In this document: positions 1-64,000 of the stretch, piece by piece
Layout: the number at the start of each line of letters is the position of its first letter
How positions within the stretch are numbered: position 1 is the first letter of the stretch
NCBI GenBank assembly: GCA_964106645.2
Contig: OZ067039.1
Strand: one strand, 5' to 3'
Origin: Podarcis pityusensis
Lineage: Eukaryota
Length of the DNA: 64,000 bases
The notes under the pieces: model-generated
Told to the model about the DNA's origin: nothing
What the model saw: only the letters and a program-made list of their open reading frames with translations
Database searches by the model: none
Program-made: the position numbers and the translations under genes

Positions 1-3000
1 GTTTGTCCAGGGGAGATAAACCACAAGCCTGGTTTGGGAAACTTATGGTTCAGCTACGCACACCAGCAAAATAAGCAGGGAGCCATGAAGCAGCCTCCTC
101 TGGAACCTGGATGCTTATACAGTCATGCGAAGCCATGGTTTGGCTTGGCATGATATGCGAACCAGGCCACCAATTGGCCGTATATGCATCACCATAAACC
201 TACCCTCCAACACGTCACAATGAAAAAATAGGGTGCCATCTTCCGGGGCCAAACTCCTGTGCGAGGAGTTTAGACTAAACGACTAAACAACAACAACCCG
301 AGGTACCACTGTATTCAGGTGTTCCTCCTCACACCATCGCAAGAGGAGGAGAGCAGCAGCACACACACTGGCCTCCTTCTTTTTTTGGCCCACCATCACA
401 CCGTGGGAAGGGATCCCCGCTGGAGTGATTGCATCCTTTTTGGCAAAGGGATATAACTCCAGAGCCACACAGTCCACAGAAGCAACTGTTCCATTTGCTT
501 ATGCTATGCCTTACATGCCGATATTTTAGGAAATGGAACCACGTCAAGATGAGAGTAGAAATCTAAACCAACATTTTTTTTAATCTATAATTTCTAGTGT
601 GTTCTATTACAAACCTTGCATCCGGGGCTATTCTTATAAGGTATACCACTTTAGAATGGTTACTTATAAGGATAGTATTTCAGAAACTATTGATTATTTT
701 TATTGGCTCTTTCATTTTCTTCACTGATATTCTTTCTTCATAAGAATATATGCAACTTATTTGAATCTTTAAAGCTCTGGCATCTCTTCTGTGTCTGCAC
801 TGTCCCATACCAGGAGCGGATGTATTGTTATTATTATAGAAGAGAGCAATACCAAATAAACAATAGTGCCTTCCATTGCAAGAAAACATCTCTCCTTGAC
901 TGATATTGTATTTCTCATAGCAATAAAACCCAGACCCTTTTCCCTCTTTCCTTTTGCTGCAGCTGCACTTTGGAGTGAAGGCTTTATGAATTCTTTTACA
1001 ATAAGTCCCAAATCTCCTTCCTCATAAGTGTACATCTCTGACTGTCAGCTTCCCCCTCCTGCATTTCACAACTCTGTTCTGCACGTTGTTTCCTATCATC
1101 CAGTCTTCCTCCCTTCCCTAAATGATGTGATTATGATACTCTGATATTGATTAGGGTGGAACCCCCTGGATTTGCCACCTTGCTTTTAACACATTCCTTT
1201 CCCATTCATCTGGATCTGAATCTGAATCAAATGCCCACTTATTTTTTATGCAACAGTGGCTTGCAGGAAGAGATTGGGCTTCAGCTTCTGAGTTTAATTT
1301 ATCATATTAAACCTGGAAAAGATGTCTGCTTTCTTTCTGGAGGGTTGAAAAGCATTCCCCAACTGGATTTCTCATTTTCCTCTCATTTTGCTCATATATT
1401 TTCCCTGATGTGAGTTGTTTTGTAGCTTCTTTCTACTTTCTTCTGGTGCTAGTTTATTTGTTGTTGTTTTTTTAAAAAATATCTTGCCCTTCCTCTCAGG
1501 CAGCATTATATTACAACTCTACAATACAATATTAAAATTACAACTAAAACCACAGACCAGAAATCTGCACCCACACCCTAGAATAATGAAGCAAGATGCT
1601 CCTAACTTAAACATAATAGAGATCTGCAACATAACTTCTGATTGAATGGAGCATTGTAACTGTCCATGCATATATCAGTCCAGACCCAAACCTGTCTGGG
1701 TCAAGCAAATAGAAAATAATTGTCACATCCATGTTTCATGTCTATTAAAAAACAACACCCACAATGAATAACAAAAAATCATGGATTTCATTTCAGGATA
1801 ATAGAGATCCATGTGAATACCAAAGGAGAATATAAATAATCAGAGGTATAAGTGCTACCTCTGATCTCCCTGGCTTCTATTGCTCTGTCAGGAGACACAC
1901 ATGAGATTTTCTTTTCTGAGCAGTTATCTATCTCCTGTTGTGTTGTCTCAGTGGGAGACAAATGGAGGTCTATTCTATCACTCTGAGAAATTCTGGTAAG
2001 GGATGCCAGAAACTGATCACCCTATCCGCCAGGGAGCTCAGAGGAGAACCAGAGAGAGAAGAGGGAGCTAGAACTTCCTGGGAAGAAGATGTATGTAAAA
2101 TCTGTAAGTGCCAGCACAACTGTTCATACATGTACAAGCCCAGTTCAAAATATGCTGGAAGGGTCAAGATTTGGGGACTGATGTGCGGTGTTTCCTAGGT
2201 TCTAGAATGACTGGTTCTTTTAGCAGCAGTACTTGCACAGTCTGAGATGCGCTTGTTGACAGTTTATGTTCGCTCCTGAGAGCCACACATTTTCCCTGTT
2301 TTATTCCACCCCCACTGTTTTGCACTACATTATGTTTGATGGGCTCCATAGGAGGATGTCCACTTGCCTGTTTCCTCAAGCTGGGAATTAGCATCACTAC
2401 TACTGGGCTGGCATGTAGTTGTCATCAAAAATCCAATAGGACTCCGACCGTTCACAGTGTAATCCTGTTTGATTGTAATAATGAGTGTTTAATAGGCAGT
2501 TTCTTTGTCTGTGAGTCTTCCTCACCCCCACCCCTTAACAAAAACCAATTTTAAGAGGGGGGAAGCATAAAAGTCTCCCCCCATTTGTGTTGCATAAAAT
2601 GAGAAAGGAAGAATGAAAGAAAGGAAGAAAGAAGCAACAAGCAACAGCTGCCTGCAGGCTATTATGACGCTGAAGAGGCAGTAGAAGGGAAGTGCTGGAG
2701 CTAAAGTTCTCATTCATGAAATCAGATTAAGCGGTTAGTTGAATCTCTCTCATCTTTGAAGCTAATGGCAGAGATGCATAATCATCTGCCTCCAGTCCAA
2801 GTCGACTGGGTATTATTTTCGCCAGCATGAGTTCAGGTCTTTATCTTCCATTGTGTTTTTACAATTTGCTTTTCATAATTGGTTGACAGGGAGAATCATC
2901 AAGTATAAAGCCTGCTTCATTGAGATATGAGTAAAATTTCCACCCTGGTCCTTTCAGTGATAGCCTTCCCACTGAGCGATATAAGTAACAATTAATAGCA

Positions 3001-5490
3001 GAGATTTGCTTGCTTGCCACAGACAGACAATCCAGGGGCAGAATACGTTCCACATGTCTCTCACCAACGTATCCAACCACTTCTCGTCTGCGTTCTGCCC
3101 GCTTCCTGTCACACAGCTACATTTCACTCTTTTATTCTTAGGCGTCATTGTGGGTTGCAGTTAAATACACCCAGGGAAATATTTAAAGGGCAAATAGTCT
3201 CAGCAGAGCAAACTTCCAAAAGAGAGACCTTTTCCTCCCACAAACACGACTCGTGCTAAAAGCTGTGTCCCAATCCTGAATGACCCAAAATAACAATAAT
3301 GCACTTTTGAGTGGGTAGTACACAACCAGGACAATACTGGCAAGAAAGCTCTCTCCCTTTCTGTTAAGAGATGCACCTCTAACGAAGAAAACACCGCCCA
3401 GAGTGCCACAGGAAGAGTGAGAGTGAACAGCAGTCAAGAGATAGCTGGTCTGTTGGGAGACTATTGGTGGACGTTTGATTCCTGCAAGAATCTCAGATAG
3501 CGGCAGGGTGATGCAATGGCATTGGAAGGCAGAGAGAAAAGAGATTCTACATGCTACAGAAGCCCATGGACTCCATTGCTGGTCCAGGTATCATAGGTTC
3601 TGCTTCCTGCAGAACTGTAAGTGGCAAGAATAAGGGCAGGGTGATAGCTTCCAGAAAGGAAAAGAAACAGATTTTTGTCCTGAATGGAAAGAGACATGCA
3701 ATGGAGCCTGTTTGAATCGCATGGAACTGTCTCTTATGTCCAGAACTAAACCGTCACTGCTCAACGTTGCTTGATGTACTCATTTCCAGTTTAATGTTTT
3801 GACGTGATATACTGCATGTTGAAAGACTGTCTATCTTTGCCCATCTGCATTCTGCTCCCTTTCTGAGATCCATGAAACCTGGGTTGACCAACATGGTGCT
3901 TGTGGGCACAGCAGTGCCCTCAAAAGCTTTCCTTGGTGCCAGTAGTGGATGGTGGGGTGCTGCTACTCACCTGACCTCCATCAGGGCCCTTACATGATGC
4001 TGACTTCACTGCCCCTGCCCCCTCCTGGTAAGCAAGCAGCAGTGATGTGACCAACAAGAGTTCAGATGAGCAGCAGTGCCACTCCATGCTATCTGCTACT
4101 GTTTGGCACCTGCCAAACCCACCCTGCCCTTTCCAATTTTTATTTTAAATCAGGGTGCAGGATTTCCCCCCTCCCCTTATAGGTTTTTGGGGGTTTTCTG
4201 CCTCTCTTTTTTAAGGGGAAGGCTCCAGTCACCAGATTTTCTTTGATGAAATTGATATTTTCATCAAAGTTTCTTAATTTCCAAATGTACTTCTGAATGT
4301 GCAAACCTTGCTCAGAACAGCAGTATCACTTCATCCTTGCTAATTCCATGGTTTCACTTCCCTGTCCCTGCCAGGTTGTCTACTGTCTTTTGCTTTCCAT
4401 GTGTTGGATTCTATCCCTCCCAGCGATGTAATCCTACACCAGCAAACAAAACAGAAGAATGATCAGTGAAAACATGTACATCATTTCCTCTTCTAAAGCC
4501 TAACTCCATATTAAATATCAACCACACACCAGTGTCAAGGCTCTTTTCGTCTGTGACTAAATAATTGAACAGAATGCCTGCAAAATAAAGCCATTTTGCT
4601 TCTACTCGCAATTGTTATCCTATTTTCAGTGAGCTACCATGTGTGCAGAATACAGCACCATCCTCAGCATATCAAAGTTACTGAGTGGAAATTCAAACCA
4701 CACAAAAACAATATGTACACACGATAAACACAAACATATCAAACCTAGAAATTGTTCCTTCATGGTCCAGGCTCAAATGTGTCTGGATAATGCAGCAAAT
4801 AACAAATATAAAATGGAAGACAGAGGCTGTTTCTCTGATTTCCTACCCTAGAAGGGAAATAAGGTTGTAATCAGTATCAATAGCAAATTGTTTAACATTG
4901 GGCAATATATTAGCAGGCTGATTATATGTTACAAACAGCCTTCTACAATGTGACTTAAAGAAACCATTAGGACTTTCAGTCTAGGTGTTAGAGTTCTGTA
5001 ACCTATGCAGAACAATAACACCTGATAAAGTTGGGCTGTCTACCTGATTTCATGCCAGAATCTCATCCTATATCTAAAGTTCATATTTATTTCTCTCTGC
5101 TTCTCTTGCGGAAGGTGGCTGGGAAATTCAAGTGTAGAGAAAATCAGAGCAGGGGAGATTCAAACTGAGGAAGGATAGCGGTGGCAGGACAAAACTTTAT
5201 TCATCCTTACTTTGTCTGTTGAACGGTATCATGACCTTCTTTAAGTGGTCAACTGTTAGAAACCAGACAATCTGTATTCAGAAATAAAACAACATCAAAA
5301 AATCTTGCTCGGTAGGTAAGCTTGCAATTTCTAAACATTAAGGATCTGTACAACAATTAATTCAAGAATTGCATTGTGAAGATGCCAAACAAAATGAAAG
5401 GGGTACTTAATATTGATCAGACGATGCTTTGAGTATTCACCAAGAAAAAGTAGCAGTTTTATTGCTATACAACCACAGGTGACAGGTCTC

Positions 5491-5549
5491 AACAATTTCC
5501 TGAATCCATAACAATTTCTTTAAATCCATAACAATTTTCCTAAATCTAT
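5491..5549. repeat. Three tandem copies of a 19-20 bp unit
   Basis: AACAATTTCCTGAATCCAT / AACAATTTCTTTAAATCCAT / AACAATTTTCCTAAATCTAT. Confidence 0.85.
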
Positions 5550-6018
5550 ATGCTTTTATGAACATATTTCAACCCAAAAATCAATACAAACATATTCACA
5601 GATAAGGAAAGACAATTAGATATCTCCATAATGGACTGTCATTACTACCAATTTCTATCCAGCTGCTATTGCAAATACAGAAGCTTTTTTGAGATGTCTT
5701 TGTCACTGTTTGATAGCAATTTATTGTGTGTGATTGGTCAGTAACAAAACCTGGGAAATAAGGTTATCAGTGCAATAAAAGTTTTCCTTCTATCATCAGA
5801 AAACTGGCAAAATGAAAAAGGAGCAAATGTTCAGCTGCTTCACTTCTTTTCTCCTCTAGTCTCTCTGAAATATTAGCTATCTCTTTGGAGGAAAGCTTAT
5901 TATTTGCAGGGGTTATGCAGAGGTCACCAAAATGGTGTCTGTGGGCACAATGGCAGCCTTGTGGTCTCTCATGGCAAAGCTTCTGAGTTCCCCATCTCAT
6001 TTCCATCTTGGTCGTGAT

Positions 6019-6643
6019 CAGGGTTTTTTTCCCCAGCTGGAACTCACTGGAACTGAGTTCTGCCTCCTCTTTGGTGCATTCTGGCACCTCATTGTAGCAT
6101 ACCGGCATCTGTATAGTGGCCCTGAGCTCTGAGCTGTGTGTCAGAGGCAGTGGCGGAGCAAGCCGATTGGGCACCTGAGGCAGCGTGCGTGCCCTGCGTC
6201 CAGAGATGGGGCCAGCAACCCGCAGGTATGGGGCCAGCCACCCACAGGGCAGGGCAAGCTGGGGCAGGACACCCTGTGGGGCCTCCAAGGAGTCTGCCTG
6301 TCTCCTCCCTCTCAGCCACCCTACAGTCTGCGGGTGCCCAAGCCACCACATCATTTCCAGGAGAGACGTGTGGCTCAGGCATGCTGCAGGCCCTGCGGTG
6401 AGTGCCGCCGGCATTTTGTCACCCCCTCAGTGGTGACACCCGGGGCGGTCCGCCCTCACTGCACCTTCTTCCTCCGTCCCTGGTTGGAGGCTTCGGGCTG
6501 CATGTTGCTCGTGGCTTTGTGTCAGAGGTTGTGGGGCAGCATGTCTTAGACGACGTTTTAATGCAAACACAGTGATGCCAGATTGTCTGTCAAAAAATGA
6601 GGGAGTTCCTACACCTCTTTTTCTAGGAAAAAAAAAAGCACTG
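6019..6643. mobile_element. Outer MITE with CAGGG-T(n) ... A(n)GCACTG ends
   Basis: The GGAACTCACTGGAACTGAGTTC motif and terminal sequence recur at 32806-32870 and 41383-41513. Confidence 0.7.
6148..6482. mobile_element. GC-rich hAT MITE nested in another MITE
   Basis: TIRs CAGTGGCGGAG and CTCCGTCCCTG, flanks GTCAGAGG and GTTGGAGG. Shares the GTCACCCC...CCCGGGGCGG motif with 51791-52041. Confidence 0.8.
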
Positions 6644-7814
6644 GTCAACCTTTTAGTCCCTTGAAAAGTACAAAGAGCCGAACAGGGAAGTTGGAATGAT
6701 GCTCTGTCACACTTTCTCTTTCAGCTCTATGTGCTTTTCAAGGCTCAGATTATTTCTGCTGGAATCCATTTTTACCCAGATCACTCAGGAAAGCAAGGTC
6801 TCTCTCTGTGTGTGCTTTCTCTCTTTTTGTGTATGGCTTATTTAGTGGAGCAGGGGAGAGAAGTGGCCAGAAGGCGGGGGGCACACACTCAAAAATCTAA
6901 GTGTGACCACAGGCCAGAAAAGGCTGGTGCCTCCTGCTTTAATGTTTTCATCAAGTATATGACCTATACTTTCAGAAATGAATGGGAACTTTAGATGCAT
7001 CAATTTTCAGTGCTTGCTCTGTTTGTGTCTGCTAAAGAGTAGCAGGTACTTCTCTAAGAACCCATCCTCACAGCACAAGTGCATCTTTGAAACAGTCTGC
7101 GTCAACTTCCAGCTGTGAATTCCAAATGACGGGGTCATTGTATAAAAGCCACAACTGAACAACACAGGGATGCTCTTTCTGCAGATTGCTTGCAAGACTA
7201 GCCTGCAGCGGCATGCAGAACATCAGATACATCTCATTGTGGCACTGACAGTCTTCACACAACCACTGCAGTGTGGGGCACCCATGGCTGAAATATAGTA
7301 AGATATGTACCAGCTAGTTGCTTTCAAGACAAAGGAATAAATGCCACTGCTCTTAGAGTTGTGCTTTCTTTGACTCCAGATCCCTTCCTCTAGGATTTTT
7401 GATTCATCATCATATGCTTTATCTGAATTGTTAACTCAGGATGAGATAAAGGAAAACACAGCTTTACTGGTTCTTCTTTTGGGGGGCAGCCACTGCCAAA
7501 ATTGGTAGAATCAGAGGGGGCTTATTTTGTCTTGAGTTTTTAAATTCTGCAATTGGTGTCTTTGCCTTGATACTGGTCGTTGACCATAAGAAAACGACTT
7601 GACAGAGGGGGCTGAAAAAAATGGTTCAGGGGCGAATCTGGCCCTTGAACTGGGGGCTAAACACACTGCTGTAAAGCATAATACAATGGCGATGATGCAG
7701 GGTAAAAATACAGTGATGGTGAGTACAAGAATTACTTTATACTCCATTGGCATTAGCAGACAGCATGGTGTCATCGTTTACATGCCCAGATGCTGTGGTG
7801 CCACTGCTCCACAG

Positions 7815-8154
7815 GGTAAAGGGACCCCTGACCATTAGGTCCAATCGTGACCGACTCTGGGGTGGCGGCGCTCATCTTGCTTTATTGGCTGAGGGAGCCA
7901 GCATACAGCTTCCGGGTCATATGGCCAGCATGACTAAGCCGCTTCTGGCGAACCAGAGCAGCACACGGAAACGCTGTTTACCTTTCCGCTGGAGTGGTAC
8001 CTATTTATCTACTTGCACTTTGACGTGCTTTCGAACTGCTAGGTGGGCAGGAGCAGGGACCGAGCAACGGGAGCTCACCCCGTCGCAGGGATTCAAACCG
8101 CCGACCTTCTGATTGGCAAGTCCTGGCTCTGTGGTTTAACCCACAGCACCACCC
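7815..8154 (-). mobile_element. Sauria SINE
   Basis: The minus strand reads a tRNA-like head GTGGTGCTGTGGGTTAAACC...GGTTTGAATCC, the body, a Bov-B-related GAGTCGGTCACGA, and a CCTTTACC tail. Confidence 0.92.
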
Positions 8155-10209
8155 TCACTGTCCAAAAGACCACTCACGACAAAATTATATGGTTTGAATG
8201 AGGCCACGACATTATTGATTACAGATGTAAGGGTTTGGCATAGACACGGGGTTGAAACAGATATCAACCAACCCATCTGCTGGATGATAAACCAATGAGT
8301 CCAATCAGTGCTGAGGAGGCCCTATGGCCATACATCAAATAGGAGCCACCTCTCGAGGATCACCAACTTGAGGAATGCTATGGCCCTACCCCTGCCTGGG
8401 CATCCAGACAGAAGCACCTCCTCCTGGATCCTTTTCACTTGGAGGAGCAGGCAGAGGCTTACAACCTCCCCTCTGGCCATGACTAGGTTTTACCCAATGC
8501 CTTCTTTGCCACTCAAGCCAGACCAAATTCTGGCCAAATTCTGCTGCAAACAATCCCTCAAACTGACCAAGATATTCGTAAGTCACACATCATTCCCAGG
8601 TCTGCCCCCAGAGTAAGTCTGCCCACCAGCCCACGTGCCATCGTTCAGTCTGGAAGGCAGGCTCATCCTCAGTCTTTCCAGCTGGAGGGAGAGGTGTGTT
8701 ATGTCTTTGTCTGGCAGGAAGACCCAGCACAGGGACTGCTTTGGGGGTGAGCCTGCACTGTTCTGCAACACTGTGTTACTGTGGAGTTGGAGGGGGGGAA
8801 GGCCTCCAATTTGTTTTCATACTTCTTAAACAAACAAAAAAGGTTCTCATATGGAAAGGTGCTCCTTCTCCATCTCTGCAAAGAGAGGAGGAGGCAGTGT
8901 GTAACCCACTGAAGTCAACAGTGAAACTCACATTGATCTTAATGGATAGAGACTGTCATCAGTTACTGAGCCCTCATTATTTTTGAAAAACATACTGCAG
9001 CATTATTTGCTAATATATTAGGAAATGATCATAAATAATTAAATCAAACTGCAGCCGTGAAAGTGAACGAGTATGCAGTAATGTATTTCATTTGCTTTTT
9101 AAAAAGCACTCTCTTGCCTGCAATACTTACTAATTCACCATGGATCTATGAGTTGTTAGTGCAATTCAGAGAGATCCAAATCGACTATTTGTCTGGGCTC
9201 TGTTTAGTTTTGGAAAGGACAATTTTAATGGAATGTAAAATGTACGGAACGGTAGTCCGCTGAGATAAAGGCCAGAGTATTGGATTGCCAGGCCTGATTG
9301 TGTACTTGCTCAACTGATCATTTACAACAGTGGCTTGCACTCTGCGCATACCTCTTGAAAATGAATGAGCACATTCTGATCTACTGCTCTAGTTATTTTC
9401 TAGCTTGTAATCATTTATCACAAACCCACATAAAAATGAAATTCAATTAATCAACCCATACAATGAGCCTGTCTCTTGCTATTTTTCTTTAATATGTTTT
9501 TCCACCGTTGAATAAAATTGTAATTGTCATTGCAAAATATCAAATTGGAGCCACATAACAAATAGCTATGGATTTGTAATTAAACCTAATAAAGCCCATG
9601 CTGAAATCTTTTTTTAAAGCAGGGAGCTAAAATCCAATTAAAACTTATTATGGGAAACACAATACCTGGGTTTCAAGACCAACATATCCTTGGTTTGTAA
9701 CAAAAGCGGTCTTAAGGCTCTGCTACTCCAAGGTGTGACTCAACAAGCCAGGGTAAATAGCTGGTGGCAAAGAGGACAATACAAAGTGATGAATAGTCAG
9801 GAACAGAACACTTATCTCCTATTATCACCATAGCCAGGTTATAATTATGTCCCAGTGTGCACATGATGCTGCTTTCTTGTAAGTCGATATTAATTTTTAC
9901 CACCTGGGGTGGGTGGGTGTGTCTTGTATTACACTAGTTCATCTTAGCAATATGAAGGTTGTTCATTAGAAAACAGCTTGACCGGTTAGTAGAGCAGGTA
10001 GTGCTACTGCCTTACAAAGATGATGCTAAACATAGCCTAGATTATGGGCGGCTGCTAAGCTTGGAACTGGAGCCTCAAGAGACATAAAGTTCCACATCAA
10101 GGGCCGACCATCGAGACAAGGTGGTATGTAAAGAGAAGGCAAGGTTGTGCACATGATTGGCACCATGTAGGAACAGACGACAGTGCTCAGACTGTCAGCT
10201 TATATCATT

Positions 10210-10425
10210 ATATCATTTATTATTATTTATTGCACCTATATCCCACTCATTCTCTCAAAGCAACCCAGGGTGACAAACACATCCACGTAAAAAAAAAAAG
10301 TAAAAAAAGCATTTTCAAAGTGGTACAGTTAAAAACATTACTCAGCGTTGCCAGGAACAGTACTCTTCAGCCACCCAACACCTAGGTGAACATGAATGTT
10401 TTCAAATTCCTCCTGAAAGTCAAGG
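10210..10425 (-). mobile_element. Degenerate L2-like 3' end
   Basis: (TTAT)n tail followed by TATATCCCAC...CCCAGGGTGAC and GTTTTCAAATTCCTCCTGAA, the same layout as other L2 ends. Confidence 0.5.
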
Positions 10426-11399
10426 ACGGCTGTGCAATATAAAACCCATCACCTCAATGGAAAAAGAAAAGCTACCTGGAAGACAGGGAAGGAAACAGTG
10501 AAAGGAACTCTAGGATATACCCTCTTTTTAAAAATTTGCCTGTTTCAAATTTTTTTTATTTCAGAAAAAAAATTAATCACTTGATGGCACGGTAGGGAGG
10601 GCCCCTCAAAGCAGTTTACAGTGGCTTTGTTGTAGCTGCGAAACTTTCCTGAGAAGTTTTGGTAGCCTAATCAAAACTCTTTCAAAATCCCTTGACAATC
10701 CACAGATCTTTTTGCCCGAGTGCGAACTTCTACATTCACCTCAATGTGTATTTTGATGAGTTCATTTTTGTCCCTCAACAAACAACATTCTAAGACCGTT
10801 CGCCCCCTTAACGGGCAGGTGGCTTTGCGGGCAGGCCCAGGGCCTCCCTGGTAAACTAGCCTATCGCAGGCCAGATCATCTTCCTTCCGCCAAATGGGCC
10901 AATGGCGACAGGGATTAATGGGCCTCCCCCTAGGCGTGGGACCAACCGGCCAATGGCAGCCCTTGGCACCACACCCAGGGCAAGTTTAAAGGGGGGGCTT
11001 TTGGGCCTCTCTCTAGCTGCGCTGGTTCTAAGTGAGCATCACTTGCCACAAGAGTAAAAGGAGGAACATCTGTTTTGCATGTAACCGCAGAAGGCAGTTT
11101 CCTGTTCCCAAATGGGGTCCTAATCTCCATGGCCCTGCTGCATTCATGTATGGTTGGCTCTCCAAGTATGCTGAGGCCATCGGCTATGAATTTAGCTTGA
11201 GAAAAAGGTCTCCATTTGGTACCTGAACAACATTCCTGCGCCAACAGTGTAATTCCTTGGCTTCTAATGTGCTGGCATCCTTTGCATTTACATGCTGCTG
11301 CACTAAGCCTTAGGATCAAGGCTTCAAGTCAGAAATATTTTTTGCATGTTTTTGTTTTAATTAGGAATGAAGTCGGAAATGCATGTGATTGTTCAAAAT

Positions 11400-11760
11400 A
11401 ACCATGCGAAGGTTCTGTAGGGTAACAAAAGAATTTGGGGAGATGGTGTATAACGAACTTAAGAAAATGTTCCAAAGAACGTTTCCCAAGAATCCAGAAG
11501 CTTTTCTTCTGGGAGTAATAATGACAGAAATCCCCCCAAAACAAACGTATGAATATATGTGACAACAGCCGCTCGAATTTTAACTGCACAAAAATGTAAA
11601 ATGGATACAGTCCCATCAAGAGAAGAATGGCATCTCAAAATATTAGAATATATAGAACTAGTATGACAAACATAAAAGTTTGAAAGAGGATGGGATACTA
11701 TATACAGATTATATGGAAAATAATTTTAACAAGAAAATAATCATAACAGGTTAAAAAACA
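11400..11760 (+). mobile_element. Old degenerate L1 ORF2 C-terminal fragment
   Basis: Translates to WEMVYNELKKMFQRTFPKNPEAFLLG, homologous to WEMIYNEMKKVFKYTFLKKPEAFLLG in the 33.5-34.8 kb copy. Ends approximate. Confidence 0.8.
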
Positions 11761-11921
11761 CACACACTCAGCAGTGTATGTTACAACATGAGATTATGCA
11801 AGGTAATGAGAATACTGTTGAAAAGTAAAGAAACACAGTTACCGTAAAAGGGCAATAGATAGGAAACCAGGGAAAGAGTGGAAGGGAAGTAAAAGTGAAG
11901 ATATAGAGGATTAAAATAATT

Positions 11922-11924
<3 letters not shown>

Positions 11925-11964
<40 letters not shown>

Positions 11965-12080
11965 TTATTATTTGTACCCCGCCCATCTGGCTGGGTTTCC
12001 CCAGCCACTCTGGGCGGCTTCCAACAAAGATGAAAAATACACTAAAATGTCACATATTAAAAACTTCCCTGAACAGGGCT
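11925..12080 (-). mobile_element. L2 3' end with expanded (TAA)n tail
   Basis: ACCCCGCCCATCTGGCTGGGTTTCCCCAGCCACTCTGGGCGGCT is shared with the 20.4-kb copy. Confidence 0.85.
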
Positions 12081-12189
12081 GGTGAAATAAAGACATATTA
12101 TTATTACTTGTTTATGCTTTATTATCATTTTTCTTATCATTTCCTGCATGACTAATATGTTTTGTTGGTGAGATATAATGAAAAAGCAA

Positions 12190-12191
<2 letters not shown>

Positions 12192-12225
<34 letters not shown>

Positions 12226-12239
12226 CACACACACACACA
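12192..12239. repeat. (CA)n microsatellite
   Basis: Read directly, with one interruption. Confidence 0.95.
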
Positions 12240-14373
12240 GTATATGGTATATATAAATAACACCAAAAACAAAATAGCCACGCAGAGGTTGAAAAATATG
12301 AAGCTTCTGAGCATTTAACGAAATTTTAAAGTAACAATCGGGGCATCATATTATGCAGCATATTTTATTACCCTTGGGAAGTGGGGTGGGTTGAAAACTT
12401 TAAGAGCCCCCTCTTAGCTATTGGCCTGGCATGACTCATCAGCTTATACATTAAAGTGCTTTAGTTTAGAATGCCTTAGGAGGTGGCGAAGAGTAAAGTA
12501 ATTTAAATGGCTTTAAAATGTTTTTGTGTGTGGTTTTTTTTAAAAGAGTAACTGAATATTTGGTGGTGCTAAAGCACTTTCAGTCTTTTAAAGCTCTTTA
12601 ATTGCCCTAATGTGAATGGAAGGTTCTAATCTTAGTTTTGTTTTTGCTACTCACACCATTATTTTCCTACAGTTATTATAGAAAAGCTTTGTGACACCTA
12701 CTTCTTACCAGCAAATAGGAAGAATCCCTGAAACGTTGGCCCTTTTGCATTAAAAAAACCCAACAGATGATGTTCCTCTAATGATAAGACTTCAGTGTGG
12801 CTTCCATTTTATTTCCTGCAACACTAATGCACATTTGAATAAAATCCACCCATTTATTTTATTTGCACCTACCAGTATGCTCTCTGATCATTCCTGTTCA
12901 GTTGAATCTTTACTTGTTCCTCAGTTCTGGCAGTCTTTGCTGCCACTGGAAAATCCACTAGAAAGTTCTTTCCTCTGTGAGGAAAGATGGTGGAAGTTGG
13001 TGCAACTACTTCCATGCCACAGTCAAAGCCAGGTGACTTTTTACCAGGTCTTGCGACACTAGAGGTAGACTTCTGCAGGCTTCCCTACCTGCCTCCCATC
13101 TTCTGCCACACCTGCTGCCTCTGCTGCTACTCCCAATGACTCCTCCCCTACTCTATTGCCTTGTCCACTTGAACAGTATTTGCGGCTGCCTTGGGAGTGG
13201 CAACCTTCCCCTTTGATGTTGCCACAGAGGACTCAGTAAATAAAACGTTTTAAATGTGTTGTAAAGTGCAATATACAAATATGACACTAGATGGCGAGAG
13301 TGAGCTATGACAAATCCAATGTATTTTTCAAAACATTTTTTTAAAAGCATTTTCACAGCATTTTTTTTATATGTTTGTAGATTCCACCAGAGAACACCAG
13401 CTGCACCACTGTCCCATTCCTGCAACAGTGGCAAATACTGTTCAAAATCTAACTATGTTAAACTGAGAATGTTGTACAATAAACAGAGTTTGACACTGTT
13501 AGAGCAATACCATAGCAATGCATGCATTCTCTGGTGTCTCTTCTTCAGAGTGAGGTATGAACCCACATTTTGGAGAGCTGTGTAGGAGCACTACTGCTGC
13601 TGCTCCAGGCTGTGTTTCTGTGGCAACAAACGCTGTTTAAAGTTAAACAGAATTTTCTGCAGTACCAAAAGCAGCAGCAACACTACAAGCTGGCTGGCTG
13701 GAGGGCAGACATTGGCAGAATTTGCCAAACCTCTCCCCACAAAAAAACCCCATAGGCAATTCCTAAATCAGGCTTGTGTGTGTGTATGTACACACACACA
13801 TATTTGTAGTATGTGGCACTGCAAAGTAGCTAAGCATAGCCTTAGAGGATTTAAATAAGGCTTAGAGGATTAGTTAGCAAATCCAGTAGTGCAGTAAAAT
13901 AGAAAAAAAAGGTTTATGGATAGGTTATCAAAATCATAGGGCATTCACACATATAGACAAGCAAACAGTTTTGAATGTGGCTCAGAAACCAGCTTTGTCT
14001 CAACATGGTAAAAAAAAAAAGGACAAGGTTTATTCTTGCACAATTGCAAGGTTTTCCAGCCGTATATTCTATGCTTTAAAAAGAGGCTAACCCCCCAGTC
14101 TCCATCATGTCTTGGGGACCTGTTGTTAGAGAAAATAAAAGAAGCATGAGCAAGTAAACATGTTCTTATAAAGCAATTCCCAAGGCAACCTGCAAACCTA
14201 GCTATCCCAGAAACTAGATCCCATTCTTTAACAGTGAAAGCCTTATCTGTAGTCTAGTAGATTATGATTATTTATTAAATTTATACACTGCACGTCATCT
14301 GAAGCTCAGGCAGTATGCAACATAAACACAACCTAAAAACACAAAATACAGAACATCACACAGAAGATGGAGC

Positions 14374-16138
14374 TCTTCTTCTTTGGTGATTACTCGTAGT
14401 CGAGTCAGATTGTCTTCCATGAACACGGTTTTAAAACTGAATCCGTAAGTGACTGTGGAGGCCAATTCTGGATCCACAGTGGGGAAGGACTATAGGTTTC
14501 TGGGTGAGAGTTGATCACGGTGAGGGTTTGCCAAACGTGTCAGCCTCTTAGCACATTTCTTCCTATTGTCCTGAGTTCGAGCATCTTCAGAGTCCACAAC
14601 ACCTTCGGTAAAGGCTGTTCTCCAATTGGATCGCTCAGAGGCCAGTGTTTCCCAGTTGTCAGTGCTTATACTACATTTTTTTAGATTTACCTTGAGAGAG
14701 ATTTTAAACCTCTTTTGTTGACCTCCAGCATTACACTTTCCATTTTTAAGTTCAGAATAGAGTAGTTGCTTTGGAAGACGATAATCAGGCATCCACACAA
14801 CATGTCCAGTCCAACGAAGTTGATATTGAAGCATCATTGCTTCAACACTGGTGATCTTTGCTTCTTCCAGTACACTGGCATTAGTTTGCCTGTCTTCCCA
14901 AGTGATGTGTAAAAATTTTCAGAGACACCGTTGATGGAATCTGTCGAAGAGTTGGAGATGGCGTTTATAAGTTGTCCATGTTTCACAAGCATACAGTAAA
15001 GTTAGTAGTACAATAACTTTGTAAACAAGCATTTTGGTTTCCCTGTGAATGTCCTGGTCCTCAAACACTCTGCACTTCAATTGGGAGAAAGCCACACTCA
15101 CAGAGCTCAAGTGATGCTGGATTTCGGCATCAATGTTGGCCCTTGTGGTAGGAGAAGTGATCAACATTTTCCAACGATACACCATTGAGTTGAATTTGTG
15201 GCGCCGCAGAGGGGTTATTTTGTACTTGTTGGTGCAGCACTTTGGTCTTTTGGATGTTGAGCAATAGGCCAAGCTTTTCGTAAGCTTCTGTGAAGACATT
15301 TAGGATGGTTTGGAGCTCATCCTCTGAGTGTGTACACATTATGTTGTCATCAGCATACTGAAGCTCTATGGTGGAAGATACAGTAACCTTACTCTTTGCT
15401 TTCAGCCTGCTCAGATTGAAGAACTTTCCATCTGTTTGATATATGATTTCTACCCCAGTGGGGAGTTTCCCTTCAACAAAGTGTAGGATCATGGCAATGA
15501 AGATAATAAATAGAGTTGGGGCAATAACACAACCCTGTTTAACACCTGATTGCTTTGAGAGCCACTGTTATCTGTGATTGTTACTGTCATATTATCGTGG
15601 AAGAGCCAAAGGATGTTCACAAATTTATCTGGTCAGCCAATTTTCAGGACAGTCCACAGGGCATTAGAATTTACAGTGTCGAAGGCCTTAGTCAGGTCAA
15701 CGAACACTATAAACAGGGGTTGGTTTTGCTCTCTGCATTTTTTCTTGAAGCTGTCGAGCAGTGAAAATCATGTCCATTGTCCCCCTGGAAGGTTGAAAAC
15801 CATTTTGGGATTCAGGAAGGGTAGCCTCAGATATTGTTAGGAGATGGTTTGCTAAGATCCTTGCAACAATTTTGCCGGCCGCGGCTAATAAGGAGATGCC
15901 TTGATAGTTTCCGCGATCTGTTCTATCACCTTTTTCCAAAAGAGATTGGTAATTTTGGCATCCCTAAAGTCTGCTGGGATCTCCTCTCTCTCCCATATTT
16001 TTCTGATGAGCTTGTGAAGTTGTTGTGTAAGTTCAATTCCGCCCACTTTGAAGACTTTGGCAGGTATCCCATCAGGTCCGCTGGCTTTGTTGTTCTTCAT
16101 TTGGTTAATAGCTGTACACAACTCTCCCAGATTTGGAG
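14374..16138 (-). mobile_element. 5'-truncated, disrupted RTE-clade LINE (distinct from the Bov-B copy)
   Basis: RT fragments in several frames (KASGPDGIP, YQGISLL, ESQNGF, LQYADD, RWTGHVVWMPDYRLPKQLLYSEL) and a (GAA)n tail. 14-bp TSD ACAGAAGATGG[A/T]GC at 14360-14373 and 16139-16152. Confidence 0.9.
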
Positions 16139-17688
16139 ACAGAAGATGGTGCACCACCACCCTGATTACCCAGACCTATAACCATGGAGAAGCTGTGCTA
16201 GGGAGAGTTTGTGAACAGCCAGCCTGGACTAGAGAAGTGATGAATGATGTCATTCACCTGTCACTGGGAAATCTTTGGCTTAGTAAGAGGATTGACATTT
16301 CAAGCAGGGCTATTCAGGAAATGAAGAAGACAAACCGCTTAAAACATTCCCTGAGAAAAACAGATCAGAGGAAAAAAGACAGAAGTGCTCCTACCATTTG
16401 AAGCAGTCAGGAGCACACCAAAATGATCTGCTTTGCTAGCTTTTGCTGGCTCCATCAACAGAATTTGGGTCTTAGGGAAATGGAAGCTAGCAATGATATT
16501 GGCCAAACTGCAGCAATCAGGCTGGCTAAATTCCTTGTTCATGATGCATCAAATCTATGATTTAAGGTGAGGACTAGCTGCATGGAAAAACAAACAAACA
16601 TGATATATTAGCTGGCCCTGAGACATATAGCTTTATTATTCTGTTAGCCTTGCTCTTACTTTTTTAAAAAAACAAGCAACAGTCTGTTAAAATTGACAGC
16701 ATGTCCGCACCACAAAAGCACAGCACCCAGAAATGCATAGTAATCAAATAGTGGTGTATGTATTTTTCAGCTATAGGCTTTCCAGCTGTCTTGAAGGCTC
16801 TCTTCTTAATAAACAGTGATTTTGCAAATTAAACTAGTGCCAGACATCCAATTAAACCCCAGTGACTGACATTTTTCAAAAATAGGCCAACCCTCTGGTG
16901 TAATAAAAACATAATGGCAAACTCTTGCTGCACAGTTAAATGGCAGTCCTTGCTAATAAACGAACTTGGTATGACCCTATTGAATTCCCAATACAATACT
17001 ACAGGCTTACCTAAAAGTAAGTGGGTGGGATTTAAGGATTTAAGGGCTTGCTTTTCAGACCTCAACATTTTAAATTGCGAACAGTGGGACAAAGGGGTTA
17101 TTTTTTACTTCTCTCAGTTCTGCAGTAATAATAATAGCCGTGCTTACTTTCTCCCACCATGGCTATTGCTGTCTGTAAAATGCTGAAGAAGTCAAATGGT
17201 CTACAGAGGGCGATTTCCAGGTTGGTATTAAGAAATTATAAATTCTCGTGTGCAGTTAGTGATTCTGGGTTGGCACCCACCCACTTCCTACATAAATTTG
17301 CCACAAATTATCTACTTCTGACAGCACAATGGTAGTTCATTTCAGTGTTTCCCTTAGCCCATTTGGAGGAAGATCCTGAAGTTTTTATAGTTTTATCTAT
17401 GCTTCATGGATGCCCAAATTAATATGTGCCAAAGCGGTTTATATTAAGGTAATCACTCATTATAGGTTTAATCATTTCACATTACTGGAGGCTAAGGACT
17501 CCACGACTGCCTGCCTGAGAAAGCTATGAATATAGCTCAAAAAAATCTTTAGAGATTAATATGGAGCTAAAACAAGTTATTAAACCCTAGCACAACAAAA
17601 TAAACTTGCAAATCACAAGCCTTCAACATAAATACTGTGGCAAATTTTGGGAGGGCATTTTCACCCAACCCCAGTATGTTTCTGTATG

Positions 17689-17771
17689 TGCTGGAAGCCT
17701 CCCAGAGTGGCTGGGGAAACCCAGCCAGTTGGGTGGAGTATAAATAATAAAATTATTATTAATAATAATTA
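17689..17771 (+). mobile_element. L2 extreme 3' end
   Basis: CCCAGAGTGGCTGGGGAAACCCAGCCAG...TATAAATAATAAAATTATTATT. Confidence 0.8.
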
Positions 17772-18281
17772 TAGTATTCACAGCTGCCATGGGGAGGGAG
17801 ATTGCATTTGATAATCAAAATGGATCAATCAAAATGACATATATATGCCCCCAGGAAGGAATTTCCAAATGCATCCCTGGGTAATGTCATGTACACAAAT
17901 GAAGGGGTGAAAGGTGGAGTATAAGCATTTAAATGAATAAGCAAAATGGGTTCTGCACACAGGATTTGTGGAGAGATAGGTCTGCTTGCACATAGCCACG
18001 GTTAGATTACCAGCAAAAATGCTGGTCATCTCAGGTAAGAGCCTTCTTGGTGGCTGCTCACAGGCTCTGAATATCCCTGCCAAGGGAGGCCCAGCTAGCT
18101 CCATTTTGAACTCTTTTTCAGTAGGAAAAGAAATTTTCACTTAGAAAGGCTGATTTCAATATATTGTATTATTGGCTTTTACCTGTTGCTTTATTAATGT
18201 TTAAGTGCCTTGTTCTAATGTTTTTATGTCGTATTTTAGTGCAATTTGACTGCCTTTTGTTATTCTGTACTGTGTTTGCAC

Positions 18282-18588
18282 CAGGGGCATGGACTTGGGC
18301 TCCAGGTTATGAGTGCCCAATGGTGCCTGTGATGCAACATGATGTCATGCTGTCATGACATCATGACATCACAGTGTATCGGCGGGATGGTGGCTCTTCC
18401 AAGGCCTCTAATGTGACTTCCGGTTTCTACTGGAAGTTGCGTTCGGAGCCCTGGCAGGGGCTTCAACGTCATCTGGGAGGCCGTGTTAGAGCTCTGACGT
18501 GACTTCTGGTAATCAGAAGTCATGCTGGAGCTCAGCGTTGTTTTTATGGGTGCTTAGCACCCAGAGCCCCCTCGACCTGGCGTTTATG
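18282..18588. mobile_element. hAT MITE
   Basis: Perfect 8-bp TSD GTTTGCAC at 18274-18281 and 18589-18596, with degenerate CAGGGGC / GCGTTTATG ends. Confidence 0.8.
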
Positions 18589-20389
18589 GTTTGCACTGCT
18601 GTTAGCCTCTTTCACCCATTGGGGGAAAGGCAGAAATGACAATTGAGGAATGTTAGTGAAACCATCTGATGATGAGGTTCACAGAATCATCAATTTGGGA
18701 AGTCTAAACTACTGCCGTGTTGGATTTTAAGCGTTTTGAGCACTTCCAGATGACCTGTTTATTGAGCATTCATTCTGATTTGTTGGTGGGGAGGTTAGAT
18801 GATGTTGTGTCAAAGCTAGTGTTGCCCCACACTTTCCAGTGTCTTTTCTCATTGCTTTTCCTTACTACAAAAAAATCTGATGCTTTAGGAAAGTGTGTTT
18901 GTTGCACAAGATCTTCCAAATCAACTAGAATTGCACAACCTGCATTTGCTGGTATGTGAACTTAAAACAGTGACAGTCTGGAAGCACCCTTCATATCTGG
19001 ATTGGATTGGACATTTGGATTGATTTGAGGAGTAGAGGGCATGTTCTAAGAACATACATTATTACAAACTGCACTTTCAAGACCTAAAGGGCTGTGGCTA
19101 TAAATCATCTCCATTAGTAAATGCAGTGTCAGGTTCCAATGAATTCTGAACTATTCTAAACTCCTGGCCTATTATACATTCATGTGCCTGGGAATAGTTG
19201 GGTAATTTTTATCAGGCAGATGAAGCTAGTCTCTCCTTTTGCCTGCAAGTCTCAAGAGGTGGTCTGGAAGTTAATCTACCATATCAACAGCCTCCTTTCC
19301 CTACATGGTTAGTTGACTAAGCAGCTTCACTGAGAGGCCTAGGCCCCAAGAGTTTCATTTGCTGCTTTCAGCTGATAGTAGGCTAAGGCCCCATACACAA
19401 TGTGAAACTCCACGTTGTAAGAAACCTTCAGAGATCTTCACAAGACATGATGGTTGGTGGCCAAAAACCAAAACAAGCAAGCAAACCCAAGGTTATTATT
19501 TTTAAAGCGCTAGTCCATTGAACAAGATTTGGGGAGGTGGAGGGGGGCGGATAAGGAATTAATTTGGCTGCTGGCCAGAGCTGAATAAAATCCGCTTTCT
19601 CACCTTCACGAAATTGAATGTGCTCAGATTGGGAACTAGCATGATGCTTATCAGCCTAAGGAGAATTAGAAGTGGTCTGAGAAAGTACTCATGACATTCT
19701 GGAGGGAAATAGAAAAATCAATGTACTTACTTTGTTTGAAAATGTTTCATGCTTTTTGAATATCCTTAACCATACCTATCCACTCTCTGTTATCTCTCCT
19801 GCTATATATAAAATTAAGTCGGTTTATGCTGGCACTGAGGTGAAGTGTTTGTGTGTGTGCATTTCACAAACTCTCTGAGCTAACTGGAATCTCACCCACC
19901 TACCCTGCTTTTAGTGATTTTTGTGATCCTATGTCAAAGGGTGCACAGATACTCACAAGGGGGCTGTTGTGGGGTGGGGAGGGGCGAGAGAACACATCTT
20001 TGTTGCCAAGGCAATGACAATCTTCCTTGTTCAAATCATGGCATTGATAATGTAGACACAGACCATCAACAGTGTGTTACTTTCAGAGTGAGAGGAACAT
20101 GAGTGTCTGATTTGCCTTCAACAATGTCATCACATTGATTGTCAGTGTGGAGTCATGATGTCACCACATCCACTATGAGATCCCTGATTGGTTGTGATAA
20201 CAAAGGAAAAAAGGACAGAAACACTGTTGGTAGCCCACTTACAGGAGGCTGCTGCTTCTACCATGCCTGTTGTGGCAAGGTAGCAACAAAAATAATCAGG
20301 ACCAATGAGGGGTGGGGCAGGAGGGCCACTTGGCCTGACGTCTCAAACTCAAATTTAGATACTTCTTTATTTTTGCCATTTGATAAGTT

Positions 20390-20930
20390 TAATAATAATT
20401 TTATAATAATTTATTATTTATACCCCGCCCATCTGGCTGGGTTTTCCCAGCCACTCTGGGCGGCTCCCAATAGAATATTAAAAACATGATAAAACTTCAA
20501 ACATTTAAAACTTCCCTAAACTTTAGATGTTTTCTAAAAGTCAGGTAGTTGCTTATTTCCTTGACATCTGGTGGGAGGGTGTTAAAAACACGATGAAACA
20601 TCAGTCATTAAAAACTTCCCTAAACAGGGCTACCTTCATATGTCTTCTAAATGTCAGATAGTTGTTTATCTCTTTGACATCTGTTGGGAGGGCATTCCAC
20701 AGGGTGGGTGCAACTACCGAGAAGGCCCTCTCCCTGGTTCCCTGTAACTTGGCTTCTCACGGTGAGGGAACCGCCAGAAGGCCCTCGGCGCTGGATCTCA
20801 GTGTCTGGGCTGAATGATGGGGATGGAGACGCTCCTTCAGGTATGCTGGGCCGAGGACATTTAGGACTTTAAAAGTCAGCACCAACACTTTGAATTGTGC
20901 TCGGAAACATACTGGGAACCAATGAAGGTC
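20390..20930 (-). mobile_element. L2 3' fragment with an internal duplication of about 105 bp
   Basis: Reverse complement of the 49.9-kb family. The segment TTAAAAAC...GACATCTG.TGGGAGGG occurs twice. Confidence 0.85.
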
Positions 20931-21053
20931 TAACTACTTGTTTTATGTGTGTTGGATCAAAGCATGACACTTTCACCTTAGAGCTGCAAATTTAAGCAGA
21001 TGCGGTATGTGATTTGGTAAAATGGTATAATCCTCTTGTTAAATGATACACGT

Positions 21054-21837
21054 TGTCAGGGCTGCCTCAAGTCTCAGTTCACAAAAGACCAACGCCAATC
21101 TCTTCTTATATACGAAAGTGTTTATTGCAGTTCATTGTTTGCTTCACATCCGAGGCGCGCAGCCCCACGTCTGTTACGCTTAGACCGTTGAAGTCCCCTC
21201 TGAGTCAGTCCCTCCCCTGCACCAGTTTAAGAAGCTTGCTCTGCTCCACCTCTTCCTCTCTTTCCTTTTCCGCAGGGTCTTCCTGCCCCCTGGGGTTTCG
21301 CCCCTCCTGGATTCCCCTGACGCGGAATCCCCAGACTGCTCTTCCCCCCTCCTGCGGGCTTTGGGACCTGGCTCTTCCTCCGGGCTCCCTGTACTTCCGC
21401 GCGCCTCTACATTTGAATTTGGCGTGCGCGCCCAACCTCTAACCTTCCTTTTGACAGTTACACTACTCCCTTCACTACTCCCCTCCCCTTCCGGGAGGGT
21501 GGCTTGCTCCGACCTCCCTCCCTTCTCTGCTGCCGGAGCTGCTTCCCCTGATACACTGGATCCTCCACCCCCTTCGCTGCACTCTGGCGGGGAGGCTGGT
21601 TCTGACGCCCAGCTGCCACTTTGGGATCCCCTGCTGGCCCCCTGTTCCTGACACGTCCCCCCTGGGGCTCCCCTGGCCCTGACCACCGACGCCCCCTTCT
21701 GGGAATCCTCTGATTCGCTGGAAAGACTCATGGAATTTCTTGAGTCATTGTCATCCTCTTCCTCGCTGTCCTGGGATTCATCCCCATCGCTCTCCATCTC
21801 CTGCCTACCCTGTGCCTCTGTCCCTGAACCCCTGACA
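21054..21837 (-). repeat. 3' LTR
   Basis: TG...CA ends, immediately preceded on the minus strand by the polypurine tract, and contains AATAAA. Confidence 0.97.
21121..21126 (-). terminator. Polyadenylation signal AATAAA in the 3' LTR (copy at 26864-26869)
   Basis: Plus-strand TTTATT, located downstream of the predicted R start and of the pol stop codon. Confidence 0.75.
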
Positions 21838-24800
21838 TCCATCCCCCCCTCGAAGCCCCCCCTTCCCCCCTCCCGCTGCTCGGGCGCAGGTTCCGGGAGC
21901 TCCGTTGTAGCGGGGGTAGATGCTGAATACAGTCCGTCGACGTCGATCTCCTCTGCTTCCAGTTCAGTGTATGAGTGCTCGAAACCAGGGTCCTCCCCCA
22001 ACACATCCAAGTCCTCCCCTCCCCCAGTTACTTCAGGCGATGCTACTTGCCAAGGCTCCCGTCGCCACCCCACTTCTGGTTGATCGTCCCACCAATAAGA
22101 GCGGTCCGTGTCCACCCCCGAGCACGATCCCCTTGGAGGGCTCGATTCCGGCGTGGTCCCCTCTGCGGAGGAGAACCCCCGGAAGGTGCTGTCTGAAAGT
22201 GTGGGCGTAAAAAGCCAGTCGTCAAAATACTCCGCTGGCATGGGCCTGTGTGGGAAGAGTGCATGGAACTCGTCTTTGAGAAGAGGTTCCTCCAGAGCAT
22301 AATCTGGCACCCAACTGTTGGCGCTGGCCGGGGTACCTTCCCTGGTGAGGAGGTATTCTACCCCCTCCTCCCCCCATCTCGAGTCCAGAATTTCCGTGGC
22401 CTCGTTGAGTGTCGGGGCCCTCGGTGACTTCCCCCCCCCTGATGACTTTCTACGTGGGTCTGGTGCCGTCCCTGGCTCCTGAAATCTGTGTGGGGCCTTG
22501 TAGGGTGTAAGCACCGACCTATGAAAGACCGGGTGCATTCTGGAACCTTCTGGGAGTGTCAACCGAAAAGCTACGGGGTTGATCCTGCCCTCAACTTGGT
22601 ATGGCCCTAGCTGTTTGTGTCCTAGCTTCTTCTTAGCCAACGACTTGGCCGGCACCGCCTGAGCTGCTAACCATACCCAGTCCCCCACCTGGATCTCTTC
22701 TCCTGCCCTCCTGTGCCTGTCTGCCTGCACCTTGTAGGCGTGTTTAGCTAGCTCCAAGTGCCGTCGTAACTCCTCGTGGACCTCCTGCAATTCTGCTGCT
22801 AAATGCTCAGCTCCCTGCGACTCCCCCTGCGTCGGTGTCTCCAACCCCGGGAAGGTTCTGGGATGTCGCCCATTGTTGGCGAAGAATGGTGTCACCCCCG
22901 TAGACGCGTGCTTCGTGTTGTTGTAGGCAAACTCGGCCATTGGTAAGTAGTCCACCCAAGTTGCAGGCTGTTGATTGGCGTAACATCGCAGGTACTGCTG
23001 CATGATGGCGTTGACCCTCTCCACTTGGCCGTTGGTTTGCGGGTGTCTCGCCGACGCTAAGTTGATCTTGACATTCAGGATGCCCAGGAGCTTCTGCCAG
23101 AAACTGGAAATGAATTGGCGACCCCGGTCGGACAAGATGGACCGTGGTAAGCCGTGCACCCGGAACACGTGGTCTATGAACAGCTTGGCGGTCTGTTCCG
23201 CTGTTGCCACCTTCGCGCAAGGAATGAAGTGCGCCATCTTGGTGAAGAGGTCTGCAACCACAAGCACCGCCGTCTTGCCTCGCGAACTGGGCAGATCAGT
23301 AACAAAGTCCAGCGCCACCCTTTCCCACGGCTGTAGTGGCGTCTCCAGCGGTTCCAGCAATCCCGCTGGCTTCTTGTGCACTGGCTTGGACCTTTGACAA
23401 GTGTCACACCTGGCGACGTAATCCGCGACCTCTCCTCGCATCTGGGGCCACCAAAAGTCCCTGGCTACTAAGTCCGCCGTCTTTTCCTTGCCGAAGTGAC
23501 CCGCGCTGGGTGCGTCGTGTAACTGCTGTAGAACCTTCGCGCGGAGATCGTCTCCCGGCACGTAGAGAGCGCCTTTGCGGGTTAGCAGGCCGTCGCGTAT
23601 CTGGAATTCGTCGTCCTTTGCTGTCCCTCTGCGCACCTCCTCCATCTTGGATTGTGCGAACGGATCCGTCTGCAGTGCGCGTCGCACCGCGTCCAGGTCC
23701 ACGGCGGCGGAAGCGCACGCCCACGCCTGCGGTGCGAAAATGTGCTTGGCTGCCACTGGTGCCGCTTCCTCGAGATACTGCGGTTTCCTGGAGAGCGCAT
23801 CCTCTATGACGTTGTTGTCTCCCGGGATATACTCTATCCTGAAGTCGAAATCCACAAAGAACTCCGCCCATCGTATGTGCCTCTGGCTCTGGAGCTTCGC
23901 CGTGCGCCAATACTCTAGGTTCTTGTGGTCCGTGCGGACCTGCACGGTGTGCTTGGCTCCGATGAGGAAGTGCTGCCACGCCTTGAAAGCCGCGTGGATG
24001 GCCAACAACTCCCTGTCCCAGATGGTGTAGTTCTGTTCCGACTTGCTGAGCTTCCGGGAATAGAAAGCGCAGGGCCTCCAGTTCCCTTGCGGATCTTCCT
24101 GCAAGAGGACGGCCCCCACTGCTCTGTCAGATGCGTCAGTCTCAACCCGCATGGGCCTGCCGGGATTCACGTGTAGCAGCTGTTCTTCGGACGCGAAGAG
24201 GCTCTTAAGTCTCCTGAAGGACTGCTCCGCCTGGTCCGTCCAGGTGAACTTTTTCTTCTTGGAACTGAGGGTGTCCGTGATAGCTGCCGTCTCTTTCGCG
24301 AAACCCCTGATGAACTTGCGGTAAAAGTTGGCGAAGCCGACGAACCTCTGGACCTCCTTCCGATTGCGCGGGCTGTTCCAGTCCAACACTGCGCGGACCT
24401 TGGCACTGTCCATGGCTAGTCCCTTGTCGGACAGCCGGTAGCCCAGGAAATCCACTTCCGTCACGTCGAACTGGCACTTCTCCAGTTTGGCGTAGAGTCT
24501 GTGCTCCCGTAGCCTCTGCAGGACCTCCTTTACGTCTCTCTCGTGAGTCTCCTGCGATTCTGAGAAGATCAGAATGTCGTCGAGGAAGCATACGCACTTC
24601 TTGTAGAGGAGTCCCGCTAGCACGTGGTGCATGAATGCTTGGAAACAGTGGGAGCCATTTTGGAGACCAAACGGCATAACTCTGTATTCATAGGTGCCCA
24701 GCGGCGTGAACATGGCCGTCTTCCACTCGTCACCTTCCCTCATGCGTATTAGATTGTATGCTCCGCGTAGATCCAACTTGGTGAAGACCCTCCCCTTCCT

Positions 24801-25718
24801 CACTGTCGCGAGCAGGTCGTCAATTTTGGGCATGGGGAAAGCCTTGGGCTTTGTCATCGAGTTTATGGCCCTATAGTCCACAATGAGTCTTTTTGGGGGG
24901 GTGTCCTTCTTCTTCACGAAAAACACAGGACTGCCCCCCACTGCCTTGGATTCTCGGATGAATCCCCTCTTCAAATTGTGATCTATGAACTCCCTGAGTT
25001 CCTGCATCTCATCTTCAGACATGGAATACAGCTTCGCAGTCGGCAGCGTCGCCCCTGGTAAGAGGTCAATTGCACAGTCGTAGGGCCGGTGGGGTGGTAA
25101 TTGGTCAGCTTCCTTTTCACAGAAGACCTCCAAAAACCCCTTGTACTTGTGAGGCACTGCCTGCACCATGCCGAGATGCAACTGTTGCCCTTCCTCCTGG
25201 CCCTCCTCCTCCGGGCCGGACTGGATGCAATGTTGTGTGCAGTAGGACGAGCCAAAGGTGAGCTGCCGCTGGTACCACGCTAATGATGGGCTGTGTCTAT
25301 CCAGCCAACTCATGCCTAACACTATAGGCGTGTCTGACAGTCGGGTGACGTTGAAACTGATGACCTCGCGATGATTCCCAATTTGCATGAGCATGGGTGG
25401 CGTCTGGTGTACCACTTGCCCGCCCAGCAACTTCCTGCCATCTACCGTGACGACGTTCAGAGGCAGCGTGGCTGGTAGAAGCGCTATGCGATGCTGCTTG
25501 ATGAACTGCGCCCCCACGAAGTCTGCGTTGCTCCCTGAGTCAATTGTAATGGGGACTTCCAGGGTGAGTCCATTAGGTAGCTGGAGAGTAGCAGTGAGTT
25601 GCACCACTGGCTTGGGTGGTAGGGGATTTGTAGGCTGCAAAAGCACTGGGGACTGCTTCACTGACTTGCCTGGCTGAGCCCCAGCATCTCTGCTTCCAGC
25701 CAGGCATTGTCGTTTCCC
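21180..25718 (-). CDS. pol: Pol (PR-RT-RNase H-IN-chromodomain plus long tail), predicted about 1851-aa Gag-Pol made by -1 frameshift
   Basis: Uninterrupted ORF with PR IDSGS; RT LDLRGAY, MPFGL, FLDD; RNase H TDAS, RELLAI, TDHKNL, DALSR; IN HHCC, LDFV, SDRG, VERVN and GPY; chromodomain EILDSR...YLL...NSWVP. Its frame is -1 relative to gag. Stop TAA at 21180-21182 lies inside the 3' LTR. Confidence 0.96.
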   Translation of the reverse strand, partial: GKRQCLAGSRDAGAQPGKSVKQSPVLLQPTNPLPPKPVVQLTATLQLPNGLTLEVPITIDSGSNADFVGAQFIKQHRIALLPATLPLNVVTVDGRKLLGGQVVHQTPPMLMQIGNHREVISFNVTRLSDTPIVLGMSWLDRHSPSLAWYQRQLTFGSSYCTQHCIQSGPEEEGQEEGQQLHLGMVQAVPHKYKGFLEVFCEKEADQLPPHRPYDCAIDLLPGATLPTAKLYSMSEDEMQELREFIDHNLKRGFIRESKAVGGSPVFFVKKKDTPPKRLIVDYRAINSMTKPKAFPMPKIDDLLATVRKGRVFTKLDLRGAYNLIRMREGDEWKTAMFTPLGTYEYRVMPFGLQNGSHCFQAFMHHVLAGLLYKKCVCFLDDILIFSESQETHERDVKEVLQRLREHRLYAKLEKCQFDVTEVDFLGYRLSDKGLAMDSAKVRAVLDWNSPRNRKEVQRFVGFANFYRKFIRGFAKETAAITDTLSSKKKKFTWTDQAEQSFRRLKSLFASEEQLLHVNPGRPMRVETDASDRAVGAVLLQEDPQGNWRPCAFYSRKLSKSEQNYTIWDRELLAIHAAFKAWQHFLIGAKHTVQVRTDHKNLEYWRTAKLQSQRHIRWAEFFVDFDFRIEYIPGDNNVIEDALSRKPQYLEEAAPVAAKHIFAPQAWACASAAVDLDAVRRALQTDPFAQSKMEEVRRGTAKDDEFQIRDGLLTRKGALYVPGDDLRAKVLQQLHDAPSAGHFGKEKTADLVARDFWWPQMRGEVADYVARCDTCQRSKPVHKKPAGLLEPLETPLQPWERVALDFVTDLPSSRGKTAVLVVADLFTKMAHFIPCAKVATAEQTAKLFIDHVFRVHGLPRSILSDRGRQFISSFWQKLLGILNVKINLASARHPQTNGQVERVNAIMQQYLRCYANQQPATWVDYLPMAEFAYNNTKHASTGVTPFFANNGRHPRTFPGLETPTQGESQGAEHLAAELQEVHEELRRHLELAKHAYKVQADRHRRAGEEIQVGDWVWLAAQAVPAKSLAKKKLGHKQLGPYQVEGRINPVAFRLTLPEGSRMHPVFHRSVLTPYKAPHRFQEPGTAPDPRRKSSGGGKSPRAPTLNEATEILDSRWGEEGVEYLLTREGTPASANSWVPDYALEEPLLKDEFHALFPHRPMPAEYFDDWLFTPTLSDSTFRGFSSAEGTTPESSPPRGSCSGVDTDRSYWWDDQPEVGWRREPWQVASPEVTGGGEDLDVLGEDPGFEHSYTELEAEEIDVDGLYSASTPATTELPEPAPEQREGGRGGFEGGMDVRGSGTEAQGRQEMESDGDESQDSEEEDDNDSRNSMSLSSESEDSQKGASVVRARGAPGGTCQEQGASRGSQSGSWASEPASPPECSEGGGGSSVSGEAAPAAEKGGRSEQATLPEGEGSSEGSSVTVKRKVRGWARTPNSNVEARGSTGSPEEEPGPKARRRGEEQSGDSASGESRRGETPGGRKTLRKRKERKRWSRASFLNWCRGGTDSEGTSTV
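21838..21851 (-). other. Polypurine tract GAGGGGGGGATGGA
   Basis: Purine-rich run abutting the TG of the 3' LTR. Confidence 0.88.
25646..25718 (-). promoter_or_regulatory. -1 ribosomal frameshift signal: G GGA AAC plus predicted H-type pseudoknot
   Basis: Slippery heptamer at 25712-25718 in the gag frame, then a 5-nt spacer. Stem 1 TGCCTGGCTG/CAGCCAGGCA (25697-25706 with 25667-25676). Loop CTGGGG (25679-25684) can pair with downstream CCCCAG (25646-25651). Confidence 0.88.
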
Positions 25719-26734
25719 TGAAACTGCTCTCCTTGGAGCGCTGCCCCTGTTACTGTCGCTAAAGCTGCAGTGTGCTTCTGGAGCCTCTGGGGACACTCTT
25801 TGGCCATGTGCCGTGCACTGTCACAGATGTAACACTTCCTGGTCCCTCTAGGAGGCTTCGCCTTGACTGCTCCGGACGCTGAGGCTCCGGCAGCTGTCTG
25901 AGCCTTTGCACCACCAAGTTCCATTGGTTCCTCCCCCTCCCTCAGCAGAGGCGAGGGATGCGTACGCCCCAGGTCCCTGGGAAGAAAAGGAGGCGCTCTA
26001 GCTGGTGCGCGGACTTGGCGCCCCTCCTCACTGTGCCAAGGGCGTTCTTCGTGGCGCACTCCTATCGTGAGTGCCCTCTGCACGACGTCTGCTCGGGTTT
26101 GAGGTCTGTCCCCCCTGGCCAACTCATCTTTTACGGAGCCATGAAGCCCCTCCCAGAACAAGTCTCTCACTGCCAATGAGTCCTTTTCCCAGCCCAGCAC
26201 ATTCAGCAAAGCAAAAAAGCGAGAATGGTACTGACGCACTGTAGCCTTGCCCTGCCGCAATCCATGCATCTCCCGGCGCGCCACATCAACATCAACTGTA
26301 GATTGGAAGCAAGCGTCCATGGCTTTGATAAATTCATCAGAGTTCCTGCGGGCAGGACCATCTTCGCGCCACAAATTGCGTAACCAGACTCTAGCTTCCC
26401 CATGCAAGTGGGACACAATAAAGCCTACCTTCTCCTCCTCATCTTTGAAGTCTTTCTGAAGCAAATGCAGCGCGTATACGACGTCTGCTCTGAAACTGGG
26501 ATAATGCTTCAGGTTTCCATCGAAGTGGGCTACTAAATTGCCCCCCCTCCGTCCGAGTCCGATTCCCTCTGATCTGGACCCCGGGAACCCCTCTTTGCAC
26601 GCATGATCCCACCTGGCTTGCAGATCCTGGCATCGCGCTTCTGCTTCGGCAACTGTCTTCTGAGAGACCACTACTGCAGCGGAGAGTTCAGCAACTGCGT
26701 TTTGCAGGGTCGTTATCTGCTCCTCAGTAGTCAT
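25658..26734 (-). CDS. gag: Gag, 358 aa (coiled coil, capsid, CCHC nucleocapsid)
   Basis: First ATG after the PBS (MTTEEQ). N-terminal coiled-coil-like segment, capsid motifs HFDGN and LRQGKATVRQYHSRF, EEPMELGG, and zinc knuckle CYICDSARHMAKEC. Confidence 0.95.
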   Translation of the reverse strand: MTTEEQITTLQNAVAELSAAVVVSQKTVAEAEARCQDLQARWDHACKEGFPGSRSEGIGLGRRGGNLVAHFDGNLKHYPSFRADVVYALHLLQKDFKDEEEKVGFIVSHLHGEARVWLRNLWREDGPARRNSDEFIKAMDACFQSTVDVDVARREMHGLRQGKATVRQYHSRFFALLNVLGWEKDSLAVRDLFWEGLHGSVKDELARGDRPQTRADVVQRALTIGVRHEERPWHSEEGRQVRAPARAPPFLPRDLGRTHPSPLLREGEEPMELGGAKAQTAAGASASGAVKAKPPRGTRKCYICDSARHMAKECPQRLQKHTAALATVTGAALQGEQFQGNDNAWLEAEMLGLSQASQ

Positions 26735-26783
26735 GTCTGCCAAACTTCGTGAGCTTTGCAAAAAAAAAATTTGCGGTTTCTTG

Positions 26784-26794
26784 AGAGGGGACTT
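26784..26794 (-). other. Self-priming primer-binding site AAGTCCCCTCT
   Basis: Starts 2 nt after the 5' LTR, has no TGG start, and is the exact complement of AGAGGGGACTT at 26934-26944 in the LTR. Confidence 0.85.
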
Positions 26795-26796
26795 AC

Positions 26797-27580
26797 TGTC
26801 AGGGCTGCCTCAAGTCTCAGCTCACAAAAGACCAACGCCAATCTCTTCTTATATACGAAAGTGTTTATTGCAGTTCATTGTTTGCTTCACATCCGAGGCG
26901 CGCAGCCCCACGTCTGTTACGCTTAGACCGTTGAAGTCCCCTCTGAGTCAGTCCCTCCCCTGCACCAGTTTAAGAAGCTTGCTCTGCTCCACCTCTTCCT
27001 CTCTTTCCTTTTCCGCAGGGTCTTCCTGCCCCCTGGGGTTTCGCCCCTCCTGGATTCCCCTGACGCGGAATCCCCAGACTGCTCTTCCCCCCTCCTGCGG
27101 GCTTTGGGACCTGGCTCTTCCTCCGGGCTCCCTGTACTTCCGCGCGCCTCTACATTTGAACTTGGCACGCGCGCCCAACCTCTAACCTTCCTTTTGACAG
27201 TTACACTACTCCCTTCACTACTCCCCTCCCCTTCCGGGAGGGTGGCTTGCTCCGACCTCCCTCCCTTCTCTGCTGCCGGAGCTGCTTCCCCTGATACACT
27301 GGATCCTCCACCCCCTTCGCTGCACTCTGGCGGGGAGGCTGGTTCTGACGCCCAGCTGCCACTTTGGGATCCCCTGCTGGCCCCCTGTTCCTGACACGTC
27401 CCCCCTGGGGCTCCCCTGGCCCTGACCACCGGCGCCCCCTTCTGGGAATCCTCTGATTCGCTGGAAAGACTCATGGAATTTCTTGAGTCATTGTCATCCT
27501 CTTCCTCGCTGTCCTGGGATTCATCCCCATCGCTCTCCATCTCCTGCCTACCCTGTGCCTCTGTCCCTGAACCCCTGACA
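26797..27580 (-). repeat. 5' LTR (U3 about 26945-27580; R/U5 26797-26944)
   Basis: Matches 21054-21837 at offset 5743 with 5 substitutions seen by eye. Lies upstream of gag on the minus strand. Confidence 0.97.
26940..26976 (-). promoter_or_regulatory. LTR core promoter: TATA-like CTTAAA and Inr-like CTCAGA, predicted TSS 26944
   Basis: TTAAA starts at 26973, 29 nt upstream of the A in TCA. That A is also the first base of the PBS-complementary 11-mer. Confidence 0.7.
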
Positions 27581-27995
27581 CACGTTTTGACAAATTAAAG
27601 AGTTTAAGTGTTCACAAGGATTAATAAAATACACTGGTCTGATGGCACAAGATTAGACTGTGATGAACCCACCCTCTAGATCACCTGATCATATAAACAA
27701 ACCACTGCTAGTGGCTGGTGCTGGATCAAGTGTGTGTGTGTGTGCATGCTGTCAGTCTTCTTCTTCAAAAATAAGAAGATAAAGATGTGAGAGTTAATAA
27801 TGGTTGAGTTTTACTTTTGTTGAAAAGACAATATATAGATAATACAGCTATAGGTGTTGCACAGGAAGCACTGAGAGTCATTTGCTCACACATAAACCAA
27901 TGAGACTAGCTGCACTGGGCTGCTGGCATGTCACTGTGTCTGCAATGCCCGATTTCTCACTCAAGGAGGGAGAAATCAGAGAAAACATGGCAATA

Positions 27996-28210
27996 CAGTT
28001 GTACCTTCGTTCTCGAACGGAATCCATTCCGGAAGTCTGTTCAACTTTCGAAAACCAAGCTTTCTGCACTGAAACGGAAGCTGTGGAAGCAGTGTTGGAC
28101 AATCGGATTCCAAAGAACGTTCGCAAACCGGAACACTCACTTCCAGGTTTGCGGCATTTGGGAGCTAAAACGTACGATTACCAAGGCGTTCGACAACCAA
28201 GGTACGACTG
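27996..28210. mobile_element. Tigger/pogo-like MITE
   Basis: TIRs CAGTTGTACCTT and AAGGTACGACTG, with TA on the left side only. Confidence 0.8.
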
Positions 28211-29069
28211 AACAGGGTGTTGGTGAAGAACATACCACTGCAAACACCTGCAAAAAGCCACAAAAGCAGGATGGAGGGTTTTGTGGGGCTGGATGCCTCG
28301 GAAAGCACTATTTTGCCCCTGAAAACATTTGCAAGTGAATACTTCGTACAGCTGTAGATGGGGAAAGTCTTTGGTTGCAGAGAAAACTGAATAAATAAGT
28401 CCTGAGAATCAAGATTAATTAACTTGAATGATAAACTGATGAAAGGTTTATCAGTGTCGCTTTAAGACTAGTGACTGTCATTCTTAGGTGCACAAAAGTC
28501 CCATACTTTACTAAATCATCATTATGCTGTCCATTTTACAGCACACATTCACGAGGAACCTTATTACAGTTTTACATCACTGTAACTAACACCATTGGCT
28601 TCCGCTAATGAATTTGTAAATCACCTAGGGTGTAAAGGAAATTTGATGCCTTGCTGAAAAAGAAAAATTAACCCTCCTTTTCTGTTTACAGAAATGCAGC
28701 CAAATTACAAAGTTAATGATTCCTTGCAGCCTTTCTCCCTCCACCTAGTTCCTTAAGCTTCGTGATATGCTGGGTGAGGGGCTCCTTCCCCTCTAGTTAA
28801 TTCACAAGCCTTGGGCCCAATTCAGAAATTTGCTAGTGTTACCTTGTGGAGTGCCTTGAGTATCTCTGAAAATGCAGTCACATGGAATACGTCCAGGGCC
28901 TTTGATTACATCTGTTATCATGCTAGCCCATCATTCAGGCATCCCAAACCAGGGCTGTAATTTGCATGGGAAGCTTACATGAGTAGAAAAGGCTCTTTAT
29001 ACCAGGTCTGGGGCAGAGAATTTTACATTGTCTGTAGGCTGTGAAAAGCTACCTAATTTACACATATCA

Positions 29070-29460
29070 AACCAACATGCAGACTGAAACGCAGTTTTCC
29101 TTCAAAATTCACATTTCTCCGAATTTTGTGACTCAGTTCTCCAACCAGCATATATTTAAAAAAGAGGGAAGTCAATGTGCAAAAAATTAATATATGAGTA
29201 AAAATGACATAATAAGATGCATTACATTAAGGGAAATCCCATGCAAAAATCTGCACGTGAGTGAAAAATACATATAGAAATGTATTTATTGGGAGAAATT
29301 TGCACTAAAATACTGGTGAATTTTCATGGGGATTAAAAATAAATAAATAAATCACAAATTGCTGCAGAAATGAGGAGAACTTTAATATTCACATCTTCAA
29401 TATTTATTTTGAATATTTAATATTCAAAAACTTAGAAGAAAACTGACAATGACAGAGTCA
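29070..29460. repeat. Unclassified AT-rich interspersed repeat, inverted homolog near 56200-56500
   Basis: AAATTCACATTTCTCCGAATTTTG matches the reverse complement of CAAAATTCGGATGAGTGCAAATT, and flanking blocks also match. Confidence 0.55.
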
Positions 29461-32400
29461 TCCATTGCTACCTCCTACAGATGTTATTACTCCAATTCAT
29501 GGAGGACAACAGGGACACCAGTGGGCAATGAAGCTCATGGGCTTTTCTCCACCCCCCCCCATCTTGTGAGGGATTTAACAAGTAGGGATAGGACCACTCA
29601 CATGACTCAGTGCTGAAGAGCACCGATAGGATCTTTCCATCCAGCACACAGAGCTGCTTCTGAGCAGCAATTCCTAACTACAGGTTACGAGAGAGTTAAA
29701 CTCGCTCTCCTTGCCTGCTCTGGTGTCAGTAATGATTAGTCCTCCCTGGCATATGCTATGTGAATTTGAAAAAGAAACAAACCCAAATGTGTGCATTAAA
29801 TGCCAAGGCACATTTCATGTCACATCTGCGTTGGCCCTAATGAGAAACTGAGCTGGATTTTTCTCGCCTCAGGTCACCCTGCACTGAGGGAATGGGGAAG
29901 GGTCCAAGTGAGCCCCAAATTACTTTCTAAGCCTCAAAGCACAGCTTGCCCTAGATACTCCATAGGGGTTGCTACAGGTTATCTTACCTCCTCTGTTTGG
30001 TGCACAGTGATTTTGATTATAGAACATGTCTTTCTTTGTATAAGAGAACATCTTTGGCATATGTTGAAGGTGCTAGCCATTGCTAAAATGGGAAGGGAGC
30101 AGTGCTTGATTGTCTTTGGTTATGTCATAATGTATGTGACCCAATCTGCCATACATTTAAGATCACAAAATATTTTCTCAAAACAAATGAATTCCAGTTT
30201 ATCACCTGTCAGGTAGTTAGCAGCACTGCGGGATAATTTTACACTTTTGTGAGGCCATTGTTTGCTATTAAATTCACCCTCACGATCGCTCCGGAGTTTA
30301 TAGATGTGAGGTCCCTGCCGGTGTTCCCCTAGCATTAGTCTATGAGGAATTTTTGATTTGATTTCCTCAAGCTATTATTCAGAAAGCCTTTTTCTATTAT
30401 TTTGTTGACACTTTGGATTTTGCAAGGTTGCTTGCTGACAGATTGCTTGGAAACAGCAACATCTAAATGCTGTGTAAAATGTTGACATTGACAGCGCAAG
30501 AAGCCATCTCAGCTGATTTCTTGTTAGAGTGTATAACGTACTGAGGTGGGGGGAGGAGAAACCACAAGTTGAAATGAGCATCATTTCCAGCACAATTGAG
30601 TCCAGCAAAGAACTATGGCATAGCAACCTGTGTTGCACACCCTCCAACAGTGGGCACATAGTAATGGGCCCACATGCGATTTTTGAGATAATATATCATC
30701 ATCACCACCACCATCATCGAATTACTTTAAATAAGTCATTTCCATGGAGATCTGGTGACATTCAACTAATCTGGAATTCTTAATTTTAAAAGCACATTTC
30801 CTTCCATTTAACCCCCCATGTGTTTAACATGTTTCAATTCTGCATATCTTTTTTCAAATGAGTTTTTATTGGTTTTCCATAAGAAACAAGAGAACACAAC
30901 CCTCTCCATCCTCAGTGAACAACTCCCTCTATTCACCCCTCTCCCCCAAACCACAGAATTTAATGGGAAAACATTTTTCCAAAGTTTCAAATGTGAGTCT
31001 GTTGGATGATACTGTAGTTGATGTACTGTTGAGCATGTGGTGAAAGTAACCATATCTCTATAAAATTGTCTGTTTTCCCAGCCAAAGCTTTAAAATTCTG
31101 CATATCTTTCACTATGCAGGTGCCATACATGGCAGATTTAGCTCCCAGATATTGGACATTTAAGAATTACAAAATATATACAGATCCATTGCCAAACAGG
31201 TCCCTTTTCCATTTAAAGATGTTTACTGTCAAGATGATAGCTTAAGGCTACATATACTCACCTCTGTCCCTTATGGTTTCCAGCTGTTCTTCTGGTCCTT
31301 TGATCAGTTATAGAAGTCATAGGTGAATCACAGGAGGGAGTTTATAGGTACAACCTTCTTGACTTTCTAGGTCATAAGACTCCCTTCTGAGCAAAAAGTG
31401 AGGAAAGGCAAGGATCAGAAATAATCCCTTGGCAGCCACTTTCCATTTTAGGTTGCTAGGTCAGGCCCACAAATTTCACTTTGATGGGCAAAGGCCAAAG
31501 GATTAAGATCAACATTTAGGATCAAAGGAAAGGCTGGAAGTTAAAACTAGGCAAGAAACTTATGCCTAGTTCTCTCTCTGAACCACATACATAACCTGCA
31601 GAGACTGTTCAAATCAGAATGGCAATGTGGAAAACAAGGCATGGATGGATATTAGAATGGCAGTAAAAACACGATGTTGGCATTATGCCTTCCCAGATGC
31701 CTTGAGTAGATACAGAATTTGTTCTATGTGTAGTAGAGTGTACGTGTGTAGTTCTCATTTTCTGCCACAAAAAGTCACCCCAAAACTCATGTATGTCATG
31801 TCCATTCCGAGCATTCAGAAAATATCTACAATGCTGTGAATAAGGTGGGCAGCTTTGCAAATATTTCTGCAAAGTGAATTTCAAGGAGATTCAACTGATT
31901 CAGCTTTCTCCACTATTCCTAGCCCTCGCAATACTAACTGCATGAAGGCTCCACAGCTTTCACCCCTACTCATTGACCAGACATTGTTCTTGGGGTCAGA
32001 AGAAAATAGTGGTGCTGTATGCATCTATATTCTATCTTACAAGTTCTTATTTTCACCAAGTCACATATTCTTCAGAGCAGGAGTTCTTTTTACCATAATG
32101 AAGAGGCCAGCTGTTTCGTTGCAGCTTGATCTCTTTGGGGTGCTGATGACTGGGGCATTTCCTTTTTCTTCTTCTCGCTTTTGCTTTTGTTATTATAAAG
32201 ATCATTTTAAACTCATTAGCCTAAATAATGTCAAGAGATTTATTTTTACTTCAGTAAATGTGCCAACAGTGCTATCATTTCCACGACTTAAATAATGGCA
32301 GTAAAAGTGGTTCCTAATGATACCTCATTTGTATTAAAGATCCTTCAGCAGCAACACGGTTTAAACAATTAGTTTGTCTTAGCTACAGTGCTGGAGTTTG

Positions 32401-33457
32401 AAATCAAAGTGCATGCATGGAAAATTGCACGCTATTCTTATTCACTCTTCGGTTGCACCACGATTCTGGAAGCCTCAGGGCAGCCTGTTCTTTGAAAGAT
32501 CATTTCAGAAGATTAGCTTACCTATGGTGCAAATTAACAGTATGCCTTACTTGCAGGACTAAAGTCTCAGCACTCCAACCCTAGCTGGAGCAAGGTCACC
32601 AAACCAACTTTTGAACTTCCTGTGGAAACGAGCACTTGTTATTTTGATCTCTTTAATTGGAGAAAAGGTTCTAGTCATTAGAATGAAACATTATGATGAC
32701 TAGGAATTCAGCAACACTCATGTAGGGACTGACACATTCAAGGCAAATTTACCTCTCCCAGACTTTATGATGTAGTTCAACTCACTGTGTCAGTTGAGCC
32801 ATAACCAGGGCTTTTTTTCATGGGGAACTCACAGGAACTCATTCTGGCACCTCTCAGGTGGGTGCTGTCACCTCTTAAGGGTTCAAGACAACTGGTGTGG
32901 ATCACAAGTAGGAAAACTCACTCTGAGTGGTGAGTGACAATAAATGATATGGTAGGCAGGCACCAGGATGTAAAATGTGTTGTGGAGCTGCAGACTGAAT
33001 ACTGCCACTAAATCCCCTCTGCACTAGACAGATTGGTGGAGGAAAATCTATAACTTCAGCTAAGTTATATGGATACAAATACATTTTTTTTTGTTTCACA
33101 TAATGTAGATGCATTTGTGATGGATGTTTGGTACAGCTGTATATTAACCAGGGCCAGGGTTAGATTAATGGACAGGATGGCTCTTCTCCAGACCCAACAT
33201 ACACATAACATCAAAATCAGGTAAAAACATGTAAGGAGGGTGCACAGCAGAGTTGATGTAGGAGCTGATCTGGCAGGGAGCATATCTGAAGAAGAGTCAT
33301 TCCAAGGGGCATTCCTCTTTTCTAACAGTACATTTCCTCTACATTTCCCCCCAAATATCTCTTGAGGAATGAAGTTTCCATGGAAATGTGGCATTCATTT
33401 CCTAGCTGCTCTAGCAGGAGGGCAATGTAGTTTCTATATTGCCAAATGTTGCGTGTC

Positions 33458-34842
33458 TTTTTTTTTTTTTTTTTAAAGATATTTATTAGAGTTTAGGTAT
33501 TACAAACAAAAAAGGGGAAAAAAGGAATACAAGCAATAAACAATTACAAAACCTCAAAAACAAAAGAAAATACAATAATCAACAATACATCAAAACATTA
33601 AAAAAGAAAAAAAAGAATCATTTAAAAAACACAAACCTTTAAGAAAATAGAAGGGGAAAAAAGAAGAAGAAAAAAGAACAAAAAAGAAGGACCCCATATT
33701 TTCATATCCTTATCTTTCATTTGCTTATTTCCTCGACTTCCTCACACCTCCTTTTTTGTATTCTAGTTCAATTAATTGTTCCAGCAAATCCTTTCCCTCT
33801 TTTTCAAATTTAGTCCATAATTTATCTTAACACAATTTAACCTTAAGTTTAACCTTTACCCATTGTCAGTCTATTCATATTTAATTCTTTATAACATTTC
33901 TACTAGAGTCATATAACTTCTTTCCAGCATCCTTCTAACATTCATTAATTTTACAATATTTCTGTAAATATACTTTAAATTTTTTCCAATCTTCTTCCAC
34001 CGACTCTTCTCCCTGGTCTCGGATTCTGCCAGTCATTTCCACCAGTTCCATGTAATCCATCAGCTTCATCTGCCATTCTTCCTTGGTAGGTAGATCTTGT
34101 GTCTTCCAGTGCTTTGCGATAAGTATTCTTGCTGCTGTTGTGGCGTACATGAAAAAAATTCTGTCCTTCTTTGGCACCAATTGGCCTACCATGCCCAGGA
34201 GAAAGGCCTCTGGTTTCTTTAGAAAGGTATATTTAAATACCTTTTTCATTTCATTATAGATCATCTCCCAGAATGCCTTAATCTTTGGGCATGTCCACCA
34301 AAGGTGAAAGAATGTACCTTCAGTTTCATTACATTTCCAACATTTATTATCGGGCAAATGGTAATTTTTTGCAAGCTTGACTGGTGTTATGTACCACCTG
34401 TAAATCATTTTCATTAAATTCTCTTTTAAGGCATTACATGCCGTAAACTTCATACCAGTGGTCCATAACTGTTCCCAGTCAGCCATCATAATATTATGTC
34501 CAACATCTTGTGCCCATTTAATCATAGCAGATTTCACCATTTCATCTTGAGTATTCCATTTCAACAGCAAGTTATACATTCTTGACAGATTCTTAACTTT
34601 AGGGTCTAACAATTCTGTTTCCAGCTTTGATTTTTCCACCTGGAAGCCTAGTTTTTTGTCCGAGTTATATGCCTCCATTATTTGGTAGTAATGGAGCCAA
34701 TCTCGTACTCTGTTTTTTAATTTTTCAAAGCTCTGCAGTTTTAATCTGTCACCCTCTTGTTCCAAAATTTCCCAATACTTCGGCCATTTGGCCTCCATAT
34801 TGAGTTTTTTCTGAGCCTTTGCTTCCATTGGTGACAGCCATC
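33458..34842 (-). mobile_element. Young 5'-truncated L1-clade LINE (ORF2 C-terminus, 3' UTR, polyA)
   Basis: Open frame 33935-34842 with CWKC-x8-H-x4-C (CWKCNETEGTFFHLWWTC). AATAAA at 33482-33487 and poly(T) at 33458-33474 on the plus strand. TSD TGTTGCGTGTCTTTT at 33447 and 34843. Confidence 0.93.
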
Positions 34843-35259
34843 TGTTGCGTGTCTTTTCTTCTATGTAATATAAATTTTCAAAACTATGTTTAGTTGTGCC
34901 TGTGATATGAACTATGAACATGCTTGTCTGACTCCTGAACAGATCCATGCAGCCATAGGCATGTAGGCTCCACCACATGACTAAGAACCCCCAATCACAT
35001 AAGACAGCTTGTGTGTTTAGAGTTGTATGTGCATAGTCTCCCAGTTCAGACCTTTGCTGAAGATGCTGAGGTAAGGGATACAGATCTGGTGTCAAAGGCT
35101 CTTCAGCACAGGGTTCTGAACACATTTTCTACCAAGAAGGCATATGAATATCTCCACTGCATGATATAGTCGGTACAGTGGGATGCAGCATAGATATTAG
35201 TAACAGAATTCTACTTTGATGCATTTAGAATTGCTTTTAATTCATTGGCCCCCACTGGG

Positions 35260-35665
35260 CTTAAACTGCACAGGACAGCATTACCTCAAGGACTACCTCT
35301 CTCCATATGAACCTACCTGGACCCTGAGATCATTGCCTTTGTGTGCCTCCTCCACAAGAGGTCCAGAGAGTGGCAAAATGAGAACGGGCCTTTTCTGCAG
35401 TGGCTCCCCATTTGTGGAATGCTCTCCCCAGGGAGGCTCACCTGGTGCCTTCATTACATATGATTAGGTGCCAGGTGAAAACTTTCCTCTTTGACCAGGC
35501 TTTTAGTTGACTAACATCCTATATCCCTTTAAATGTGTTCGTGGGAGGGGTGCAGGGCTCCTTGTTCTTATTATGTATTTTCTTTTTATCTTGTATTTTT
35601 ATGCTGTGAACTGCCCTGAGATCTATGGAAGAATGGTAGTATACAAATTTTAACCATAACAATAA
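35260..35665 (+). mobile_element. Older L2 3' fragment
   Basis: YLKDYLSPYEP and GCCTTTTCTGCAGTGGCTCCCCATTTGTGGAATGCTCTCCC (AFSAVAPHLWNALP-type). Confidence 0.75.
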
Positions 35666-38600
35666 CAAAAAATACTGCTCTGTGGTTGCCCCAACCCTAC
35701 TGTGACCTGATTTCCCATAGCCCCTGTTTCTTCCAGCTTCTACCTACCCCACTCAGCATCTTATTAGAATGTTGAATTTGCATTCTGATCCCTGTAAAGA
35801 AACCTTTCTTAAGATAGGAGGTCTGGATTCAGGTAAGTTTCAAGGCAAAATGCACTGTCTTTAAAAAATTAAAACCTCTCAGACAAGGGAACTTTTAGAG
35901 GAACTGATCAACACAAAGTTTGCCTGCAGAGAGATGTCTGCAATTCCCGTTGCCAGTCTTATACTGTTTACTACAATGCTTGCTCGCAAAATATTTTCAT
36001 CTAAATGCAAACCATGGAATGGCCTTCCCTACTTTAGAAACCCCTGGAGAATGTATCAGGCTCACAATATCCCTCAGCCCAATTTCAGTGACGGATAAAG
36101 TGGTAACGCATTTCCAGTTGTTCAATTTGGCACCTGCCATTCAGCTAAGGTTACATACCTTCCCCAGTGTAGTGCTATCAATGAGCAGAAATTGTATACT
36201 TAGTGAAAAGAATGACTCTTATAAACTGAGGAGATTCATCCCCCCGAATGAAATTTAACTGGTCTTAAACTTAATATTGAAAAACTTCTGGTTTCCTAAG
36301 AAATCTTCTGGTAATCTTCAGAGGGCTTCCCTGCACTAGTCCTGTCCTCTGATTTCCATGCTTTGAGCATCATTGCTGCAAAATCCCCACTTACAATCAT
36401 TAGATGGTGCATAGAGGCTCCACATCACAGATATGTTGGTGGAACCATGAGCCCCTACAAGTGAGGAGTTCCTTTGCAAATAAAGGCTCTCAACACATGG
36501 ATGTTGGAGAGTGGAGATAGCACAAGGGCAAGACATTGGGATCACGGCTAAAATGCCACTTCTCATTCAAACTTTGGGAACCCTACAGACAAGTAATGTG
36601 TGTACAATATCCTTATGTGAGTCTGTCACACAATTGCACACCTTCCTGTTAACCATAGCTGACTCCAGGAGAACAGCAAAATTGTTATTTTATTAAACAG
36701 ATGATAAAGAACTCCTACTGAGGTCTGCTTACATAGAACTGACCTAGTTGAGGGCTGAAAATTCACAGATACCACATAGAGCCCACCCACTGAGTCAGAG
36801 AAGGAGCCAAGGTTGCTGTTAACCTCCTTTTAACCCTTTACATGCCATATACAATAGTGTGAATAGGGTTTGTGTGCCAAATTACTAAGCAATGCAGTAC
36901 AATGCCTCTTGTCAGTTTCAGGAATCTGTTATTTGAGAAATGAATGGGAGAAGCAAAGCAAGGTATGTCTCCATTTTGTTTCTATATTTTTGCTTATTTA
37001 TTTACTGATTATTAACTGAATTTATATAGCCACCCCATGACATCAGTTCTCTGAGCAGTTCACAACACAAACGCCACAATTAAATGCAGTGTCAAACAAT
37101 AAAAATGAGAAAAAGCAGTTGCAATCAGACTTGTTAAAACAAAGAGAAGCAGACTGTAAGACATGTTATTTTAAATATTTCACTGCTCATAGCAATGGGT
37201 TAGCCTTTTTGTTTTAGAACTGCATTCGCACACCCCTTACTGAGAAGGGCTGGAAGCCAAATTCTCCCAACCAAGTCCAACACTGTATCTACCCAACACA
37301 TTGCACTGCCTTTCTGTCCTTGCTAACTTGGACAAGGGAATGCTGAAATATCACCTGGCCATTACAAACTTAGGGAGACACATCCCCATCCAAGTCAGAA
37401 CTACTTACCAAACAAATCCTTTCTATATGACATTCCTATACTAGCATTTTCTAAGGTCTTTCTAGACTGCTAGTCGGCAACACCTAAAAATAGGTCATGG
37501 TCTGATTTGCATTGTTTTTAAATTCTTCCCCTTCCTGCATGGATAATTGCAGACCCAACATAATCCCTCTGGTTAAATGCACCTGCAGAAATGAAGGTAG
37601 GTCTTTAAAATGGGCCAGGAGGAATGGAAGGAGAGTTGATTGATGGTCTATAAAACTCAGTTTGGGCATTTCTCTGGGAGGGAAATCACTGTGTTAATGC
37701 ATGGTATTATTACTTTAATAAGCCTTTAATACCAGTTCTTCCATTTATTGAGTTTGCTTTTAGCCGTTATAATATATTTATGAGAAAACGTGGGAAAACA
37801 TGGTTCCCTTGGTTTTTGTTTATATTAATGGCTGGCAAGTCTTGGGTCAATTAATCTTCTGCAAATGGCTTTATTTCTCCTTGAGAGTGGATGGATACTT
37901 CAGATTCACTTGCCCAGGTGTTCTTAGTGATTGCCTGCCATTCACGTCTGACACCAAACTATTTCAGTTGAAGCCAGCTCAAGCAAAGCAAAACAAGAAA
38001 AGTAGCCTGCACTCTGCCCTTGCATTGATAATAAGTGCTTTTAAAGGAGGAATGAGTTACTCTTGCTTGTATTATTCTGCATTTGAGAGAAATAGGGTTT
38101 GCTCTACCCTGAGTCTGAGGATTAAGAGGTGAGCAGGGTTGTATTCTGAACTAGGTAATTACAAAATTTGGTGTTATCAAACATAATTGGAGATGGATTT
38201 AGGAACATCGTAAGCTATGCACCTGCTCCTTCAGAGGGAGTGCAGCCTTGAACAGAACCAAGAGATCTTGATCTGCTTTCTGCTCACTCCAAGTGTACAG
38301 GATAGGAAAAGGCACAAATGAGTGTCATAGATCTTTCTCACAATCGGCTAGTCCACAGCACGAAGGCTATGTACAGCCCCATTGATCTGCCCTATGGCTC
38401 AGATCCAGTGGCCCCTAATCAGGCCAGCTTTGCCTGATCCAACCCAGGAACCACTTTCCTCACCTTGGATCCAGCCTTGAATTTATGGGGAGGGGCACAG
38501 CTATTGTTTAATTAGGGTAACAAATGTGTCTCATTCCCCTCTTCCCAACGGGGGGGGGGGGGGAGGGTTCAATTCTGCAGAGTGCTGCTTACCAGTGGCT

Positions 38601-40207
38601 TCTCTGCAGGGAAGCCATTTGCGCACGGGCACTCTGCACCCCGCAGGATCACTGCCTTCACTCGACAGCTGCTGAGTGGAGGTATCGATGCTGTGGGACT
38701 TCAGGCAGGAAGGAGAATCAAGCCTTGTCTGGGTCCCACCTTATCCTGGGAAGATGCAGCTAGCAGTCAGGTGGGCCTCTTCATGAGTTTTCTTGTCTAA
38801 TTTGTACCAGTCTGACTCGTAATGGTCTGTAGCTTTCACAGCCTGAGTCAACCAATGCCCGTCCCTCTGAGCCACATCTGAATCTAATGCAGAGCACTAG
38901 CCTGCATCTAGTCATGAAACAAAATATATGCACACTACTGCCAAAATTAAGTTTTTAGGATAGTCTTTCTTGAAGGTACAGATATAATTTTTGACAGAGC
39001 CCTAGCCACACTGTTGCTTTAAAAAAAGGGTGGGGGGACTTCAGAGGCTTATCTGGCAGAACACTAGAGAGAGGCTGTCTTATCTGATGGGAAAGTTGAT
39101 TGGATTTTTGTACCTGCTGACATTTGACAGAAACCTTGTCTCCCCCTCATTTCATCTCTAGCAATCCCACCATACATTATGTGAAAATGTTTATACCAGT
39201 TAGGTAAACAATGCTGGCTATCTTTATTTGCTAGCTTTGCTCACTGCCTCTCACTTCAGCTGATACTTTGAAGTAGTCCTTTGCAAACAAACCAAACAGA
39301 AAAGCAGGTATCATTTTACATAGGCAGCTCACTATACCTATTTTAAAATTGGGAAGAACAAAATTGGTTTTGGGATCCCTCTCTTGGTTTTGTTTCCATT
39401 GACTCCACTCTCTTAAGCTTCAAGTTGTGTTTGATTTGGAAGCTATTTGTCAGCAACGGGAAAACCTGAGCTCCATGCAGTGCCCCCCCCCCCATGTCTC
39501 TCTGTCTGGCTCTCCTGAGGCCCCTTGATGTTCCTGCTTTGAACATTCCATGAATGTTTTTGCCTGGCTGGAATATGTCCTTCAGCTGTGACAATAGAGA
39601 GGGATGTGTGAGTGAGTGCATAGAAATAAGCTTACTGTACAAAGGTAAAAATAACATTCTTGCTCTGCCTGCTTTTGCCCAGCACCGGAATGTGAGACCA
39701 CCCCCCAGGCTGGGATGCCTGGAAGGTAGTATGGCTGACTGCTCTTGTTAGTTGTTAAAGCCCTCACATAAGTAAAATCTCATGGGGAGAACAGGGGAGA
39801 GTGCTGTTATGTCCCCAACACCCAGCCCTGCTGCCTTCCATGTATGAAGATCTGGACTGGGGAGCTTGCTCTAGATACAGAGGCTAAATCTTCCCACCTT
39901 TGCAACTGCAGCAGTGTCTGACCCCATGCTGCTATTATGCTGTTTCCCTAAGTTTAACAGGTTGCCCCCCTCCTTGACCAAGTGATCTTTCATGTCAGTG
40001 AGGAAGAAGGTGCAATGGGAATGCCACTGATGTCAGCCCTATGTCATTCATAATGTATTTCAGTTCATTTGCATAATTTTACTCACTATTTAAAATTCAA
40101 CTCATTTTGTTGCTTTACTTTCTATAAACCTAAACATGTACTGGCTACAGCCTTGCTTAGGCTTATTTCCTAGGCACATTCATGTGGTAATGAAATTTAG
40201 TGAACTA

Positions 40208-40786
40208 CCGTATTGGCCCGAATATAAGCTGCACCCGCAAATAAGCCGCACCTTTAAAATTCAAGGGGGGGTGGAGAAAAAAAGAAAATCCCCGAATATA
40301 AGCCACTCGCTGTGTGTGTCTGTCTGAGGTGCTTTCTCGCACACACTCTTGACGCCCCTTCCAGGCCGGTTTCTCCTCATGAGCGGCACAGAAACAAGCT
40401 CTGCCACCGCTGCTCCTGCCTCGGCTTCTTTTCTTCCTTATCAGTTCAAGGCATCCAGGTGCCACTGGAGAGAAAGATGGAGGGAGGGGGAAATGGAGGA
40501 GCCCACTGCCGGCAGGAGAAGGGGGAGTGCTCCCCAAAGAGGAGAGCAAACTTGGGCTGCTCCTGAGGGGAGGTTTCTCTCTCTCCCCCTCATGTACAAC
40601 ACCTGCCTTGCCCCGTTCACTTGTGGCCCCACTTCTCAGCTTCTTCCCCATCGCCCTCTACCTCATGGGTTACTGTGATTTGACCACAGCAATTTTTGTA
40701 AGGTCACAAATTTAAGCCACACTTTAACTTTTCATGGTTGGAATTTGGGGGGGAAAAAAGTGCGGCTTATATTCGGGCTAATACGG
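40208..40786. mobile_element. Non-autonomous Tc/pogo-type DNA transposon
   Basis: 22-bp TIR CCGTATTGGCCCGAATATAAGC with 1 mismatch, TA on both sides, and subterminal AATATAAGCC repeats. Confidence 0.9.
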
Positions 40787-41382
40787 TATATGGGACTGAC
40801 TTCTAAGTAGACATGCATAGGAATGCACTGTTAGTAAATCAAACATGTATCAGTTATCTAAAGTGCAGAAACATTTCTAACACTATTAAACAATCAGATG
40901 TGACAATAAGCAGCATAACACCGACTAAAGTGCTGCAATATTTCATTATGAATGTGATGTTTTGATTCTCATCATCTTGCAGCATCTCAGTTTGTATTGT
41001 TTTGCTTTTCAATGTCTCGGATCACTGTAATTAGCATAAATTAAATTGCCAAGTGAATTTTGAATTTTTACCTTCTGAATTTGATGAGAGCTTCAAGCTC
41101 AAATTCACAACATTCCTCAGATTCACAACATTCAAGTCCATTTCCCCCCAACAAACATTTCAATGTCAAACATTTGTACCACCCTCTAATTTAGGACTTC
41201 ATAAGAAAATGTGTGAAAACAGCAGGAATGTAGATATGTTTACCATGTCCCGGAATATCATGAATGAAAGCTCTTTTGAATACACTGTATCATAAACATA
41301 TCTGATCACAACATAACCTGGAAGAAGATCCTCAGGAACCGGGGGTGGCCAAAGTGGTGCTCTGGGTTTGTCCCAGAATTGT

Positions 41383-41513
41383 GGCATTTTTTCAGCTAGA
41401 ACTCACTGGAACTCAGTTCGGGCACCTCTCAGGTAGACACCATTTCCATTATAAGAGAACAAGGAAGGCATTCATGGTGAGTTCCAACACCTTTTTTTCT
41501 AGAAAAATAGCAC
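41383..41513. mobile_element. Short MITE of the GGAACTCAC family
   Basis: Both ends match those of 6019-6643. Confidence 0.7.
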
Positions 41514-44500
41514 AGGCCATAATCCCTTACAATTGGCCGTACTGCCCTTAGCTTGTGGGAGTTGTAACTTGATACCATCTGGAAAGTACCATGAGGGCAC
41601 AAACCCCAACAGAAACTCAGCTTCGTAGAATTATATAAGCTCTTCCCAATAAACTTCACAAGTGTAGTTCAAGGCACTCAGTATGGCTTTCTGCAGGTGG
41701 CATTTATTTACTTATTTGCATTTGATGGGTCTTGATGGGAGATGAAGTGTCAGCAGTGCTGGTTTTGTTGAGCCTATAAGAAAAAAGAAAACTTGCTCTC
41801 AGGACTTCTAACCTTCAATTATAAGTGAATGTTATAATGAAATACCTCTTATATAATTTGCTACATGATGTAGAACAGTGGTAAAGGAACATCTGTAGTC
41901 AAGACCACTGGTTTTGTGTGTGTGTGTGATGGCACTCACAGGTACAGAGTACCATCAATAAGTTTTTTTAACTGCCCATGGCATCCATTTTGTGTTGGCA
42001 CACTTTTATTAAAATATGAGTTCCAGCAGCTCATTTTCAGCTAATGACATTTATTGGTACACTAGAGGATGACAGTTCTTAAAGCACTACATCTCTATGT
42101 GGCCATGTCTTTGCATATTTCATGTTCATAATGACTCATTATTGCAATAGTCTATCTAGCCACTAGCTATTGCACATGGATGACTTTGGGGTCTGGGCTA
42201 TGGATGCTTGAGGAATTCTGTATATCTTTGTAGATTCCTACATGAAATGACTTCATCCACACCTCTCAGACAAATGTGCAATTTTGCCCTTAGCTAGCCA
42301 CCAAACCACACTATCCCTAATGTTGAAGCACTGTTCTCAGCAGTAGAAACGTATCAAAATAATGTATTTAAATGTGTGTTAATGCAAATTAATGGGAAGA
42401 TAAAACAGAAAGATTTATAAACAGAGCTAGTCCAAGTAATATTTATTTATTTATTGAATCAAAGGGTAAGATGGCACCTACCTATTCCCTCTCCAAGTAC
42501 AAAAGTTGACCAGGTAGAATCTTTCTTCACCAGGACAGTGTCCGCTGTACCTGAGGACAGCAGGATAGCTTAGAGGGCACAGGGCAGGCCCCCTTGAGCA
42601 CATGGCTCTGCCCACTCCCTGCCCCATAGCAATTGCTACAGGAGGTGGCTGCCTCATTCTGTCTCATGGGAGGGCCAGTCCTGGTAAAAACATCCAGAAA
42701 TGGCAAGTTCACCCTTCTCTGTTGGTGCCACCCCTGAATCCCACCAGGAATGGTCATTTCTCCTATCCCATTACCTATTGGTATGCTTTATGGCCAGTCC
42801 TATTGTTTGGGTGCACAAAACCAGAGGGAATGGAAAGTCTGTACATGTTCATTTATGGGTGCTTCCTCTCCCTTATCTGTCTCTTATCTGTCTGGAAGCT
42901 CCTTAGTCTTATTCCAAATCAGAAGTCAGATTCTAAAGCCAGAGCATTGTATCTTAATGCTATTGTTCTGCTTGCGTAACAGTCGCAATGAACTTGTGCA
43001 ATGAACTTTAGCCTCCTCTCTGCTTCTCTGCAGGCCCCCTGCAACCTCAAAATATGCTCCAGGGAGTTGGGGGAGCAGATTTTGTGGGTGCTTGGGGAGA
43101 AGAGGGGATGGGGAAGTCCTGTTGTCTGAGCTTTACTCTGTTCATGCAGCCTTGGATATAACCCATAGGCTCTGCTCTAAAACTGTTAGTGTCAGAATGT
43201 ACTCCTAGCACATGTGAAGCAATACCTAAGGGTAATGCTTTTAAGCAGATATTGCTGTCTTATCATCTTCATTACCATCAAGTAAACAAAGCCTTCTCCT
43301 ACCCATCAGTGAGCAGGTGACAGCACTTCCTGGTGAGAGTATGTGGCTTTCACAAAGCCTTCAGCTCTAGGACGGAAGGGACTTTAACATTCGAACAGGA
43401 AGGCAAAAGTTATTTCACTTTCACCTTGGCTGAAGCCTTAGTCCATTTGCAGAAGGCTTGTTCCAGCCTCTTTGGGCTTATCAGCAGATCAGAAAAAAGT
43501 CAGTGCACTCCTACACCATTAATTTTCAAAGTCATGTCTGCCAGGCTGGGATAAGAAGGGAATATTTGGGTCTCCTTGGACTTTGTTCTCGGGGCAGGCA
43601 AGCACTAATTGACTTCTGAACAATTTGTCGAAGAAATCTGATGAATCAAGGACCTCAGAATGCAGCCTCAAAGCCCTGGCTGGATTCTGTAAGCAGAAGT
43701 GTGTGAATTTTTAAGAGCACATTTTGGATGAACATCTCCATACTTTAGGGGCTGTATATAACCTTTGGATATTTGCCCAACCTTAATTACAGCTTAATTT
43801 ACCCATCCATCACTAGGACTGTCAAGTAGACAGGTGTTTTAAGCAGCTGGATTGGCAACCTTTCCCAACATGTAAAACATCCAATTGCCTAGAAATTCAG
43901 CTGGTGTTTTTTAATAAAAATAAAAAATAGCTCTTGTTGATTTCACCTACATAAGTAATGTGAGTGATGGGCTACTTCCATAATTTTGATTTTATTAGTA
44001 TGTCCCAATTACAGTTCTAGGGCTTTGTGAACATACTCCTGAAAAACCTGTTTGGAATTTGTTCTGCTGCATTTGACAAGTCCAGAATACACAAAAGCTA
44101 ATAACTCGCCAGGATTCGACATCTACCTTATTTGTAAATAAATATGCTCCCTTTCACCCTTTCCTGCATGCACTGGGAAATGCTGGGGTGTCTCTAGCCA
44201 CTAAGGGAACAATAATGTTTTGCTTTCATTTAGCAAGATCCATTAGGTAGGAGATGAAGTGCTGGGTGGCAATGACAAGACAGAAGCCAGACGACTGTCA
44301 AACTGCTCCCGCTTTCTTCAATTATTTTGAGATTTTCCCCATTCGAAGCACACTGAACAAATCACAGAGGTGATTATGCAGTCAAAATGGGGACATTTTG
44401 TGTGGTCTGATGATACATGGCTTGGTATTATTAATGCCACGTGTTAAGATGCTTTAGCAGACAAGAAATTACAAGGTCAGCTATCTGGAAGGAGGCGCTA

Positions 44501-44984
44501 CAGTGAAGGATTTTTTTTCTTTTTTACAAAAAGAATGAAAAGGAAGGCCAAAGAAATAAAAACAATAACACTTGATGATGACCTATCTGTACTATGCAAT
44601 CAAATCCCACAAGTCAAAAAAGCACAAGAGGGAGCAATATAGTTTATAATACTGCAACTACTGAATGTGAGATTGGACAGCCTGTGTGAAAAGAAACAAG
44701 CAAGAAAAAATAAATTATACATCCCCACCCCTCACACAACACAAATGTACAATGCATACTATTTCTTACATTCAAACACTGAGGATGGAAAGTTAAAGAC
44801 CACAGGTTTGGAATTAAGGGGAGGGTTTGAGGTAGAGTTGGGGATGATTTTTTAAACAAATTTATCTCTTAGTTCATCTGCTTAGGAAGGATCACAATGC
44901 TCCTCATCGAAGGAGTGTACATTGACCACTCCATGTGGGGCTTTCTATTTTAATCCCCAGCTCAGTTTAAACCATGTACATGGT

Positions 44985-45231
44985 GAAGAGTTTGGATTTG
45001 GATTTGATATCCCGCCTTTCACTCCCCTTCAGGAGTCTCAAAGTGGCTAACATTCTCCTTTCCCTTCCTCCCCCACAACAAACACTCTGTGAGGTGAGTG
45101 GGTCTGAGAGACTTCAAAGAAGTGTGACTGGCCCAAGGTCACCCAGCAGCTGCATGTGGAGGAGCGGAGACGCGAACCCGGTTCCCCAGATTACGAGACT
45201 ACCGCTCTTAACCACTACACCACACTGGCTC
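44985..45231 (-). mobile_element. tRNA-derived SINE, Squam3-like
   Basis: Minus strand has A box TGGTGTAGTGG, B box GGTTCGCGTC, CORE-like GTGACCTTGGGC and a CTT tail. Second copy at 58440. Confidence 0.85.
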
Positions 45232-45307
45232 AAAGATGTCACAAAATTGTTCACTCAGAGCACAAATGGTAATTAGGCACAAGTATGGCACATCTTACTA
45301 ATGCATA

Positions 45308-45650
45308 GGTAAAGGGTAAAGGGACCTCTGACCATTAGGTCCAGTTGTGACTGACTCTGGGGTTGCGGCGCTCATCTCGCTTTACTGGCCGAGGGAGCTG
45401 GCGTACAGCTTCCGGGTCATGTGGCCAGCATGACTAAGCCACTTCTGGTGAACCAGAGCAGCGCACAGAAACGCCGTTTACCTTCCTGCTGGAGCTGTAC
45501 CTATTTCTCTACTTGCACTGGTGTGCTTTCGAACTGCTAGGTTGACGGGAGCTGGGACCAAGCAATGGGAGCTCACCCCGTTGTGGGGATTCAAACCACC
45601 AACCTTTCGATCGGCAAGCCCTAGACTCTGTGGTTTAGACCACAGCGCCA
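45308..45650 (-). mobile_element. Sauria SINE
   Basis: Full-length homolog of 7815-8154 with an (ACCTTT)-type tail. Confidence 0.92.
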
Positions 45651-46134
45651 GTCTGTGTAGTTAATGATGGATGATCCAGGTAGCCAGCTTGCCATGTGAA
45701 CATATATATTCTTGGCCACCCACACACAAAGTACTCTTGCTCATATCAAGAATCCTTGTTGCTTTTATTTCTGCAATTATGCCCTTTACATTTGTTTTAA
45801 GGGAGTTGTGGGGCTGAATCCAATGGCCAGGATCATGCACATTCACCTTAGCTGCATAACCCAGCTCCCCCACTTTAGGGTTTCAGGCATTATAATTCAA
45901 AAATACATAGTTTGGAAGTAGTCGTCAATACAATAAACCAAATACTATTTGCTTACATGGAACCTGAATGGAACCATGCTTAAAATAAAGTGAAATGTGA
46001 CAGAGAAGCTTTTAAAATGATCACTGGGGAGAAGTCTACAGGAACTGAAAAGGGTCCAGTGTGAGATGGAACATCCCTAAGGGATGACAGTGAAATTCTT
46101 CATGAATGCCCAAATGGCAGTAGTCGGCTAGATC

Positions 46135-46296
46135 CAGTGCTTTCCCCCCCTAAAAAAATGTTTAGGGATACTCTCATTTTCCTACTCATATTTAAATACT
46201 GCCCCTCAATGAGGCCAAATTTAAATTCATTTTAATTCATTCACAAATTGTTTAGGGGTATGTGTACCCCTATGTAACCCCAGAAAAAAGCACCAG
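46135..46296. mobile_element. Short MITE with CAGTGCTTT / AAAGCACCAG ends
   Basis: Terminal inverted sequence related to 6019-6643, with an internal repeat TGTTTAGGG. Confidence 0.6.
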
Positions 46297-47973
46297 CAAG
46301 ATCAACCAATGAAAACGAAGGGGGATATGCTTGCCATTCAAAGAGGCCAAAGTCTAGGGGAAAACACACATGGAAGAGACAACTGGAAAGAGGCCAGATA
46401 CAGCTGTTGCATGCTATTGCCAGAAGCCTCCAAACCAAGATGTGTGAGCTAGAGTGATCTGTTTTAAAAGAAATAGATAAATATAGTGGGCATTACAGAA
46501 ACCGGTGGCGATATGACCCATAGATTGCAGCAAAATACTGGGTAAGATTTTGCCCAGTATCTTCTGTGTGGTGGGAAAAAGCTGTCCCATGAGCCCTTGC
46601 TGAAGATGGGTAGGGAAAGCCTGTTTAAGGCTGCTTTCCCTGGATCTCATAACCATTTTGCTTTGAGAGCTTTCTGCCCACCCTTGGGTCAGAGCCTTCA
46701 CTGAGCAATTTTGTGTCACTGGTTGACAGGGCCAGAAAGGATTTCCCCCCTCTCAACCTGACTGGCACTTGGTTGGGGTCCCCCCCCCCTTTCCCTCAGT
46801 GAAATTATGGCTTTCCTTTGTTTGGCTGAAGAACATTGTTTGTATTAGGGCAGAAATGGCATTGGTCAGGACCAACATGATATGGGGGGTACCCATAAGG
46901 GGGCTGAGGGGAGACCACAGCAAACCCAAGCTGTGGTTTGATATCTGCCTGCCTGGAATCTGAACCCTAGTCCCCCAGTGAGACCTTGCTTGCTTGGCTT
47001 GCAGCATGGCAAGGTTCAACACTGGCCAACTCCCGTCATACAGGTTTGGTCCCATCCAAACCCAGCAGATCCGTTCCATCAACATGAGGCTTGTGGAAGG
47101 ATGAACTGATCCTGGGACCCAATGCCATGCCAACCCTTGCCCCGCCTGCTGGTGTCAATAAAGATTTGGCCTGATTTTATCCCATCACCATTGTACAGTC
47201 TGGTTATTTTGCTGCTCTCATGGGTCACATAATGCGCTTGCCAGATATGCAGTATTCTGTTCCTATGAACAGATGCTCTTAAAGATGATCACCATCCCAC
47301 ACCAATTACTGCCATTTCCCATTGAGAAATATAGTGTCTAGTTTCTCCTCCTGGGGCAGGTCCACTCACACTCTACAGAATGATATATGTGACAGACATA
47401 GATAAATGGGAAGAGAAGAAGCAACTGCCTTATGCAGACCAACTGTCCACCTGTCACAGTATTGTTTACTCTGGCTGACGGCAATAATCCAGGTTTTCAT
47501 GTCGCAATTCTTCCTAGCCTTGTTCACACAATGTCCCACAGTTAGATCAGGGCAGGCATTTTACACAGCAGGTTAAGACAAATATGCACACTTGCACACG
47601 CATGGTAGGTTGGTCTCAATTTTTCATGCGAAATCCCATTTTGTGTGTCTTTTTTTTAAAAGAAACTGAAATATACAAATATTTTAATAAATAAAATTAA
47701 GTAATGCAAATTGTGGCAAACTTTCCACATATACTGGCACACTAAAATGATTGTAATAATTCCATAATCTTGCCCCAACTGTAGAACTTCCTCCCTTAGG
47801 ATGTTTGGCAACCTTTTGAGGCTAGGGCTTCAGCCAAATCTGGTGCATAGGCCTAGTTTTAAGGATAGTTGGAATTTTTTATTATTATTATTTTGCTTTG
47901 CTGGTGATCATTCAATGCAAGTTTAAGGAACTTTTATTCATTCAGACTTTGGGGAGATATTTGAAAGTATGTA

Positions 47974-48622
47974 TCCCATCACCTCCTGGCAAATAGAAGG
48001 GGAAGAAATGGAGGCAGTGAGAGATTTTACTTTCTTGGGCTCCATGATCACTGCAGATGGTGACAGCAGTCACGAAATTAAAAGACGCCTGCTCCTTTGA
48101 GAAAGGCAATGGCAAACCTAGATAGCATCTTAAAAAGCAGAGACATCACCTTGCCAACAAAGGTCCGTATAGTTAAAGCCATGGTTTTCCCAGTAGTGAT
48201 GAATGGAAGTGAGAGCTGGACCATAAAGAAGGCTGATCGCCGAAGAATTGATGCTTTTGAATTATGGTGCTGGAGGAGACTCTTGAGAGTCCCATGGACT
48301 GCAAGAAGATCAAACGCATCCATTCTTAAGGAAATTAGCCCTGAGTGGTCACTGGAAGGACAGATCATGAAGCTGAGGCTCCAATACTTTGGCCACCTCA
48401 TGAGAAGAGAAGACTCCCTGGAAAAGACCCTGATGTTGGGAAAGATTGAGGGCACAAGGAGAAGGGGACGACAGGGGATGAGATGGTTGGACAGTGTTCT
48501 CGAAGCTACAAACATGAGTCTGACCAAACTGCGGGAGGCAGTGGAAGACAGGAGTGCCTGGCGTGCTCTGGTCCATGGGGTCACAAAGAGTCGGACACGA
48601 CTAAACGACTAAACAACAACAA
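47974..48622 (+). mobile_element. Bov-B (RTE) LINE 3' fragment
   Basis: ORF NLDSILKSRDITLPTKVRIVKAMVFPVV...WRALVHGVTKSRTRLND and 3' end GAGTCGGACACGACTAAACGACTAAACAACAACAA. One frameshift near 48097. Confidence 0.95.
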
Positions 48623-49897
48623 ATCATATATGGATATTGGAGTTTGTGGATTAATGGCATTTTTGGCCATATATAGAGGATTTCGCCTTGTGGGGCACTG
48701 CTTTGTTTTTCTGTGGGGAAGGCACTTGCAAAGCAGACCCCTGCAGCACAGCTGCTTCTTTCTATCTGTGTCCCAAGCTTCCTTCCCATGAAATGCCTGC
48801 CTCACTTTTACACCTAAATCCCTGCCCCTCCTGATCACCGTGGATCTCTTTGGGTGGTTAGACCCAACCCTGGGACATGTGGGGATTTCTCAACCCTGAA
48901 TCGGCCTGATTTGGTTTGGGATTCAGCATTCAGTTGAAACTGGTGTGTATCCCTGGGTTTATAACTTTTATTGTTGCATGTTATTGGGTACTGCATTTCA
49001 TAGGATTGTAAAATACAATGGAGTCTTGATACATAAAGAGCAGCATACCAATAAAACTAATAAATAAATGCATGTTGCAGCATCCTTCTCATTCTGCAAT
49101 CTCCTACAGATGAGAGCAGCTAATTTATGAATGCTTTCAGAGCCCTCAGACCTCATCTTTCTTTTAGAAAGGTATTGGTGAGCACTGGCTCCAACTAGAG
49201 GCGTGTTGAGACTCGTCTCATTACTGAGTTATTCCCGGGTTACTGGGCAAAATTCCTTCTCTTTTCCTTTTGTTCCTGGAAGAAGCCTACCTCCATGGCT
49301 CATCTCTGGTTTTAACCCAGAAAGGGTTTCTCTGTGGCTTAACTTCTGCATCTCCTGCACTAAGGCAATGCTTTACTTCCTTCTTTCCAAATATACACCT
49401 TGCTCCTCTGGCTGCTTCCTACACCCCAACTTCTCTCTCTTAATAGTATGCCAAGGAGGAAAAACATCTCTCACACACTTGGGGGCCTCTGTGGAAACAA
49501 GGTTCAGCTGACTCAAGCTTTCAACAAATTCCAGCTGCAGCCAGCCTCTGACACATGTATTTAGGAGTGCAACCTTGGTTAAGGTAGTATTTGAAAGTGT
49601 GCAGGAGTGGCACTGAATGACCATTTAATAAGTAGTAATGCACCACAGTATGCATGTAGCCAATCCTTTCATAAGCCTTTTGTCTGTATCTCATGTCATG
49701 TAACAGTTTGCGAGTAGGAAACTCACCAACCAAATATATGTATCTTCTCCTACCTTCATTTTTGACATTTTTCCTTAACAATTTCCTGCATCTTCCATTA
49801 GCTCTGCATTTCTGCCAGGCCAGTCAAAGTGTCTGCTTTCTCTAAGGCTGCCAGTCAAATCTAAGTGCTGTGGATGCTGTTCAACTGCAGAGTTGGC

Positions 49898-50163
49898 AAA
49901 GTTCCCTCACTGCGAGACGTGAGGTTACAGGCAGAGGCCTTCTCGGTAGTGGCGCCCACCCTGTGGAATGCCTTCCCATCAGATGTCAAGGAAATAAGCA
50001 ACTATCTGATTTTTAGAAGACATCTGAAGGCAGCCCTGTTTAGGGGAGTTTTTAATGTTTCATGTTTTATTGTGTTTTTAATATCCTGTTGGGAGCCCCT
50101 CACAGTGGCTGGGGAGGCTCGGTCAGATGGGCGGGGTATAAGTAAGAAATTATTATTATTATT
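49898..50163 (+). mobile_element. L2-clade LINE 3' end
   Basis: Encodes AFSVVAPTLWNAFPSDVKE...FRRHLKAALF, followed by a 3' UTR and (ATT)n tail. Confidence 0.85.
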
Positions 50164-50342
50164 GCATCTTTGGACTCAGGGAAGTCTTTTAGTGCAAATA
50201 CATACTTTACTTTACCAATTATGCACTACACCATAATGAATATTATTATTATTTATTCATCTTAATAAAGCATGGGCCATGTTTATCTGACATCTGTTGT
50301 CAACATTCAAACAATTATTTAAATTAAGAAGGAATGCAAGTA

Positions 50343-50555
50343 CAGTAGTATCTCAGGTTAAGAACTTAATTCGTTCTGGAGGTCTGTTCTTAACCTGAAA
50401 CTGTTCTTAACCTGAAGCACCACTTTAGCTAATGGGGCCTCCTGCTGCCGTTCTCATTTCTGTTCTCATCCTGAAGCAAAGTTCTTAACCCGAGGTAATA
50501 TTTCTGGGTTAGCGGAGTCTGTAACCTGAAGCGTCTGTAACCTGAGGTACCACTG
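50343..50555. mobile_element. Tigger/pogo-like MITE
   Basis: TIRs CAGTAGTATCTCAGGTTA and TAACCTGAGGTACCACTG, TA TSD, internal TAACCTGAA repeats. Confidence 0.88.
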
Positions 50556-51790
50556 TAGTGATTACTTTTTTTATAATAAAAATGGCTTCCAGGTTGTACA
50601 GTGCAATTACACTGTGGTGCCTATAATGATATCACAAATAATTATCAAAGTATTGCAGAAATAACAAGCACTCCAACAGTTTTAACTCTTCAGCTATCAA
50701 ATAAATTACAGCCTTTTGAGGAAAATCTTTTTATTCATTTCTATTTCAGCAGTGCATAAACATGTTGAAGTTCAAAGGTAGGAATTAAAATATCTGTAAT
50801 CTCAAATATAGTTCTAGCAAATGTTGTTATAAACTACACATTTAAAAGTATAATAAATTAGCCATTCACAACTTGGCAAGACTCGACAAGTGGTGAAAAT
50901 TTATCAGCTGAAATATAGGGAAAAAATGACTTAATGTTAACAAAGTAATTAAAAATGTAAAATGGTGCATTTGAATGCCAAAGAAAATGACGATTTGAAA
51001 ATATAATGAATGTAAAAATAAATGCTTTTCTTTGACAGGGTTAGAAAAATACATCAGCATAGAAGGTTGGTGGTAGTTCAGCTACAAAAGCTCATGTTTA
51101 ATTTGAAAGCTGCTTAATATTTGAGATGAATAGCTGAGGTTCAAAATACTCTTATAAAGAATGCTGATTATGAGAGAATGTTGTAAAAATTGGTGGTCTT
51201 TAAATAGCTTGTGCATTATATTAAGATTCTTTTCCCTAGCTTGCTTTTGTCTGCCGTTTTAAAAAGAGAGATCTAGTAATTAAAAAATTAAGGATATCCA
51301 ACTCCCACACATTAATTTGTCAAGATTCTACTTAGCCATGGTAAGTTAAATAGAAAATTATCTCAAATTGTGGGTGATTTGCTAACCATTAAGGGTCTAG
51401 AATGAGCAAATTTTCCCATAGGCAACTGGCGATATTTTATTGAGCAGTAAGTACAGAATAAGGCGGCTGGGAAATCCATTAAAAGAACATGCAGCTTTTT
51501 TAAAAAGGGGAATTGTTAATGGAGGAATATATGCTGCTTATTAATTTGTACATGCTACAAGGTTATGCCTTTACCCAATACAGATGAGGGTCCAATTCAA
51601 GCATTCTTTGTTTATATAGCATAACATCTGATTATTTCATTGTAGTCCCTGACAAGTTTTGAACGTCAGCCCAATCCAGCACCCTAGCTCGTCAAGAGCA
51701 TTCAAGGCTCTATGCAGATGTGGATGCACATCTGGATAGGCATCCCTACCAATATTTTCATCCATGGATGGATGTACAGCCACATCTGGG

Positions 51791-52041
51791 CAGGGGCGTA
51801 CGAAGTGGCGGGTGGAGGGGGCGGGCCGCCCCGGGTGCCACTCTGGGGTGTGTGTGACAAGATGGCCCCTGCCTCCCACCAGCTGTGGAGCGGCTGAGGG
51901 GGCGCGCAGTCCATACGGGCATCTGTATGGGCTGCCTCTCGCACGGCGACTGCACAGGCTGCCACGCATGCACACTCCGTACGGACTGCCCCGCCCCTCG
52001 GCATCCCGCCCCGGGTGCCGGAGAGGCTTCCTCCGCCATTG
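51791..52041. mobile_element. GC-rich hAT MITE
   Basis: Imperfect TIRs CAGGGGCGTACGAAG and CTTCCTCCGCCATTG. Perfect 8-bp TSD CATCTGGG at 51783-51790 and 52042-52049. Confidence 0.9.
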
Positions 52042-52443
52042 CATCTGGGTGCACCAGCTGTTAACACTGCCTCATTGTCAGCTGTAGCAGGGTCCCTCCG
52101 GACTCAGGTCATAGGAAGGACCAGAGCATGGGAACAAGGGCTTGACAATTCTCAGGGTAGCCAACATTACGGAACTCTGCTGGGGCTACTAAGTATCAGT
52201 AGTAGGGGAACTGGCCATGCAAACAGATTTGAGGAGCCGTTTTTCTTAAGCAGAGTGGGCCAACTTGGTAGTTCCACTGTCTGCAGATGTTTGCAGGGTG
52301 GCGGCTCTCCTGGCAGCTCAGGAGAGGGCATTCTCTGTGATAGTCCCTAAGTTGTGAAATTCCTACGTCTGGCACCTTCATGATGTAGTTTCCATTGTAT
52401 GCTGAATTTGCACCTCTTTACCCTGGACTTTGACATCTGAGAT

Positions 52444-52445
<2 letters not shown>

Positions 52446-52474
<29 letters not shown>
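52446..52474. repeat. (CA)n microsatellite
   Basis: Read directly. Confidence 0.95.
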
Positions 52475-52476
<2 letters not shown>

Positions 52477-53309
52477 TCATGTGACTGACATTTTAAAATA
52501 TTTTTAATATTGTATTTTTATATTGCTGTAATCTGCCCTGGGACCTTGTGGCAAAGGGTAGGCAAGAAATCAAAATAATGATAATGGTGATAAATGGTCT
52601 TTTAGCAAAATGGGCCTATTTTTTTTAACCAGCTCAGGCTGTTTTGCCTTTCCACACGGGGCATCACTATATAGAAATGATTGCTTTCTGTTACTAACAT
52701 CTGTGGTGCAGAGTTATTGACAACTGCAGAAAAAAGAAAGTAACCTTTCCATCCCCCAAAGCAATAAATCATCCCCGATTATGTGCCGCGTCTACCCATA
52801 ACTGGAGTTATTTAACCATTCAATATTCTTTAGCAAACATGACCATCTTTTGCCTTTCCTGTTTATGTTGCTCCCAGTAGTTCAGAACTGGAGTAAATTC
52901 ACTGCAGCAGAAATAGCATAAATAAACTGGCTTTGTCTGGTGATGTGGGGAGGGGGGGAGTGACTAAGTAGGGAAGGAAGAAATATGTTCCTTTTCCAGA
53001 AATATTGATAGTAAAGCTCCTTTGGAATTACACAAGAGCACAGGCCAGTACTTGGAGAGGAATCCACTTTAAAATCTGAAATGTTAGGCCTTAGATGCTG
53101 AACTTCAAATACTGATTTCAATAGATTCAGACACATACTGTGGAAGTGGGAGGCGATGTATGTACGTGAATTCTTGTGTTAATTTTCCAATGTATCATTG
53201 TTGTAAACTGCTCTGGGTACTTATTGGTAGAATACAACAACAACAACAGCACTGATGGTGATTAGCTGGGGCAGGGTACTTCTGGCCTGAGATTCAAGTG
53301 CCTTCCATC

Positions 53310-53710
53310 AACTTTGGCTGGTGGCCCAGCTGTATTTCTGTCTGGACAGAGACAGCCTGACCAATGTTGTCTACACCCTGGTAACCTCTAGACTAGAGTA
53401 CTGCACTGTGTTATACATGGGGCTGCCTTTGAAGATAATTCAGAAACTACAGCTGGTGCAGAATTTGACAACCAGGTTGCTAACTGGTGCAAGACTGAGC
53501 CTATAAAACCAATTCTGGCATCATCATCTGAGGTCCTTCTCAGTATGTCCCTTATGAGGAAGATGTGGAGAGTGTCAACATGAAAATGGGCCTTCTCCAT
53601 GGTGGCCCCCAGCTTAAGGAGCACTCTCCCCAGGGAGGCATGCCAGGTGCCATTATGACTTATCTTTAGACAAAAAATATTTCTTTTCTGCCAGGCCTTT
53701 GGCTGTTAAT
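53310..53710 (+). mobile_element. Older, internally deleted L2 fragment
   Basis: LVTSRLEYCTVLYMGLPLKIIQKLQLVQN is a typical L2 ORF2 motif, followed by AFSMVAP-type sequence. Confidence 0.8.
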
Positions 53711-54084
53711 TATCTGTGGCCTGCTTCAGTGAGTAGGCTGTTTTAGTCCTGCTTTTAAAATTATGAATGAGTTTTAAATTCTATTCTGTATTAGCTTTTA
53801 TGCTGGTTTAAATGTATGTGTTATTTTGAGTTTGTAAGTCACTTTGAGTTGCTTATTGTAAAACAGGTATGCAATTAATAAATTTATTTATTAATGATTT
53901 ATTGGGAGTAATTGTCACAGAAAGCAATAGAACAAATTATTCATGACCAATCCAAGAACAGATTGTTCTATGATTCACGTCCACCCACTTTTGCCATTTG
54001 GGCAGAAGCCCAGTTGGGACAGGGGTATGGAACCTATAGCACAGGGGTTGCTAACCTTTTTGAATCAGTAGAAACATTTTTGAA

Positions 54085-54168
54085 TGTTTGATGTATTTTA
54101 ATATTCTTTTGGAAGCCGCCCAGAGTGGCTGGGGAAGGCCAGTCAGATGGGTGGGGTATAAATAATAA

Positions 54169-54208
<40 letters not shown>
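54085..54208 (+). mobile_element. L2 3' end with (ATT)n tail, inserted in an older hAT-like MITE
   Basis: Same L2 3' UTR. The flanks CAGGGGTTGCTAACC (about 54043) and CAGTCACAAAATGGCTGCC match the MITE at 56790-56907. Confidence 0.8.
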
Positions 54209-54210
<2 letters not shown>

Positions 54211-55007
54211 TTTAAGAGAGTGTTGGGATACCAGTCACAAAATGGCTGCCATGAGAAGTGTGCCATAACACAAAAGTGCAGCGATATCAATCCCCAACGA
54301 GATTATGGTTACCATGCGAAGTCCTAACTGTGCAGATCACACAATATTGATTTTACACACACTGATGCTGTCTGATAGCAACAAAGAGCATTTCTCAGTA
54401 CCTCAGCATCTATCTGTGGAGGCTTCCCATGTGTTAGAACCCTGCTTTAATGCACAGGGGGCATCTATGTATAGTAAAGGCTCCTTGCTTCATTTGGCTA
54501 AACTGGCAATGGTGGTGTTGGGAGGTAGCTAGTGCGCTCTGATAATATAAGTGGATCCACAGCTGAACTCAGATCTTTCCACCAAATATTCTTCAGGGGG
54601 AGCTCAAAGATACAAATTCTCTGAAAAGTGAGAAGACAATTATTTTCTGAGAAAGTTATGGCCCTGTTGTGCCCCACTACCTTCTGCACTCTACTCCTCA
54701 CCCAAAATATGCTCTGTGATGTTGGAAACCCATTGGGAATGGTATGTGGTAGGTTATAGAAAGCTGTGGATTTGGTGGAAATGACCTTTTCCTTAATGTG
54801 AACAGTAGAGCAATTTGAGGTCCAGGCTAATGTTTTCCATAGGACTCGTTTGCAAATAACATTAGCTGGTTTGGAGCCAGTGTGTGTGTTCCTATGCAGT
54901 AAAATGTAAGGTAGTAGTTTCCTCCACTTGATGTATAACATATTTTGTTATTTTTAAATTAGTAAAAAAAACAACTTTACATTTGCCCTTGAATTTAATC
55001 TGAGCTT

Positions 55008-55035
55008 GCTCTCTCTCTCTCTCTCTCTCTCTCTC
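55008..55035. repeat. (CT)n microsatellite
   Basis: Read directly. Confidence 0.95.
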
Positions 55036-56789
55036 CCCCTACCTCCTTCTCTTTTTATGGTAGCTAAATGCATCCATTAACTTTTGAAAGAAAGCAATTT
55101 CAACAGTTCAGTATCGAGGGATTTTTTTAAAAAAACAACAACACACAAATTCCACTTCTTTAATAAATTATACAATCTATAGAAAGGATGCCATATTTGC
55201 TTATATAGTACTACCTGATGTGAATAATCAATGGCAGCACACAACTATGCTTCTTTCACCATTCCCCTAATCAAATTATTTTATGTCTGAGCCCTTTCCA
55301 TAATTTAGTCATTAATGCCTAAAACCCACCGTGTATAAAATTGCCCTATTAAGAAGGAGTAGTTTAAATTGCCTTTTAAAGTGTATTTCTTCCGTCTTGT
55401 TTGCAAAATTAATTCTTAGAAAAATAGGAGTAAGGGATGTGAAATGATTATTTGGGCATATGAGTTGGAATCAATTCATTGCTTCAGTTGGTTTTTTGTT
55501 TTTTTAAATTCCTCTTGTTGTAAAGCTTCCAAACACCAAAAGCTTCTGCAACTGCTCCCCACCCCCAGTGAAAGTTCTATTTTACCTCAAAAGTGATGGT
55601 CGTTTGCAGTGATTTGTGCCTATTTAATAGAGCTTGGCATTTTGTACTTCCCTCTTGAACAAAGTGTTAAATCTTCTCCTCTGAGCGTGGCAATCTTTTG
55701 TAGGCATGAAGGTCATTAATTTTAATTAAATGGAACTTTTTTCTTACACTTGCTAGAAAATGAGGATTAGTCTCAACAAGTTTCATTAAATAAACAGAGC
55801 AAATTAACATTTATAATACATCTCCAAAGCGATCTGAAATGGTCTCATCAAAAGCCCATTAGCTGGATGGTGGAGAGCTGCCTGCATGGGATACCATAAA
55901 ATATATTCCAGTGAAAAGGACAGAAAGCTCTTGGGTGTGAAATAAATTGCGATGGTCGATCTACAGTTACCCTTCTCTTATCAGCTGAGATTTGGAGTTT
56001 AACAGCAAGAACTTTAGAAACAAGGGGTCGGTTCAACAAACTCCTCAACCTGACAGGTCAAATGCCTGCCTAAGCAGTAATATCTTAACTAGGCAGTGGG
56101 AAATGCCAATATAATGCTGTAGGGATTGACAAATCAGTCAGTTTCTCTTAGTTGTTCATTCTTCCAATCTTAAGTCCTCCTGAAAATCCACCAGCATTTT
56201 AGGGTAGAATCTCCCCCAGTGTATACTTTTCTGTATGCAATTTTGCTAATATGCAGATTTTTGAAAAAGCAATTTCCCCATATAGAATGCATTTTTTGCA
56301 TGTAGTTTTTATGAATATATTCATTGTTATGCATACTTTACCCCAGTATATGTGTTTCTGTGGGCTGAAGAACTGCACTGCAAAATTCGGATGAGTGCAA
56401 ATTCCAAAGGATGGCTCTGTTTTGGTTCACATATTGTTTCAAAAAGTGCAGATTAGATAGATTCACTTTTAAATATGAACTGAATTTTATTCCCTCCACA
56501 TTTCTAATCCGAAGAAGACACATGATACTCCCTATATATGCATGCAGAATACATGGAATTTCCACTCCTTAAGTGTTATCTGTGTGATAAATTAGGCTTG
56601 TGTGATATTTTATTTCCATTTATAGACACTATTATCTGAATATCTCAAAATGGTTTACAATAGATAAAAAGACATAAATATCCAATAAGTACAAGAGAGG
56701 GGGGGGAGAGGGAGAGAGAGATTGTGTGTGGTCTCCATAATCAGGACTAGCAGGATATGGCTGACTTCTCATGGTAAGCAAAAGTTTGT

Positions 56790-56907
56790 TGGTCTAATTC
56801 TGTGTTATGCCACACTCCCCATGGCAGCCATTTTGTGACTGATACCCCCAGCACTCTCTCAAAATTCAATATGTGCCCACTAGTCCAGAAAGATTGGCCA
56901 CCACTGC
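56790..56907. mobile_element. Old hAT-like MITE arm
   Basis: ATGGCAGCCATTTTGTGACTG also occurs at about 41978 and, inverted, at about 54232. Confidence 0.6.
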
Positions 56908-57500
56908 CATAGACAAACACCTTATCAGTATAAATAAAGTGAGGGAACATTGCAAGGCATTATAATGTCAAATTTCAACGAACGTAACAGATTCTTCATA
57001 CAACTACTCACCCAGTTTCATTGACCATCCATTCCACACAACCACTATAATAATTTGCTACCTCTAACATCTCTATCAACATGTTCAACAAGATTAAAAC
57101 CCACATACAAAGGATTGCAGCTAAGCATATATGACTAAAATACTCTCCCCATCGCTGAAGGACTAATGGGTTCATTCCCCACACTCACTGGGCTATCTAA
57201 TACTCCTCTCCCTTCTTTCACCTGAGAGTGGAGTGTTTGTGTAAATCTGCGTCCACCCATCAACTCCCAACTACGTAATCGTAACATGCATAATGTGTCA
57301 TTGTGCCTTTGAATTTTTTTAATTGAATTTCTTTTGTTGCCATAGCAGTCTTTCAACAAGTGCAAATTCATCAGTCTCATTTCATTTAAAATATTAAGGC
57401 CATTTGTATTCTGCTGCTAAAATTTTTATGAAAGGATAGGTAATGGGGTTCACAAAGGATGGGCAGAAAGGCAGTTGCAGCAAATAGTTCCTCCTAATTT

Positions 57501-57503
<3 letters not shown>

Positions 57504-57546
<43 letters not shown>
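57504..57546. repeat. (TC)n microsatellite
   Basis: Read directly. Confidence 0.95.
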
Positions 57547-57548
<2 letters not shown>

Positions 57549-58439
57549 TTTGGTCGATTGCATTTGCATTCTGTAATGCTCTCCCACTCTAAGTGCTTGT
57601 CTAATTTGTTTTTGGAGCCTATTCCTTGTTGCAGTTTCTTTTATTGCCTTATTGCCATGCTTAATTACCCTCTGTATAAATGCTGAGAATGCCTAACACC
57701 ATCTTGGCAATGTCAAGTGAACATCAGCATCTGAAAGGTCACTATGGAGAAGTATATAATATGCAGTATTCGCTAAAGGAGTGCAAATATGCCCTGAAAT
57801 GAAAACTTTGCACAGGTTGTCCAACCTGGGGTCAAAAAGGCTTAAGATGATCGACTCCATGGAGCTTAAGTATCCTCACAGTTCTGTTGGATCATACGCA
57901 ATTTTTTTAAAAAACAACAACAACACACCAATGCACTCACTTTTCATATTGAATGTAGATTCTTCGGGGGGGGACGGGACAGGAAGCATACCTAAAAGAT
58001 TTATAGGACAGCCTTTGGAGGATTGTACATGTGGATAGGAAGCTAGAATTCTCCTGCAGTCAATTAGAAGTTGCTTCAAACAATCACTCCGTTATTATTT
58101 AAACTTTGCCAAAAAAAGTCTTACTTTTTTTTCTCAACCGCTCTGCCAATTATAGAGAAAAGAAATTGTGGGATGGAAAGTTTTTTGTGAAATTCTCGCC
58201 ACAGTGATTTGTTGTTCTTACCTTAGTTTTGAAGTGATCAAAGGGAGTTTGTGAATGTTCTTTCATTCGTTCTACAAATAATTTTGTATTTCTGAAAATA
58301 CAGTTTCTGAAAATGCCATGATGTCCTTGGCTGGGCTTTTCTGCCAGCATGGGAGGCAGAGACGCTGCCTAATGTGCCCTGGCATTTTTTCCCTCAGTGT
58401 CCATCTATCCCTACTTTACTCAAACTTCTGCCACTGTTT

Positions 58440-58677
58440 GAAGAAGAGTTTGGATTTGATATCCCGCTTTATCACTACCCAAAGGAGTCTCAAAGTGGCT
58501 AACATTCTCCTTTCCCTTCCTCCCCCACAACAAACACTCTGTGAGGTGAGTGAGGCTGAGAGACTTCAAAGAGGTGTGACTGGCCCAAGGTCACCCAGCA
58601 GCTGCATGTGGAGGAGCAGAGACGCGAACCCGATTCCCCAGATTACGAATCTACCACTCTTAACCACTACACCACAC
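58440..58677 (-). mobile_element. tRNA-derived SINE, Squam3-like
   Basis: Close homolog of 44985-45231. Confidence 0.85.
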
Positions 58678-61319
58678 AGCCACCACTTTATTCCTCTTCA
58701 CACAGAGAAAGGCCTTCCCTCCCTGCAAGCTTTCCCTTACCATCACCACCCCAGGTCATTTACTCTAGAAATGAGTTCTCTACTTTCCTCCCCTTACTCT
58801 GCCCCCACCTTTAGAACCTTAGGAAAGAGCCAATGAAAGCAGAGCGATGGTGAGCTAGTGCAAGCATAGCAAAGAGCATTCATTAAGAGAAGAGGATGAG
58901 TTCCAAAATATAGAGAAACTCAGGTGCTGAAGGTCAGGGTAAAGAAGTGCATTCATGGCATGTGGCAAAAATTACATAATGAAGGTGCCACTCGGGGGGG
59001 GGGAGGGATTTCACAGGTTGGTATTGTTTTCTGAAAACATGACCTGCATTGTGTTGCACACTCTCAGAACACATGAAATATATGTGTATATTGGCAACTA
59101 CCAAGACCTCATAATTACAGACATTCCACCACACATGAAATACATTTCATGACAGGCCCTCTTTCATTGAATGCCCACAGTGCAAAGTCAGAATTAAGGG
59201 CAACCAGGACACCTTCATTTCCCACTGGACGTAATTCCACACAAGTTAATTGTGATGAAGCCCCATTGAAAGTAATGGAATGGGCCATTAGTCGCAAGTA
59301 GCTTAGTTCTCTTGGATTTTCAGTGAGACAAATTTGCAATTCACTGTGGCCGGATTATGCCGAGCATCACCATAAGGAAAGCAACACATTGATCACATTC
59401 CAAACCTGGATTACAGCCTCTAAATTTAAAACCAAAAGCACTTAGTGTTCTAAAACTATGCACGTAGATAGGGGATTCATTCAAGTTTCTCTTCCTAGGG
59501 ATGAATATATATTAGTTGTCAAACATGCACTTATTTCAATTTTCTAGAGAATAACTTGTTTAAATATTTCTGTTCTCATTGCCTTCTGATTTAACTTTGA
59601 TTCATTTGATTAGCAGCTAACAGCCCTACTGGTGCATGCATGATAAGGAGGAAGAGGCTATTGTTTTACATGTAAAAAACAAACCAGACACCCTCCTGGT
59701 GCTACAAGGATCTTGTTCAGCATATTAATCTCACTGGTCATGTTTAAAGAAGCTGTAGCAGCAGTTCTACAAATCCCAAAACTTAAAAGCAGGCATTCAG
59801 ATGCCAAACATTACTTGTTCTGCTTTGTAGCATTTCTAGTCTGATCAATTATGACACAGTTTAATGTTGTTCTGCATCACAATGCAGTTATTTTTTCTTT
59901 GCTGAGAGCAGATTCCTGCAACCTGAGATTATCACTACAACCCCTTTCCTTCTCCCACACTCAGAATTACCCTATAGTTTATTCCTGGAAGGGGTTTGTG
60001 TGAGAGAGAGACAATCTGTCAACAAGTAGAGGGGTACATGTGGAGAGAGAAATAAATCTGTCAGAATCTTAGCCAGGAGGGACATCAGAATAAAGCAAAT
60101 ATCTATGTTATCTGTGTTCTACCCTCTCCTGTGGGATAGTTTCTGAATCATTGAACTGGCTAGCAGAGGAAGACATATAGATGCTGTAGCTTAATATTTC
60201 TCTCTTGGAAGGACATTTTCTAACTGGTATCATTTGTCTTGGTGATACCTTGAACGATCTATAGCTTCCCAACCTTATTGCCTCCTCATACTGATGTAAT
60301 TTGCTCTTGAATTCCTTATTTATGTCTGTTTTATTTATTTCTGTTAAATAATTTGACCCTGTCCTTCATTTACTCAGGCGCATTGTGCATGCAAAACCCT
60401 GATGGAGTGTTGGGCAGGGAGTCAGCCAGTTGCCAATGACTCCAAAAACATCAACTGCTCTGCCTTTTCTTGGTTCTTTTCTGGCACAAATATGCTCCAT
60501 GCCTCCTAGGACCCACAATACCATAAAGATCAGGATAACTCCCTGTTTGTTGAAACTTCATCACTTCAGCTCACATTGCAACAACTGATGCCTCAGTGCA
60601 GCTGCCAAAAGATCATATTCAGATGAGCAGAGGAGGAAGGACAAGAAGGAAACTGGTGAAATCTGGGTGGGAGGGGGAAATAAAAACAAATCCCAGTAAC
60701 TCTCATCACCTGACACTAGGTGGAAAAGTCCAGCAGGACTACATTTGTACTTGTTTGCTCTCCCTGTACTATTGCTAGAAAAACAAAACACAAAAAACCA
60801 GCTCCACAAAGTGCAGCAAAATGCATGAAACCAAAGGACAAACTGCTTACCATAATACTTTCCATATTTTAAACATTTTAAATTCACTCTTTCTCAGAAG
60901 AACTGAGCCTCCACATACAGAAGAACAAATAACACATTTAAAAATAATGATGATAGTACCTTTGGGCAAAATCGACTGGGAAAGCAATTTCCCTTCCTTT
61001 GCAGTTACTTGGTAAGGTGAACTAGGCTCCCAAATCACACTGTGTTTTCTCCCACTGCATATTGTACAACAGAGAATCAGTGACAGTTGTAATTCAGGTG
61101 TACAGTTTTGTTCTCATTAGCTCTTAGGTAGTGATAGGGTTGTAAAGAATGTTGTTTGATTGTCCTTAACTTCACCTTTCCTTTCAAGTCTGTTTGGAGT
61201 GAAGAGTTATGTTTGAGTGGGCACAGATTAATAATATTTTTTTAGAGAGCAATTATGTTTTTAAAGAAGTACAACAGGAGGCATGCAGGTGAGGAGTACT
61301 TTTAGCGGTGTTATGGTAG

Positions 61320-61622
61320 CCATCTTCAAAGATGGGGCAAGCTAGTTTTCTGCTGCTCCAGAGGATAGGATCCAAACCGATGGATTCAAATTACAATAAA
61401 GGAGATTTTGCTTAACCATTGGGAAGAACTGGCTGACAGGAAAATCAGTTTGATAATGGAATGGACTACCTGGGAAGGTGGTGGACTCTCCACTGCAGAT
61501 TTTTAAATAGAGGTTCAATGGCTTATGTTAGGGATTATTTTCGGGGATTCCTGCATTTCAGGGAGTTGGACTAGATTACCCTTGAGATCCCTTTCAACCC
61601 TACAGTTCTGTGATTCTATGTG
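61320..61622 (+). mobile_element. CR1 LINE 3' fragment
   Basis: GGACTAGATTACCCTTGAGATCCCTTTCAACCC followed by the CR1 terminal repeat TTCTGTGATTCTATG. Confidence 0.88.
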
Positions 61623-63629
61623 AAAAATGTCTCACACCATAATTTTTAGGTTCCAGTGAGCCTCTTCTCCGAAGAAGAAGAGCTATCATCCCCCCCCCCC
61701 CCGAATACCAGGATCACTTGGTGTGGAAGGGATGGGATGGGATGTGGGGTAGAAGGAAGATTGCTTCTGAAATACTGGGTTTTGGTGGCAGAAAATGGTA
61801 AGCTAGCACATGGCTTCAGCCCCTGTTTTGTCCCCTACCTTCACCATGTACCATTAGGCTTAGCCTGAACTCAAACCACTGTGTGTTTAAGCGAAGGTGT
61901 GTGTTTCTATTCAGGGATTCTAGACGGGATGAGATGATGTCAGTGCAGTGGCCTACTACTGTAATCTTAAATTATCAGTGAAGGGAGTTGAGTAAGAAGG
62001 TGTATGCTATTGAATTCTGAACATTTGTCTTAATATGAGTAGTATGCATACAGATATTTAAAGGTGCCACCATTCGTGTGAGCAAAGTAATAGAAAAATC
62101 CGGGAACACTGTATGCAGATAGTTTGTATAAATACCCTTGGTTAAGGGATGTCAAGTGCTTCAGATCTGACAACTAAATTAGGCTGTGGGAGCCATTCTC
62201 TAATAAACCTGAGAGGATGAGCTAGAGGGTGGGGCACTTCTGGACCTGGTTGTCTAACCCGTGTAGCCAATCTACCATATTATTTTTCTGTTACTACCAC
62301 CCTTGCTACTCTGTGCTTGAAATGAATTAAACACTGAGCTGGTAAGTAGGAGTAAATTCACTCCATGGCTGTCTGCACATACCGTGGGTGTAATTTAACA
62401 GTGATGCATCAGCGCCTTTCAAAGTGGCATCTCACTTAGTCAGAAAAAAAATGGAGGAGATAGGAAGCCAGAGGTCTGGCGAAGTGTGTCAAGGTGCTTT
62501 ATAGAGCCAACAAAATCTATAAAACAAAAGAGCCTGACAGCTAGAAGAAATGGACTGCCTAGAGCAGCACTCTTTCTGCTCATGTGATTCAGTGCACCTC
62601 TTCCAAAAATATATTAGGGCTGAAATTTGAAAGATGCACAAAGAAGCAGCTGTTTTTCCGGGAGGCAGCCGGCGTGTTTATTTCATTATTTTTAATAATG
62701 GGAGACCAAGTGTTTCTGACATCGATTGCTTGATGAGCCATTAATTCTTCCATCCAACAAACAGAAGCCACACATTCCAAGCTACATCCATGACCTGTCC
62801 GTACATTAAAAGCTGCCATGTGGAGGCACAAGACTGAATCACACCATAGTTCTGTGAATCTACTGTTACTCAAGTTAGCATTTTGTTAAGAGAGTAGTGG
62901 AGCAACCCAAATCCCCTTTGCGCCACCAGGCTGGTTGCATTTCTGTTGAACTGGACAGAGGTGTCTCTCTGCCAAGCCCTGGTAGCCTCCCATTGGATGC
63001 TGCCTGCAGAGTGATGCCAGTGTGACTTCACTACCACAAAGATCCCATTTCCAGCTGCCAAGTGTGGGGGTGGAAGCATCTTTGGCAGTATCCCCAAGAG
63101 CACCAGCCAGTGGAAATCCATGCAATGGAGCTTGCCATGGGCTTTGTTGGTCCAGGATCCATTGGACCTTGAGCCAGTCCTGCTGCTCTCATGTGATGGC
63201 ACTGGATCCCATTTGAACCAATTACTGCATGAGCTCCAGGCTAGCATAATAATCTGTTTGTCCCACCCCCCTTTGCCCTGGGTGTGGCAGGGCTGTGGAT
63301 GTGGTGGTGCCCCCACCACTCTGTGAAGGCTCGCCAGGCAGCAGAGGCACTTAGGATTACAGTTCAAGGCAGTTTACTAGCAGAGCGCAAGAGGAACTAA
63401 TAACCCATAACAAATGGTTTTCACTTTCCAACTTACACCCACAGCAGTAAAAGTAAAATAGAATAAGAAACAGAAAGCTGAGTTTGATCTTCCTGCTTTT
63501 TAGGTCACTAGAAATGGTTGGAAGGAAGACACTCCACAATCTGGGAGAAAATAAAAACTTCTTGATCAGTGTGGTTTGTGCCACTTCTTGGCATCCATCT
63601 CAAAAGATACATTCTCTCTATGTGTCATG

Positions 63630-63658
63630 GTGTGTGTGTGTGTGTGTGTGTGTGTGTG
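63630..63658. repeat. (GT)n microsatellite
   Basis: Read directly. Confidence 0.95.
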
Positions 63659-64000
63659 GATATCTAGCTGTGAAAAAAAATGGTCATGTAAATCATTCAA
63701 AAGGAGACGGTATGTTGGCAACCTAAAATTGTCTCCTTGACAACAACCCACATTACAAATGAGCAAATAATTATTACTGTAGCTCATCCGTTTCTTTATC
63801 ACAGTCAAATATTTATGTACAGAGAGGACTGAAAGCTGTATTCTGGGATAACATGTCATTTGAAGTGGTTCTGTGGGTACCGCCAAATTCCTCCCCCATC
63901 AGAAAAACAGTCAAAGTGTTACAAGAATATAAAACAATAAAAAATACAACCACACAATAAAAACAAATATAAAAGCAGCAGATTTTTTTTTAAAAATAGC

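Follow-up and report, generated by a model that had tools for sequence, protein, structure and literature searches.

A lizard chromovirus whose pol frame reads through the polypurine tract and U3, with a candidate LEDGF/HRP2-binding motif at the start of the tail

In HIV nef and MMTV sag, U3 is promoter and coding sequence at once, and both are separate genes expressed from spliced RNAs. The available parts of published accounts describe a polyprotein frame that runs into the 3' LTR in the plant CRM group A (PMC3059260) and read-through into the 3' LTR in the beet elements Beetle and Bingo (PMC3605345). In CRM group A, as far as these accounts go, the LTR encodes a targeting domain, and a CR motif stands in the chromodomain's place and serves centromere targeting. 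Integrase elements that bind a host chromatin factor and thereby bias integration are described, in the portions of the literature consulted, for lentiviral integrase with LEDGF and for the C-terminal tail of MLV integrase with BET proteins; Ty1 integrase is likewise tethered to a host factor, AC40. LEDGF directs HIV integration to active gene bodies according to sections of two accounts (PMC5053271; PMC9987994), and the available sections of a TND review name only lentiviral integrases as hijackers (PMC9987994).

Here we describe a complete LTR retrotransposon on the minus strand of a 64,000-nt stretch (the window) from Podarcis pityusensis contig OZ067039.1. It shares with CRM group A and Bingo a coding frame that extends into the 3' LTR, and with HIV nef and MMTV sag the double use of U3, whereas its frame is continuous with pol. 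Compared by arrangement, it differs from CRM group A in retaining a chromodomain fold upstream, in having its candidate motif ahead of the polypurine tract (PPT), and in the crowding of its copies towards chromosome ends; where CRM group A has the CR motif in place of the chromodomain, a chromodomain is present here upstream of the PPT. The LTR overlap alone is not new, because this kind of arrangement has been published for CRM group A and the beet elements. The novelty is in how the tail begins, ahead of the PPT, with an LEDGF/HRP2-type motif layout. The anatomy of the element is as follows.

27581..27585, minus strand: 5-bp target-site duplication (second copy at 21049-21053)
26797..27580, minus strand: 5' LTR, 784 bp, TG...CA, 5 differences from the 3' LTR
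26784..26794, minus strand: self-priming primer site, 11 nt complementary to 26944-26934 (predicted RNA 5' end)
25658..26734, minus strand: gag, with Ty3 capsid and CCHC knuckle
25712..25718, minus strand: likely -1 frameshift heptamer at the gag-to-pol joint, from the sequence
21180..25820, minus strand: pol frame of 1546 aa between stops, covering protease, RT, RNase H, integrase, SH3, chromodomain and tail
21838..21851, minus strand: polypurine tract, read as codons, from the sequence
21054..21837, minus strand: 3' LTR, 784 bp
21180..21182, minus strand: pol stop, 20-22 nt into predicted R
21121..21126, minus strand: AATAAA polyadenylation signal, from the sequence

On its sequence features we place this young, self-priming element among the Tf1/sushi-type chromoviruses; the nearest named proteins come from Podarcis, so that its host is a lacertid lizard. 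Heptamers for -1 frameshifting follow the pattern X XXY YYZ, and an RNA start at the self-priming site is the Tf1 mechanism. When the self-priming site (21201) is taken as the RNA start, U3 spans 21837-21202 and the pol stop falls within R, which agrees with the first-pass annotation's statement that the frame ends there; the stop has a similar offset into R in subfamily B and family D, two relatives introduced below. Primer site and LTR pair in other letters elsewhere (10 nt in subfamily B, 11 nt in family D, 10 nt in family F). The available parts of the literature treat self-priming as a mark of the Tf1/sushi group (PMC6317226), and the LTR ends match the Sushi pattern as given there (PMC3601003). 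With Tf1/sushi chromoviruses (vertebrate V-clade; Sushi-ichi, Amn) the element shares the gag-pol order, a Gypsy-order pol followed by SH3 and a C-terminal chromodomain in the integrase, self-priming, TGTCA...TGACA ends and the lack of env, no env-sized frame being among the open reading frames listed. In a quick midpoint-rooted tree of 39 rows, built without a named reference element, its integrase clusters with vertebrate and fungal chromoviruses. It differs from these relatives in its 360-aa tail, its lost aromatic cage and its FxGF; 110 of the 252 chromodomain proteins from three database searches end within 30 aa past the chromodomain, and most of the relatives keep the cage. Many of the longer-tailed proteins among the 252 resemble chimeric gene models.

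The open tail was first pointed out in the first-pass annotation, and its description holds on the sequence: the pol frame stays open past the chromodomain end (22263) for 360 codons, 218 of them inside the 3' LTR, and the named tail motifs and both in-frame ATGs (at 21842 and 21797, giving 220 and 205 aa) are in place. The same frame is indeed open in the 5' LTR too, but this brings no independent evidence because the LTRs are copied from each other. Composition-matched shuffles, which that annotation named as a possible refutation, seldom produce such a frame: counting any of three frames, the whole tail stayed open in 1 of 20,000 shuffles that kept mononucleotide composition and in 5 of 20,000 that kept dinucleotides. 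For the part inside the LTR, the figure is 390 of 20,000 dinucleotide shuffles (about 2%), and for U3 the length of the open frame is by itself suggestive, not decisive. On another reading, the frame would be no more than a by-product of LTR composition (T-poor and purine-rich) and of promoter and PPT constraints, and the tail tolerated junk. The T content of the tail (14%) and the shuffle result for the LTR part are in keeping with this, as is a conserved hydrophobic-x-W near the tail end, which coincides with an AT-rich patch resembling a TATA box, some 30 nt upstream of the predicted RNA start; the rarity of the whole tail among shuffles is against it.

A second young subfamily in the genome (B) is about 85% identical in integrase to the window's own subfamily (A). 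One of two B loci checked has an LTR pair, 99.87% identical, and 61 of 93 scored B copies carry an uninterrupted frame of at least 1520 aa through the tail, by a hand count from which two copies with an internal stop were excluded and in a search that favours open tails. The parts of the tail are these.

21838..22262, minus strand: acidic tail upstream of the LTR, 142 codons, dN/dS 0.32 between A and B in a DNA-only alignment
21202..21837, minus strand: predicted U3, wholly coding, acidic then basic, from codon-position mismatches, dN/dS and charge profile
21348-21365 and 21438-21452, minus strand: further basic clusters, from the charge profile
21240..21284, minus strand: C-terminal basic cluster, from the charge profile, a putative nuclear-import signal or nucleosome anchor

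A protein-guided alignment of the window element with B puts dN/dS at 0.07 for the integrase core and 0.08 for the chromodomain; the pre-LTR tail has 0.30-0.32, and U3 has 0.30 at dS 1.2. Aligned as DNA only, U3 gives 0.35 between A and B in the pol frame, below 1 as the first-pass annotation had proposed to check, against 1.33 and 0.87 in the two other sense frames, and the mismatches by codon position are 51/49/87 (third-position excess, p=1.2e-4). The expectation that indels come in multiples of three is borne out before the LTR (9, 3 and 54 nt); in U3 the net change is -27 nt, but single non-triplet gaps occur. Three family D pairs give U3 values of 0.33, 0.56 and 0.36; comparisons among A copies carry little signal, their U3 values of 0.36 and 0.64 falling short of significance. 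The non-coding R-U5 control (114 nt, 8 gaps) is likewise skewed towards third positions (8/5/15, p=0.022), which favours the by-product reading. Against it stand a frame-specific dN/dS near 0.35 at dS above 1 and the persistence of the frame across families about 50% identical in integrase. The DNA-only, frame-specific test largely refutes the by-product explanation, which we consider very improbable. Together, these comparisons support a U3 that is protein-coding under purifying selection; the tail very probably functions at the protein level, and the LTR offers a clear example, in a vertebrate, of promoter sequence that is selected as protein at the same time. The interpretation offered earlier stands in part: U3 is coding under purifying selection, and integrase most likely carries a disordered targeting or import tail; the separate nef- or sag-like protein proposed beside it is poorly supported.

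The read-through extends well beyond the window. Among 20 loci of other families, nine have an LTR pair and a frame at least 100 codons into the LTR, four stop earlier and seven lack a usable pair. Families C, D and F likewise read into the LTR, and in family F the frame runs 355 nt into it in both copies checked, whose LTRs are identical. In the quick 39-row tree, a single branch (SH-aLRT 97) holds the long-tailed squamate families, Anolis among them. The earlier statement that Gypsy pol normally ends before the PPT is thus overstated, since read-through is common to this whole squamate clade and is published for CRM group A and Bingo. Basic clusters end the tail in all long-tailed families, and in the sister families the U3-encoded tail ends in RRSARL-like words, close to the HMGN acidic-patch motif as it appears in the consulted part of one report (PMC12487698). 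The tail has no match in Pfam or the ESM Atlas. An AlphaFold model of SH3, chromodomain and tail reached a mean pLDDT of 37.5, low even in the SH3 domain.

We also weighed whether the tail is additionally, or mainly, a separate nef- or sag-like accessory protein. It would be made either by splicing, with a donor where the 5' LTR ends, an acceptor at 22247-22246 and the ATG at 22241, or from the ATGs at the LTR edge. Subfamilies A and B both have a donor-like GTAAG directly after the 5' LTR and a pyrimidine tract with YAG ahead of an in-frame ATG, and 12 of the 21 A copies with an upstream shift retain an intact tail. However, family D has neither the GT donor nor the Met, the donor shares nucleotides with the primer site and the acceptor with conserved codons, and subfamily B keeps the pol-tail fusion. 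A start of translation at 21842 or 21797 is weakly supported: the former Met is not kept in C, D or E and the latter not in B, and the 5' U3 lies upstream of the predicted RNA start. In four contig sets, three of them presumably RNA, a joint from 26797 to the 22245 region is absent among the 11 joints listed; the contigs come from related organisms and are unable to show splicing or expression.

The shifted A copies owe their state to one further feature.

22431..22439, minus strand: G-run between SH3 and chromodomain, variable in length among subfamily-A copies, in frame in 14 of 45

The 31 shifted copies divide into 15 in one of the two other frames and 16 in the second. A tree of 43 copies, from which two duplicates had been removed, shows no clustering of the G-run state, with 11 changes against 12 when shuffled and 144 of 500 shuffles as low, and identical rows and duplicated loci differ in state. 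This points tentatively to slippage after insertion or assembly error rather than shifted master copies; a state that is not inherited also speaks against an accessory protein, which we regard as improbable. In run X18, one contig shows a one-base loss at 22440 (depth 429 of 7,980), and there is a weak hint that part of the variation is assembly noise. Of the 30 nearest subfamily-A copies, 5 are unbroken from SH3 to the frame end and 17 have the tail itself whole.

At the junction between chromodomain and tail there are two features.

22263..22400, minus strand: degenerate chromodomain, all three aromatic-cage residues gone, still conserved (dN/dS 0.08), from Pfam match and alignment
22173..22232, minus strand: predicted helix, 8-residue Ser/Thr linker and FxGF, candidate TND-interacting motif, from sequence and family comparison

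The window chromodomain is a weak Pfam Chromo match (19.6 bits against a cut-off of 25.1) that aligns with relatives scoring fully. A Group I chromodomain, the methyl-lysine reader, is defined by three aromatic cage residues in the available parts of two reports (PMC3059260; PMC3605345), and the window domain has none of the three. Among the 225 of 262 proteins that could be parsed, not one of the 21 chromodomains with the motif has a complete cage, against 191 of the 204 without it.

Directly after it, the start of the tail is its best-kept part, with 18 of 20 residues identical between A and B, and FxGF is invariant in both subfamilies (45 of 45 copies in A, 30 of 30 in B). One layout recurs in families whose integrases are about 50% identical: after the chromodomain comes a helix-like, aromatic stretch that closes with Phe, and 8-9 linker residues then lead to FxGF. 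The anchor Phe is invariant in 8 of 8 aligned rows, and family D carries the motif twice. Linkers of families C and D are strongly acidic, whereas those of A and B are rich in Ser/Thr; that of the window family has 8 residues, of which a single one (Asp) is acidic. The helix upstream of FxGF is seen in the low-confidence AlphaFold model only. As described in the consulted parts of two papers, a TND-interacting motif consists of a helix, an acidic or phosphorylated linker of 8-16 residues and FxGF (PMC9987994; PMC10854676), and FxGF is carried by all known LEDGF and HRP2 partners (PMC9987994). The candidate resembles host motifs (KMT2A, JPO2, IWS1, POGZ) in its predicted helix, 8-9-residue acidic or Ser/Thr linker, FxGF and disordered setting, and differs in residing on a retrotransposon integrase and, in the window family, in a barely acidic linker. 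The host encodes the PSIP1 IBD. We consider that the helix-linker-FxGF at the tail start likely binds LEDGF-type host proteins.

The full motif pattern, written after the sequences were seen, occurs in 17 of the 252 chromodomain proteins (14 named Podarcis, 3 without a name) and arose in 12 of 50,000 shuffles of the tail. Searched against 177,635 PDB sequences, a profile built from 8 segments with the motif has as its top match the 21-aa KMT2A peptide 2msr_A, which we take to be the LEDGF-bound form, at a non-significant E of 0.32, and myosin scores nearly as high. In the quick tree, the 21 FxGF rows fall within one 22-row branch (SH-aLRT 98). The sole exception there, P0136, was mislabelled through a fragmentary alignment and carries FxGF. 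What the first-pass annotation missed is where conservation of the tail peaks: ahead of the PPT, in a segment with the layout of an LEDGF/HRP2-binding motif.

We propose that pol through the PPT and U3 is selected as protein, and that the tail may tether integrase by way of an LEDGF/HRP2-type TND in place of the lost chromodomain pocket, an explanation that could go either way as a whole. It builds on direct observations, namely the open frame, frame-specific purifying selection, the single-clade motif, cage loss and a family-specific end bias. Gag-Pol would be made by a -1 frameshift, and the disordered tail would stay on integrase. The motif would dock on the TND and tether the integration complex to chromatin, replacing the cage; in the window family the Ser/Thr linker would need phosphorylation to serve as an acidic linker. 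The basic end encoded by U3 may act in nuclear import or as an anchor on the nucleosome acidic patch. Read from the tree, LTR read-through would have come first; the motif would then have arisen upstream of the PPT while the cage was decaying, with a doubling in family D. HIV integrase engages the same LEDGF domain through a folded, pre-arranged site, according to the part of the source consulted (PMC10854676), and the present element would use the host's own linear motif. If true, this would be a second, independent capture of LEDGF/HRP2, by a transposon-borne FxGF; a retrotransposon would converge with lentiviruses on one host domain by a different route, and the tail would steer where new copies land. 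Neither an FxGF motif in a retrotransposon nor LTR read-through in squamate chromoviruses was found in the openly accessible literature searched, though motif lists for whole proteomes or entries for repeat families may already mention it; nor did that literature yield a targeting mechanism for vertebrate Gypsy elements. Since the motif lies before the PPT, it does not account for the coding U3.

The insertion landscape separates the families. In A, 27 of 70 copies lie no more than 1 Mb from a chromosome end, in B 25 of 78 and in D 14 of 96, against 5 of 135 in the motif-less control family F (expected 2.6%), so that the share is 15-39% in motif-bearing families and 3.7% in the control. These counts cover the top-scoring matches per family on chromosome-scale contigs, with unplaced contigs and C19 left out and neighbours within 20 kb collapsed; family E, old and mostly C19 fragments, was left out as a control. 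Duplication between chromosome ends inflates the bias somewhat. Age does not explain the gap between B and F because both are very young. With one control family, the counts show a landscape particular to each family, but not the preference for gene bodies that HIV owes to LEDGF. Gain of the motif, loss of the cage and the bias to ends all come from one clade and one control family and do not count as independent replicates. Young motif-bearing and motif-less families about tenfold apart in end bias within one genome offer a natural experiment on tethers and insertion landscapes.

This bias speaks against the proposed tether, since LEDGF tethering predicts active gene bodies. The tail could be a real part of integrase with another partner: a different TND protein, a subtelomeric factor, or the basic end alone as import signal and nucleosome anchor. 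The strong bias, which is one to chromosome ends, agrees with this, as do the terminal basic clusters of all long-tailed families, the RRSARL-like words of the sister families and the dependence of TND selectivity on pocket details, as discussed in the available sections of the review (PMC9987994). Those sections also tie FxGF specifically to LEDGF and HRP2 (PMC9987994), and its invariance in 75 of 75 A and B copies and its doubling in family D argue for the motif; family F, with a basic U3 tail yet no end bias, argues against the basic end acting alone. A different partner is unlikely though well short of negligible, and tethering to LEDGF/HRP2 by the motif remains evenly poised. More tentative still, at somewhat less than an even chance, is the reading that the clade copied a host TND-interacting motif in place of methyl-lysine reading, with U3 encoding the rest of the tail, and that this swap redirected insertions to chromosome ends.

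The flanks were also compared. The telomere-protein motif [FY]xLxP is absent from the tail. Flank GC of A and B is not higher than in the control (medians 0.44, 0.43 and 0.46), and flank CpG and tandem content do not separate A and B from F. Telomere-like repeats are present at 3 of 41 A flanks.

The helix-linker-FxGF motif, a candidate TND-interacting motif (TIM) at the start of the integrase tail, is doubled in family D and in the related protein P0144.

Family D, genomic copies L056, L061-L065, L067 and L070: tandem helix-linker-FxGF pair.
P0144: tandem helix-linker-FxGF pair.

This tandem arrangement matches that of several host TIM proteins, which likewise carry two motifs according to PMC9987994. 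The opposite end of the tail, encoded by the LTR, terminates in RRSARL or RRSARI in sister families (family F, the control without the FxGF motif, and Anolis elements).

Related proteins P0175, P0154, P0156, P0167, P0172 and P0312: RRSARL/RRSARI tail end.
L160, 7151-7219: RRSARL/RRSARI tail end, sister-family copy.

These words are close to RRSARLSA, given as the nucleosome acidic-patch motif of HMGN in PMC12487698, and judged by sequence they possibly represent a second host mimic encoded inside U3. Since tails of 38-49 aa in six relatives (P0283, P0311, P0326, P0335, P0360 and P0363) carry PRGRGRP-like words and a Gly-rich junction, their protein sequences suggest short PPT read-through in other lineages.

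An AT-rich, TATA-like patch lies about 30 nt upstream of the predicted RNA start (21201).

Window 21215-21235, minus strand: TATA-like patch.

It codes for hydrophobic residues preceding a Trp common to families A, B, D and E, and the core promoter thus appears to be put to dual use here.

Relative to family F, the insertions of families A, B and D in the host assembly are strongly enriched in the terminal 1 Mb of chromosomes. Subtelomeric duplication may account for part of this enrichment, because L071/L089 and L080-L082 have shared flanks. Telomere-type repeat arrays adjoin the subfamily-A copies L004, L008, L013 and L116. Contig C19 is rich in older families, with 53 of 150 family D copies among the matches listed, an accumulation that would fit a non-recombining sex chromosome. 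At L009 and L076 the 3' LTR is directly followed by a second LTR start, reflecting tandem or nested copies.

Two other open frames in the window resemble LINE fragments in sequence.

33935-35128, minus strand: LINE-fragment-like open frame.
48082-48612, plus strand: LINE-fragment-like open frame.

Their probable labels are L1-like C-terminus and RTE/BovB-like.

What the first reader, a model, noticed from the sequence alone, without database searches (positions are those of the whole stretch)
26784..26976. tRNA-independent self-priming design: the 11-nt PBS pairs with the first 11 nt of the transcript
Seen: the sequence after the 5' LTR is GTAAGTCCCCTCTCAAG, with no TGG tRNA-CCA complement. 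Its AAGTCCCCTCT (26784-26794) perfectly complements AGAGGGGACTT (26944-26934). That 11-mer starts at an Inr-like TCA 29 nt below a TTAAA box, so it should be the very 5' end of the RNA. U5 CTTGAG can also pair with CTCAAG at the PBS edge. Known: fission-yeast Tf1 folds its first 11 nt onto the PBS and RNase H releases the primer, and this has been proposed for vertebrate sushi-type elements. Inference: an intact reptile element using the same mechanism with the same duplex length.
Basis: partly seen in the sequence, partly recalled or inferred. Interest (0 to 1): 0.78.

Follow-up and report, generated by a model that had tools for sequence, protein, structure and literature searches.

The report
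Self-priming lizard gypsy/sushi-type retrotransposon
An intact, young LTR retrotransposon of a wall-lizard-like genome has a primer-binding site that pairs perfectly with the predicted first 11 bases of its own RNA, as in fission-yeast Tf1; this design is already known for the element's lineage, so it is a good new example and not a new mechanism.

Summary
The element lies on the minus strand. It has two 784-nt LTRs (27580-26797 and 21837-21054) that differ at 5 positions, a 5-bp target duplication (ACGTG), a polypurine tract, and open gag and pol frames. Two nt after the 5' LTR sits AAGTCCCCTCT (26794-26784). It is perfectly complementary to LTR positions 637-647 (26944-26934).

- **Chance:** an 11-nt match this close to the LTR end arises in 0.06-0.5% of shuffled LTRs.
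- **Promoter geometry:** position 637 is the only initiator-like site (BBCABW) in the LTR with an A/T box 24-36 nt upstream (TTAAA at -29). It lies 75 nt before the LTR's only AATAAA.
- **No tRNA-type site:** there is no TGG for 54 nt after the LTR.
- **Lineage:** Pol, Gag, the LTR termini and the GGGAAAC frameshift site place the element among vertebrate chromoviruses (sushi-like). The closest proteins are from Podarcis muralis.
- **Relatives:** four of six evaluable distant relatives in metagenomes show the same layout with different sequences.

Not shown: the real transcription start, RNase H cleavage, or covariation in close lizard relatives.

Self-priming is already proposed for Tf1/sushi elements from fungi to vertebrates. 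This scan's first readers have noted the same reading at least 18 times elsewhere in this genome. Verdict: a well-supported new member of a known kind, of modest interest.

The parts
26797..27580 (-). 5' LTR, 784 nt, TGTCAGGG...CCCTGACA
   Evidence: Alignment of both ends; exact boundaries and 5 differences from the 3' LTR.
21054..21837 (-). 3' LTR, 784 nt
27581..27585 (-). Target-site duplication ACGTG, upstream copy
   Evidence: flanks
21049..21053 (-). Target-site duplication ACGTG, downstream copy
   Evidence: flanks
26969..26973 (-). TTAAA box, 29 nt above the predicted start; one of only four A/T runs of 5 nt or more in the LTR
26944..26950 (-). TGACTCA (AP-1 consensus) whose last A is the predicted +1. 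CTCAGA around it fits the initiator pattern BBCABW.
26934..26944 (-). Predicted self-primer AGAGGGGACTT (LTR positions 637-647), inferred first 11 nt of R
   Evidence: the start site is inferred, not measured
26864..26869 (-). The only AATAAA in the LTR, 75 nt below the predicted start, followed by a G/T-rich stretch (inferred R/U5 border region)
26809..26814 (-). U5 CTTGAG, possible partner of CTCAAG at the PBS edge (U5-IR-like stem, weak)
26795..26796 (-). 2-nt spacer GT between the LTR's terminal CA and the PBS
26784..26794 (-). Primer-binding site AAGTCCCCTCT
   Evidence: pairing probability 0.74-1.0 per base pair in the ensemble
26780..26785 (-). CTCAAG, overlapping the last 2 nt of the PBS
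25658..26734 (-). gag (358 codons from the ATG at 26734): Retrotrans_gag, Ty3_capsid, weak CCHC knuckle
25712..25718 (-). GGGAAAC slippery heptamer in gag frame G GGA AAC, within the gag/pol overlap (pol is in the -1 frame)
21180..25796 (-). pol open frame: protease, RT, RNase H, integrase, SH3_Tf2-1, degenerate chromodomain; stays open into the 3' LTR
21838..21849 (-). Polypurine tract GGGGGGGATGGA abutting the 3' LTR

Best explanation
This is a full-length, recently inserted Ty3/gypsy chromovirus of the vertebrate sushi-like lineage, and it is built for Tf1-type self-primed reverse transcription. Inferred steps: transcription starts at the A at 26944 (LTR position 637). The first 11 nt of the RNA fold back over about 150 nt of R-U5 onto the PBS at 26794-26784. 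The element's RNase H cuts after nt 11. The freed 3' end primes minus-strand synthesis across the 2-nt spacer and U5-R. Because the primer is copied again during plus-strand synthesis, each new copy regains a PBS that matches its own R start. Shown here: the anatomy, the perfect 11-bp complementarity, its statistical rarity, its position relative to promoter and polyadenylation signals, the predicted fold, and the lineage. Inferred: the start site, the cleavage and the priming.
For: Intact element: identical-length LTRs differing at 5 of 784 positions, TG...CA ends, 5-bp duplication, polypurine tract, open gag and pol. The 11/11 complement at offset 2 occurred in 0.06-0.5% of shuffles. Position 637 is one of only 6 BBCABW sites in the LTR and the only one with an A/T box 24-36 nt upstream; the sole AATAAA lies 75 nt downstream. 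The MFE and centroid folds close the 5' 11-mer on the PBS, with pair probability 0.74-1.0 whatever 3' or 5' extension is used and a duplex energy of -19 kcal/mol. There is no TGG for 54 nt and no Rfam or tRNA-like match. Lineage: PR-RT-RH-IN-SH3_Tf2-1 order; gag's only PDB hit is PEG10; the GGGAAAC site matches PEG10's (PMC2800197); the LTR ends fit the Sushi motifs TGTYANR/CNTNACA with AATAAA near the 3' end (PMC3601003); the tree places the element inside a squamate clade within vertebrate chromoviruses. Relatives at 36-42% Pol identity with clean LTR ends: the L038/L013/L024 family, L052, L078 and L046 each carry their own 8-9-nt LTR complement 1-2 nt after CA (p 0.003-0.045 each); in L046, L052 and L078 it lies about 35-40 nt below a TATA-like box, and L038 has one about 90 nt upstream. 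The tRNA-iMet-type relative L077 falls outside that clade. Literature: Tf1 uses its first 11 nt with RNase H cleavage between nt 11 and 12 (PMC7175516). Self-priming has been proposed from fungi to vertebrates (PMC4600332, PMC6317226).
Against: The transcription start is only predicted. All runs that hold the element were served as assembled contigs, which cannot show RNA ends. The one contig end near 26946 is a k-1 overlap at a branch point, not a start. No DNA of the close lizard relatives could be fetched, so covariation within the family is untested. The host tRNA set was not available, so priming by an internal tRNA fragment is not excluded. TTAAA is a weak TATA box, and a better one (TATATAA) lies below AATAAA. 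Two of six evaluable distant relatives gave weak or no complement (L023, L048), and the positive ones have 8-9 bp, not 11.
Confidence: 0.76

Rival explanations
1. Self-priming is used, but the RNA starts elsewhere, upstream of 26944, so the 11-mer is internal to the leader and the primer must be released from a 5' flap or by two cuts. This would be a variant of the Tf1 scheme, not an exact copy.
For: The start site is unmeasured. TTAAA is a weak TATA box. The predicted duplex forms equally well when the RNA is started 10-60 nt further upstream.
Against: Position 637 is the only initiator-like site with an A/T box at TATA distance. In Tf1 the primer is the very 5' end of the RNA (PMC7175516).
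Confidence: 0.1
2. Reverse transcription is primed by a host RNA, such as an internal tRNA fragment or another small RNA, that binds at or near 26796-26770. The LTR complement would then be a leader RNA structure, for example for packaging, dimerisation or translation control.
For: Half-tRNA and non-CCA primers exist in other LTR retrotransposons (PMC6317226). The host tRNA set could not be scanned here.
Against: No TGG and no tRNA-like signal in the region. The 2-nt spacing and exact 11-bp match to the predicted RNA 5' end would be unexplained coincidences. The lineage is one where tRNA sites are typically absent (PMC6317226).
Confidence: 0.07
3. The complementarity is a chance match in a G-rich LTR opposite a C-rich leader and has no function.
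For: Skewed composition raises the chance rate to 0.5% under the most generous search. Many windows were read, so some chance hits are expected.
Against: At the observed offset the rate is 0.06%. The match also begins at the single promoter-consistent position out of 784. Relatives repeat the layout with other sequences.
Confidence: 0.04

Closest known systems
Tf1 and Tf2 of Schizosaccharomyces pombe (and Tj1 of S. japonicus): self-primed Ty3/gypsy elements
   Same: The PBS is complementary to the first 11 nt of the element's own RNA. There is no tRNA site. The PBS lies next to U5. The target duplication is 5 bp. The integrase is followed by an SH3_Tf2-1 fold and a chromodomain-like region (PMC7175516, PMC4600332).
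   Different: The host is a vertebrate. gag and pol are in separate frames joined by a -1 frameshift site. The LTR is about twice as long. The chromodomain is degenerate. No experimental evidence exists for cleavage or priming here.
Vertebrate Tf1/sushi group (sushi-ichi of pufferfish, amn elements; chromovirus V-clade)
   Same: Vertebrate chromovirus lineage by tree. LTR ends fit the Sushi motifs, with AATAAA close to the LTR 3' end (PMC3601003). gag resembles PEG10, and GGGAAAC is the frameshift site (PMC2800197). Self-priming is proposed for this group (Butler et al. 2001, as cited in PMC4600332 and PMC6317226).
   Different: No named sushi reference sequence was available for direct comparison. 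This family is squamate-specific, closest to Podarcis muralis predictions, and has lost a recognisable Pfam chromodomain.
Plant Tcn1-clade chromoviruses and TAR copia elements with predicted self-priming
   Same: The criterion is the same: no tRNA PBS, and a PBS complementary to a site in the element's own LTR (PMC6317226).
   Different: Different kingdoms and, for TAR, a different superfamily; the link is by mechanism only.

Membership tests
Tf1-type self-primed LTR retrotransposons (mechanistic class) | PBS not complementary to a tRNA 3' end (no TGG...) | tested here: met
   No TGG in the 54 nt after the LTR; no tRNA gene or tRNA-like Rfam match. Internal tRNA fragments could not be tested because no host tRNA set was available.
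Tf1-type self-primed LTR retrotransposons (mechanistic class) | PBS complementary to a stretch in the element's own LTR, next to U5 | tested here: met
   11/11 Watson-Crick pairs, 2 nt after the LTR's CA; occurred in 0.06-0.5% of shuffles.
Tf1-type self-primed LTR retrotransposons (mechanistic class) | The complementary stretch is the very 5' end of the transcript | tested here: inconclusive
   Promoter geometry fits uniquely: TTAAA at -29, a BBCABW initiator, and AATAAA 75 nt downstream. No raw RNA reads were available.
Tf1-type self-primed LTR retrotransposons (mechanistic class) | RNase H cleavage after nt 11 releases the primer | not testable with these tools
   Needs cDNA or primer mapping.
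Tf1-type self-primed LTR retrotransposons (mechanistic class) | Supporting RNA structure around the duplex (U5-IR-like stem) | tested here: inconclusive
   The MFE fold adds short stems next to the duplex. The 6-bp CTTGAG/CTCAAG pairing exists but competes with the last 2 bp of the duplex and is weak statistically.
Tf1/sushi group of chromoviruses (Ty3/gypsy) | Pol order PR-RT-RNase H-IN | tested here: met
   Pfam.
Tf1/sushi group of chromoviruses (Ty3/gypsy) | Chromodomain at the integrase C-terminus | tested here: inconclusive
   No Pfam Chromo hit even at E 10. The region aligns with the Chromo domain of a 59%-identical Podarcis relative, with one aromatic W replaced by R.
Tf1/sushi group of chromoviruses (Ty3/gypsy) | Phylogenetic grouping with named Tf1/sushi references | not tested
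   No named reference sequences were at hand. A quick tree puts the element in a squamate clade within vertebrate chromodomain-bearing elements, next to a fungal/metagenome clade, and apart from a tRNA-iMet-primed relative and arachnid elements.
Tf1/sushi group of chromoviruses (Ty3/gypsy) | LTR end motifs TGTYANR ... CNTNACA, with AATAAA near the LTR 3' end | tested here: met
   TGTCAGG ... CCTGACA; AATAAA 68 nt from the LTR end (PMC3601003).
Tf1/sushi group of chromoviruses (Ty3/gypsy) | Gag related to the sushi-derived mammalian genes (PEG10/RTL), with a -1 frameshift at GGGAAAC | tested here: met
   PEG10 is the only PDB hit (E 0.004). DUF4939 scores 26 bits, just under its cutoff. GGGAAAC is in the right frame (PMC2800197).

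The most novel reading that the evidence does not exclude
The family is still mobile in lacertid lizards and truly self-primes with an 11-nt primer, the same length as in fission yeast. That would suggest the RNase H or RT of this lineage measures 11 nt from the RNA 5' end. It would also give the first vertebrate system in which self-priming could be studied on a naturally active element.
Probability: 0.3. Interest if true: 0.5.

Novelty: new member of a known kind. Interest (0 to 1): 0.3.

Why it matters
Self-primed reverse transcription has been demonstrated only in fission-yeast elements; for vertebrates it is a sequence-based proposal. This copy is a particularly clean vertebrate example. 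It is intact and young, from a family that is abundant in the sequencing runs of three other (coded) organisms, and its primer, PBS, promoter and polyadenylation signals can all be read. It is therefore a good candidate for mapping RNA and cDNA ends in lizard tissue. It also marks this abundant lizard repeat family as tRNA-independent, which is useful for annotation: LTR finders that require a tRNA PBS will miss or misjudge it. It does not reveal a new mechanism.

Tried and rejected
- **The look-up of encoding contigs closed:** DNA of the eight gag relatives (61-93% identity) and of the Podarcis and Anolis Pol relatives could not be fetched, so close-family covariation was not tested.
- **Scans with the gag alignment:** searches of metagenome and viral contigs found no relatives.
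- **Sequencing runs:** no listed holder is on record as RNA and all runs are kept as contigs. Laying four runs gave no starts, ends or poly(A) loose ends.
- **Contig end at 26946:** the RNA-guessed run X15 has a contig ending there. I rejected it as a start site because the next contigs begin exactly 30 nt earlier, which is a k-1 overlap at a branch point.
- **Variant table:** the read-laying table lists no substitution at 26777-26884 or 26893-27117. However, 160 rows were hidden, so this is only weak support for conservation.
- **Rfam scan:** a scan of 26600-27600 gave only noise.
- **TATATAA as promoter:** I considered the box at LTR 726-732 and rejected it. It lies below the only AATAAA, which would leave no R region.
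- **Distant relatives:** perfect-match searches using raw BLAST boundaries were mostly uninformative. Only loci with verified TG...CA ends, duplications or terminal inverted repeats were used. The candidate LTR end in L003 was rejected because it overlaps a likely gag start.
- **Papers not held:** Lin and Levin 1997 and 1998, and the Esnault and Levin review.
- **Comparisons from memory:** I made resemblances to vertebrate tRNA sequences from memory only, and they are not used as evidence.

Full report
**Anatomy**

The feature belongs to an LTR retrotransposon on the minus strand.
- Aligning both ends and extracting exact boundaries gives two 784-nt LTRs, 27580-26797 and 21837-21054. Each starts TGTCAGGG and ends CCCTGACA.
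- The LTRs differ at 5 positions (0.64%).
- They are flanked by a 5-bp duplication, ACGTG (27585-27581 and 21053-21049).
- The polypurine tract GGGGGGGATGGA abuts the 3' LTR.
- The interior carries an open gag. Its ATG is at 26734, which gives 358 codons, matching the 358-aa length of the closest relative.
- An open pol follows in the -1 frame (25796-21180). Pfam finds protease, RT, RNase H, integrase zinc and core domains, and SH3_Tf2-1.
- The gag/pol overlap holds GGGAAAC in the frame G GGA AAC. This is the heptamer used by the sushi-derived gene PEG10 (PMC2800197).
- No second copy of the element lies in the window.

**The observation**

After the 5' LTR the minus strand reads GT, then AAGTCCCCTCT (26794-26784), then CAAG. 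The exact complement AGAGGGGACTT is at LTR positions 637-647, at 26944-26934 and again at 21201-21191 in the 3' LTR. Apart from the PBS itself, the 11-mer occurs nowhere else in the 64-kb window on either strand. The neighbouring bases cannot pair, so the duplex is exactly 11 bp.

**Is it more than chance?**

- The LTR is G-rich and the PBS is C-rich, so I shuffled the LTR. A perfect complement of 11 nt or more appeared in 0.5% of shuffles when any offset from 0 to 8 was allowed, in 0.24% for offsets 0-3, and in 0.06% at the observed offset 2.
- The position of the partner is independent evidence. The 784-nt LTR has only four A/T runs of 5 nt or more: at 100, TTAAA at 608, AATAAA at 712 and TATATAA at 726.
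- It has only six matches to the initiator pattern BBCABW.
- Position 637 is the only initiator match with an A/T box 24-36 nt upstream, at -29.
- The only AATAAA lies 75 nt downstream and is followed by a G/T-rich stretch.
- The coherent reading is U3 = 1-636, an R of roughly 100 nt, and a U5 of roughly 50 nt.
- The stronger TATATAA box lies below AATAAA and cannot define an R region.
- The 2-nt spacer between the terminal CA and the PBS is the retroviral rule for where minus-strand DNA begins (established knowledge, not tested here).

**Fold**

The RNA from 26944 to 26770 folds with its 5' 11-mer closed on the PBS in both the MFE and centroid structures (-54.7 kcal/mol, z = -2.1). Pair probabilities are 0.74-1.0 for all 11 pairs. 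They do not change when the RNA is extended 3' to 345 nt or started 10-60 nt further upstream. The fold therefore supports the duplex but does not fix the start site.

**Lineage**

- The best Pol matches are Podarcis muralis predictions at 88-94% identity. Next come chromodomain-bearing Podarcis (59-61%) and Anolis (50%) families, then amphibian, fish and fungal chromoviruses.
- A quick maximum-likelihood tree puts the element in a squamate clade (support 99) inside a vertebrate clade, next to a fungal/metagenome clade. A tRNA-iMet-primed relative and arachnid elements fall outside. The careful tree search did not finish, so this is the quick tree.
- Pfam finds no chromodomain. The region nevertheless aligns with the Chromo domain of the 59% relative, with an aromatic W replaced by R, so the domain is degenerate, not absent.
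- Gag's only PDB hit is PEG10.
- The LTR ends fit the published Sushi motifs, and AATAAA lies close to the LTR 3' end, as described for that clade (PMC3601003).
- Full-length chromoviruses are known to persist in reptiles (PMC3670739).

**Relatives**

A metagenome scan with a Pol alignment returned 80 loci at 35-47% identity. I kept only elements whose LTR ends could be fixed independently, by TG...CA plus a 5-bp duplication or by a perfect terminal inverted repeat. Six families were evaluable:

| Family | Complement to its own LTR | Offset after CA | Shuffle p | TATA-like box |
|---|---|---|---|---|
| L038 / L013 / L024 | 8 nt (AAGATTAT) | 2 | 0.02-0.05 | TATATA about 90 nt upstream (L038) |
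| L052 | 9 nt | 1 | 0.008 | TATATAAA about 39 nt upstream |
| L078 | 8 nt | 1 | 0.014 | TATAAG about 35 nt upstream |
| L046 | 9 nt | 1 | 0.003 | TATATAG about 36 nt upstream |
| L023 | 7 nt (weak) | 1 | 0.21 | TATAAA about 45 nt upstream |
| L048 | none | - | - | - |

None of the six has a TGG site. L077, which falls outside the clade, has the classic TGGTATCAGAGC. So the layout recurs in this Pol lineage with a different sequence in each family.

**Reads**

Runs of several coded organisms hold the element, but all are kept as contigs and none is on record as RNA. Laying four of them showed the following:
- The summed contig depths are very large, which points to a very high copy number. Depth is higher over the LTR than over the leader, which suggests many solo LTRs.
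- A minority of contigs have a 1-nt deletion at 26784, which would shorten the duplex to 10 bp.
- No substitutions are listed inside the PBS or the R start, but the table was truncated.
- Nothing locates an RNA end.

**Comparison with what is known**

In Tf1 the first 11 bases pair with the PBS and RNase H cuts between bases 11 and 12 (PMC7175516). The same design has been inferred for Tj1 and for elements from fungi to vertebrates (PMC4600332), and it is treated as typical of the Tf1/sushi group (PMC6317226). The present element therefore works like Tf1 on all sequence criteria and sits in the expected lineage. It is a new, very clean member, not a new kind. First readers of this scan have recorded the same reading at least 18 times elsewhere in this genome. 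Those notes are unchecked and are not counted as evidence.

**Limits**

- The transcription start, the cleavage, the host tRNA scan and close-family covariation remain open.

Noticed in passing
window 21180-21837 (and the same frame at 26923-27540 in the 5' LTR): The pol frame stays open through the polypurine tract and about 650 nt of U3 of the 3' LTR, adding 218 codons. This tail has no Pfam match even at E 10. Another first-reader note covers it.
   Followed up: partly
window about 22250-22400, minus strand: The integrase C-terminus aligns with the Chromo domain of a 59%-identical Podarcis relative but fails Pfam, and a cage aromatic W is replaced by R. This family seems to carry a degenerate chromodomain.
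   Followed up: partly
window 25712-25718, minus strand: The GGGAAAC slippery heptamer lies in the gag/pol overlap in the correct frame, identical to the PEG10 frameshift site (PMC2800197). No downstream pseudoknot was looked for.
   Followed up: partly
window 26944-26950 and 27484-27490, minus strand: The LTR has two exact TGACTCA (AP-1 consensus) sites, at positions 91 and 631. The second ends on the predicted +1. About 0.05 are expected by chance for each site.
   Followed up: no
window 26500-27650, as laid on runs X5, X10, X12, X15: The family is present at very high depth in three other coded organisms and in a possibly-RNA run of a fourth. Depth is several-fold higher over the LTR than over the leader, which suggests many solo LTRs. 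A minority of contigs lack the base at 26784, which would give a 10-bp duplex.
   Followed up: partly
L077:7120-7230; L046:1-500; L052:6510-7200; L078:7446-7790; L038:6099-6790: Metagenome chromovirus relatives split into a tRNA-iMet-type PBS (L077, TGGTATCAGAGC) and several with 8-9-nt complements to their own LTR just after CA.
   Followed up: yes
window 7813-8019 / 45313-45519; 45031-45225 / 58483-58677; 20576-20727 / 49936-50087: Other dispersed repeats in the window (89-96% direct pairs and an 88% inverted pair), unrelated to this element.
   Followed up: no
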